From Klebsormidium nitens (taxonomy: Eukaryota > Plantae > Klebsormidiophyceae), in NCBI GenBank assembly GCA_000708835.1, contig DF237379.1, positions 15,213 to 79,212 on the forward strand: a stretch of DNA of 64,000 nt, read 5' to 3'. This document shows, piece after piece, positions 1 to 64,000 of the stretch. Position 1 is the stretch's first letter. The number at the start of each line of letters is the position of its first letter. Below the pieces are notes generated by a model. The model did not search any database. It was not told the origin of the DNA and was given only the letters and a program-made list of their open reading frames with translations. The translations under genes were made by a program, and so were the position numbers.

Positions 1-105
1 GCTTTGTTTGGGTTTGCTCTTCTTATCCTTCTCCCGGGCGGCCAGGATGAAGGCTGCCTGGCGCTTTACTACAAGTAGGGCCAGAGCTCTGATCTCAGTT
101 ACGAG
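1..105 (-). CDS. Possible internal exon of a gene running off the left edge (LVTEIRALALLVVKRQAAFILAAREKDKKSKPKQS)
   Basis: Pyrimidine-rich acceptor (tgattttgattgcag) on the minus strand at 106-120, followed by an open, helical-looking frame to the window edge. No family recognised. Confidence 0.3.
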
Positions 106-1598
106 CTGCAATCAAAATCAAAGCCGTTTTCTCATCATCGAACCATATCCTACGTTTCGGACCTATATTTCTACTAAAGATGCCGGAGCCCATCTTCGAG
201 CAGGCATGATCGTAGCCAGGAGATATCTGCTGTTACAAGGATTAAGGACTCACTTTAGATTTCATCGAAAAGCGAACAGGCTGAGAACGTGTGGTTTGCA
301 AGCAGCCAGAACGAAGCGCTGCGGCGCAGAAAGTGCGAAAAAGATTTTCGTCTGCTGTGCCTAGATTTTTAGCTGCCGGTTTATGACCATTTCTTCGCCT
401 GCCACTCTCCTGGACAGGGGCCTACTAGTTCGTGCCACGAAAGCTTTCATAACAAGACTTGCGTCCACCCGTACTGTCTCTACCGATTTTGCTTCCGATT
501 TCTTCTTCCATGTTGCTCGTCAGAGTGGTGATGTCAGAAATGTAAGGTGGGCGCCGTACGTCGCCCGCGGAGGGATCCCCCTGCAGCCGTCACCGCGCGC
601 GCGGCCGCGGGACTGATATTGTGCTGCACCGGCCATTTTAACGCCCTTAGCTGGGCATCGCAGTGCTATGCGGGTTTTGGCTGCGAGCTTTCAGGATCAA
701 AGCAAGAATTAGCTCTAGCAAGAAGCAGGGCCGCGCGGCGGCCGCGCGGCGAGGTCGCTGGCGCCCGCTTCCGACTTTAGGCAGAGAGCGAGAACGCCAT
801 ACTTCCAATACTTCTTCGAGGAACCAGCCTTACCATCATGTTGGAGCTTTCTAGGCAAAATGAAGCACGATCGTCCATCCTCTGGCAGTCTCGAAAAGTG
901 CATCCGATCGTTATACCGTTGTACTGTGGATTGACCCGCCAACGCTCAAACACTTTGATTAGATGGTGAAGCAGGTCTACCCTTACAAGTCGCGGAGTAC
1001 TATACAAATTGACTGCAAGCATTCGTAATTCTAGTTCTAAGCAGTTTGCCTGTCCGACTCTCGATCTGACCTTTATCTGGGCTGGCGCATTCGGAGCACG
1101 AAGGGATCGCGCTTGCGGCATCTGATGATCTCTTTTCATGAAAAAGGGAGATTCGTGTCTGCTGTGTGATGAAACATCCGTCAAGCCACTTCAATTATTG
1201 AGCTCAACATCAGGACTGACTAAATTTATAGGAGCTCAAACAGAATAAGCAGAACTGCCTCCGAGAGCATGCGCCATCAAGCCATGCTGTCAAGGACAGT
1301 AACCCAGACAGATGGAAGCCCGCTTTCCGTTTGTAGGACGACACCAGATTCGTAATGGCAGACCTGCTATACCCATATGCTAGTGGATTTGACCGTCTAG
1401 TGGCTGAGCATGCAAGAACCCCATTCTTATCCGTGTCACTAGTTTCGGGTGCTCTTGAATCTAGAAGGACTGGACTTTAGTATACTCAAATTGCTAAGTA
1501 CTGGTTGGCAGTCCACAATTGTTGTCCATTTCCCGGACAATTTGTTCATGTTGGTCGATGTCCACGATAGAAGGAGGCTAACCAAATCTCAGAACCTT

Positions 1599-4068
1599 CT
1601 ATTGTTTCTGACGTGAGAAGGCCATCCGCAACGGAGTAAAGGACACGTTACGCAGGTGGAAGAAGTAAGGTGCATCCTTGTAATTTGCCGTGCCAGACCA
1701 CGTCCCATTGTTGATCGGTGTTCCATCCCAGACACTGGCGTACCTGAAATGAAGAAACAATTTACTGTCCACCAAAGTCCGGCTCAGAAGTGACGATGTG
1801 GTTTGAGACTGGGAAGGTTCTTTTGGGGAGCAAAAGCATTGGAGGTCATCCGTTTGGACAAATGAGATGGTGGGATGCTATTTGAGAGAGCTTGACAGCG
1901 GATACAGGGCTGAGATGAACGATATTCACGACAGTGGTCGGTTGGAAGAGCGATCGAAGAATCAAGGATGCTTGTTCCTTACAGATAGGAAGGCTTGCTG
2001 GGGTACGGAGAACCCCGCTCACGAGTCACGTTGCGCACTATACGGCCGTCGATCAGCCACCTGTACAATCAGCAAGGCGTTTAAGAAATAGCCAAGTCAG
2101 GGAATGGAACTTCTTTGAGGGCTGCATGTTCAACCAACCTTCAAGATTCTATTGATTCGCTACAAATACTCAGTCGCAGTATGAAGTTTTCCTTATGGTC
2201 TTCGCATTCAAAGTGTGATGACCAGAGAAATTGTGAACCTAAAAAGGAATACATGTCCAGGTGATCTCTCTGCTTACTTGATGGTATTTCGACTCCACTC
2301 AATTTGGTAATGATGGAAGTCCTCCGAGCAGTCATACTCGAGTGGTATCTGGTGCTCGTGTCCTCCCTGACCTGCGTGCCAGTTTGCGAAGGACTTCAAC
2401 CAGGTATACAAGCCAGGAGGATTCTGAAAGAGCAGCTGATGACGTATCCCTGCATTCAGCCGTAAGGGAGCTACAGAAACGAGGGGGATGTTAACGAAAG
2501 ATCAAAGGAATGTGATTGAAAGTTGCTACTCCCGCTGAAACAGTATTGAGGAGCATCTTCTGATCACGAGAAAGTGGAAGATGTCAACAATGGCTCTTAC
2601 CATCGGCAAAGTGGTTCGTTTGGACATTGGTTTTGTCCATTCCCCTGAATTCAAAATCAATCTGCAAGGAAGGACAAAGACATGCAGTCGGTTTGTAAAA
2701 GCATCTTGGACTCGGACGGTTGAGCACCTAATGCGATCCTGGAAGCAATCAAAGTGCTTACCAAAGACTTCGCGGTCAAACAGGAAAGCGCAATGCTCAA
2801 TTAATTTATGTTACACTTTCGTCCTTCTCAGGGCGGACGTTGCACAACTTAGAAAGATCATACATTTAGTATCACTGTTTTGTCAAGAAGAGTGTCGCAG
2901 AGCTGGCGGTGCATACCAATATAGCAGTGCCACTGGCAGTGTAGCTCTAGCCTTGATAGCCTCGGGTCCTCAGAGATTGTGCATTTTTCTGAACATCGCT
3001 TTTTCAAGGCGCTGATGGTCGATCCTAGAAGCGGTTCAAATCCGATTGTAAGGGCAGATTTTTGGAGTGAGGATGTATAGGACTTGCCTCGTCTTGATCG
3101 ACGCTACCCTCCAGCGAGCTGGTGTAGATACACGAAATTATGCCATCTGTATCTCCTGGAGTGGAGTAAACCAAACGTTTCGAGTCCGAAACCTTCAATT
3201 TGCGTCTCTTTGGTTCTTTGTCCCCACATGCGAAACCACGAAAACAATCAGCTTGAAGGCTCGAAAAAGTTTCGGCACAGAATTCTTCCAAAATGCCAAC
3301 TGAGCCAATCAGAATGCTACAGCCTCACCTTCTGGACATTTGAGCCAGGCGCTGTACGTGCCGTACCTTCGCCTCACTGGCGTGTGGATGCGAGCTGCAT
3401 AGCCCCCAACATCCTGCAATGCAAGAATCAGGAGAACTGAGACATTGCGAGAAATTCCTTTAGCCGACCTCTCGAATCCAGTGCCCTTTCAGTCAATTTC
3501 AAGGATCAACCGTCAGCTGCACCGATGAAATCGTAGGCATCTGCCAATGAGTGGAGCTGAAAGGATGATTACTCTGATAACAATTGGCAGAGTAAGAGGT
3601 ATTCGCCTACCATTTTGATTGAGATGTCGGTTCCATTGTCAACGACGTTGCTAGGATCTGCACTACATAATTGGGAGGTGGGATGCACGGATTCTTGTGA
3701 CAAACGAGTACTTTTTCCAATTGCTGCTCCAGAACGTACAATCCTCTGAGTCAGCACCGTGGTAATCTCAGGTTCATCACACATATCTGCGTATTATGGC
3801 AACCTGACGCGCAAGATACAGAAGATCGACCAAGCTCTTGGTTGATTACCATTTCAATCAGATAGTTGCTGCTTCTTTTTGAAAAGCACTCAGTTTACTT
3901 ACTGTAATCGATCACAGACAACCGGAGTTTTCTTGTATAGCCGGTGTTGAAAATGCGGAATCCTCTGCTGTTGGTCTCGACGCTCTTCGTTACAAAGATC
4001 AAGCAAAGAGCTCCGAAGAACAAAGCTGCAACCATGTGGTTGCATGAGACTTTCGCCGTTGAAGCCAT
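1599..4068 (-). CDS. GH16 endoglucanase of the EG16/EG16-2 (XTH-ancestral) type, with a predicted N-terminal signal sequence; 8 exons
   Basis: Exons 4068-3903, 3657-3611, 3413-3329, 3155-3088, 2661-2601, 2371-2278, 2060-1983 and 1743-1599 splice in frame. They give ...YGTYSAWLKCPEGDTDGIISCIYTSSLEGSVDQDE|IDFEFRGMDKTNVQTNHF...YDCSEDFHHYQIEW...WLIDGR...LYASVWDG...KDAPY, with the GH16 ExDxE motif and EG16-type SSLEG, YASVWD and DAPY motifs. No XTH C-terminal extension. The start could lie one exon further upstream (about 4305). Confidence 0.9.
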
Positions 4069-5568
4069 CCTTCTTGGTTCAGCGAAAGGATGCTGTCTGG
4101 TAACAACAGTTAGACTGTTTTATATCGACTTTGCTTTCCAAGAGAGGACGTAGTCTGGTGATCGGCGCTCGCAAATTGCTGAAGGCGCCGAGCGTCGACC
4201 AACTGGGGTGCAGATCAGATTGCTTTGGTTGCGCTTGCTTTAGCTTCAATTGCTGTAGGTAGTCTTCTTCCTTACGGCAGCGCTGTCAGCTTTCTTCGTC
4301 CTCATGAATCCAGCAGTACAAGGCCTTCGGATTCCCTTATAACTCTAAGTAAAGTGGAACTTTCAGAGGTTTGTGGTGAGCGGACACGTCAGTGCGACCT
4401 CCTGCTGAAATTGTTGGATCATGTTGCCGCTTGAGCAGAGAGTGCCAATGCTTACTGCCAATAGATTGACTGATCGAGCTACGATTACCTTCGAGCTTTT
4501 TACCTTTTGTAAGAAAGCATCCCCAAAGCATCATGATAAGCTCCCAATAAGCTCTTGCTCTCAGAAGCTATAAAGCTTCGACGTTGTGATCGATGCGTCT
4601 TTTTGACTCCACGTCTGCTAAGCTGCATCAAGGCATGTCTGGCAAGGTAGAGCGCACAACAGAATGTGGCAGAAGCTCCACATCGAGAGCTCGAGAGCTC
4701 CGACCAGCTGGCGCTCACTAAAACCCAGATCAGACTTCAATACATTTCGTGCATGCACGATCACAACGAAGTTTGTAAGTTCGTATTTTCGCGCTCAAAT
4801 TTACCACTGTAGGAATTTTGGGGTGAATCCTGCGGCATGGATTTTTGATCATTTGCCGCGCGCCCGGCCGCGTCCGCGACGATCCATGGCAGGCCGGCCC
4901 GCTACTAAGACAGATCGCGCGGAGCCTCAGAGGCGGCCGCGCCCGCGCCCGCCGCGCCAAAGGGTTGGGGCGGCCGCGTCAGCTTCGGCCGCGCCTTTAG
5001 GGCGATATAAAACTCTGTTGCGGAAGTTAAAGTTGGAACCCGATTTGGCCCGTACACCGTACCGGTACGGTATGCAATTCACTCTTCCCCATAGCCTATG
5101 AATGGTATACCGAACATCTCTCGAACAGGGCTATTATGCCGGGTTGATGTGTTGATTAGGGCCTTGTTCATTTACGAAAGTCCCCAGGAGAAGGGCAGGG
5201 TTTGAAGATGGTGAAGGGTGGGTCTGGTCAAGCTGGCGCGTTTCTCAGACGTTTCTCAGTTTATTGCTTGGGGTTTAATTTTTATCCACGTTCCCGAGCA
5301 CTATTTTTGGTCAAATTGAGTCGAGGAGAAGGGTACCTACAAGCCTATAAGTCCCTTGAATCCAAAATTCAAATCCGTATCCAAATTAATTTGCATGCTC
5401 GATTCGCTTCAATTGTTCGATGCAATCGTATTGAAGAGGGCGTCAAGTCGCCGCGGATTGCAGCGACACGATCAGTGCCAAATGTGCTTTGCGGTCGCTG
5501 CGGCAGAGTTTGCTGACGTATTTCGCAGCCATACGGTAAGCTCGGGTCCCAGTTTTAACTTTTAGTAT

Positions 5569-5984
5569 TTAAGGTAGAAGTATGGCATTCAACCGCCTGC
5601 AGAACCCTGGGTCACGTTTGGGGTCATAGAATGTTCCNNNNNNNNNNNNNNNNNNNNNNNNNNNNNNNNNNNNNNNNNNNNNNNNNNNNNNNNNNNNNNN
5701 NNNNNNNNNNNNNNNNNNNNNNNNNNNNNNNNNNNNNNNNNNNNNNNNNNNNNNNNNNNNNNNNNNNNNNNNNNNNNNNNNNNNNNNNNNNNNNNNNNNN
5801 NNNNNNNNNNNNNNNNNNNNNNNNNNNNNNNNNNNNNNNNNNNNNNNNNNNNNNNNNNNNNNNNNNNNNNNNNNNNNNNNNNNNNNNNNNNNNNCATAGA
5901 ATGTTCCAAACTTAACCAAAATTCTATGACCCCAAACGTGACCCAGGGTTCTGCAGGCGGTTGAATGCCATACTTCTACCTTAA
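5569..5984. mobile_element. Foldback/MITE-like element with about 60-bp terminal inverted repeats, TTAA flanks and GG...CC ends
   Basis: ttaa-ggtagaagtatggcattcaaccgcctgcagaaccctgggtcacgtttggggtcatagaat (5569-5632) is the exact reverse complement of the right end, which finishes ...cttctacc-ttaa (5981-5984). Confidence 0.65.
5638..5894. other. Assembly gap (N run) inside the foldback element
   Basis: Run of Ns. The 13-mer catagaatgttcc lies on both sides (5625-5637 and 5895-5907), suggesting the contigs overlap. Confidence 0.95.
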
Positions 5985-6152
5985 ATAGGTATAGCCGGCC
6001 CGGCATCCCTCTGGCTGGCACTGTGACTGGGCAGGCTGGCTGCAGGCAGCTGCAAGTTCACAGCTCATGGCATTGCATGGTGATTTGTATCCTAGAAGAC
6101 GTCGTCTTGGCAGCATGCAAACAGTGTCAGGAGGTGTTTGCAGCACAACAAA

Positions 6153-6620
6153 ATGGGTGTCTGGACGGCAGAACTGACGTTGGAGAACCCTGTTGCAGTA
6201 TACGCCCCTGAGGGGGGCAGAAAAGACTTGGAGCTCTGTCTGGCCTCCGTCTGCGCGGCCCCCGAAAATGTCAGCTGCATTGCCGGCGCAAAGGTCGGGT
6301 GTCCTGTGCTGGTCAACAATTTGGATAGCGTGTCGCCAACCAATAGTCGCCCCCCTGTTTATTCTGTCCGTGTGACGAGCTCAAAAAGGAAAGGCGCCAT
6401 GCCACGCGTGATTTGTTATCTTGGGGGGACGGCCACCGGGGTGCAAACCTTGCTCGTGTGTGAAGCGGGGACGGAGTTCAGTCTGGCGATGCAGGACCCG
6501 GCAGATTTGACTGCGGCCTGGCAGCCGAAGGAGCAGACAATGAGGGTGCATTTGGTTGGGAGCGAGCGGATCACCAGCAATGCCAGTGGCTTGCTTGGCT
6601 TCCTGAATCTCAGGATCTGA
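6153..6620 (+). CDS. Nucleoplasmin-like (NPL) beta-sandwich domain protein, core only, without an acidic tail
   Basis: Single-exon ORF, 155 aa: MGVWTAELTLENP..Y.P..LELCLAS...VYSVRV...PRVICYL...L....GTEFSL...VHLVG. This follows the strand pattern of HD-tuin/FKBP53 NPL domains (M-x-x-W start, V-L-C-x-L, terminal VHL-x-G). Pattern recognition only. Confidence 0.6.
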   Translation: MGVWTAELTLENPVAVYAPEGGRKDLELCLASVCAAPENVSCIAGAKVGCPVLVNNLDSVSPTNSRPPVYSVRVTSSKRKGAMPRVICYLGGTATGVQTLLVCEAGTEFSLAMQDPADLTAAWQPKEQTMRVHLVGSERITSNASGLLGFLNLRI

Positions 6621-8550
6621 AGGTGACTCTTGTGCGACTTTTCTTTGCAATCATTGATTTAATCATTGCTGGGATTGCATCTCTTTAGAATAAGCTAATA
6701 AGATACAGCCAGGACTTGCGAAGTTGGGCATAAGGATCAGTAGTTGAACAGCAGGTCAGTTCAGGCACATGCAGCTTCGCAACAGTTTGCAATGGCTGGG
6801 AAGTCCCTCAACACCTACATAGCGGACTTCTAAACGTACTAAAGTACAGCCATTGTGTTCTCTGCAGGAGTGGTGACAGGCTAGATCATGGCTAGCTAGA
6901 TTCAAGCGGATAGTATGCCTCACAATGTAGAACGGTATGTATATATTTGAAGACAGTTTATCAGGCCATTGTCTTCATGTTTGATAATTTGAGCGGCTGG
7001 TATTGAGGATTCGGGTGACATATAGGTTGGAGTCTATAGTAGACCTTAGGCCTACATCTAGAATAGGGCACATATATGCATCAGCCAGCATAGCGCGTGA
7101 TCGAGGGGGCTCGTGAGGGAAGGCAATAAGGGTCTCTTGAATTGCAGTGCCAGTGCATTACTTTGCATGAGTGGAGCCTACAGTTCATTGCTGAAGTAGC
7201 AGACTTCAGCAATTCGTCTTCGAAGTCACACAACCAACCGAACACACAGTAGCTGATTTTGTGTATCCAAAAAACGGGGCTTTGAATCTGGGATTGTCAC
7301 AGACTGCTGTACAGCATGCGTTGCTAAGGTAAACTTCAAGGCCCAGCGTCTCAAGACCTTAGACGACTACTAGATTGCGATCGAAAGAACCTTGCTGTTC
7401 ACTTCTTCAGGGGGCATTACACTCATGAGCAAGCTTAAAAGATCAGCTATTAATTAGCTGAGATTGAAAGTGCTTGTTTCCTTGGCCGTATATTTTTCAT
7501 CAAAATATGTGTCAGGGTGATTGATCATGCCATCTTTGCCTTTGTGAGCGTGTGGCAATCTGGGCCGGCCTCGATCGATTATGAACTTACAATGGCAATT
7601 GTCCAGACTTACATATAGAACTTTCGATTCACTTCAATGGGTGACCGTCATGCACGTGCCAATGATGCATATGCAAGCGTTTATCATTTTAGCGCAACTA
7701 GATGATCAAGGTACTCATGTAGCGCCTAGCTGTCCACTGTGATCTTATAGGCCGAGTAGCCAGGGCGCGGCGGCAGGGCCATACATTACTATACTTGCCG
7801 GCGCGCGGCTGGCATATGCAATATGCTGCACATGTTGTTTTATACGTACGTACGTACATTACGCCAGAGTATTCAATGTACCAGGCCCGGCCGCGCGGCC
7901 CTAGCTCGGGTCATTTGGTACCAGGTGCGTTCTGCTTTCTGTGGCGGTAATCGGACTCCCAGGCCGGTACCCGTCCGACAGGCGGCCGGTGGCGTTCCAA
8001 GTGAACTAGTAGACAAATTGCAATGGGCATCGATCCACGGCGGGCCGCGGCTAATCGAATGATCTCGGCCTGCCAGTTTGAGCATGTATAACATCGTTTT
8101 TGGGAGCCACAAGCAGGCTAGAGTTCCAATAGCCGGGCTGACTTTGAGCTGAGCTTTAGCGGAATCGTTACACTAAGCTGGCGCATTACCCCTTTTTTAT
8201 TACGGCAAATTCCCTGTATATATGTATGCCATGATGTGGCCAGTGCCGCATGATAACCAGCATGGCATGCAATTAAGCGGAGCAAGGTCTCAGGTACGAA
8301 TACCGTGTTCTTCTCTGGCTTTTTCTGCAACAATGTGAGCGGCGCCGGAAATCGACTCAATCGAGGCAGTCCACACACCTGACCTGAACAGATGCGCACA
8401 GAAGCAATCCCCCTTAAATCAGACTAGAAGTCGGACATGTATGTGACACAGGACTTTCACAACCAATATATGTTGGAGTAGACAGCCAGTTACCCATTTG
8501 AAAAGCATCTGTCTGGAGCACAGATCCCTTCGCTTTCCGCTGGGAATCTA

Positions 8551-11500
8551 CTAGACCCAAACCTTGATAGACCGATTATACCGTGGTCGCATCGGCGGCG
8601 CGGAGCTCGCGCGACTGGTGCGCCGTTCTGCCGTCCTGTACACGTAGGGCGACGAGGCCCTTCTGAACGGCAGTTTCGCGCTCGAATTGGCGCCGTCCGA
8701 TTGGGCACGTGCCTCTGCAAAGTATCCGCCTAAGTCCTCCACTTTCGCAGGGAACCCAGGAAGCGGGCGCCCGTCCATGAGCACCCGGAGGCCGACCGGA
8801 ATTCCGCTGAGAGCGGCGGCGGAGTCGGCCTGGCTTGAGCGCCGAGAGGAGAGCCGGCTGTGCGTGGGGGCGGAGTCCGCCCGGCTCTGCCTGCCAGACG
8901 GGATTCCGCCATGGGTCGCAACGGAATCCGTCCTGCTCGGACGCCGAGAAGAAGCCCGGCTTCCATAAGGTGACGGAAGGCGACTCTCGTGTCTTCCCTG
9001 TCCGTAGGCGTTTGCGGAGATTGCCCTTTGGCTGCTCGCATTTGGCGGAACTCCACGACTAGACGCCGGTCCACCTCTTTCCCATTTTGAGAATCGGGTG
9101 TCCGCACCTGGCTGGCCCTGGATCGAGCTGGGGCCCCGTTCTGGAACCTCATCCAGCGTCTCCCTCCGTCCGCCCGCGTTTTCCCGGCCGTCATTCTGCC
9201 GCTGGCCGGAGTCACTGCCCTCGCTTCTTAGATTCAAGTCGCTTCGCCTTTGGCCGTTTTGGGGAGCTTCGTCTGACGAGTGTCGCAACGAAGAATGCCC
9301 GTAAGGAACCGCCTGCTCCTCAGCGCCGACCCACCGTCTTTGTGAGTTTCGGGCGACCATGCCCTGCCGCTGCCCAGGGCCAAGGTCGCTCCAGGGTTCC
9401 GGCCACGTGCCAACCCGGCCGTTGGCCTCGTTTCTGGGGGGAATTGTAGTAGGGGCGTCGGACGGGGGCTTTGCTTCGTCTACGGACGGTCGTGGTCGTC
9501 CGACGGACGGCGCCACCCCTGAGCGGGGGCTCAGGTTGGCAGGAGATTCGCCCCCCTGGAGCTGCAGAAGCGTGGTCGCACAAAAGCTTAGCCTCAGACT
9601 TCGACCTAAAGGTTTGCTTCCAAGACTTTAGTATCTGGAGTGCGAAGCGCACAGCTTTCGCACTTAGGAAATATCGTCAATGGAAGCTGCATCGGGCAGC
9701 CTGCAAGTGGGACTCTCGAGTGCCCTTAGCACCGCGCCCTTGTCCGGGACCCATTTCCACAAGAACAAAATTAAAGAAAGGACATCTCTCCCGCAACCGG
9801 CACGTAAAAGAGAAGCAGAAGAGCAAAACCATTTCAAACTCTTTGCCGGTGTTAAGAGCCACTTGACATCTTTTGATCTACTTAGACGGATCTTCAATAT
9901 CTCAAGTGTAAGGCATCCATTGTCAGGATTAGTTCCGCAACAAAAAGGGCTGATTGAAGGAGTTCAGAAGCAAAGACGGAACAGTAAACCGACGCCCGTG
10001 TGTTTTTCGCTGACCCCGCCAGGTGTTTTTGGCACAGGGACCCAAACCCCCCTGCGCGAAATTTTATCGCCGAGAGGTTGAAAGCATCAAGCAAGCACCA
10101 TGTACCCACGAACAGAACGAATCAGCCAGCTGTCGCAGGTACTTCCCGGTCAGGGTGGCAGTGTAATCCTTCAGAACTCCATTTTCAAGCACGCAAATGC
10201 ACACCAAACAAAAATTCACAGCGAGGAGAGAACCCAACAAAGAACATTTCATTAAGGCCGAGAAGAAATGTAACGAAGAGCGCACCATGTACTCGTGCAT
10301 GGCCTGTTGGCGCGCCAGCTGTCGCAAGTACTTCCCCTTGAGGTGCTTGTAGCGGCCCCGCTGCTCGGTCAGCCGCGCGGCCGCCTCCGCCAGTTGCGCC
10401 TGGAGCGCCGCGATCTCCGCAGCCTGCGATTCTATGCGGCCTTCCGCATCGGGACTGAAGACCGGGCCCTGGGAGCTCGCAATCTGCAGTACGTTCGCAG
10501 GCTTAAGTGTTAGATAGTCTTGGTGGCCACTTTCTTGAGAACGAGGAAACGAGGATAAGGGGAGAGGCAGGGTCAATTGGACAAACGCGTTTATATCCGG
10601 CTCTCGGCATCAGGACGAGAGAGCGGGCCCTGGGAGCTCGCAATCTGCAAACAGTCAGCGGACGACAATTCTGTCAGCAAACCTTTGTGGCCAGGTGCAT
10701 AGGTCTGGGGTACAGACGACACAGGAGAAAGAGGTGACGAGGACAAAAGCCGGCTAATGGCTTCGAGGTGAGCTCTGGGGCTCGCAAAGCGCAGACAGTT
10801 AGTGGATAATGCTCTGCAATCCAGCGGGTTTTGTGGCTGCACCCGAGGCAAGACGAGAAGGAAACAGGACTGGAGGCGGCTTAGCACGCTCGAATCTAGG
10901 CAAGCCTTGGCGTCTTAGGGTGGAGATTGAAGTAACTGGCGTTCTGCAGTCAGTGTTAGCCCATAAACAACCGCACCTTGTCCAGAAGCTTGGACCTGTC
11001 GTCCTCCAGCACTTTGACCCGCAACTGAAGCTCCCGGTTGGACTCCCGTAACTCCGCCACCTGGACGGGTAAGTCACAACACAAATAAGGTGAGGTTGTT
11101 TATGGGACCCAGCCAGAGCAAGAAGGTAAGTCACAACACGAATAAGGTGAGGTTGTTTATAGGACCCAGCCAGAGCAAGAAAGAAAACAAGGGTTTACCA
11201 TAACAAATTAGCGGTTTTGAAAAGGACAAAGGGCGGAGAGAGGCTCATACACGCCCCTAACGTTTCCAAGCGTTGTTCTGCCAGAGGTAATCTGTCAAGG
11301 TCCGCTAAGACGCCTGTGATGAACTACCAGAGGAGCGCAAAGGCTGGGCCAGGAGTTCTGTACGCTTCGCTCGGCAAGATTTCATCTGTAATGATGGGGA
11401 GAGGAGCGGGAAAGGATTCTATTTCAGAAGGTTCTACATCTACTCCACGCAAGAAAAATGCTCGACTTACAGAAGGCTCATCGAAAAGCAAAGTGTCTAG

Positions 11501-14500
11501 CAGAACTTTTCCGCTGCGCTGAATCCTGAGCCAGCCATAAGCCCTCACCTTCAAGCGCAGAGACGCGTTGTCCTCGACGAGCTTCGCCTCGTCATGTGAC
11601 GCCCTCTGACTAGCTTGCGCTGCCGAAACAGCGCCCACCAAGCCCTGTTTGCTAGGCGTCCCCTCCTCCCCAGTCGGACGCTTATCGCTCCACACCCGCG
11701 CCTGTCCGGAGTCCGAACTCTGCCGCTCCCCGGGACTTAACCGGGCGCTTTCATACGGCGGCGGAACCGTTGACCCTGCGTTCTGCCCCGCTAACCCGTC
11801 ATTAACCGCCCCAGCTAACGCCCCAACCGACTCCCCGACCGTAGTTCCAGTGTGCATTCCCACAGTTTCAGATTCTCTCGTCGCTTCCCTGCTTCCGAAA
11901 GGTGCCGTCCCAATCCTTTCGCTCGTTGAACTGAATCCTCCGTGCTCGACGCTAATTGTCCTTTCTTCCCCAAAAGGCCCCTGCCTTTCTTCCAGCAAGC
12001 GGACCTTTTCTCTCAGTCTTGCAATCTCCGCCTCGAGCGTCCGCCGAACGCTTTCCGCCTGACGCCCGTTTCCGGACGGCGCCGCCTGCACGCCCGTCCG
12101 AACTCGTTCTTCCGTCCCACTTCCTGCGTGCTTACCCAAGACGTTAGCCCCTGGCCCCTCCATTTCCGAGCGTCTCTCGTTCTTATGGACTTGAACCCCT
12201 CGTGGCTGATCAAACCCCCGCGCATCTTCGGACACCTCCGGACCGTCACTCTCTCTCCGTCCGTCCGACAACACCCGTTCCTCAGACCCCTCCAACGATC
12301 TCTCCGACCCGTCACTCGCCGCAACCGTTCCTTCCGACTCAAAATTCCGTTCCTTATTTGCCTCCGCTTCTCTCTCCGTTGACCTTTCCCAGCGAGCGCT
12401 TTCTTCTCCCGCCATACTGTACTGCTCCAGGATATCCTGAACCTCTGCGATCATCTTCTCCTTCTGAACCGCGTCCCAATCCCCCTCCGATTTTCCCCCC
12501 ACCTCTAGTTCCAAACGCTCCACCTTCTGCGTCAAAGCATCTACCTGCTCCTGTTTGGCCCTCAGGAGAAAGTCGCCTTGACTTCCTATCACCTCCATGC
12601 CCGCATGGCTCCTCGCCAGCTCTAGTTGCAACAACTCCTTCTCATCTAGTAGCTTCTTTACAGTGCCTTCCAACTCCCCTACCTTCTCCTCTTGCTCGTT
12701 CAACAAAACCGTCAACCGCTGAACCTCCGCCCCCCGCGCCTGGGATTCATCGACCAGTCTGCGCGTATCTTCATTCAGCGCCTGTGCAAAACTCTCTCTC
12801 TCGTCAATCAACTCCAGCACTTTTCCGTTCAACCGCTCAACCCTGGTCTCTTCCCTCCTCATCGCGTGCTCTGTCTCCGCTTCTCGCGCCTTTGCTTGGT
12901 CTTCGAACCGCCTCTTCTCTCCCCGCAGTTTGTCATTCTCAATCCACAACCCTCTCACCGATTCGCTCCCCCGCTCTCCACATTCCGGACACTCTTCGAT
13001 CCCTTCTGACGTTTTAGCTCCTGACTGTCCCACCTCTACCCGCTTCTCGAACCCTCTCTTATTTCTCCCGAATTCTTCTCCGCCCCTTTCGGACGGCCCC
13101 TCACTCTTGTCTGTCGCTCGCAACCGCTGTCGAACGCTTTCGGACAGCTCTCTCTCGTTCCACAGCTGCTGCTTAAGCTCCCGCACTTCGTTCTCCAGCC
13201 GTCCGATCACTTCGTCCCCTGTCCGGACTCCATTCTCCAGCCGTCCGATCGTTTCCTCCTGCGTCCGAAGGGTCCGAACTGCGGTTTCGAGCCGTTCGAT
13301 CGTGTCGTCCCGCGTCCGCACTTCGTTTTCTAGCTGTTCCATCGTCTCCGTCCGCGTCCGAACCTCGTTCTCCAGCCGTCCGATTGTATCTTCTCGCGTC
13401 CGAAGCGTACGAGCCCTCTCCTCCGTCCGATTTCGGTATTCAGCGTCCTCCCGAGCCCGTTCCGCAGCTGCCACGTGCATGTGCTCCGCAAGACCCGCTA
13501 ACTCTTCCTGGATCTCCGCCTTGTAATGCGCCAGACTTGACTCTTGCTCGCGCAATCGGGACTCGAGGTCTGCGACCTGTAAGCAGGAGAGAAGAAGGTT
13601 ACTTGCTTTTCTAGCCAGCTTTCATCTTCCCGTGATTTCTCTTTGTTTGAAATGGTCAATTCCGCTGGGAAATGCCGGCAGGCCAGTGAACAGTCGGAAT
13701 TGTGCAGAAAAGATGACCTCGACAAGTAGCCTGCCTTACCGTACGAGGACGAGAAGTAACCAGGCTTGTTGTTGCAGCGACCAGAGGAAGATCCTTTATG
13801 CTACGAAGGGCCAGAGAACGGTGCTGCCTTAAAGAGGTCTGTGCGCTAATCCGTCAGCTACTCTGCGTCCTTCGTCAAGCAGAGAGACCGTTGCTTTCAG
13901 CCTGCCAGGATTCTCCTGCTTTCTCCGTTGAGCAAAGCAGCGAAACGAAGAAGCAAATGAAGCGTAAGAGCACATCCTCTTTCCTACGGAACTCAGAACG
14001 GGACAGACGTTCCTCTTCGAGCAACTCCCCGATCGTCCCTACTCATTGTCGTGATGATGACGCCCGTTACAAGAAAGGGTATCCGTCCCACCCGTTTCAT
14101 GTAGTCCACCTTTACTCTTTCCAAATCCACCACCTGCGCTCGAAGCCCCCGTGCATCTTCAACCGCCTTCCCTTTCTCCACTCTCACCCCTTCCAACGCT
14201 TTCAATTCCACTAGGAGCACCCTTTCTCTCGCCAACGCTTCGTCTCTCTCCCTTTTCACCCCTTCCAACTCCCTCTTTTCCGCCACCAAATTGCCAATCT
14301 TCTCTAGTGCATGATCCCGCTCCGCAACCAAATTTTCAAAGTGCGCATGCCATTCTTCCAGCTCTCGACTCATTTGAGCCGTCCGTTCCTCCAGCCGCCT
14401 GCCCATCTCAGCCGTCCGTTCCTCCAGCTCGCGGCCCATCTCAGCCGTCCGTTCCATCGCCTCTTCGACCTCGTCTGCTTCCCGCTCAAACTCGCGCATC

Positions 14501-17500
14501 ACCGCCCGACAGCTTTTTGAAACCTCCTCGGAACTCTTTCCCTTCCCTCTCCCCGCTCTCAATCCTTCCCCGCCTGGCAGAGCTCGGCTGACGTCATCTT
14601 GACTCTCAACGTTGGAGGCTTTCAGAGTCCGGAGACGGGTCCGCTGGAGTTCGAACGTCCGTTCAAGCAGCCTGTCGGACAGCTCCCTGAGAGATTCGGA
14701 CAACGATTCGACACGTGCCTCGGCGGCGTGAAACTCGTTCCGGCGCTTCTCATGGTCCGCGTCTAGTTGCTCCTGGAGGCGCTCCCGCTCCATCTGCAAG
14801 AGGTCGTCATGATGACGTCAGCGCGGTCGGAGCTCACTCCCGTACTTCACGACCCTGTGCAAAGTGCGTCCAGTCGACTGGAGCAGCACGTTGCTCGTGT
14901 CCTAGTGCACCTAGAGGCACTCCCATTCCATCTGCAACAAGTGTTGTCAGGCCGACGTCAGCAACGTCGTCTCACTTCCAGAGGTTCGATCTAGCTCTAC
15001 CAGTGACAACACAACGATTACGGCTTCTTGTCATCGAACTAGAACGTATTGCCGATGTTCGTTCCTTGGTCGTCGAGAAGAGCAGGTTGATCATGTTCCT
15101 GTGTGTGCAGGTGTTGCAAGGCTTCTGATTTATTGGTTTGCATTGCGGTTAGTCCCAACCGTACCTGGTGCGCTTGCTCCCGCCCCCGCAGCCCCTCGAT
15201 CTTCTGCGCACCCTGACCATTTGCTTCTTTCAAAAAGTCGACGACTCCTACACCCCTGGTCAAAGCGCTCAATGTGATGACTAGCTTTATCGCTAAGTTG
15301 ACCCTTCTTAACCTCCTGGTCAAACGGCTTGACACATGGTCTGCTTTCAAGAACACCTGGTGAGCCAGCTGAGCCGCCCGCAGCTCCTCATTCCCCCGCT
15401 GCATCTCCACCATCTGCTACGCAAACGCTGACAGCCTGCTTCCTATTCTTTTGGGTTCAGGAGTGACAGCGTGGTTAGGTCTTACACACTGCGCCAGCTG
15501 TCCCGCCTGCAGCCCCTCGTTTCTCCGCTGCACCCCAACCATCTGCTTCACAAAGGCGCACAGCCTGCTTCCTGTTTTTCTGTGTTAAGGATTGACAGCA
15601 TGGTTAGCGTCCAAACCTACCTGATGAGCTTTCTCCCGCCCCCGCAGCTCCTCGTTCTCCCGCTGCACGCCGACCATCTGCTTCACATATGCCGACAGCC
15701 GCGCCTCGTACGCGGCTGCCGCACGGACTTCCCGCTCGCTCTGCTGGTTCCGCAGGGCCTCGACTTGCTCCAAAGCCCTCCTCACCTGCAGGCACATCAA
15801 ACTGCTTTAAATCCAAAAAAGAGAACGAGGCTTGCCAGATTGGGTTGGAATTTAGCCGAGATTGGTTTCGCAGAGGACCGCGGCCTTATCCAATCGCCAA
15901 AGTATTACTGCCAGCCTCCTGTGGACAGCAATCTCATCGTTACTTATGCTGGTCGATCGAATTTGAAAGTTCCGGTAGGCAAAGCACGTGTATCCCGCCC
16001 TGCAACTTCAAAGTCACCGTCCCCATACGTCCACTTGAACCCGCTATCTTGTTCTTAAGCACCAGATCTCTGGTATTTGACCTTGCCACCAGAAAAAAAA
16101 GCTCACCTGCTGCTGCAGCTCTTCGCACTGGGTCCGGTATGCCGCCTCCCGCACCCGCAACTCTTCCACAGTCGAGACGCGCCTTCCCGGTTCGGACCCG
16201 TCAGCGTCCGAACGGTCTGAATGATCCAAATCGTCCAACGGACCCGCCTCGTGAACAGCGCCCAAATCCGGTGCCGACGACGATGCACGTCGTCCTGGCG
16301 TTTTTTTGGACGATTCAGCGGACGGGCGTAAACCGTCGGCTCCGCTGACCGACTCCGTTGCAGAAGTCCCTGAAGATTCAGAGTCCCCGTCCTCATTCCC
16401 TCGCGAGTCCGCCGCTTTTGCTTCTGGCGATCCTCGGACGCTGCTTTTGCTGGTTCGGACCCCAACTTCTCTCATAGAAATACTCTCTTCACCCTTTTGG
16501 ACGACCCTTCCACCTGATCGGACACTCTCTTCATCTGTCCGGACTCCTTGTTTGCATAATCGGACGCCCTCTTCTCGTGTTCGGCGGCCCGCAGACTCTC
16601 CCGCCGACTCGTCCTCCGTTCGCACCTCATTCCCCCACAAAAACCCCCACCCCTCATCCCACCGATCCCCATTCACACCATCCTTCTCCCTCAGCCTCCG
16701 GACAGACTCTTCCACAATCGCCGACAGCGCCTCGATCTGCGCGCTCGCAATCGCCGCCGCCTCGGCGCCCTTTCTCTCCACCTCTAGTTTCTCTTCCCGG
16801 GTCACCTGGAGCTCCAGCTCCAGCCGCGCCACCGTTTCCAGCGCCGCTCGCTCGCCTTCCATTACCGCCGTCAACAGCAGCTTCGCCTCCTCTAGTTGCT
16901 CCGCCTTCACCTGGGCCACCTCTTCCCAGCTACCAGGGCTCCGCGGTCTCAAATCCTCTGAAAAAGTCGCATCGTCCAAGACTTCCGACGCTTTGCCCGA
17001 GCCCGTGACACCTGCATTTTGCGGCTCCGCAGCAGCTGTTCGTTCTGCTGGCATCTCCCCGTTGCTGACCGCCCCACTCTTGTCGGTTCCGCTGTTCGAT
17101 AGGACTCTATTCAGAGCCACAAAAGCTTCGTCTTCTGAAACCGTTGGCGCTTTCTGAGAGCGCCGCCGCAGAGGCGTGCTGTCCTGCGAGTTCGACTCAC
17201 TCTCCGTTTCCCAATCGCTCGTGTCCGATTCCGTCCGATTACTCTCTCTTCCTGCCCGGCCCACTTTCGGATGCCTTCCGAAAGTTGGTTCCCCGAAGTC
17301 TGCAGAAAGCAACGGCCCGCACTCCCGCAACTTCTGGACGGTTTCCTGTTCGCGCTCGATGCTCAGGGCCAGCTCCGCTTCGAGTGCCCTGATTCTGCCC
17401 CCTGTTTCTCGCGCAAGCAGAGAATTGTTTTCCGCAGACGACGCTTCACTGGACGCCAGCGGAGCCTGGGAAAAGAGTGCGCACGATGGGTTACGCTAGG

Positions 17501-19050
17501 CGATGTAAGAAGGACACTGATCGTATAAAAGTTCGGCAGCACAGGGAAGGTGTCCTACTACTGACAAGGGCGTATAATAGTAGGGGGCTTCAAGCAGCCA
17601 ATTTCAGCTGTCTCGGGCTGAAGTAACAACAACTGGAAGAATCACAGGCATGTCAAGGCTGGCAAACCTCGCTCAAGAGGAACACTGCTTTGTGAGAAGG
17701 GTAAAGCAGCGCTGGAATTCCTACAGAAAACGTTCTTTATTCCCAGGAGACCACTGTAGAGGCACAAGTCTCCAACATCAAAAGCAATTGATAAAAGGTT
17801 TGCAGGTGCTTTCACTGATAGTGCGCCTCGATCAGTCAGCTCCGAAGATACCCTCCCTCAAGAAGTGCAGCCTGCACTGCGTGTGGCCGTTGTATCTAAC
17901 CGAACCCACATAATCCGTCGACATGGATCAGAACTCAAACTCTAGTTAGCGAGTGGTGACTCCGATCGAGTCCCCAAAGCATCAGTACTTTGACAATAGT
18001 ACTTTGAATTACGCAAACCAGACTCCAAACGATCAGAAGCATCTGACTTGCTGAATCTCTCGTTTCATCTCCGCCGACATGATTATAATCACTCGTTTCT
18101 TCTCCGCCGAGATGTAATCATGAGTCTTGCTGACCATTACATGAAGGTTTTCGATTCAGCTTACCTGACCACTGTCGTCATTCAGCGTCCTTCGAACAGA
18201 GCCCTCGTCCTCCGCTGACTGCTCGTAAGAGGTGGTCGTCGGCGCTACTCGGCCTGCTCTCTCATCTTCTCTCGCCTCCAGTTCGGCGATGCGCAGCTGC
18301 GACCGCCGCTGATGCTGCCAGCCCCGCTCTTGCACTCCATCCACCTAAAGAAGTATTCGGCGAGTTGCAACAAGAACAAAGAAGGCAAGGCTGCTCAATG
18401 GTGACTTCTAATGGAACAGCCTTCATCTTTTCGCTCTGCGGCTCAGGTAACAACCTAAGAAAACCAGATGTTTAGACTGTATCTGTTAGGAAGTGTTGGA
18501 AAAAAGGTTTACATCAAAATGAGGGAACTTCGTGGGCTGCAATCCTCTCGTCTGAGTAGGACTAGGGAGGATCGGAGGGCTACTCACCATGCGAGATGAT
18601 AGTGCGGTCTTTGTCAAAATGGGTTCACTGGAGCCATGAGCTGAGACCATGCTATAACGGCCTGAGTTTTGAGAAGCAGAGGTGAAAAAAGGAAGGGGGC
18701 CCTAAAGAGCTTGCCTTTTACCCCCAAGTTAGCCCCCGGAGTTTACCCCCCAAGACCCTAATACACTCCACTATGATGTTCAACAATCTTCATTCAGAGC
18801 TTAAAGTGTAAGGGCAGCGGGTTCCAAATCATCCGAAAGAATTCCCCATCAGGATCACTTCCCACCAGACTCTCGGTCTCCTAAAACTCAGGAATTCATG
18901 AATTGATTTATTTAGGAACAAACAAGTTTCCAAAACCTTTGGACTCACCTCCGCTTCTGTTATCAGTGACTCTACTAGCTCGCGGTATGCCCTGCCACTG
19001 GCATCGCGGGGTCCTCTCAGAGCCGCAGCAAGGGCCTCGCCTGACATCAT
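8551..19050 (-). CDS. Very large (about 1900 aa) coiled-coil/low-complexity protein of unknown function; 9 exons
   Basis: Phase-0 exons at approximately 19050-18946, 18345-18166, 17466-16107, 15786-15619, 14793-14092, 13577-11549, 11060-10977, 10483-10290 and 9562-8551 join the long E/R/L-rich heptad ORFs (16044-17330, 13993-14799, 11324-13555, 10064-10576) to an S/R/P-rich tail. The start codon is uncertain. Confidence 0.75.
11068..11181. repeat. 57-bp tandem repeat, 2 copies, intronic
   Basis: ggtaagtcacaacac(a/g)aataaggtgaggttgtttat(g/a)ggacccagccagagcaagaa at 11068 and 11125. Confidence 0.9.
13190..13400 (-). repeat. Coding 42-bp (14-aa) tandem repeats, TIGRLENEVRTxxE type, about 5 copies
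   Basis: Protein repeat EDTIGRLENEVRTR/TETMEQLENEVRTR/DDTIERLETAVRT.../EETIGRLENGVRTG/DEVIGRLENEVRE. Confidence 0.8.
14375..14460 (-). repeat. Coding 33-bp (11-aa) tandem repeats, ERTAEMGRELE, 3 copies
   Basis: cagccgtccgttcc units recur every 33 bp. Confidence 0.8.
15160..15565 (-). repeat. Three degenerate intronic copies of the 3' end and donor of exon 15786-15619
   Basis: Copies near 15490-15565, 15355-15440 and 15160-15240 translate as MVGVQRRNEGLQAGQLAQ, MVEMQRGNEELRAAQLAHQ|gt and a frameshifted ...LRGREQAHQ|gt. The real exon reads KQMVGVQRENEELRGREKAHQ|gt. Confidence 0.7.
18721..18758 (-). other. Potential G-quadruplex on the transcribed (minus) strand, within a 5' intron of the coiled-coil gene
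   Basis: GGG-tctt-GGGGGG-taaactcc-GGGGG-ctaactt-GGGGG. Confidence 0.4.
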
Positions 19051-20440
19051 CGCTCACATTCTTGCTGACATCATCTGATTCGTGACAGACTGCTTTTGAC
19101 CTCGAGAGATTTTCGTTTTACACCTAGGCAAACCTGCAGGTCAAGCAACTTCTCATGTTATGAACTGGAGGGCAAAAGTATCCGGTCATCTACAAGAAGG
19201 TCGCCCAGTTCTGAGAACAAAAAGCAAGATAAGGCTTCATGGTGACAGTTTCAGAAGCAGGAGGCAGGTAGCCTCTCGTTGATCAGTGAGGGGGGTAGAT
19301 GAAAGGAAAAAAGTTGCAGCAAGAAGGGTACTGTATGACTGTCTTGATGGGCCCCTGAAGGTAGATGCAACCAGACGCTGTTGATCCGCTCAAAGAAAGG
19401 ACTGAAGTGAAAGGCAACTATCTAGAAGGGGCACTCAAAAGCAGGGGCTACAATTGCGTTTGGTGAGCAGTCTGTGAAGAGACACGCCATGATCAAGTCA
19501 GTGCTGCCACCACATTCGGTAGACCCGACACGATCCTGTAAGCACCTAGCTTCGAGGAAGGAACTACCGCAGGCAGTAGCATAGTTTGTCCGCTCCTTCC
19601 CCCTCAGATTTTACCACACTATCCTCTCCAATATTACTACCTTTCAAAGCCCCAAAATGGCATCGGTTCCCAGGTGGTGTAGCATCTCAACCGCGATCGC
19701 CCATATTACCAATGCATTTGAGGCTGTGAAAAGGCCAAAAGGCAATGCCCTTCAAGTTGAAGGCTTGGGAAATATGTAGCTAGATTCCCGCAGTCAAGAA
19801 AATTCAGCAACGCGAGCTTGCTTGCAACTGACCTGCCAGCCCTCAAGGCAGCCAGACACCAACGTGACCAAGGACAGTTGCAACTTGCACCTGGCCCAGG
19901 ATCTTTTCAAAGGGGTTAGCACAGTCTAAAGTAGCTAGCCCACTGTGCAGGCAACCTGATGTCATATATGTAATACCTGTTGAGGGATTTTTGATCAGGA
20001 CCTTTGCCTATCTAGGTAGCCCAATGGGATACTAGATAGGTAGCCTGCTCAGGCTGTGCCTAAATGTGCCATGTGCGGAACGGTTCCGCCGGAACTGCCG
20101 GAACTACTTCTAAGTCAAACCCCGATCCTAAACCTCCCGCCCCATACCTCCGTAGCGGCCGGCCGCGAGCCTTGCCGCCGGCCAGTACACCAGTCTATAG
20201 TGCCAGCATTGAACTTTTGCGCAAGTTGGTCCATTTGCCAGCTCGGATCTGACCATTAATTGCGCCTGCGCCTGCGCGACTACAGTAGCTTGGGGCACGT
20301 TGGAGGGTGGCCTCTTGAAGTCAGTTGCTTTATTCTCAGGTCTTCGAACTTAAGCAGAACGTTTCCTAATAGGAGCTCGAGCTGACAATCAGGACACTTG
20401 GAGACGGCTCTCCAAGCTCGACCTCCAAACCCCGAGACAA

Positions 20441-23400
20441 ATGGAACCCCTTCCTCTCTTCCGGTACTTCGTGAAGATGCAGACGGCTCTCAAAAAGATT
20501 GTGCAAAGTGGTCTGCTTCTAGGAAGCATCAAAACCGACGGGGAGTTTGACACGCAATATGACTCCAGTACCTACAGCGAGAAAGAGCGCCTTCTGGCAG
20601 GCGCAGTCAGGAAGCTCTACGGAGGCCTTTCTGAGAAGAATGTTTTCTGCTGTGGAGGATCGGTCAAGCTGCCAGAACATGACCAAAAGTTTCTAATCGT
20701 GAAGCTTTTGGATGGGGACCCCTGTGGATGCGCGCTCTCGTCGTCTTTTGACAATGCCCAAACCGGTGAGTTTGACCAACTTCAAGAGGGGACTGTCAAG
20801 TCCTGCTAACAACGAAGGGGGAAATGTGGCTTAGATATATGATGAAAAGTCCACTGGCAACGTACAAAAGGAGAGCAACATCTAGATCCGATGTCTTCTC
20901 ATCTTCGCAGATTTCTCCCGCAAACGTTGTTCAAAAGCTAACAATTTTGCAAACTCATGCATGCTGTCAGTAGCTCATGCATGTTAAAGACTACAGCCGT
21001 AGTTTCATACGGAAGTAAACCCCTTTCGAAATTAATGCTTAAAAAGCTGCTGATTGCGTAGACTTCTCACCATTCGTTTAACTTCCAAAATGTTCACTCC
21101 CTGGGACCTGCAGTGCAAATCCTGCGCTTGCATATTTCTTTGCATGTGGCTTGGCAAAACCGGCAGACCTTCCGCATGAGTCAAGTTTTTCTGAAGAAGA
21201 TCAAGCCATAGACGCATTCATCTGGTAGTAGCTAACCTCTTGAGCTGGAGACACTGCTAAACGATGATAACTCACTGCGGATATTCAACTTACGGTGCAG
21301 GACCGAAGACTACTCTTGCTGAGAGTATTACGAACCTCATCCTCAAAAGTGTGATTGAGAAGAGCACCGTCGCAGGATTTGGAGACCTAAAAGAAGGAGC
21401 AAACGTGGTCGATTACACCATCAGAAAGGCTTGGGAAGCGTACTTTCACCTGGATTTTGACTATCCCAACAAGCCAGACAGCAGAAAGTATATTCCAGGA
21501 TTGTCGAGGGTAAGAAACTCAAGAATACGTTTAAGTTGAGTGTTTGGAACCATTTTAATTACGCTTTTGCTTTTGAACCTCAGTGTTTGAGCCTCTGTTC
21601 TTTCGTCTGCAACCCTTCTTGTTGACGGCACCAATAAGAATTCGGCTTAGCGGCTTGGAGGAGAGAGTGTCTCTTGTGTAGTGAGGGCAGGTTGCATGCC
21701 CCGGCCTCACGTGCTTCCGGCCCTCAAACAGGCCTTGAAAACTGCTTGTTTGCCTGACAGTCAATAGGAACTGCAAGAACAGCCTTCGATCGACGTTCCG
21801 CTGGGCCCCAGACTTTTGACGTGTTCTTCTCACACAGGTCAAAGAAAGCTCTAGATCTCCGAGAAAGGAGCTCAGACAAAGCAGAAAAGCACACTCTTTT
21901 CTGTAGAGATATCTTCACTCCGGCCTCAAAAGAGAAAAGTTTAAGGAAATTTACGAAGCTCCAGAGTTAAAAACTCAGCGCTTCACTCCAATGCTACTGT
22001 GAGGCCGCCACGCAAACGGGATTGCGCCGGCAGATCATACCTGCTGTCACAGCGGACCGTCAAAACAGTGCAGTGCATCTTTTCAGGAGGGTCTCGTCCA
22101 TATGGGACATGGGGGCCAAGATCGGCTGGATCGGTTAAAGGGGCGAGCAACGGTCGAAGCGGTCTCAGCAGAGCTACTAGAGACGAGCCAAAAGAAACGG
22201 AGCGCGGAGGATCCGGAGTACTACACAACGACCTTCACGGCCAGAGTAAGTGAAGTTAATAGCCGTCGTTAACCATCTTGGTAAGCTTTCCACATTCAAG
22301 CTTAATTGTAGGTCTGCTTCTTGTTCCGTCATATCGCTTTTTCAGTGATGCCAATATTGTCTGCAGAGTCATGTTGAATCATGAACCTGCTGCTTGAGTC
22401 TAACCTGCACACATATTTGAGAGTGCCTGTCGATTGGCAGAACTCTCGCAAGCCAGGTGACAAGAGGCTTGATCTTTCCGCAGGTCGCAGAAGAAGGTCG
22501 CTCCCTGAAGACAACGGTCACCGCGGGCAAGGTGAAGGAGCCCCAGAAGTCTAGAGTTTACCTCGCTTACTACGACAAGGATGCCCTAGAGCTATCTTAC
22601 GAGTGCGAATGCGGAGAAAGAGCGGCGAAGACCACCCCAACCTGGTGTGACCACGCCGTGGCCGTTCTCATCAAGATGGTTGACCCATACGCGGGCGAAG
22701 CGCGCCCGGAATTTCACTATCACAAGGTAGGGCTAAAGACGCTCCTTTTGAAAAGCAAGCAGCAGCGTTTGAATGCTGGCAAACGTCTCTTCAAACTCCT
22801 AACGCTAATGCATGCAAGGCATGGTTCTTAAGGAAGCCTTAAGCAGCTTTCATGAGCAATTGCGCTGCATTAAGACAACCAGCGACAATCTACCGACGCT
22901 CACTACATGAAGATCGTGGATCCAGAAAACCATCTTCAGTTTGAAGGCTCCCCAGAGCTTCTGATCTTTCGAGCGCGTCTACATCGCGCTTTCCTTCCAG
23001 TGGTCCAGGGGCTCTATAATTACGGCACAGACCTCACTTGAATCACCAAATCCGATAGAGATCACTCTCTTTTTGCAGGCTCTCTTTCTGCAACCCATCA
23101 TGGAGCACATCAAGGAGCGCATGAACCATGGCGCTCGAATCTCTCTCCTGCCTTACAAGATCAATGTCTATGGGGAGGGCGGCTTCTTCAAGCCCCACGT
23201 GGACTCCCCCCGCGACGTGGAGAACATGGTCGGGACGCTGGTGGTCTGCCTGCCGTCGGAGCACGAGGGCGGTGAGTCGCTACATGCGAGCAACTCCGGT
23301 GAAGATCGTCATGTCGTTCGCGGAATCGTATATAAGTGAATTACTTGCGTTCAAGGATTTGCATTAATTGGCGGACCGGAAACCTTAAACAGCCTGAAAG

Positions 23401-24849
23401 AGACTTCCCAGCCATCTGAGTTGTAAAAATGTCCAGTTTTCTTCTACTTTTAAGATCTTCAATCCGGCGGACGTGATGCACCTCTACTTGATCTTCAGTC
23501 TGGCAGATTACACAAGTTTTTCCAAGGTTTGTCTCAGTCAATTTTTAGACCTACCTGCATCCGAAACGGACAGCGTGTGGTTATGTACCCAGCCTGAAGT
23601 TGGAACCTGAGTTTCCTCACGCTCCGTTGTCATCTGCGAAGACTTTTTTTTTCATAAACTAATCACTGTTGTCGCTGACGATCCAGATTTCCGACCCCGT
23701 TAAGATGCTCTCGTCTCCCTTTCAGGAGAGCTTGTCGTCTCTCACACGGGGGTCAACCACGTGTTCGACTTTGCCCCCCTCTCGGGTGACCGCGAGCGAG
23801 TCCAGTGGGCCGCCATGTACGGCGACTGTCTGCACGAGGTCAAGGAGGTGAAGAAGGGCTACCGGGCTACGCTCACCTTCAGCATCATCCAAGAAGGAAA
23901 AGCAGGGAAGACGGACGACAGGATATGGGATCCTCGCCCTTTGAAATATGCTCGTTCGCGCGATAACTTGGCGGAGACTGGTTACAAGGTCACCTACCCC
24001 TCCTCATCAACCAGATACGAGTATCCAGAAATTGAGGTGCGTAACCAATTCTTCCCCTTGATCTAGCTTTTTCTGGTCACAATTGTCGAAGCTCCTGCCA
24101 GATGTTGCTTCCTTCAAAAACCCGTCTGTGAGCAATAAGACGTCCCTCATGCTGTCGTTAGGCGCGAACGATGATGGAAGGAGATATGCGGACGGGTCAT
24201 TACAAGAGGATTCGCTGAGACCTCCTTGCATTGATGTTGTTTTTGACAATTTCAAATATGCAAGCAAAAACGCCCTAGCTAGTTACTATTTTTCTGCTTT
24301 CAGGAGGAGTTCAGCGACGGCCCCTGGAACAAGCTGGAGGCAGAGCGGGAGGCGCAGGCCATCGTGGAGTCCCTTCGAGCGCTCGACCCGGCCCCCAAGT
24401 TCGTCACCATTCTTCTCAGCCACGACTACACGCAGGCCAACTTGCTCCGCCCCGACATTCTCAAAGGGACCGACTGGCTGCTGCACCAGGCGCTCACCCA
24501 GACATTTCCGGTGGAAGTGCTGACGGTAGTGACGCGCGACCATTGGACTATTCCGTACAGTTCTGATGAAGACTATAACGGGATGAGGGGCGCCTCCAGG
24601 TTTTCGTGCTACGCTTTCACGAAGGAGGACCTGGCTTGGCTGGTGGGGGAGGGGCCCAAGCCGGCGTACAAGTGGGAGGCGGCCGCGGCCGCGGGCCGGA
24701 CGCTGCTCGTGGCGCCGACGGCCGCGCAGAAGAAGAAGCTGGAGCAGCGAGAGAGTGGCTACTCGGGGAATCAGTACGTGGAGGGCGCGGAGTCGCTGTG
24801 CGTGTACTTTGAGGCAGCGCTGGTGATTGAGCTGGCAAAGAACGTTTGA
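20441..24849 (+). CDS. 2OG-Fe(II) dioxygenase (P4H-like, fungal/bacterial-type family) with an internal SWIM zinc finger; 7 exons
   Basis: Exons 20441-20765, 21301-21509, 22087-22245, 22484-22726, 23079-23271, 23726-24036 and 24304-24849 are in frame. Motifs: AGFGD...VVD..IRKAWE; YKINVYGEGGFFKPHVD (HxD); LVVCLPSEHEGGEL; DCLHEV..V..GYR (distal His and 2OG-binding Arg). SWIM-like motif ECECG...WCDHAVAVL. Confidence 0.85.
23410..23548 (-). pseudogene. Fragment of the HNH endonuclease domain of an organellar-type group II intron-encoded protein, inside a spliceosomal intron
   Basis: KLTETNLGKTCVICQTEDQVEVHHVRRIEDLKSRRKLDIFTTQMA matches the C-x2-C...VE-x-HHVR-x-I-x-DL...LD-x-FT-x-QMA pattern of mitochondrial intron ORF C-termini. 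The stretch is AT-rich relative to the flanking exons and truncated before the final C-x2-H-H. Confidence 0.7.
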
Positions 24850-25625
24850 TGGACGAATTGAAGTAGTATACTCTAGGCGGATAGAGACGTGGAACAGAAC
24901 TTGCAACGGGCTCGTTGACTCAGCTCATGAATAAAGAACTGACCTCTGCTCGGCCAAAGGTGATCTTGCCATTACTGTGTTGACGAATCGTGATTCCTGA
25001 GCCAGCAAAAGAAGACCATATTTGCGTGTTCCGTATATCGGAAAGGTTTAGTTGCATGCTCTGATCTCGGCTTCGTCATACTTCAGAATTGCGAGCGATG
25101 ACGCATGCAATCATGTGCTTGCGGCAGCAGGCATGGACCAAGCAAAATTGTACTTGCGGAGCTGCCGGCCGGTTGAAATCCTGGCTTCAATGTCTCATTA
25201 AGCTTGCATGTACATCCTTTCTATGGTTAGCCAGCCGGCCCGACACGTACACAGCTTGAGCATATGAAAGTATGTGCATCGTCGCCGTCGGGTCTGCATG
25301 TGTGCGCAAGCACGGCGGCCCAGATCACATATCGGTTGTGCGAGCCAGAATGGACGTGCAACAGCTCAGGAGACGGACAGAAATGCACGAAAACCATGTG
25401 CATGACCAGTCATTTGCCGCTTTACGTACCAGCTTGATACGGGACACTACTAACATGATACACTGAGTCAAGGAGGTGTTCGATATTGGAATATCTGCAA
25501 TTGTTCCGGACTTCTGCGAAGGTGGTCCAAGTGCTGCTCGTACCCCGTTTTCTGTATATGATACAAGTGATCTGACATCAAACAGATATTTTCGCCAAAG
25601 TGTCGTGCTACGAACCCAATGCTAG

Positions 25626-28285
25626 TCAACTTTTGCTCTTAACGTTCCTCGCCAATCGTTCCCGAGAGACTGCCTTCCGTTTCGAACTACCTTTGGTCAG
25701 GTCCGCCGCTGCCGAACCTGACGTGGTATCCTTTTCAGGTCCCTTTGCGGCTGGTAAACCGGCTGCTTTCGCATCCGTTGCTCCTCCGGAACCTTTACCC
25801 CGTTGACTCTTCGCGTCTCCTTTGGCGGCGCCCTTCGGAGCTGCTTTTGAAGCCGTTTTCGAAACCCCTTTTTGCCGGCCCTTTGCATCGTCCGACCAAA
25901 TTGCCCTCTCAACGTCCGAAGGCGTCCATGGCTCGCCCGTTGACTTACACCCGAGATCCTGCAGTGAAATGAACCGGCTGTTTCAACTTCGCACCGACGC
26001 GCATGGTCCCCAGCGGACACAAACGGAAAAACAAAGCATGTGTCCCTTAGGCATTTTCAATCTGGTGGTGAGAGTAGCTTGCCAGATCGTTCCCCAGCAA
26101 ACCACCGAAGAGGATACTGATAGCATCGACTAAGAAGGACTTTTCTTCCAAAAAAGCTGCTGATCAAGCGAGACTTGGGCAGTCGCAAACACCACTTGGG
26201 CAACTCGAAAGTCCGTGCAAACCCTGCAAAAGTGACCTTCGGCAACAAGATCGGGCAGAAGAGTATAACGCCAAGAAAGAAGACTCAGGTCAAGAAAGGT
26301 TGGCAGCAGGACGTGAAACTTTGCGACTTCCATGTGAAACGGCTTTCGCGAACAGCAAGACCAGAACGAGGACATAAACCGATGAACGACTCTCTCTTTG
26401 TTGTCTTCCTCTTAAGACCGTCAAAGATCGGAACTTAGCTTCAGTAAGATTGACTATTTTTGGGCCCTCCCCCGTCATGCAGTTCAACTCTGCCGCCTCT
26501 GTGGCGATAGTTTGCCCCTTCAGAAGGACCTAAACACGCTCAGCAGTGGGAAATAGAAAACGTTTCCAGCCAAAAGCACGATACTACCAACAGTCTCTCC
26601 GTTCCTTTCAACAGCCTCTCTGCTTCGGCGGCCAGGCTTTCCAGGCTCTAGTCGATTTAGTGGAATCTTTTCGCCGTCAATCAGTCTCCTTGACAGCTTA
26701 CGAGACGCCGTTCAGTGGAATTCCTCCAGTAAACTCCAAGTTTTCTAAGACAAGATGATCAAGAGTGCAGAACCAGACGAGAAGATCTTCCTTTAACGAT
26801 TTGCTCACGTCCCACAAAGGTCTTATCTTTGCAATCGTGACCAATCAGCCAAAGGTTCCAAAAATGTCTTCTATAAAAAGTCAGCCAGAGACATCCCAAA
26901 AAGTAAGTGTAACGTTTTTGCCAGAGGCGAGCCACCAAGCTCTTAAACGCAAAGGCCGCACCTTCGCTTTCGCTGTCAGTGCTTCCGCCAGTTCCGCATA
27001 CTTCTTGGGCGTATAGTCCTTGGTTCCTTTCAGCGCCGCCGCAAGCGCCTCGTCCGACATGAAAGGCGCCAGATTAGGAGAGTGCGCCGCAAGCACGGCG
27101 CTTGCCGTCGCCGGTCCAATGCCCTTGAGCTCCGACAGAATCTTGATTGCTGACTGGACGTCCGGGAGCGCCGCAAAAGCCCGTTTTGAGGTTTCGATGA
27201 TGTCAGTCTCGGCGGCATCTTTGGCGTAGCCCAGCAGTCGCGGCCTGTAGGAGGATTGGATTATAAAATTGGGCCACGAAGTCAAGGGGTGTACAGAATT
27301 TGCTTTAAAGCTCGGCAAACGGGGGGTAAAACCGAGGTTCTTTTTTATGCGACGATGGGGTGAAGAACCGTTCAGATTGGCCAAGACGACAGCGTTGACC
27401 TTTTGTTCGACTGACCCACGAGGTGGCAACACGACCTTCTGTCCAAGCAGGACAGACCCTGGTCCAGATCCTTCTCCCATTGACTGCAAGAGAGCTTCTT
27501 GGATCTACACACAGGGTTGTTATCAAAGTGATGCGAAGATTACCTCGTATGAGATGTCTGTGGCCACTTCTACTTCCTGAGAGAGTAGTCTGAGTTGCTA
27601 TGCAAAGGTGAGGGTGAAGTCAACACAAGGAAATCAAAATTGGTCGCGATATTGCGCCCCAGATGCCTCATGAAAATTCCAACAAATCGAGAAGTCAAAA
27701 GAAGAAAGAGGGGGTGCGACCAACGGCATGACAAATCCAGTGGGACACTAGATGAGAGTGGGGCACTGTTGAGGGAAAGACTTTTGGATGCGTGCAGTTC
27801 TTTCTGAGGGAACGATGTGGCATGCACAACAGTCATAAAAACTTCTCCTGGGCTTTATGTTGCAAAGGGCCAGCAAACAGCGCTGCCCCCAACTGTGCCC
27901 TCATTGCTTTTCACCAGCTTTTGGGGCGCCCAAACTCTAAGCGCGCTCCAGTGAGGACTGTCTAGATGGCACGAAACTTTTGAAGCGCAGAGTCGAGTGA
28001 CATGTAGGCAGCCCCAGGCATATTAAACCAATCATTTCAAATCCAGTCTCCTGCAACTTACCTCCACTTTCCACGGGTAAGTTTCCAGTCGACGATCTTC
28101 ACTAGCTCGTCCTTTGTGACATAGCCTGCATTCCCCCGTTCTTTAAGAGTCTTCACCAACTCAACTCTGTAAAAGTCGTCCAAGTCCACAAGGCGCTCCT
28201 TTCCTAGCCCCTGCAACCTAGCAGGATACTCATCTAGAGCTGCCTCCCACAATGCAGAGTCACTGCTCTCATACAACGCCATCAA
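25626..28285 (-). CDS. Amun-like helix-hairpin-helix (DNA glycosylase-like) protein with a K/A/G-rich basic tail; 3 exons
   Basis: Exons 28285-28062, 27244-26962 and 25958-25626 give TKDELVKIVDWKLTRGKWRPRLL...LSELKGIGPATASAVL...APFMSDEAL...KDYTPKKY...WTPSDVERAIW. Confidence 0.85.
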
Positions 28286-30893
28286 CGGGCTGGACTACAT
28301 GCAATTGTGATGCTGCCAACGTGGAACTGCTTTCCAGCTGAAAACCGAAGCCCTGGACCGCGCAGTTGGTCACAACAGTATGCCGCTTTGAGATGGGCTG
28401 AGTTGAGAGGTGCTTTTTTTGTGCTGGCGCCCCAGCTTGGGTTTACGTCAAGCGTTTGAACATTGGCACATTCCAGCTTCTTGACCTTACTTCTGAACCT
28501 TCGAGCCCTGCTGCAAGCCTCTTGCCAACCGAATGCCAAATAGCGGGCTTGACTAGGGCTAGGGTGCGCAAGCAGCATTGCACAATTGTGCGGCATTGAA
28601 TTTGTACTAGTAACTGTAGTATACAGGCTCAGCAGCATTGTACGCTGCTAACTGGAAGTTCCCGTTACCGAGAGCTTCAAACTAGCCATTACCGCTCGCT
28701 ACCTTTGGGTACTCTGAAACAGATCTCCAAAAGATCTTAGATTTGTGGCTCCACGTCGCGCGCCGTCAGCATCGAACGCCTAAAGTAGTTCCCTCAGTCC
28801 CAACGAATCTGATCGGATGGTCATGAAGCCATCACGTGCAAGGAGTCGCGATGCGGGTTCACTTTTGCCTGGCGCTTTTGCAGTTTCAACAGAAAGTTTG
28901 GTCAAGTACCCAAGCGGGTTAACTTCGTCTGTTCGCAACCACTCCCGCCACGACGTCAACAATCCTGCAACCAGGCAAAACTCATCGAGCAGCTCTTCGA
29001 TTCGTCAGCATTGGCAGTACGGTAGGTGTTGGAAGGAGCTTTGTGCAAGCGGCGGTGTGGTTACTAAACTGCGGGTTCCTGCCTTTGGCTAGCCCCCACA
29101 TTGTGTCCTTGGGTAGCTTTGCAAACCGCAAGGATGCAGTCCACCATGGCTGCCCTGTCGCAGCGGGTGAACCTTGGGGCGGGCCTGGCAAGAGCTGTGC
29201 CGCAAGCGCAGGCTTCCTGCGAGGTAATGTCTCTTCTGTCTTCATGCGAACAGTACACGCTGTGGACATAGTAGACAGCTTCTGCTGAAAGTGGTTTTGG
29301 CAGGTTCTGATCTCGCTTGGGACCAAGACTATGAACCTAGATCTGGCTCTTGCATTGGGAAATTGATGTGTCTGTACAGCACTTCTGTCCCTAGGTCTCC
29401 GGTTCAGTCAGGATCTCAGATGTGTTGCTTGTGGTGCTTACCTGTGTGAGATGCTTTGCTGAATCCGCACTGAAGAGTTGATCAGGAAGCTGGCATTAAA
29501 AGCCAGTCCGGTTTTCCTGTTGCAGGGTGCTTCGCCCGTTCGCCGATGGTCTCACAGCAATAGGAGGATTGATGCAGGTAAAATATCTCCCTCTGGCAAG
29601 TGATTGAGTGTGCTGTCTCTGCTTTCTTGAGAGCGAAGGTTTCCACTTGAGACTGTGATATCCTCTTCGAGGAGTCGGACAATGCTCGAGGTTTTGTCAT
29701 TTCTGAAGGTGATAGCTCTTTCTATGCCTTGAGCATTTAGAGGTTCAGTTTCTGTCTATTCTCTCACCTTTCAATCTGCTGGGCCCTTTCGCCTGCGCCA
29801 CTCCCCGATTGGTGTCTGTCTTCGCCTCTCATGAATCCGTTCTGTTTGCAGTTTCTGCCAAGGGGCTTGGCTTCCATACATCCTCGTCTCTCCAGGGTGC
29901 AAAGGTCAGGATTCTTCGCTTTGAACTTGTACACCTCCAGCCAGCCGGGTGAAACTTTTGGCTGCCTCGTCTTTCGTTTTGTTAGTTTTTCCATACCTGC
30001 ACGCGCGATTCAACCACTTGTAAGATCTGAGCCTGTTTGAGCTTGATGCAAATGACTAGCGAGGCAGAGCTGTGTAGGATTTACAGCGCCCCGTAACAGT
30101 ATACTAGAATGCTGATTCAGAAGGAGGACAGGTCCAAAGCTCTGGCCGTTAACATCGGAGTTCGTACTTCCGTTAATTTGTTAGATGTCATTTTGCCCCT
30201 TTTCCGTGGTCAAATAAGAAGAGGTGTCGGCATTGCTACCTCATGAAAGTCTTCAGATCAAGGCGCTTATGCCCTCCGTTGATTCTGACCTCCGAGCATC
30301 TGCCATGGTGGCACTTGGCACAACCCTTCAGTACTGTATGCATGTCATTTTTCTGGGATTTTTTGTGGCCAGCCTTGTTGCAGTCTCCAAGGGGACGGTC
30401 AACTACATTCGCTAGTCTTTTAGGGTTGTGTGAGCTCCCGCTTCTTGTACTATATCATAGTCCCCTGGTTTGCCTGCTTCTCGTATCTTGTCAAAAGTCC
30501 TCTAGTTTGGCATCTGTTTCAACGCATCTGCTGTTGCAACCAAAAGAAGCTCAACAGGTTCATGCAGCCGCCAGTCTGATGCAATTTTCTCAGAGTTTAG
30601 GGGCCTTCAAGCAGCAACTGACATATTTCTTTTCCATAAGTGCCTGCGCTGTCCTATTCATGTTCACTCAGCCGCTAAAACAGGGCGATCTTCCTTGAAA
30701 AGGTTCCAGATCCCTAAAAGAGGGGCAAAGCAAAGTTTGTTAATCGGCGATATTCATCTCGCACCAATCATATTGTGTTTTCCACATGCTCCCCATACTC
30801 TGATAGGCACGATGCTTTGAAGAAGGTGTGGAATGAAGAGTCTACACCACTTGCTCATCGGGGCTCATCGATCTGTTACTGTTCCTTTTTCCA

Positions 30894-33800
30894 GTTGGAC
30901 AGTTCACCCTCAGGCCAGCGGTTGAGGGGTCCAAAGGCAGTCAGAGCTATCGCGGCCCCTATTGCAGCGCCGGACCTTAGTGATCCTGAGGAAAGGGAAC
31001 GGTTGGCGAAGGAGTATGGTTTTGAGCAGATTGGGGCGCCAATTCCAAAGGGCGTGACGCTCAGGCAGGTGCAGAACTCGTTGCCGCCAGAGGTGAGAAT
31101 CTCTTAGCTTGATTAGGGTTCAAAAATCTGAGGATCATCGTCGCTTGCTGGCGTTACTTTTCTGAATTGGAAAAGTTTGCATTTAAAAACCAGACTTGGT
31201 TCATGGGACTAGACTTGATTCATGAAGAGTGGATTCTGCTTGTTAGAAGATCATGGTGAAGCAGATGCAGCTCTGTAGACTCCTTGGGGTCAACAGGGGT
31301 TCGAATGTGCTCTTCTAAAATACCCCCAATTTTGGTGTGGCTAGATGAAACATGCATGCATCAATCCAAGGCATCCTCTGCACATTTCGGCGCTCCTTTC
31401 TTGGCTCGTGGCGGTCTTCACTGGGGTAGTGGTTTTCCACATGAAGAGGATGAGTGTACGCAGTGAAGGGCTGGGTTGAATCCTCTGAGAACGAAGGGTC
31501 ACTCAGCGTTCAACATCATGCCAACGGGTGCTTCTTGAAAGAACTCGCCTGAAGGCGGCCTGCTGACTGGCACCAATCCAGAATCAGACCGCACTTAACC
31601 GCACTATGAAAGGGCCAATGAATGGTCACAGGACTTTTCCTCGCTTCTTTGCGCACTTTGGTGTATCACAAGTAAGCCTTTTAGCAAAGCTTCTTACATC
31701 TGCTACTGACATCTGCTAACAACTGCTAAGCAGTTCAATCCTCCATTCCCCAGGTTTTTGAGATCAACGAGCTGCGCTCGTACAGCGCCGTGCTGCTCAC
31801 CGCGTGCGCGGTCGGCGCCAGCGTGTGGATGATTGCCAACTCCCCCTGGTACCTGCTTCCCCTCGTCTATGCCTACACCTCCGCCGCCTGGACCGGGGTG
31901 AGTGGCCTTTGAGTCTGGTTACTTCCCACTTTCCTTTTCCAGTTTCAATGCAGGCGGAGCCATACGTTATTGGGATTGTGAAAAAGCTCTGGAACCTTCG
32001 AATTGACAAAAGTAGAGCAGCCCCCTCGCCTGTCTCAATCAGAATGCTCATCAGCTCCTCCTTTCGTATCAGAAAGTTGAAGGGGAGAAAGTTGAAGAGC
32101 TTACGTTTTTGATTGGTCATGCCAGCTTCATGTGGCATTGATATCTTTCCAAGTCGGGCAACTGCACTGGGTTTGGCGAGGGGCATCCTCGTATTGGAAT
32201 GTTGGATGGTGGAAATACACGTTCCTGGTGTGTCTCTGTGGTTTTTACGGTTTCTTTGCACGATTCTGTGATCCCCTCTGGATAGTCGACCCTGACGTCG
32301 CCTTTGTTCTTTGCAGCTCTTTGTCATTGGCCATGACTGCGCCCACAAGTGCTTCTCAAAGAACAAGTTGATGGAGGATATAGTTGGCACCCTCGCGTTT
32401 GCGCCCCTCCTCTACCCTTACGAGCCATGGCGCTTCAAGCACGACCGCCACCATGCGAAAACCAATATGTGAGGGGCCCGGCAGGACAGAAAGTTTTAGT
32501 CCATGTTTTTCCATTAGAGGCGACAGGCTTATGCAAGGAGCACTTTCGCAGGACACATCCATGCAGAGCAAGTCCGTGCTGTGGGGTGGGTTCAGTAGTG
32601 ATGTCACTTCAGATTCTCACTAAGTTAACAAGCGGTGCATGACGCTTCTGTACACGTCTCCGTTGGCAGGGCAGTGGGGCTGTCGAACAGCTTTATTCGT
32701 ATCCCGTTTGCTTGCACCGACGCCTCTGGTCTCCTATCCCACTACATGGAATCATGCTCTGGCGATCATCAATACTGACGGGCTTTTGCTTCCTCTTGTC
32801 AGGCTCGTAGAGGACACCGCCTGGCATCCGATTGTGCGGGAAGACTGGGAGAAGTTCCCCGGAATTGCCCAGCTGGGCATGAGGCTAGCCATGGGGCCGC
32901 TCCGACCATGGGCTTCTATTGGACACCAGTACGCAGCCAGCCTTCCGTTCTTACGCTTCCTGAATATCTTCTTCCTGGACGTTTTGAGTTGTTAAAGTCG
33001 CTTCGTTTGTTCCTTGTCCTCCCATTGGTTCAGTAGTAGGTTGATTGGAGTGACCCGTGATGAGTGTCAAACCCTGCAACAGGGAATGGTGCAGACGAGT
33101 CTCGAACGCTTAATGGCATGGTGCAAAGATCGTTCTTAACTCGTTTCCGTTGTCGTGAGGTGAAGTGGCTACAGGCCTTCAAAGGAATTGAGTCGGAAAG
33201 AGGCCGAGGTCGCTTCCTAACCGACAATCAGGGGCTTCACAATGTCAAGGGGACCAGACTTCCATTCTGTTTATCCAAGGAGAGGCGAGGGTTCTTTTGT
33301 CTTTACCCGTGACTGCTTGAGTGCGTCCGAACCGCGACTTTTGGCAAAGAAAGGCTGATAATCGTCTCCAAGATTGCCCTGTTCTTAGTCAGCTGCGGAC
33401 AGGCAGGCTAGTTCCGGTTGTCGAGACATGGATGGTCAACTCCCCTGGACCGAAATCTATTATCACCAGCAGCTTCAATCTTCTAACCAACCCGTCTCTG
33501 TGTTTCCTTAGGATTCTTTGGCACTTCGACCTCAGAAAGTTCACCGCCAGCCAGCAGAACCGCGTCAAGATTAGCTTGGCGGCCGTCACTGCTTTTGCCG
33601 CCATCGCCTTTCCGCTTATCGTTGCCCAGGCGGGTATCATGGGCTGGGTCAAATTCTGGCTGCTCCCGAACCTTGGTTTCCACTTCTGGGTAAGTCGGAC
33701 GGGGCCTGGTTTTTTGATTGTCAAGAGCCTGAGGTAATTTCATGACTGTCGAGGGCCTGATTCGAAAGGGGGAAGCTGGCTTTCCTTTTATTTTTTGGAT

Positions 33801-35714
33801 TCTTCGGCTGTGCGGTCCAGGCTGGGCTTCGACTTTGGAGTTAATCTGAATGGCACAGTCTTTTCGATCCAATTTTTGTTGGAGGTTTCTTTGAAAGTGA
33901 CAATGTTTCGGCCAACTCGACGACTCTGCTCATTGCTGCTTTCCTGATTGAGCTACCGCTTTCGAGTTGGCACACGTTAAGAATGAGGAGATGCAGACTC
34001 TTGCCTTGACTTCGAGAGACTTTTTCAATGCGTTGGCTGCCTCCCAAGAACTCCACACTTAGTCTTTCCTCATCTTTTCCCACGTGGTTCTCAAGGCGGT
34101 CTGTAAGCTATTGGTCAGTAACAGTGATTGTTCAGTAACAGTGGTCCCAAGTACTGTCCCACGTACTGGTCGAAAGTACGTACGTTTGCGACAGCTGGCC
34201 ATATCTGATGGTTTTCCTGCCCCGCAGATGAGCACTTTCACGATGGTCCACCACACGGCGCCCCACATCCCGTTCAAGGCCGCTGGCGAGTGGGACGGTG
34301 CCGCAGCGCAGCTCGGAGGCACCGTGCACTGCGACTATCCCAGATGGTGCGCCGTGCTGCTCTTTTTGCGTGTAGCTTCGAAGCTTCAGCATTTTTGCGT
34401 TTGCGCATTGCTTCCACATGCATAGCCGCCGTGACTGAAACGCTTTTGTAAGGATGCGGTTTTCCCTTCTTCGTCATTCCGAGGTCAGCCACTTCAATCT
34501 TCGTGTTTGGAGGGCGTTTGAGACAGACGACTTGCTATTGGAAAACTGGGAAACTGGTCGTTGAGGGTTAGTCTACTCCGCGAGTTCACTTACAAACTTG
34601 GCAAGCGACAAAACTCTTAGCATCTGCTTTGAGGGCGCTCCTCAGAGGCACGCTGTCGTTGACATTGAGCTTCAGGGCACATTGACAGCTGTCTGATGGT
34701 GCATGGGTACCACATGGTTAGGGTCTCTCCATGGCATCAATCTGAGACTTCAGTTTCAGGATCTATTGCCTTTTTCGCTCTGGGAACGAGCGACACATGC
34801 TCACTCCGACCTTCAGCCTTTACCACCAAGCACGTGCCGGGTTTCTGATGTGTCTTCATGTCTGCAGGGTTGAGATTCTGTGCCACGACATCAATGTACA
34901 CATTCCGCACCACATCAGCCAGAGGATTCCGTGGTACAACCTGCGCAAGGCTAACGAGTCACTGCGGGCAAACTGGGGACAGGTGGGAAGGCGGCGCACA
35001 GTTTTGTTTTTCTGCACTTGGCTTTTTGAGAGGATTCGCGCGCATTAGGCCTTTTTGGGGTTTGAAAGTGGAAATTGAGGAAGTTGGTGTGTGGTTTTCT
35101 CTTTCCGTTGCGTCATGATCCAATTCAGCAGTCGGCCTCTGCCCCCCATGTCGTTAGAGAGCATATGTGGTGTTTCAAAGGGTCCCTGACGAGGTAAAGA
35201 GCCCAACTTTTCAAAAAGGCTTTTAGTGACGAGTGCTCATGTCGGAGAGATTGGACTTTCCGTCAGTTGCCTTAAGGCTCACTCGAACAAAGACCTTCGA
35301 TTGACGGTCCACTCAGGTGCAAATTGAAAGCCGACCCAGAAACACTGCCGGTTCTGCTTAACCCTGCATGCCTCGTGACGGGTCTTGTACAGATTACAAA
35401 TGCTCTGCGTGAGCTCTCGGTGCTTTCTTTCTGCTTTGTTACCTTCTAATCTGTATAAACTAGGTGAGCGCGAAAAGCTGCTTGCAAGGGAGGAATATCT
35501 TCGTAGAGATACTCCAAACACAAAAAGCAGCCGTGATTCAACTGACTGATTTCCGCTATTGCAGTACTTGAACGAGGCGAAATGGAACAAGACGCTGATG
35601 AAGTCCATCCTCAGCGTGTGCCACATCTACGATGAAGAGAAGAACTACGTCGCTTTCGATGAGGGTGCCAAGAGCGAGGATCCGATTTTCAAGGTCGTAA
35701 GAACCGTGCTTTAG
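30894..35714 (+). CDS. FAD6: Plastid omega-6 fatty acid desaturase; the first transit-peptide exon was not resolved
   Basis: Exons encode [29 protein letters not shown] (His box 1), [14 protein letters not shown] (box 2), [62 protein letters not shown] (box 3) and [12 protein letters not shown]...CHIYD. Confidence 0.93.
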
Positions 35715-36864
35715 AGATCTTTCCCTTGGGGGGAGGTATTGTTGAACCAAACGAGTTGCAACCTCGCTTGTGGAAGCATTCAGAGTCAGGAAGTTGATAG
35801 AAAGAAGCAGCCACGAATTAGAAATTGTGTTGAAGTCAGTTTAAGCTTGTGTAAACTCCCTGCAAGTTGCACGATTGAGTTCAGAAGCATGTATTTGTAA
35901 CTTGCACTTGACAAGGTTAGTTTGCGGGTTGAGGTAGGTCGAATAACGAGAATTCTCTTCTCCAATTCTTTGCTCGGTCATTTTCCTGAGCTTGTTACAG
36001 AGTAAGTAGGTTCAAAGCTTCCAACCAATTGTTTAGAGGCGTTTCTTTCTCGGTATGGTTCCTGCCCGGTCAATCGCTCTGATCTTCATGTGGTGCCTTT
36101 TCTATGTTCAATTCAAGTCAACGGCTGTGTCTATGCATTCATGGACGGTAAACCACATAAGCTTGGGGTTGAGACTCATATAGATAGTCAGTTTTGTCGC
36201 ATGAGTGGGGACGTTGAATGGTCATGTACAACTTCGGTTCATGCAAGATTTGGAATCAAGCTGTCAATTGATTTAATCGTTTCCGACATCTATATTTTGA
36301 AGTCAGTGGAGTTAACTATATTTAGAAGCCACGGGCCCGGGGTTTGACATCTTGAAACTGTTTGTTCTCTCACGTCGAGTGACTAAAGCTTCAAAGGCTT
36401 ATGCATGATGTGTATGGTCACAATCTAACACCGTTATATATGGCCCGCGCATTGGACAGGGCGAGACATGCAGGCCAACAACGAGAGCATTTCCATTGTG
36501 ATAAAGTGAGATAATGCTTAAGTATTGAAAGTCTGAAGGATCGGTACTACAGGGCCGCGGGTCTGCAAATGACTGAATGCCAGTAGATATGTAAGAAGAA
36601 AGAAAAATGTCTCCATTGAGTTATCATTGTAGACTTTCCCAGGTAAGGTATGTAGGAATCTAAGCTAATACACTGAGAGATGAGCAATCGAGCGCAACCG
36701 GCCTGTAAGTTAGCAAGTGCAATAGATCGTGAGCCGTAGGTTGGTTGTTCTTCCATCGAACGGCTCGGAGTCCCGCATGCTATGGACTCAGCCTTTTTGA
36801 ACTTAGAGTTCCCACCGTCGATGGTGTTCTGTACCCAGTAGCAGCTTTCTGTCCGTCGATTCGG

Positions 36865-36910
36865 CGAAGTTTCGAGACGTTTTGCCGCCTTGAAAGTTCT
36901 AGAGGTCTCA
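36865..36910 (+). promoter_or_regulatory. Two heat-shock-element-like arrays upstream of HSP70
   Basis: cGAAg tTTCg aGACg tTTTg (36865-36884) and tGAAa gTTCt aGAGg tCTCa (36891-36910): alternating nGAAn pentamers about 450-490 bp before the ATG. Confidence 0.55.
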
Positions 36911-37354
36911 AGTCGACTCCACAGGTCTCCAGACCCTGCCGACAATGCTGTGTCAGCAAGTGCAGTCCGCTAGAGATGCACATGACCAATTCAGAGCAAA
37001 GGAGGGGGTGTGAAGGAAGGTAGAATGCCCCCCCGCTTCAGAATTGTCTGCAACCGACACTGATACGTAAAGCAGATCTCACTTCGACGCGATATCTTTC
37101 GAATGCATGTTCCAGTCACAGTGACAGGGCTGTCGTCTACTGAAGCAAGAAGAAGCCTGCGCGTCGAATAACAAGCCTGTCGCTAGGAGCAAGCATCTCC
37201 GCAGAGCTCTGTGAAAGGGGTGGGTTGTGCGAGGGGATTCCTCATTCCAGCGACTTTCTGACGCGCATCTGACAAGCGTACGAGCCGCCTTCTAACGCGA
37301 GCGAAAGCAGGGAGTACAGCAAAGCAAAGCTAGCACAGGCAAGAAGCTGCAGCA

Positions 37355-40300
37355 ATGGCAGGAAAGGGAGAGGGTCCCGCTGTCGGGATCGATCTTGGCA
37401 CCACATACAGTTGTGTTGGTGTGTGGCAGCATGATCGTGTTGAGGTATGCAATTCCTCCACCATCTTTATCCGTTATGTTGTGTAGATCCTTCTGGAGGC
37501 TTGTATCAGTAGTGCTGTCAATAGATCTGCCATTTGATCAAAGATTCTCGGCAACTGGTAACGGATAGTATTGTTCTTCTATCTTTATCTGTCTTTGTCT
37601 TGACGCTTTGAGCTTTCACTGCTCATCTCTTTGCTGTTTGTCTTCCATCTGTGGTTGATTGTCTTATTGTGGATCAGTATATCTGACAATAGTTCTTTGG
37701 TTCTTTTGCAGATCATTGCCAACGACCAGGGAAACAGGACAACACCCTCCTATGTCGCCTTCACAGATACTGAGAGGTTGATTGGTGATGCCGCCAAGAA
37801 CCAGGTTGCCATGAACCCCACCAACACCGTGTTTGATGCCAAGCGGTTGATTGGCAGGAAGTTCTCTGATCCCTCTGTTCAGAGTGACATCAAGTTGTGG
37901 CCTTTTGAGGTTGTTCCTGGGGCCGCTGACAAGCCCATGATCAACGTCATGCACAAGGGGGAGAAGAAGCAGTTTGCTGCAGAAGAGGTGTCCTCCATGG
38001 TGTTGGTGAAGATGAAGGAGATTGCCGAGGCCTACCTGGGAAGCACAATCAAGAACGCCGTTGTTACAGTCCCCGCCTACTTCAATGATTCTCAAAGACA
38101 GGCCACGAAGGATGCAGGTAAGGGTGCTTCTCTTACTTGAATGGCAGCTACGCACAGATCTGCTTATTGCGGGTCAAGTGCTGCAACTCGCACTCTTCTT
38201 CAGCATGTTGGAGAACAACTACTTGCTTCCTGCTCTTGGCAGTTCCCTCCATCTTGATAAAGCGATTTTGTTCTGGCAAATGATTGAGTGATGCTTGTGA
38301 GCAAAGGGTTGACCAAGAGATTGTTGGTGCATACTTTTGAGCTCAGGTCAACATCTCTAGTTGTAATCTGAGGTGATATCATGTAACATGTAAGTTTTGC
38401 TGAGATCTATGTATCTTGTCTCCTCTCTGATGGACACCGCTGCTTGCTTAGTTATTCACAATCTCCAAATCGCTTTTGCAGGTGTCATCGCTGGTCTGAA
38501 CGTCATGCGTATCATCAACGAGCCGACGGCAGCCGCGATCGCCTATGGCTTGGACAAGAAGTCTACCAGCCAAGGAGAGAAGAACGTCATGATCTTTGAT
38601 TTGGGGGGTGGTACATTCGATGTGTCCCTGCTGACAATCGAGGAGGGTATCTTTGAGGTCAAGTCCACGTCAGGAGATACACATCTGGGAGGAGAGGATT
38701 TCGACAACAGGATGGTCAACCACTTTGTTCAGGAGTTCAAGAGGAAGTACAAGAAGGATATTAGTGGTAACGCCAGGGCTCTGAGGAGGCTGAGGACGTC
38801 ATGCGAGCGCGCTAAGCGGACCCTGTCTTCTACAGCTCAGACCACCATCGAAATCGACTCACTGTTCGAGGGGATTGACTTCTACTCAACCATTACCAGG
38901 GCCAGATTCGAGGAGTTGAACATGGACATGTTCAGGTACGTCTCCTGTTGAGCTGACTTAGGGTTGTTCAGTACGTTCCCAAATTCCTTTCCTAGCAGGT
39001 TTTACAGTTGCTGAATACTCTGCAGTTTGAATGTTTGAAAGCTTCGCCTTGTACACTGTTTAGATCTGTTGTTGTTTTCTGCTTGTGTTGTGTCGATATT
39101 GTCTGGCTGATTGCAAGCCCGTAGTTCTTGTGGTGAAAGTGCTTTTTCTGAGAAAGTCTCCCTGTCCTGGGAAAGTTCTATCTGGTGGTAATTTTGGTTC
39201 GGATGGTGGTCCGGTTCAATCTGTTTCATGTAGTGTGCATGGCTTACAAGTTGCCTTCTTTGCCGCTAGTTTGTACTTTTTTACATGTTATTGATGTTAT
39301 TTGAGGTGACTGCTTCTATTTGTGATTGTGCTTTAAGTGCAATGTGACGAGTTCCCAATTCTGACCAACCTACTTTCTTTCTCCAGGAAGTGCATGGACC
39401 CCGTCGAGAAGTGCTTGAGGGACGCCAAGATGGACAAGGCCCAGGTGCACGAGGTCGTCCTGGTCGGTGGCTCCACCCGTATCCCCAAGGTCCAGCAGCT
39501 GCTCCAGGACTTCTTCAATGGCAAGGAGCTGTGCAAGAGCATCAACCCCGACGAGGCTGTTGCCTACGGTGCTGCCGTCCAGGCCGCTATCCTCAGCGGT
39601 GAGGGCAATGAGAAGGTGCAGGACCTGCTGCTCCTCGACGTCACCCCCTTGTCCCTGGGTCTGGAGACCGCTGGCGGTGTCATGACCGTCCTGATCCCCA
39701 GGAACACCACCATCCCCACCAAGAAGGAGCAGGTCTTCTCCACCTACTCTGACAACCAGCCCGGCGTGCTCATTCAGGTATGGCACTTTGTCCTTATTCG
39801 TAAACCGTGGATCTTAGAAGCTGCAGGAAGGGTGCCAGTTCATTGTTGGGGAGGCTTACTCAGATGTCAGGGCTGCTTGCCCTGTTGTTGGTATCTTCTG
39901 GGATTGGGTTCTGCTTATGCAGCTATTAGGGTTTTGAGATGACCCTTCACCTTGGCCGCTATTGTGGTTTCATAGGACTTGTTCTCTGCTGTGTTTTGGC
40001 CTGTTGATTCTTAAGAAGAGTCCTGTAATAGGCAACTCAGCTGGTGGCATAAGTAGCTGGTGGTGATTTTGATAGCCATGACTGACCTTCTGACCTTTTG
40101 ATAAATCTTGCAGGTCTATGAGGGTGAGAGGTCAAGGACAAGGGACAACAACCTCCTGGGCAAGTTCGAGCTTTCTGGCATCCCCCCCGCTCCCCGTGGT
40201 GTGCCCCAGATCAACGTCTGCTTCGATATTGATGGTGAGTGAACTTTTACTGTTGGCCAGATTTTCTGAGCTTGAGCTCACGCGTGGACAGGGGTTGGTT

Positions 40301-41757
40301 GTCGAGCTCGTGTTATATGCTTTTGAGTTCCTTTTGAGGTTTGATGCTTTGTCTTTCTCTAGGTTGTGGTCAATGAAGCTTCGGATTAGATTACTGACCA
40401 GACATAGTCTCTGTCTTAGTTTGGGTTGAGCTTGGTTCTCAAACTTTCCCTTCTGTCATGCAGCCAATGGTATCCTGAACGTGTCTGCTGAGGACAAGAC
40501 GACCGGACAGAAGAACAAGATCACCATCACCAATGACAAGGGCAGGCTGAGCAAGGAGGAGATTGAGAAGATGGTCCAGGACGCTGAGAAGTACAAGGCA
40601 GAGGATGAGGAGCACAAGAAGAAGGTAAGTGACCACTTCGGGTCTCCGTTCCCACTTGTTCTTTTGCCCATTTGCTGGAGCTCGTACATGGCAATATACA
40701 TGGGCAAAGGGCAGGGAACGGAAGGCCCTGTATGTGTATACGTTGTACTGGGGGCACTGGTTTTGCTGTCAGGTACTCCGTTGCAGGAAGTTTCTTTTGA
40801 TGTTATCAGATGGCTGGTCCAGCTGGTGGTTGGGGGGGAGACTATGCAGACTGGTCAGATGCTTAGGTGAGCGGAGTTCTACTTGATGTGAGTTCCTGGT
40901 TATTTTTGTCTTGTGAAAGTGAAAGCTTACCCGTTTTGTCTTCTTGGACACAGGTTGAGCACAAGAATGCCCTTGAGAACTATGCCTACAACATGAGGAA
41001 CACCATCAAGGACGACAAGATTGCCGGCAAGATCGACGCCGCCGACAAGGAGAAGATCGAGACGGCTGTCGATGGTGTCATCGAGTGGCTCGACCATGTA
41101 AGTGCACTTGTCATGTCGCTATTCTTTAGCAAGTGTGTTTGTTCTTTGTTTGAAGTTGCCTTTGAAGACACCTCGCTATCTTGTGCTGACACAGGCGGGA
41201 GTCTTGTGTTTCGCCTTTGAATTTCGGATCTTGCACGAGATGTCTTTTGGAGTGCACTAGGCACCCTGAACGAGGGCTGTAGGATTTTTCACTGTCTAAT
41301 TCCCGACGTGGGAGTTTGCTCGAGAGTTGAGGTTTTCTGTCTTATGTATAAGCCAGAAACTTGTCTGTTTGCATGTTTGGAGGTGTACCTACCTTGGCTC
41401 GAAGGGTGTTTGATTGTGTGTGATCAGAGTGTTAATCTTTTCTCTCCCCTGAGATATTGGCCGAAAATCTGCTTGTTTGGCGATGTACTTGAGTTCAGAA
41501 ACGTGTTTCTTTGTTTTCTGATCAATGTATTGATCTAGTTCTTGTTTTTTGACATCCTGCAGAACCAACTGGCGGAGGCTGACGAGTTCGAGGACAAGAT
41601 GAAGGAGCTCGAGGGCATCTGCAACCCCATCATCTCCAAGATGTACCAGGGTGGCGGTGCTGCCCCTGGCGGAGGTGCTGAGTACGATGATGGTGCTGAT
41701 GCTGGCGCCCATGCCGGCTCCACTGGTCCTGGCCCCAAGATCGAGGAGGTCGACTAG
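37355..41757 (+). CDS. HSP70: Cytosolic heat shock protein 70; 8 exons
   Basis: Exons approximately 37355-37444, 37711-38117, 38482-38935, 39388-39777, 40114-40214, 40464-40624, 40954-41097 and 41563-41757. Motifs [49 protein letters not shown], and C-terminal GPKIEEVD. Confidence 0.98.
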
Positions 41758-42838
41758 ATTCGCTGTTAGACGCAGACTGTAGTGTTTGGGTAGAGTCATG
41801 AGTATGGACTGATTGCAAGAACGTAATAAGCGCGCGCACAGTGACAGCTTTTGCACTGTACGGACAGTTGCCTGGCCCCATAGTAATTGTTGCAATCCAC
41901 AGTCGCAAGGTGTTGTGACCGTCCACCTCTTCATGTGATTGTTGCTTGTCTAGGTCCGGAACTTCGTTGGGATACGATTCATGTGCATGCGATGGGATTC
42001 CGCCCCATTCGGTTGTGCGCAGCTGAAAAGCATTTTTAGCTGCCGCATTGAATTGCCCTTGCCGTTAGAGTTGTTCTAGAGATCATGGAATGCCGGGTAT
42101 TCTTAATGTAGTTCTCGAATGCAGTGAAGCTTTTCAAAAAGCTTCAACCGTTTCAGAACTGCATGATACTGCTTGAATAATTGCCAATGCATCAGGACAG
42201 GTGTAGCATACTTGATGTAGATTCATGCAAGAAAGTGTATTCGAGCCTGGAACTTAGCATATGTTGCTGACTGTGGATCTGGTAATCGTTGCATCTACAA
42301 CGTTTCAGCTTCAGTATAGTACTGGTGTACATCATGAGCTGAAACAATTAGTGTGAGGGTGTGCGGCAACTCAAACGTCTGGCAAGTTCAAGTGGGCGTA
42401 GGGCATGCATGGACACCCCAAGGCCACCGACGGCGATGGGGCCCCGAAATAGCCGAACTTGCAATCGGGTCCGTTGAAAAAGGACTCAGATGCACGGAGT
42501 AGGCATTTCCGGAGCTTTGAAATCGGACGCCCACTTTAAGAGCAATCTTTCCTGTAGACTACCCCGGTACTCAGTCTGGGTGTGTGCCCGGGCTTCATTT
42601 TTTGAGCACGGACCTCCTGTTTACATCATCAGGTACCAAGCTAGTCTGTCTTTTGAAGTGGCAGACACTTCGCTTGCTAGAGAAGCACATCCTTGTAAAC
42701 TGTTCGATTGCACCATTCATCGACTACCCAAGCGTGTCCCCTGTTCCCCGAGCATGTTCCCGGTGAGGAAACGTCAAACATGCAGTGGCTAATTCTACGT
42801 CACTACAATAATGTACAGTCCTAACTGAAAATCGAAAC

Positions 42839-45027
42839 TCAAGTAGGCCCATCAGGCGGCCCCCTGCCATCCACGAATGGTGCATCAGGCAACACGGGCC
42901 CTCTCCGTCGCTGCACTGCGTCCGGCAACTTTGGCGCTGGCACACTAGCGCCGTCCTTTGACCCCACAACATCCGGCTGCATGTCTTCAAAGCTCAGATC
43001 GAACGACCGAATCTGCTCGCCGTCACTGTCAAAGTAAAACTCCTTGTTCTCGTACTCGGTCTGGATGTCGAACTCGGGCTTCACCCGCCGGACCGGCACG
43101 CTGACGCTGTAGATGGTCCCCAGATTGGGATCCGTCGTGATGTTCAGGTCCACCTTGTCCTCCTGCAAACAGAGGCGAAAGTCGTATAAGCCATTTGGAA
43201 AAAGGGCGTCCGCTATGAAAGGCAGTGGCATCAGAGTCTTGAAAGTGGCAACAAGCACACGATTGTGTTCAGAACGTCAACGGACGGTATCAAGACCGTG
43301 ATCCCTGCCTTCAGCTAGCGGCCAAGAATGACGAGTTCCACTCTCTCTGGTCGCCGGTACATCACAAACTCGAGTATGCCCTCATCTATCATTTGCCAAA
43401 GGCACAAGTCAAGACCCGCCCTCAGTCGGAATGGCAAACAGGCTGGACCACAGTTTCATGATGACGCACCAGGTGGCAAATCGTACTCAACCTGATAAGT
43501 CAGTTCGTGTTTTGCGTGCTGACCATCGACCTCTAAAGCGTACGGACCCATTTGCAAATATGCAACTCGTAAAGGTAACTTCAGCCTGTTGACATTTGAC
43601 TGCCCTCTGACCACCCTCTAAAGACGCATGACTATGGTTTAAACAGTTCTCTTATTCCGGCTTCTGGAAGAGATCCGGGGCTTCAAAGGGCCCAAAAGGC
43701 CCCTGAGAAACCAGCTGAGTATCTTTAACTGCAAAGATCAGCCACGTTTCGAACGTACTGGCGCAGTGCACCATGCATTTCCTAACCAGATTCAAAACTA
43801 GGGGGGGGAGGAAACGACTGCTACCCAACCCTCGATGCACAAGTTGCGCACTAGCTGGGCTCTCAGCTGTCAATGCCCATAGCCTCTGACAATTGCCCAA
43901 CAAGCCCCTTTTCATTTGAAGAGTTCTTGCTCATACAAACAGGCCAAGCACGGTCTTCTCGACGAAGGACAGCCTGTTAGTGACTACGAATCTAAATAAA
44001 TGTGGCCAGCTTTTCACCTGCTCAATCTCCACAAAGTTGGACAGCGACTCCACGATCGCCTTCTTGATCTGCGACACCGACGTGGGCGACACGCTGCAGC
44101 GGTCGGCCACCAGAATCATTCGCAGCCGCTGCTTTGCGCGCTGCCGCGGGGCCTCCTGGACCTGCACAAGCGTGAAATGTCTCTTTTGTCGGCTTTTGTG
44201 GAAGTTGAATCCTTCAATTGTTGATTTTTTAAGTTATGGACTTGTGAGAGAAGACCGCTCAAAGCTGGACATTTGATGGTGCCGACGTGGCATTTTCTGG
44301 ATGTGCTCTCACCCCAACCCGTGCGACAGCAACTTGCTGAAATCGGTGACTGAAGTGAACCAGAAAGAGATGCTTTAGGGTCGTACATCCTGGCAGCCTG
44401 ACCGCCTGGATTGCATCCATGCTTCTGGACGGGATTGTGAAAAAGCCAACATAAGTCACAGTGCACAGGAATCCTCCCTCAGCATTTCTTAAGTTCGTTA
44501 CAGACTTGAGAGCAGATCATAAGGTATTCCACCAAAGGAGCCAGCTTCGGAAAGACCAAGACAAGGTGACTGCACAGAGAAGCTGCAGCAAACCGTTGGC
44601 GAGCCCAGTACCATGCAGAACCAAGCCCACAGCCGGCTCAAACAAGCTGGCTCTATGCAAGGATTGTCACAATGAAGCACAGATGGAAGTAGTCCAGAGT
44701 ACAAACCTGGGCTGGGGGGAAGAAGATCTCAAACGCCGCAACTAGCTTCTCCCAGAAGGACCTAGGGGGCCGGTCCTCCTCTAGCGCCGCTTCCGCGACC
44801 TCAGGCTTGGGCTTTGCAGCCTTGCGCCCAGTGCTGGCCTGTGCTGGGGAATGCTTTCCGGAGACAGAGTGTGGGGGTTCGGGGTTTCTGGGGAAGTGCA
44901 GACACTTGAGGCCGGAGTGTGTGGCGAAATGGATCCTCAGAGGATGCCGGAGGGAGGGCAACCCATCCTGCAAATAGGCGGCGGAAGAGTTAGCGGTGCA
45001 GACTGGAAGTACGTAAGTGGCATACAT
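42839..45027 (-). CDS. MINE1: Plastid division topological specificity factor MinE; 3 exons
   Basis: Exons 45027-44707, 44161-44018 and 43162-42839: a transit-peptide-like N-terminus, FWEKL..AFEIFFP, AKQRLRMILVADRC, IKKAIVESLSNFVEIE, KVDLNITTDPNLGTIYSVSVPVRRVKPEF. Confidence 0.92.
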
Positions 45028-46718
45028 GGCGAGTTGTCTTGACTTGAAGCAACTTAGCAAGGCCTAGGGCGACGTCATATTCTGGTAGATAAATGACTGC
45101 AGGGACTCGGGTGGCACACTGGAACACGGCCCTACTTTGCTCAAGAAGATTCCTCACTGGAGTTCGTCATAGTGATGTATATTGAGGGTGAAATGTGTTG
45201 CGTCCAAGCAACAAGAAAGGCACCGCAAAAGAGGAAAGTCATCAAGCTGATGAGTCCTGGTCAGCAGAGCGTTCGCGCCTCACTATTGCTGACGCAGGCT
45301 GATTGGTAAATACAAATTCCTTCAAGCAGATCAGTTAAAACCGGCTTCATTGGTAAACCCAAATGCAAGTGGCAGTTCTCCTAGGAGCTCGAAAATAACC
45401 AGCGGAAGCAAGACCTGCCAAGGAGGATTGCAAACTAGGGGAGATCAGAAGTTAACCTTGCAATCTGTTCATTTGTTGGTGCGCAAAGGCCGACAAGGAC
45501 CAGCGCTCAGAACCCGGGGGGGACTACATATTTTCCTCTGAGCATCCTGAAAGGCCTTTCCCAAAACTGAAAGCAATGAATGCACAGGCGAATCCTTGCT
45601 CCCCACTTACCAACAGCAACATGTTACCGCGTCATATTCAAGCGTCCAAAAGTCTCCTCCATCAGAATGTGGGACCACAGAGGATGAATTTGGGATTGCT
45701 GAGGATTTCATGAAATGACAAAGAGGTATTACCAGGGAGGGACCTTCCTTCAAGGCTGCAAGTAACAAGCTCGAAGCAGGTTGCTCAGCACTTACCGGCT
45801 TGTCGGTTCTTGCTTGTGTGCCATGCACCCGGTTGCTGCAGGAAGCAAGCCCCCCCCGGGCACAGGTACTTGCTGACATGTCAACGCTTCACACTTCCGA
45901 CTTTGCAAGCTGACTTTGGATACTACAAAGAAGTTTTCTCTCAGGTTGGCATAGGCCTTTCCACTCTCTACTGGGCTTAAGGAATTTCTGCAAAGTCCGA
46001 AAATCGCGAGTCGCTACTTGTCGAAGGGGTCTAATCCAAATCTGGGCACCCTTGGTTAATACACCTAAAAACGTCCTCTTTGATCAGCCCCTTTCAAATG
46101 CGCATAGCTCTTGGCCCGGCTTGCTCTTTCAGGCATTCTTGCTTCTCGATCACCTTTCTGATGGAGACAGCTGCAGTGCACAAATCTTCCGAAGCAACTG
46201 CCAGAGGACAGAGCGCGTTCTCGCCTTCTCTGCAAAGAAGCCACATTGAACTTGAAGACTGTTCAAATTCCAACATCCCCGCGCAAGCAAGTTCCTTTTC
46301 AACGGAAACTCGACACTAAACTTAGTTCCGAAGTCCCTGGCGGAGCAGCGGAGCAGCGGAGCAGGCGAGCACCTCTGTGCTAACAACAGATCTCCTCCTG
46401 ACTGCAATTCTTTGTTCCGCTGAAACCAAACTTTGACCAAACGGAAACAGCTGGTGTCAAGCCACCTCTTCAAAAGGAAGGGCCCGAGGCTGAGCAACTC
46501 AGCAAGCTAGCGCATAGCCTTTAGCTGAGCAACCCAACGAGTACGGAACAAAAGAAGCAAACAACAAAAGCCTGCATGATGTGAAGGCGTTGTGAGACGC
46601 CTCCTGTTTCCCCTACCTTCAAAACTTACCAAATAGCCAGCAGCCAAATACAGGTACAACTTCTGATACAGCCCCGCTTGTCATCAGTTCTGACGTGGAG
46701 CATTAGCACGACAAGAAA

Positions 46719-48996
46719 ATGGCCACCACTAGTAGAAGGGACAACCCCCGGCGGCCGGGCCCAGGGGCCGGCAAGGGTCCCCAGGGTTTACCAAACCCGT
46801 TCAACCGGGGTTTTCAAAACCCTTTCAACCGGGGAAACAACGAGGGGGGAGGCAGGCTGCGAGCGAGCAGGAATGCCGTGAGGCAAGCGCTGCTCCGGGA
46901 AGGCAGGAGGAAAGGGGCGCTGGGGGCTGACGTGAGAGCAGTGGACGGCCAAGCGGACAGCGACTGGGGCGCCATGTTTGAGTTTGACCCGGACCTTGTA
47001 GCTGCTTTTGACAAGAACATGAGAGTGAGTTCTCGTATGCAGACGAGTCTGTTGCGCAAGCGCTGTGCAAAGTGCAATGCCACACTGCTGGATACGGATG
47101 AATGGAAGTGCGGCGGCGCTGCTGGAGAACCGGTGGTGCTGTCCAACTTGGTGGTGTTGTTTTGCGGGAGCCCGGTTTGAGGAGCAAAATTGTAGAGCTG
47201 GTCGCGCACTGGAGAATGAGTGCTTAGACACATGGTTTTCAATCTCGTTTTCTGCAAACAATCAGGTCTGGACGCTAGTTACCCGATGTGCTGTCAGCCT
47301 CAGTGGTGGGAGATGCATCATTGTTTCCTCCGCATCGCACAGTTTCTTCCCCTTGATTTTGGCCAGAACACAAAACCGTGTTTTGGGGATGGGTTTTGGC
47401 AACCCGCACGCCCCATCATGGCCCCTTACAGACGGCGATTCCCTGTTTGTCCCATCGATTGGCAAGTAACTGTCGTACACATTGAATGTATGGGACTTTT
47501 CAAGTCTCTGCCGAGTGACCAGCGGATATTTCATTGTCCTACACGCGCTGGTGCTGTTTATTTTGGAAGTATCCTTGTTCATTCACTCTCCCAAGCCTTG
47601 TTTATTAGTTCCTCCAGCACATGATATATTAAAGCCTTTTGCCTCCATTTCAGTTCTTCAAGCACATGTTCAGCGTTGACAACGTCCTGGCACCTCTGCC
47701 TACCCCCCTCCGACGGAGCCTCTCTCGTAACTTCGGCCTTTTCACGAGGGTCTTCACTCAGTTCGTAGGTAAGTCCCACTACTTCGTACACGTCTAAGAA
47801 GATGCATCTCAAGTTTTGAGTCTGTTATGCTTCAAAGCAGAGAGGGTGGAGAGCAGTAGCCTTTGCCCCGTTCCCTCAAGACAGTAGCTCCGGCAAGCGC
47901 CCACTACTTTACATCCAAGATTCTGAAGACAATGACTTTAATCTCGTATGTAAGACAGAGTGTACCGGTTTGATTTCTATTATGCACTGGTTCGCTTAGC
48001 TTGAGTCTCTGGCGGCATCAGCGCCGCCACAAAATTGTTTGCGGTGGCATTCTCATAACACACCCAGCGACCCTGATCAATCCCACCGAAAGTTGGATTC
48101 AAAAACGATGAGCAGGCCATCCAGTATCGGTACAGCGACCTGTTTATCGGATACCTAGTGGAACTCTCTGCTCGACACTCGACGGATTAGCTGTTAGCGA
48201 GGTTTATTCCATTATGAGAACTGGCTGCGGGAAGAGGATGACCGTTGTATCAGGTCTGGTCTTTCAGAAAGCTTTTACTGGGCTAGAAGGGACTTTGAAT
48301 CTTCTGACGACCGAAATGCACCTTTGACTTGTTAGACTCAGCGTGGGGCTTTGCAAGAGGAAATCAGACGTTGCTATAAACTCTGCCAAACGCATTTGGT
48401 TCTGATGACGGTAGTTAGTGAGGACTCCGCATCACGATTGAAGCTTTGGAGAACTTGACTATGACCTTGACTGAAAGTCTCGGTGACAAATTTCTTTCAT
48501 CCTCATTATCCTTTGGTGGTTGAGAGTGGTCTCGTCTGCTTTTCGCTAACACCTGAACCCGACCTCTACGTACTTTGGGCGTACTGATTTGGAACTCTCC
48601 CGGGGTCTGCCCGCGTTCGTTTTATCTGGTCACGTCTGATGGCGACAACACCATGTTGAAATATAGTCATCGTTAGCCTGGTTATCAAGACCCGAGTCGT
48701 CTTGAGACTCAAAAAGCATCAGCAGGCTTACCAACGGGTCCGACTCGGTGCTTTCTCGGACAGGTTTGACGAGCACCCGTTCGAGTTTAACGACCATTCT
48801 CTTGCCTCGTGCTACAGACAGAAGGGAAACACGGAACCTCCGGGCATCGATCCCGGGGCTTGCGCAACTGCAAGAGATTGCGGACGAAACGGAACATGAG
48901 CGGATGCAGGAGTTCCGCAAGAAGCACCTCGACGCCATGGCCAAGGCGAAAGCCGAAGCGGACAAAAACAGGAAGAAAGCTGCAGCCGCAAAGTAA
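46719..48996 (+). CDS. Uncharacterised protein, about 200 aa; 3 exons
   Basis: Exons 46719-47024, 47654-47768 and 48818-48996 splice in frame: ...MFEFDPDLVAAFDKNMR|FFKHMFSVDNVLAPLPTPLRRSLSRNFGLFTRVFTQFV|DRRETRNL...KAAAAK*. The splice sites are canonical and the function is unknown. Confidence 0.65.
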
Positions 48997-50512
48997 GGTT
49001 GTGAGAAGATTGTGGTAGGGCAAATCTTAACGTCCTTGTTGGGGTTCGCTCCGAGGCGGAACCGAGTCCGTAGGGAAGCGGATGAAAGCGAAGCGAACCA
49101 GGTATATTATTTCGAACGAGCTTGCGTGGGGTGGAAGAGTATGGTTAATAACGGTAGCGATTGGGTTGGTTGACATGTGGCAGTTCGAGCGTTTGCGCTC
49201 AGTGGGGCAAAAAGCACAAAAGGGCATATTGAAGTGGCGTGCGCATAATGATGATTGTTGGTTCCGCCAAGGGCTCACGCAGTCCTTAGTTCAGGGACAC
49301 AGTTCGACAGCTCAGTTTGCTGTTTTTCAAGGCCCAGTCATGATGGCAACTTCAGTGCATTTGTTTAATGACATTGTTTAGCCTTTATTGTGCAAATCTG
49401 GGCGGCTGCATCCGTGTCCGATCCATGGAAGCATGCTTCATGAGGGTCATTGAGTGGTTGACTTGACGGCCCGGTGTATGCGAACTTAGTGCGTGCAGAA
49501 TTTTCTATAATATATGCCAGCTAACATCATAGAAGATCGACGGATCGATTGACCGTCCGACGCTACTGAAAGATACCTCGGAATGATCCCGGACCGAGGG
49601 CTTTCGATCAGTCATTGGCCACCCAAAAGAACATGAACCGCGGGTCGTTCTGCAGCAATCGGTCGCTTAGCTTGAAAGGCGGCCTCTATGTCAGATATGC
49701 ACATATGAGAATAGCAGAAAATTCATCCGACGATGCTTGACCGGTGCGCATGTGCCAAGCTGATAAGTCGGGCTCTACTAGCGGGCCTAATCTAGACTTA
49801 TCTTAGAGACAGTATACACCGTGCTTTCAAAGCATCGTGTTCGTATTATAGCAGTTTCAAGCATGCCATGATGCAGTTCTGCAACCGCCGCCGGCGGCCT
49901 GGGCGCACGTTGAGGACAACGCGCCGGGCCAGCTACTATTGGTTTCACTATACATCATTGTCACGATTTACATTGCGGGCCTAGCTGCATAGGACAAGTC
50001 AGAGTGGCCTTACTAGGTCAGCCGTGACGGTCAAATGATAAATCAGTTCACGCGGTCCGGGTTACGTCTCAGGTGAAGCATCACGTCAGCAAGCTTTGCG
50101 ATCGCGTATACACTGATAATAGAGCACCAACGTGGGTAAAATCTGCGGCATGCACAGCACACGCGCTTCGGAAGCGTCGATCAATCAGTCCGCCGGCCGA
50201 ACTTTTGATGAAGAGCGATCCGATAGCGATGCATGGATGGGACGTTCACAGACTCCAGATCAGGGGCTTCTCCTGTTTCTGTCGTCTCGCTGCAGCCTCC
50301 GATTCAAGTTGAGTCGGGAAGGAAGAGCAACCGTGATTGGACAAATTGAGCCGACATTTATAAGCTGGAGCAGACTCAGGTGTTGCTGAAGTGCCCATCC
50401 AAGGGCGCAAGGGTCTCTTTCCGCACCAGGATGAGTTGCTCGTGCGAACCGGACCATTCTTTTGTGGGGCGCGCCGCATGACATATCCGTCAACGTCCAG
50501 CAATTGCCGGCG

Positions 50513-52146
50513 ATGGAGCACATAGTTGAGTATCACGCCAATAAGCTGCAGTCAGAAAGATATGAGGATCTGAAAGTCGCTGTAGAGTACATTGAAGCGC
50601 TGCGGGTCGAAGCAGATTACACTTCCGAGGCCAGGATCAGATTCTCCCGGCTGCTCCAGGAGCTCTTGGCTTACAAGCGCGGCGCCGTGATCCACAAGAT
50701 TCTGCAGCAGATGCGCAGAGCTCCTCCGAATGCTGCAACAGAGATCAGAAAGCTCCGAACCTACTCCACGACGGTCCTTGTCGCACTCAGCGAAAACCAG
50801 GCGGTCGCGCAGTACTGCGTGAGGGAGGAGCACAAGACGCGTGTCATTGCGAGAGCGCTCCTGGACTCTCACACGATCCTCATGAACGTCGTTCCGGATC
50901 AGCTGCGCGGAAAGAGGTACATTCCAGATCATCTAGTTGAAGACCCGAGCGGAGAGGGCGAGAGATACAAGTACCTGAATCTGGCTGTAGAAAACGTCAG
51001 GGGCTTTGTGAACTTCTCTCGCGCTTCCAGGACGTTCCGCCTGGTTCTGCAGGAGCTGGACGGCCTCTTCCCTGCTCTCGAGAGCCTGGTCGCGCGCGAG
51101 ATCACAGAGCTTGCGAGCACAGATATTCTCAGGAAGACGGTGAAATACATGCATCGTCTGATGGACACGTTCGCCCTGTTTGAAGACAGCCAGCAATGGG
51201 CCCTTGACAAGGGAATGATTCGGATCCACGCAGCGATTCAGAGGCTGCTGGGGATGGAGGGAGTTATTGAAGCAGACAACGCAGCCGTAGAGATGTTCAA
51301 CTATCCGGATCCTACCAGCGTTGCAACACGCTGGTACATCGCATCAGGTGAAAAGATGCTCCTAGATCTCGACGAGAAGATAAGGGAGTCACGTGGAAAC
51401 CGGCGGGAAGTGAAACGGCTGCGAACGGAGTACTTGGAGTCAGTCAAGGCGCACCTGACAGCAACAGGACCTGTCGCAGGAGCTGCGAACGGCCTATTCT
51501 CCGGCGCCCCGAACCAAGATCCTCAGACCTTTGCGAAGTCCTTAACAGCCTGGGCCAGCGGTCGAACTGGCGCGCCAATCGTGTGCTCCTGGGAGCTGTG
51601 CGAGACTGGCTCTGTGGTGGACGCAGGCAGACCGTTCAGCAAGTGCTCGAGCTGCATGCTGGCTTACTACTGCAGGTGAGACGATTGGGGCACTGCCTGA
51701 TGCTTGATCTTTGAAATCAAATTCTGGTGGAAGAGCTTGCTTGACATGCTTGCTTGCAAGCTGTAATCTCAAGCTGATCCTGAACACAATGTGTTTCCTT
51801 ACTCATAGCTGTTAAATCTGCTCGAATCTGATGCATAGCTCGTTGATCATATCAAGATTCCAATGAAGCTCAAGAGCTTCCTGATTTGACGATCTCGAGA
51901 TTGGATCCTACTGTTAGCTTTTGCTCCCAATATCTTGCTCTTCTCAAGATGACAAGGTTGAAAAGCAGCGAAAGAATACGCACCTCTTCGTGTCGGTTTC
52001 AAATGAGCTGCTTCTCGATCTAAATCAGCTTGTTTCTAGAGCCATGGGAGCGTCCTACCAGATTCCTCTTTCTTCTGATCAGCAAGGAACATCAGAAGCT
52101 TCACTGGAGAAGCCACAAGAAGCACTGCCAGGACACCAAGCCCTAG
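50513..52146 (+). CDS. Helical (ARM-like) protein with a C-terminal MYND zinc finger; 2 exons
   Basis: Long exon to 51676 plus exon 52083-52146 give CSWELC...KCSSCMLAYYC|SKEHQKLHWRSHKKHC, a MYND consensus. The start is uncertain. Confidence 0.85.
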
Positions 52147-53865
52147 GAATATCCACAAAACTAAGATAAAACGCAAGGCAACTACGTTCTTTGTGCTTTC
52201 GAGAAAGATGATTGATCTTAGAAGCACGGTAGCAACCGTCTGTTGTTTTCGTTTCTTTTGTCCACACAAAAGTTACATCGTTCAATCCTGAACGTCAATA
52301 GACCTGTTGTGGAGACCTGATGTCATCAAGAGGCAGAAGCGAAGCTTTCCTTTGGCATTTGATTTGCTTGCACAAGCTTTCAGAGGGATGAAGCGCCTGC
52401 ATTCCGGTGTCGATTGCGAAACCCCTGGCAAATGACGTTGAAGAAGCGCCTTCGAGGTGAACGAGGAACCGATGAAATACTGAGAATGTCATTCAGCTTG
52501 AAATTCTTCTTGATTCGGAGCTTTGCGCCGGACGCCTGTCGTTCGGATCCAAAACGATTGCTCGAATCGAATCTGAAATGCTCCAGAGCAAAAACAAAAA
52601 GACGAACCTGGACAAGCAGCTTGGCATATTTGAAACGGCAAACGTGCCAGGTCTTGCGTGTCGGATTCACCTGACGATTTGCCATCGGTTTGGCATTTCT
52701 CTGTAGGAATGCTGCTGTGCTGACAAGCTGCGCCGAGAAACGGAGAAACCAGCAGTCAAGCACAAAATGGTAGACCATTACGGCTTTCCAGTTCCCTAAA
52801 AAGCAGAATGTTTGGCATTTCGAATGGTGTTCTGACGATGGCGGCGGCCCTTCTCCGACGAGGTTTCTGATTCCCCATAGGTGTACAAACTGGTTGTTCT
52901 CGACCATACCGGAGGGCTATGCATCAGCCTTGTTGGGCTTTTGCGGGGGAGCCTTCTTCCTGGTCGGATTGCGAAGCGAGCGGAAACAGACACGCCATGG
53001 ACTGAGAAACAGTAAACTTCGCAGAAGTGCACAAGAGTTCGAATTCTAGATTGTCAGCAGCTCAGCCATTCAACTTATTTGTCTTGTTTCGAGCCGACTC
53101 AAAATTGTACGACGCGCGAACTTGGTTTGAATCATCATCACATGGCTTGAGAATGCATGATCTTTGTCATGCCAGGATGATTGTGCTAGAACGGATGAGG
53201 GGATGTGATGGCCGGGACGGGGCACTAGTCGATGCCAGAGTCCGTGCAGGCTTGGTCAGCAGCGTCCAAGCTTCGACCCCGGCCAGGCGCGCGGCCGCAC
53301 TATAGTCGATTGTCCAGCAAGTGCGACGACAAAACATCATACGTCAGGATGATACAGGAGGTGCTTGTCTCGCAAGCATTGAATTACTGCCGAAGACGCA
53401 GAGCTGCCGCGCTTCCGGCGGCGCATCAGGCTGTTCTATATGGTCCACATGTACGGGTCAAACATGACTGAATAGATATATGACCGTGAGGCCATGCAGC
53501 TCACACACACTACAGTAGCTGGCACGATCCACGTACCCCGTCATGCACCCACTTAGCTCAGTGCTTGAGCTCGGGGATCCCTCATGTATCATGATCGGAT
53601 GGGGGACTGTCATATCGTGCATACATGCTTTTCAAGTCTGTGCGCGCTGCGCGCGCGCGGCTGGCTTTGAGCTTTGTCAGGCCCTTGCTGAGACCGGTCC
53701 GAAAGCAGACTTCACCTTAGCACGCATGTGCAGTGTACGTGACATGCCGTTCAACCATGTGTACGTGCAATATTCTTGCAAGAGAATTCGCCGTGCATAT
53801 ATGCATCCATGATGCGCAGTCCACGCCACAAGCTACCTATGGTGGGTGTCGGCGGTCTCGATCGC

Positions 53866-54130
53866 GCGACGGTACCGTCACCAAATTGACTCACCGGTGT
53901 TACGCGTCGCGACATTTCATGTACACGGTACTGACGACCGTACTCGGCCGTACTTTAGAATCCGGTCCGAGTTCATGAATTGGAAATTGTCTGACATGTC
54001 GACGAACGGTAAACTCCGGTATATTCGGCGGTACAGTACCGCGCAAGTCTGCGCGTCCGCAAATTTGAAATTTCATGGTGTTTGTCGGAAGTTCCGACTC
54101 GAACCACCTGAGGGTACCGCGGTACTTAAC
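53866..54130. repeat. Intergenic tract built from (C)GGTAC(C)G palindromes; possible non-autonomous element remnant
   Basis: gacggtaccgtc, cggtac-a-gtaccg, gtaccgcggtac and further cggtac/ccgtac motifs. Confidence 0.35.
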
Positions 54131-55028
54131 TTGAAAGAGGAGTGCAGGAAGTTGAAAGAAGAGTGTAGGAAAAGGCGCATTTCAAGAGCAAGCAATGCCG
54201 GCCGACTTTGAGGCTTGTATGGTGCTTATTCCGATTTGTCCTCGACATTTCCTTATGTTGGGTCTTCAAACAAACCCTCAAGGTGCTCTCCCAACATTTT
54301 TCTTTGCTTGTCAGAGCTTTCTATGGGCTGCATAAGGCTCTTCTTTGTGTGCCAGTTTGATGCTCACACACAAGTGTAAAACATAACACTGTCTTTCACT
54401 CCTGTAACACTGACTTACGGCCGAGCAATATTGTCTGAGTACTTGTACCGCCCGAGTAACAGAAACCTGAGTTGCCGTGACGTGAACCGCCGGTATCACT
54501 GACGGAATTCGATACGCGGTATTACAATTTTGTGGCGGTCGGAGTCAAAATTGACTCGGCCGGTACCCACCATAGGTAGCTTGTGGCGTGGAACTTTGGA
54601 AAGTGACTGACGGACCGATAATATATGTAAGGGAATACCGGGTGCAAACGATGCTGCATCATATATTGCCACATGCATCATTAAGTATGGATTACATGGT
54701 GCACTTAATCGCACATTCTCATGTATGTTAAGACAGATTCGACAGCTATCGGCTTTGATCATTCGCAATTGCCCTTGCCCCTTTTGTGCTATTCATCTGA
54801 CGGTGTCACAACAACACTAGACCAACAAAACAATGTACACAAGTGTCCTCCAGCGTGCGCCTCTGAGCGTGCCTCTTTAGTCAACCCTCGAGTCATTTCG
54901 ACACTCTTCCAACATCTAAGCGGATTACCAACTGGAAGTCTATGCGGCTTCATCGACTACCTTAACTCAAAGCTCAAACCTGTTGTCCTACTGACACTTT
55001 CAATCATGCGACAATCTTCACTTCTTGT

Positions 55029-58000
55029 CTATGCCGGACATGCACAGTGCTGGACGCACGCTTCGCAAGCATCCGGGGCGACCATCCGCTTAGAATCAGA
55101 CGGGAGGCGGTTCTGCTCTCGAAGCAGTGCTTGTATATCCTCCGGCAACGCGTCGAACACTTCTTCGACTAACTGGGCGAGATCGTCGAGCGGGTCGTTC
55201 GGGTCTTGGACCTCCGTGGGAGTCTGCTTGACGTGAGACCGGACGAAGCTCATCACCCGCGCTGCAAACAAGAGGCGTGCGAACCGTGAGGACGAGTCAA
55301 GTCGAACACGGATTGCTGGTGGAGTGAGTCCCTCGAACCCTGTTTACTGTTTTGTCAAACAGTCTAGATTTCTGGGCCACAATTGCGAGATCAGTGCATT
55401 CGCTAGACAAGCTTAGCGACTCACTCGTACACTGAACGGTGCTGCTATCAGAAGCCAGCTCTACAACGGTCCGATTGCTGACGTTCTTAATCAGAGTAGT
55501 AGGCAAACGCAAGTCTTTCTCAATCAAACGCGGCGAACAAAGGCGAAAGCCGCAACTTTGGTGCAAATTAGAATCAACTTGAGCCTCACCGCTGTTACGC
55601 AGAATGTAGAGCCATGCGATTCAAACATCTTCCCAAGAGAAAGCTCAACCGCTATGACGAGACGCAAGGGACGTAGATGGAGCAGGGAGAAGGCGACGGT
55701 AAAGGCACACATGGCAGAAGTTTGAGAAGTTGGAGAGCAAAGCTGGGCGGAGACGGAAAGGGAGGGGCAGAAAGTACCGCACGTAACGAGCGGGGGAAGT
55801 CAGGAGAAGCAGCACGCAAGGCGCAGAAGACAGGGAGCAGAGGCCACGTGGTCGATCACGTGGGGGAGGACAGAAAGAGGGGATCCAGGCTAATGAAAGG
55901 CGATGCTGTCAAACAAGAGCACTGGAGTCGGGCCAAACAAGCCTTCACAGTTTCCAGGACTGCACGACTAGAACGGCTTGATGCAAGTAGAAGCAGTAGG
56001 TAAGCGGTGAACATTGAAGAAATACGACAGGGGGGGAACGGATGAGCGTGCTCACCGGGAATCGGCCGGTCAAGCGCCCCCCCGTTGTTGCCCTCCGTTG
56101 GATGTTGCCGCCAGCCGGCAATCTCCACCCCGAGTTGGTTCATGATGACGTAACCCGGCTGCAAAGCGCAGCCAGGTGGGGTTGGTCAGCAGTCATAAGC
56201 ACAAACCTGCGTCGTTCCGCCCATCGAGTAAAGAGGGTTGAGAATCTCCATCCCTGCTTGTTATTATTGACCAATACCAGATGCAGGCCGCCAACGAGAA
56301 AATCTTTGTCAGGTGCCCATTAGAGAGGGCATTTTTCTGCCGCTCAGCTTGTGCGGTCAAGTGCGTATGCATGGAGCGTTGGTATCATGTGTCAGGTTGC
56401 ACTTTGAAGTTGCAGTAGGTTAGTCGGAGGACAACAGGGCAAGCTTTTGTTCTGGCATGAGTGTGCTGCGCTCCCCAAAAACCAAGAGAGCTGGACCCAC
56501 TTCCGGTCGATCAAGAATCTGCTCATGCTGCTCACTGGCACGTACGGTGCCAGTATCCTATGGGTCCTTAGGAAACTCCGATAAGTTACGCGATGCCATC
56601 AGTGATACCAAAGAGACAATCCCCTTATGCGTCTCGACTGCTTTCCAATGTAAATCTCCAGCTTACCCGGCGTACCTAACATTGTCGTCAGTCAGAAGAG
56701 CACCGCCTGCCTCTCAACGATTCGTTCATCAGCATAACGACGCAAGGCCAACACTAACTCCGAGCCCCACCGAGAATCGATCCGGCAGTCTTACCTGGCA
56801 CACCCCGTTGGTGTAAGGCTCGTAGTGGCACTGCGCGCCTGCCCGGATTGCTTCAGTGGTGATTGCAAGACCGTACTCACGCGCCAAAACGTTTTCTGGG
56901 TCGCTCACGATGGTCAAGTGGTCCAGGCCCCAGTTGCTGGCTGAGTGCTCGAGCGACTCCTGGTCCTGGAATAGGCAACAAAGGGTCAGTTTTTGCGTTT
57001 GAGCCGCCAGGGACGGGGGGTTCGGCCCATGTTGTGCCAAAGTCCCTTACATCTGCAAAGCAGATATATAAGTGAAAAAGGTTGAATGTTTTTGGGTTTG
57101 TTGAACAGCTTCAGTGGGTTAGGTCAATAAAGTATCTAGCTACGGGCAGAGTGGTAACCAGTTCAGAAGGGAACCCTTTGGACCGACCTCAACAGAACTT
57201 CATTGAGTAACAGTATCGCTTGTCACGCAACCTGCGACTGGATTACATGCTTCAAGTAGATTGCTATTTAGTATCTGAATCACAAGATCTGCACACCATT
57301 TTGGCATGGCGGTGGGAACTCGCTCCAATGGAGCTGCAGAAAGACCAGACCGCACGGTATCCTGTTAATATCACATATCACGTTGCAAAGTCAGGCCAAC
57401 AATCTCTTATCCGACTGTGTTCGCAGATGGGGCTGCAAATGAGACTCAGCCTTCTGGAGATCTTTGATTGCAACACCCAAGCAACAGCAACTACTGCTTC
57501 ACCAGAGGCCTAGAGGATATTTCAAGCGACATCTTTGAAACAAAAAGCCTGCATTCAGCTGCCTCCCGGGCCACATTTGCAATCAACAGGCTGAATTGCC
57601 GGAGCACTGAAACCACGAGCTTTCTTCTACGAGCTGGCAGGTAAGGCGGGGCATGAGCATGCTGGACTTGGAACGAACAGAAGTGAGGTATGTGTTGCGT
57701 GTAGGAATGTAGCACCACTTGGAGGGTTTATTCCGTAGGATCAGAAGTCAAGCTTGTTGGAAGCGGCTAAGGAAGGCAAGGTCTGACTATTGTGCGCAGG
57801 CGACATGCCCAAAAACCAAAAGATGCTTTCGCTCAGACTGCGGCTGTCTGAAACAAACACTCAAGACTGGTTCTTACAGCATGACTAAGGCCCGCGCCAT
57901 TTACACTCCCATGCAAACCAGGTAACCATGGCTTTGCAGAAATTTCTTACCTGTGCAGTCACTATAAAGAATGTCCCCCCCAAAGCCTCCAAATTTGGCA

Positions 58001-58163
58001 ATTGCTCCCTCCATTGGCTCACATCGTAGCGGCAGAAGGGGCACCAGTCACCTCTCTCCCAAATGAGCCCCGTCAGCGACCGGCTCTTGAATTCATTGGC
58101 CCACCATTCCATGGGGTCCCGGGGCGACAGAATCTCTCTCTTCTTGTCTGCCCTCTCTCCCAT
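55029..58163 (-). CDS. AhpC/TSA-type thioredoxin-fold protein (RGDWCPFC) with a C-terminal UBM-like motif and Cys-rich tail; 4 exons; paralog A
   Basis: Exons 58163-57951, 56965-56795, 56158-56056 and 55261-55029: RGDWCPFC..LEALGGTFFIVTAQ|...IVSDPENVLAREYGL...|PGYVIMN..G.EI..W...GALDRP|...EEVFDALPEDIQALL. Confidence 0.85.
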
Positions 58164-59071
58164 CTTTTACCTTTTTTTATATTTAGATCACACTCTTCTT
58201 CAATTTGCACCTCTTAATATGCCTGATTCCTCGACAGACGTTTCTTTGAAACGTTGCAGGACTTTTGACCTTGATTCGGAGACCTTTGACTTTGATCAGA
58301 TGAAACAAACAGCAACGCCCCTCGGAACGATTTGTATTGGAAAGACCTTACTTTAACACCGTATTCTGCCAAATTTTGGAAGGACCAATGTGGGAAAAGC
58401 TTAATTACTATCAAAGTGCTTGGCGAATTGCCATTCTGTTCCCTCTAGCTAGGCGTAAAACAAATTTCCTCTCTGTGAATAGTGTGTCACCACCCATGCA
58501 AATCCATATGCAGAACTGAATTGAAGCTTGACATTCACTTTCTTACTTTTGTGCTAATCCCACATGTCCATCGGCTCGCACGAAGGGCGCTTTGTACAAC
58601 ACATTTCCCCTCTCACACATGCAAACCAACCCCTGCTAAATCTGCAACAAACTATATGTCGCCACTTTCAGCTCCCAGGGATCTGTGCTCGTCTAGTCTC
58701 TAGACACAACTTCCTTAGGCTTTAGCAACCATATTGAAACTTAGAAGGCTTGCGAAGAAGCAAAACCTGTGCCTCTGGGAACGGGCGTCCTGCCAATCAG
58801 CTTGAAAAGTACTTGGGGTGCTGCCAAAAGTGCTGGCAAAAGTGCTCCCAAAAGCGCTGGCATGCAGGGAACCTTTTCCACTTCGTTGAAGCTTGCCAGC
58901 ACTTGCCAGGAGTAGCTTGGCTTGTGACCCAGTTTGGCACATCGATGGAGCGCATTCACCCAGGGGTTGGGCCCCCGCTCTTGGCCCCTGTTAGCTCTAG
59001 TGTGAACTGACGACCCGCAGGGTTCAGTCACGAGCGATCGGCGATCCGAGATCCGCTCTCCGATACAGCGG

Positions 59072-60260
59072 TTATTCAGAGATTTTGCAGGACCCACCGA
59101 GCGGATCTGAGATCTCGGGGGTCGGGAGTCGGGACTCGGGAGCCAACATTTGCAACACAGTAACTACAGCTGCCACGTGGCGTCTCTCTAGTTCCTTTCC
59201 CTCTCGGGGATCGTAACCGTATGGCATTGATTGAATTGTACGGTCACACGGGTCTGCATAATGCATCAATTTCGAAGTTTCCGGGGACCGGAGGTCCGGA
59301 ACTGCGGGCAGCAGGACTGCACACTGCACAAATGCCACAATGCAGGAGCAACCAGGATTCAGAAATCAGGAATTCAGGATTCAGGATTCAGGAATGCACG
59401 CGGGGGACAATTGTTGTGGGAAGGCAATTGTTGACTTTCATGCGTGATTCCATCCTGCAGCGAAACCTTGGACAGCCTGCAATTTTGCAGCTATCGAAAG
59501 AAACTACCTAAATCTTTGTCTGCTCTCAAATCCATGCATGTTTTTGGAGCTGTGATGCGCCTTGCACTAGTGGTACCCATTGTACCCCTTTCTACCACAA
59601 AAGACTTGGGAAGCTGACAACGTTGGAGTACCTACAAGCACTAGAAATTTCTTGGGCCGGGTAGGCAGAGCTGAAAGGTGAAAGCTACTTCCAAAAGCCA
59701 TTGGCAGAAAGGTGTCTGGTGTCAGAGCAAAAGGTGATTCCAAGCATGTTTTGAAGTCTTACTGGAAGCGGCCCTTCCTGAAGAATCGTCTTTAAGCTCT
59801 GTGGCAAAGCAAATGCAGTGAGCTCAAAGACTGCCTATTGTTGATCCCCAAGGTACCGTAGGTCCACAACTCGAGGAGAGCGAGGGACGTACACAGATTT
59901 TCTGTCCTTCCTGACCAGGGTGTCACATCGAAGATTGTACTACCTTCACTTTTCCTCAAACAAGTGATGCGGCTGATCTGAAACACAGACTTGTGGATAT
60001 CAAAGGAAGGTCCTGCGACCAGCTGCAAGAGGGAGTCAGGCAGCTTCGCTGCACGATAGTAAAGGTCTGACAACCAAACAGCAGGGACATATGCACAGCC
60101 GCAAATGTGATTGAGCTCACATACTCCTGGCCATAGTTGTAACCTTGAGCTTTCGCACGGGCTGTAGAGCCGTGGTTTCCTGAACCTTAGAAGGTTCTGT
60201 CCTGTTTCCTACAGCGCGGATATCAAGGCCCATCAGCAACTCGGTCATCTTGTTTGCCAT
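59072..60260 (-). CDS. Putative uncharacterised multi-exon gene between the two thioredoxin-like paralogs
   Basis: One in-frame path exists: MAR|NLYYRAAKLPDSLLQLV...IFDVTPWSGRTENL|KGRF|HSAYP...|FPDLRSPETSKLMHYADPCDRT...VVTVLQMLAPE. Some donors are weak. The ATG is at 60134 or 60260. Confidence 0.4.
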
Positions 60261-60310
60261 TGCCGGTTTGCGTCGCCTATACAGCCGTCTTTGTTTCGCT
60301 GCTGTTCAAA

Positions 60311-63122
60311 ATGACGATGCCCGAGAAGGTCATCCTGTCTCCAGAAGACCCCCTGGCTTGGCTGCAAAAGCAGATAAGCAGCAGGCCCTTGACGGGCCTC
60401 CTTTTCGAGAAGGGGCCCTGGTGCCCTTGGTGCGTGCACGAAGTCAAGCAGTGGATGGGGCAGCTGCAGCGCTTACAGGGCCTCGGAGGGGCGCTCTTAA
60501 TTGTGACAGCGCAGGTGAGGGCTCCCTTGGCCTTTGAGCCAAAAACAAATGTTCCAAAAGACCTGTGCACTGGTTAAACAATCCCTCCAGGCGGCTGTGT
60601 TGAGGTGTGATTGACAGCATCGATGATGCTTCCCCTGGTCGGTTCCTCATGCGTCCTTGCTGCGCTTGCCGTGAGCCTGAGTTCGTTTCTGTTTGATTGA
60701 TGCTGCCTATTGATGCTGCACTCACTTAGATTGCACAACCCTCAGCTCATTGATCTCAATGTGAGCAGTGCTTCGCGTTGACTCTGCTCCGATTTAGATT
60801 GCTTCAATTGAGGCAAGTGCAATCCGCGTCTTGTGTTTATGGAAAAAAGCTGGTAAGGGAGAGTCCCACCTCTGAAGTTGTGAAAACCATAATGCATTAT
60901 AACACCCATTCTGCAGTCCCAAGAAAAGCTCGTGGACTCTCCAGCGGATTGGGGCCGGCCGGAAGTTCCTGTCATCAGTGACCCAATCAACATCCTGGCC
61001 ACCGAGATGGGGATAGCTGTTGAGAAGAGAGCGATGCTGCCGAGCTTGCAACCCATCTATGAGGCATACAAGGATGGGGTTAACCAGGTGGGTTATTAGT
61101 AGAGCTTGCTGCATCTGGGGCTTAGCAGGTGGATTTTAGTGCGACATGCCCTGTTTGCCTCTTTCATCTGCGCGACCATTGGGGTTGCAGACAAGATTCA
61201 ATTGCTGTACACGCGTGCTGTGCCACCTAAGCTGGCTGATTGATGCCGAGCCGGATCTTGGCAGATGGGCTCGCCCTCCTAACCACTTTCTGATTTGGGA
61301 GCAGGTTAAAGTCTCAACTGCAGGAGTTCAGCTGAAGCTAAGCTGCTAAGAATCATCTGTCATGCAAAGGTTAAGAGTGATTGAATCCAAGTACAGCTTC
61401 TAGCTCTAGAAAGCCAGGTTAAGAAGGAGGCTTAAACCTGGATTTGCAACTCAATGAGTGGAAAGGTTTGCACCCCTAAAAGTTGGGGTACATAAGTATA
61501 ATCAGTGTCACAGCCTGTGATTCCCTTCTCCGCAATCTTCAACGGGTCCCAACAGAATAGTCTCCTCTGAAGTGATCAGAATCTGGATCTGACCAGCTTT
61601 TAATTCTGAGAGCAGACAATTGGCCAGTCAGTTCTTTAATCCTTAGCAATAGGAGTGGTAGCTACTTTGGAGGAGTTACCACAGAGCAGCCAGAAGCAAC
61701 ACTGTGTCCACAGGGGTTGCAGCCATCATGTTTGAACGGGCGGCGTCCGCTTATTGGCTGTCAGATCACGCCCGTATAAGCCTTTCGTTCCCACCTTTGT
61801 ATGAGAACAAAGCTTCTTGGATGCAACATGCTGTGGAGCGAGCATCCAGATTCTGGCCAAAAGGTGCAAGGGGGTGAACTTTCTCGCACCGCTCCGGTGC
61901 AGACCGGTGGGGAATGGGCACCACAGGTGTGGCCTCTTCTTCAAGTGGGGCTTTGTCTTGCTGGATCAGAGCTACACCATAAAGCAACGATCAGCAAATA
62001 CCTTCTGACTTTAAACCACAAGTAGGAGTCTACCTGTGAGTTGTAGCTCAAGCACTTTTCCGTCCAGGTGGGCTTCGTCTTCTTCAACCAGAGCGGGGAG
62101 GAAGTCGTCGGCTGGGGAGCAACCCCCACCGAGAACAACCTGGGGGGGTCGTTAGATAGACCTGTGCCAGGTGAGGGGCCCCCCCAGCATGTGTGCGCAA
62201 TGTGGGTAACGCTCAGAACGCTACGTAGTGAAGCAGCATGTTAGAAGCGGACTTTGATAGTCATTCAGCTCGGGGAGGGGGTCGCATAAGCAGGAACTCT
62301 GGACAACCCGTGACCATAAGCCGGCGACTTGAAGCCGGCCTGTATTCGGAGCAGTCGGCCACAAGTACACATGTAGGATCGCTGGTGGAACTTGACCGTT
62401 TTGACCGACTTTCGTGCGTCTAAGAAACGATTCAGGAAAGAGGACACGGAAGGCTTAGGTTGGGCGCCAATCCTCCAAATGGTTTGTCTAACTTGCTGGG
62501 AAACCTGCTGGCGGGCGAGACAAGTCCGTGTGACAGACGTTCGAAGCCGCTTATTCCTCGTCGCTCTGACTTAGTTCTGCGCTCCAGGAATCGTCTAGCG
62601 ACATCCCTTTACAAAGGAGTGCTCACATCCGCTTTGCAGAGCGGTCAGGCAATGGCACAGGTCTTTGTTCCATCTCAAAAAAACAAAACGGGACAAGTCT
62701 TTGTTCCACAGAAAACAAACCCTCAGAATAAAATTTGACTTTTTTGTTTCTGGGGAGCTGAGCAGACAGCACCTTGGAAAAGCCCCGAGCAGCAGCACAA
62801 TTACGACACTAGCTCCTGTCAAACTGACACGTGTCACGCTCTCCTTGCAGCCCAAGTCATGGACTTCTTGGAGCGAAAGCTCCTGCAGCCCCGGCCGCAG
62901 CCCCGGGGTCACGACCTCAACAACAAGGTCAAGCTAACCATCCAAGTCAAAGCGAAACCCATTGTCGAAGAAGCGGAACCCGATTTCGCGGCGATCGAGC
63001 TCGACGATTACGCCCAGGTGGTGGAGGACGTTTTCGACGCTCTGCCGCAAGACCTGCAGGCGCTGGTCCTGAAAGAGAAGCGGCTCCCACAAAGTTCGAG
63101 AAGGTTAACGGCGGAGATGTGA
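60311..63122 (+). CDS. AhpC/TSA-type thioredoxin-fold protein (KGPWCPWC) with a C-terminal UBM-like motif; 4 exons; paralog B
   Basis: Exons 60311-60514, 60917-61087, 62068-62170 and 62851-63122 have the same intron positions and phases as paralog A: KGPWCPWC..LQGLGGALLIVTAQ|...VISDPINILA.EMG|VGFVFFN..GEEV..W...GSLDRP|...EDVFDALPQDLQALV. Confidence 0.85.
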
Positions 63123-64000
63123 GGAGAGCTTTTACGTGCTTAAACTTGAAAGGCCGAAAAGGCCTAGGCACTTGTTTCGAAGCCGCCAGCATCTGTGCTG
63201 GTTCCAAGCAGCTGTCAGATGAGATGGGTACGGACAGATACTTGCTGCGGCAATCGACGGAGAGTAGAATTTCAGCAGTATCATACTATTACGTTGTCTA
63301 GCTTTCCATAGGGTTTGAAGTGCATAGCATGAGGGAAAGTACATGCTCGCGACGACGCTACTAGTTGTTAAAATGTACAGCGGCTGATGAAACTAACCAG
63401 ACAACGTGAAGTGCGTCAAAAGTCGAGTTCAGCGTCAAAGACGGTCCGCTTTCATCTCAAAGGAGACCCAAAGGACGTTGATTACGGTCGACCAGGTTTG
63501 CGAGTATAAAAAGACACGTTTCTGTAGCAACCCTTGTTCTGACACGTCGCAGTCTGAATAAAGTCAGATTTCGCGTGCTGAAAAGTGATCTATCATTTAC
63601 CCAAGCATCTGCTGAAGTTAAGCACCTGTAATGTAAGATTCCTTGTATGAGAATAAGACCGCGGGTTCATTCGACAAGATTGGATATTCGAGGCTTGAGT
63701 CTCTCGAGTCCTGGCAGCTCTTTGTCAGTGCGGCGGCGCGAGCCTCTACATATACCAGCCATCCGACCATTTTTACATTGCAACATGCTCGTTTTGTGCA
63801 CGACGACTGGCCGCCTACAGTATAGTATACTGTCGTGATGCTACGGGTCGTGTCGATAATACCTCGGATCCTATGATGATGCGCAAACGATACGCTCGAA
63901 ATGAAAACTATCGTGTCGAATCCTAGCAATCCATCCTAACATGCTCGTGTAGTCGTAGTCATGCAGAAAACGTAGTAACCCATGGCACTCCAAGGTTGGA

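Follow-up and report, generated by a model that had tools for sequence, protein, structure and literature searches.

Within the window, a 64,000-nucleotide stretch of Klebsormidium nitens DNA, two paralogous genes of four exons each lie head-to-head on opposite strands, paralog A on the reverse and paralog B on the forward strand (Table 1). Their intron phases are identical (0, 0, 1), all six introns are GT..AG, and exons 2 and 3 have the same lengths in both genes (171 and 103 nt). The product of paralog A is 239 aa long, with WCPFC encoded at 58046-58032, and its spliced sequence matches KFL_004300120 of K. nitens (P0001) in every letter; paralog B comprises 249 codons, with WCPWC encoded at 60419-60433. 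Protein identity between the two is 50, 40, 56, and 48% over exons 1-4, respectively. Reading of the DNA thus confirmed, including the positions, what an earlier note made from the sequence alone had described: an inverted paralog pair with identical four-exon structures and intact WCPFC and WCPWC centres.

Table 1. Positions of the features of the paralog pair in the window
Feature	Position	Strand	Remarks
Paralog A exon 4	55029..55261	-	last core helix, linker, conserved tail block, stop codon
Paralog A Cys-rich C-terminus	55032..55067	-	CEACVQHCACPA
Paralog A conserved tail block	55104..55190	-	LDDLAQLVEEVFDALPEDIQALLREQNRL; P0001 residues 187-215
Paralog A exon 3	56056..56158	-	34 codons + 1 nt; holds subfamily signature NNGGALDRPIP
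Paralog A exon 2	56795..56965	-	57 codons; phase 0 at either side
Paralog A exon 1, coding part	57951..58163	-	71 codons, ATG at 58163; P0001 residues 1-71
Untranscribed gap between A and B transcript 5' ends	58922..59376	none	presumed bidirectional promoter
Paralog B transcript	59380..63600	+	from RNA contigs: 931-nt leader, four exons, ~480-nt 3' UTR
Paralog B exon 1, coding part	60311..60514	+	68 codons
Paralog B exon 2	60917..61087	+	57 codons
Paralog B exon 3	62068..62170	+	34 codons + 1 nt
Paralog B exon 4, coding part	62851..63122	+	last core helix, B-type-specific insert, tail block, stop codon
Paralog B conserved tail block	63000..63086	+	LDDYAQVVEDVFDALPQDLQALVLKEKRL

In RNA, the CxxC exons continue into the exon carrying the tail, as the proposed fusion supposed, and the genes are a real, expressed pair. 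RNA contigs from four runs in four studies contain the three paralog B joints (60514/60917, 61087/62068, and 62170/62851), and all four exons occur together in one contig (X13, record 2). Exon 4 of paralog B continues unspliced in an RNA contig for ~480 nt beyond the stop codon; therefore, the stop is real and a fifth exon is absent. The exon 1 region of paralog A is also covered by RNA contigs (58001-58891/58921). Contigs end at 58876-58921 on the paralog A side and at 59377-59386 on the paralog B side, and RNA depth is zero at 59001-59200. Both genes are co-expressed, presumably from a common bidirectional promoter of ~460 bp. Although paralog B is a transcribed gene, we found no annotated protein for it.

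The assignment of the core to AhpC/TSA-like proteins with a CxxC centre was borne out by Pfam, Foldseek, and VIA. P0001 matches Pfam AhpC-TSA (PF00578) with 32.2 bits, above the gathering threshold of 26, and the match is sub-threshold when single exons are searched alone. The AlphaFold model of paralog A has a pLDDT of 82. Foldseek returned 446 PDB matches at E<=0.001, with peroxiredoxins leading (E 5e-6), and VIA aligned the core with Prx3/BcpB (Z 13.2, rmsd 2.8, 139 residues) and with human PRXL2B/PGFS (9us9; Z 12.4). The peroxidatic signature PxxxT/SxxC is absent from both proteins, which read IWERGDWCPFC (A) and FEKGPWCPWC (B) at this point, and neither Cys of either has Thr/Ser at -3 or Pro at -7. 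Instead, a CxxC motif occupies the peroxidatic position in every paralog and ortholog (WCPFC, WCPWC, WCVLC, or WCTLC). With its peroxiredoxin fold and a thioredoxin-style CxxC replacing PxxxTxxC, the core is of the PRX-like2/SelL-like type. PRX-like2/SelL-related proteins such as human PRXL2B/PGFS likewise combine a peroxiredoxin fold with CxxC in place of TxxC, but A and B fall in a distinct subfamily. The match to NCBIfam NF040769 (SelL_rel_redox) is weak and far under the cut-off (25.3 bits vs 120). Rather than acting as a classical peroxidase, the core most likely functions as a thiol-disulfide oxidoreductase. Because no signal or transit peptide was predicted, proteins of this family are probably cytosolic.

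Paralogs A and B belong to a set of at least three, the third K. nitens member being P0071 (KFL_003570060). We compared nine tails of three paralog types (A, B, and C), including six from other samples. The subfamily marks SDPxNxLA, YPxG(M)xQP, and NxGGAxDRPxP are common to the Klebsormidium proteins and scattered protists and bacteria. In this analysis all members of the family itself came from Klebsormidium-type DNA, the LP hairpin is limited to Klebsormidium members of the subfamily, and the Klebsormidium-type tail is absent from every distant core homolog examined. The best-conserved part of the tail between A and B is LDDxAQxVExVFDALPxDxQAL...RLP, and within it L-D, V-F, L-P, and the Leu at +11 are invariant in 9/9 tails (pattern L-D...V-F-x-x-L-P...L). 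The dN/dS of this block (0.13-0.23) equals that of the core (0.135-0.21), whereas other tail sequence ranges from 0.41 to >1. Thus, a hairpin of ~30 residues, following a variable linker that carries an insert of ~25 residues in B-type proteins, is under purifying selection equal to that on the core. This constraint, together with recurrence of the block in P0071 and six further tails, shows that it is more than a chance pattern, and extends to nine tails the claim of a short conserved block inside divergent sequence. AlphaFold predicts a helix, an LP turn, and a second helix both for the isolated tail and within the full-length protein. The paralog A model places helices at 190-200 and 203-214 around the Leu-Pro turn; for the paralog B tail the elements are helix 51-63, turn L64-P65, and helix 66-74, with a block pLDDT of 81-87.

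The ubiquitin-binding motif (UBM) has been described in REV1, in DNA polymerase iota (Pol iota), and in ligases of the HUWE1 type. Both this motif and the Klebsormidium tails are helix-turn-helix elements of ~30 residues built around an invariant Leu-Pro, and they have the pattern V-F-x-x-L-P-x-x-(I/L/V)-Q in common. When PDB was searched with a B-type profile, the top three matches were REV1 UBM2 (E 0.015-0.025, 39 ungapped columns), which has 11 identical and 5 similar residues in 26 ungapped positions of the profile consensus. The tail of a C-type ortholog found Pol iota UBM2 first (E 0.065), and VFYELPE is identical in Pol iota UBM2 and one C-type tail; across the searches, matches to Pol iota UBM1/2 had E-values of 0.065-0.8. 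UBMs accounted for six of the nine matches to a six-tail profile and six of the 13 to a nine-tail profile, every UBM E-value lying between 0.015 and 1 and none below 0.01. A language-model feature search, which we treat as a lead only, placed UBM in its top three clusters (score 0.79), and with a C-type tail it returned nothing.

A match to the UBM HMM, the lack of which the earlier note had named as refuting its claim, was not obtained for paralog A or B, so this test went against the UBM reading. In Pfam (UBM PF14377, gathering threshold 23.3 bits), eight of nine tails had no match, the A, B, C, B', and C' tails giving none at E<=10; for the tail of the A-type ortholog (A'), UBM was the best family but remained below threshold (13.4 bits, E 0.054). 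Ubiquitin is contacted by REV1 and Pol iota UBM2 through V, F, L, P, L/V(+8), and E(+11) (PMC8468184). Five of these six positions are kept in the tails, with V, F, L, and P invariant and I, L, or F at +8. At +11, the Glu that salt-bridges ubiquitin Arg42 is replaced by an invariant Leu, a difference that can also be read as a one-residue deletion after Gln; Glu stands at +10 in 4/9 tails. The tails differ from UBMs further in that the canonical Asp-Pro start is replaced and helix 1 is longer, with an extra invariant L-D-D. Moreover, UBMs come in tandem within polymerases or HECT ligases, with three repeats in HUWE1 (PMC8476073), whereas the Klebsormidium redox enzymes have the element once, C-terminally. 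The proposal that the tails are UBMs therefore stands in part: the LP hairpin and the PDB matches speak for it, and the sub-threshold HMM score and the missing contact Glu against it.

Taken as a whole, the locus is best explained as encoding a pair of peroxiredoxin-fold CxxC proteins with a UBM-like docking hairpin, a reading to which we give a probability of roughly 0.4. The likeliest role of the hairpin would be that of a UBM-like docking module. Through its ridge V-F-x-x-L-P-x-x-(I/L), it would engage ubiquitin or a ubiquitin-like protein at the Leu8/Ile44 surface, and would thereby tether the putative reductase to ubiquitylated clients or components of the ubiquitin system. Binding of ubiquitin by the tails is plausible; that Klebsormidium-type CxxC peroxiredoxin-fold reductases may use a divergent single-copy UBM for direct recognition of ubiquitin marks is a more tentative proposal. 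TXNL1/Txl1 is a thioredoxin-like protein with a classical Trx domain that is tethered to the 26S proteasome, its PITH/DUF1000 domain binding the proteasome lid. Without being related to A and B in sequence, it embodies the concept proposed for them, in which a C-terminal module with no catalytic role takes a CxxC reductase to the ubiquitin-proteasome system. A full-text literature search found no paper connecting UBMs with thioredoxin-like proteins or peroxiredoxins. If correct, this proposal would provide the first case of a UBM that belongs to neither a translesion polymerase nor a HECT ligase, and thiol redox repair would have a direct physical connection with the ubiquitin system in a streptophyte of early-diverging lineage. 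Should the tail bind ubiquitin, it would offer a simple case in which ubiquitin marks target a redox enzyme, conceptually parallel to proteasome-bound TXNL1, and the UBM would have to be defined more broadly in sequence, admitting Leu at +11 and a long first helix. Should it not, it would warn that a short helix-Leu-Pro-helix can mimic a UBM and mislead both pattern matching and language-model features.

Such mimicry underlies the strongest alternative, which has a substantial chance of being right: that the hairpin is a structural or partner-docking element of this PRX-like subfamily, either packed against the core, as an intramolecular lid or oligomer interface, or serving as a site for a non-ubiquitin partner, and resembles UBMs by convergence of short amphipathic helix-Pro-helix elements. 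A helix-turn-helix extension after DRPxP also occurs in distant homologs (P0006, P0007, P0008, P0011, and P0045), and the full-length model places the hairpin where such homologs have an unrelated C-terminal extension. Residues 27-214 of the paralog A model superpose on a 181-aa cyanobacterial redoxin of this kind (179 columns, rmsd 2.9), so the hairpin may be docked on the core with its "ubiquitin" face buried; the tail pLDDT in this model is ~78-80. The same explanation would suit the core-like selective constraint, the hydrophobic conservation of helix 1, which reaches beyond the UBM core, the invariant LDD, and the failure to reach the Pfam UBM threshold. However, hhalign did not relate the homolog extensions to the Klebsormidium tails (probability 0.4%), and the docking in the model may merely follow the MAFFT alignment, which set those extensions under the tail. 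Confidence is equal or higher when the hairpin is modelled without the core, and B-type proteins tolerate the ~25-residue linker insert. Repeated, specific UBM matches among 177,635 PDB sequences would also be unexpected for an arbitrary hairpin.

The PDB searches raise a second alternative, in which the enzyme was once fused to a ubiquitin-like (beta-grasp) domain and the tail is what remains of it. The BAG1 ubiquitin-like domain (1wxv, 9heu) equalled or beat UBMs with all-tail profiles, of which it was the best match (E 0.003-0.007, ~20 bits, 37-41 columns), and was also found with B alone; thus, the tail pattern also fits a domain other than the UBM. In the beta-grasp fold, the match corresponds to helix 1 plus strands 3-4. 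By this account, B-type tails would keep strands 1 and 2, helix 1, and strands 3-4, and A and C types only helix 1 and strands 3-4. In our reading of the sequences, LPxDxQxL(L/I)xxxx(R/K)L is in register with ubiquitin IPPDQQRLIFAGKQL; B-type tails conserve an alternating, strand-like KVKLTIQVK, and a ubiquitin variant matches A weakly. Nevertheless, the proteins stop before strand 5 and the RNA holds no further exon, strands 1 and 2 are missing in A and C types, and AlphaFold predicts helices without strands, the B insert having a pLDDT <50. The Pfam ubiquitin family is not matched by the tails, and BAG1 alone was matched among the many ubiquitin-like domains in PDB. We consider this origin improbable. 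Least probable of all is that the enzyme is linked to autophagy receptors by an ATG8-interacting (AIM/LIR) motif formed by the acidic-V-F-x-x-L core: F-x-x-L after acidic residues is invariant in 9/9 tails and follows the rule [W/F/Y]-x-x-[L/I/V], but that pattern is very frequent by chance, AIMs lie in disordered regions and adopt an extended strand on binding, whereas in the tails the residues are part of a helix predicted with confidence, and the invariant Pro and conserved second helix would be left unexplained.

At the extreme C-terminus of paralog A, the Cys-rich stretch that the earlier note had viewed as a possible metal or redox tail is kept only in part in the A-type ortholog, where it reads ACEPCACPA, and is missing from B-type and C-type proteins.

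Reading the exons of the head-to-head pair from the DNA confirmed in every detail the two paralogs with matching four-exon structures that the earlier note had described. Every intron in A and B is GT..AG, with phases 0, 0 and 1; exons 2 and 3 are equal in length between the two genes, and the codon split by intron 3 encodes Ala in each. Conceptual splicing of A yields a 239-aa protein that agrees residue for residue with the database entry P0001 (KFL_004300120, Klebsormidium nitens). Exon-by-exon alignment of A and B gave only 40-56% protein identity per exon, and no inverted DNA repeat links them at 54500-63700, which rules out a recent inverted duplication or gene conversion; the duplication is thus old.

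Positions of features of the paralog pair
Feature	Position	Strand	Basis
A exons 1-4	58163-57951, 56965-56795, 56158-56056, 55261-55029	-	borders read from DNA
B exons 1-4	60311-60514, 60917-61087, 62068-62170, 62851-63122	+	borders read from DNA
B transcript	start 59377-59386, end 63579-63627	+	assembled contigs
A leader	58164-58900	-	
B leader	59380-60310	+	
Low-depth contigs over B introns 2 and 3	61063-62093, 62141-62877	+	
Tail block of A	55104-55190	-	
Tail block of B	63000-63086	+	
B-type-specific insert	62886-62999	+	
A Cys-rich end	55032-55067	-	

Assembled contigs from four runs of four studies were mapped to 58001-64000. The RNA label of these runs is itself a guess, but the splicing of their contigs at GT..AG shows an origin from mRNA. 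The three B joints were present in contigs of all four runs, exactly at the exon borders read from DNA, and one single contig covered all four exons; thus, the joining of the last exon to the CxxC exons was borne out in RNA for B. Because the contigs continue ca. 480 nt beyond the stop without any joint, the stop at 63120-63122 is real. For A, the contigs mapped in this region comprise exon 1 and a leader reaching 58876-58921; their total length of 1673-1735 nt agrees with four exons plus a 3' UTR that would be ca. 250 nt long. The 5' ends of the two transcripts lie ca. 460 bp apart, which suggests a shared, putative bidirectional promoter.

B (60311-63122, +) was transcribed and spliced in every run examined. 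A full-length A query matched only A itself and the third K. nitens paralog, and among proteins of 131-418 aa it brought up no annotated B; the public K. nitens annotation may lack this gene or carry a wrong model of it. The leaders are very long (ca. 737 nt in A, ca. 931 nt in B), and each holds about ten upstream ATGs plus short uORFs, a possible sign of control at translation, or of introns within the leaders that the contigs do not resolve. Low-depth contigs in some runs cover B introns 2 and 3 (depth 4-11, vs 45-120 on exons), consistent with pre-mRNA or intron retention.

The proposed AhpC/TSA-like nature of the CxxC part is supported. Single exons of A and B gave almost no Pfam matches; full-length P0001 scored 32.2 bits, above the AhpC-TSA cut-off of 26. 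The AlphaFold model of A (pLDDT 82) matched peroxiredoxins (Foldseek E 5e-6; VIA Z 13.2) and human PRXL2B/PGFS (VIA Z 12.4), and NCBIfam returned a weak SelL-related match. Full-length A was folded with alignment A7, which lacks tail-exon fragment rows; alignment A5, in which these fragments were misplaced across the core, was left out. Because the active site is W-C-P-F/W-C and lacks the Pro/Thr of the peroxidatic signature, we read the core as a putative PRX-like2-type thiol-disulfide oxidoreductase.

Searching the whole library with an exon-1 profile produced only four close clusters, namely P0001 and three exon-1 fragments from other samples, after which scores fell steeply down to distant homologs in protists (Gymnochlora, Pharyngomonas, Rhizamoeba) and bacteria. 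These distant homologs have the motifs SDPxNxLA, YPxGxxQP and NxGGAxDRPxP in common with the Klebsormidium proteins; the exon-4-encoded tail is absent from them. Via the three fragments we found contigs carrying A-, C- and B-type orthologs (L001, from a Logan assembly, and L002 and L003, from one JGI metagenome, respectively), each with four exons and phases as in A and B. The third K. nitens paralog (P0071, KFL_003570060; WCVLC) has the same tail block, and a word search with a tail profile added three further tail ORFs. B and the three orthologs were searched and aligned exon by exon; full-length analyses used P0001 and P0071. We found the core-plus-tail architecture in Klebsormidium-type DNA alone, and nowhere in the literature searched.

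The third paralog (L004 4001-6732, K. nitens DF237306.1) has an extra GT..AG intron of ca. 400 nt, in phase 2, which splits the Trp codon immediately 5' of CVLC; neither A nor B has this intron, nor does the C-type ortholog. Among the distant homologs (P0006, P0007, P0013), the same PRX-like subfamily takes three other forms: Gymnochlora has it tandemly duplicated, in Pharyngomonas it is joined with an RGS domain, and in the '(seleno)protein' of a Myxococcota MAG it is preceded by an N-terminal region of YHS type.

The short conserved block within otherwise divergent tails was also confirmed. In an alignment of nine tails, a linker Pro, L-D, V-F, L-P and the Leu six residues past the Pro are invariant; position +8 is I, L or F, and +9 is Q (R in one sequence). 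Between ortholog pairs, dN/dS (Nei-Gojobori) is 0.13-0.23 for the block and 0.135-0.21 for the core, vs 0.41 to above 1 for the rest of the tail. Thus, the block is a functional element rather than a linker.

The earlier note had likened this block to the ubiquitin-binding motif (UBM; Pfam PF14377) of REV1, Pol iota and HUWE1. PF14377 found nothing in A or B, queried both with exon 4 in full and with pieces of 35 residues, and matched only the A-type ortholog tail at 13.4 bits (E 0.054), below the 23.3 cut-off. Other searches gave positive results, though sub-threshold ones. With a six-tail profile, six of the nine PDB sequences at E<=10 were Pol iota UBM1/UBM2 or REV1 UBM2 (the other three were BAG1), and UBMs made up 6/13 matches of a nine-tail profile. 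A profile of four B-type tails had REV1 UBM2 constructs as its best three matches (E 0.015-0.025), in an ungapped alignment of 39 columns that reaches into the motif's N-terminal flank. The C-type ortholog tail alone best matched Pol iota UBM2 (E 0.065), with VFYELPE identical. A language-model (Atlas) feature search placed UBM clusters in the top three for the B tail (0.77-0.79, under the tool's trust level) and gave no usable match for the C-type tail. In solved complexes, ubiquitin is contacted by UBM residues V, F, L, P, L/V(+8) and E(+11) (PMC8468184); the Klebsormidium tails retain V, F, L, P and the +8 contact but have Leu instead of E(+11). An alternative HMMER alignment of the tails has a one-residue deletion following the Gln. 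We regard the UBM part of the interpretation as a reasonable, unproven hypothesis, and put the probability that the tail binds ubiquitin or a ubiquitin-like protein at about 0.4.

About as probable, and thus likewise somewhat short of even odds, is that the block is a structural hairpin or one that serves another partner. AlphaFold gave helices 51-63 and 66-74 around a Leu-Pro turn for the isolated B tail (pLDDT 81-87, remainder disordered), and helices 190-200 and 203-214 in full-length A. Foldseek found no PDB match to the isolated tail model, a search made uninformative by a hairpin of ca. 25 residues. In an Atlas shape search, from which tail-core contacts were inferred, residues 27-214 of the A model aligned over 179 columns (rmsd 2.9) with a cyanobacterial redoxin of 181 residues, so that in the model the hairpin sits at the place of the distant homologs' own helix-turn-helix extension. 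Should the modelled docking on the core prove genuine, the hydrophobic face that the tails conserve might be intramolecular. On the other side, hhalign gave a probability of 0.4% for a relationship between the two extensions, and their homology is rejected; nor is the docking independent evidence, because the model's alignment put both extensions in the same columns. The remaining probability, beyond these two readings, goes to minor rivals. A true ubiquitin-like domain is excluded: the BAG1 ubiquitin-like domain matches the tails as well as UBMs do (E 0.003-0.007), with the block in register with helix 1 and IPPDQQRLIFAGKQL of ubiquitin, but strand 5 is absent, as are strands 1-2 in the A and C types, no strands are predicted, and a fifth exon completing the domain is ruled out by the unspliced post-stop B contigs, the ortholog ends being different and unconserved.

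Outside the block, the B-type-specific insert (also in exon 4 of L003) combines three elements: PRPQPR, a Pro/Arg stretch that is conserved, the strand-like alternating pattern KxKLT(I/V)x(V/I)K, and a run of acidic residues. Different samples conserve the insert, yet it is predicted disordered (pLDDT below 50). The C-type ortholog terminates in ...SEICV. The Cys-rich end of A is CEACVQHCACPA; that of the A-type ortholog (L001 4327-4542) is shorter, ACEPCACPA, and keeps the first Cys and the terminal CACPA.
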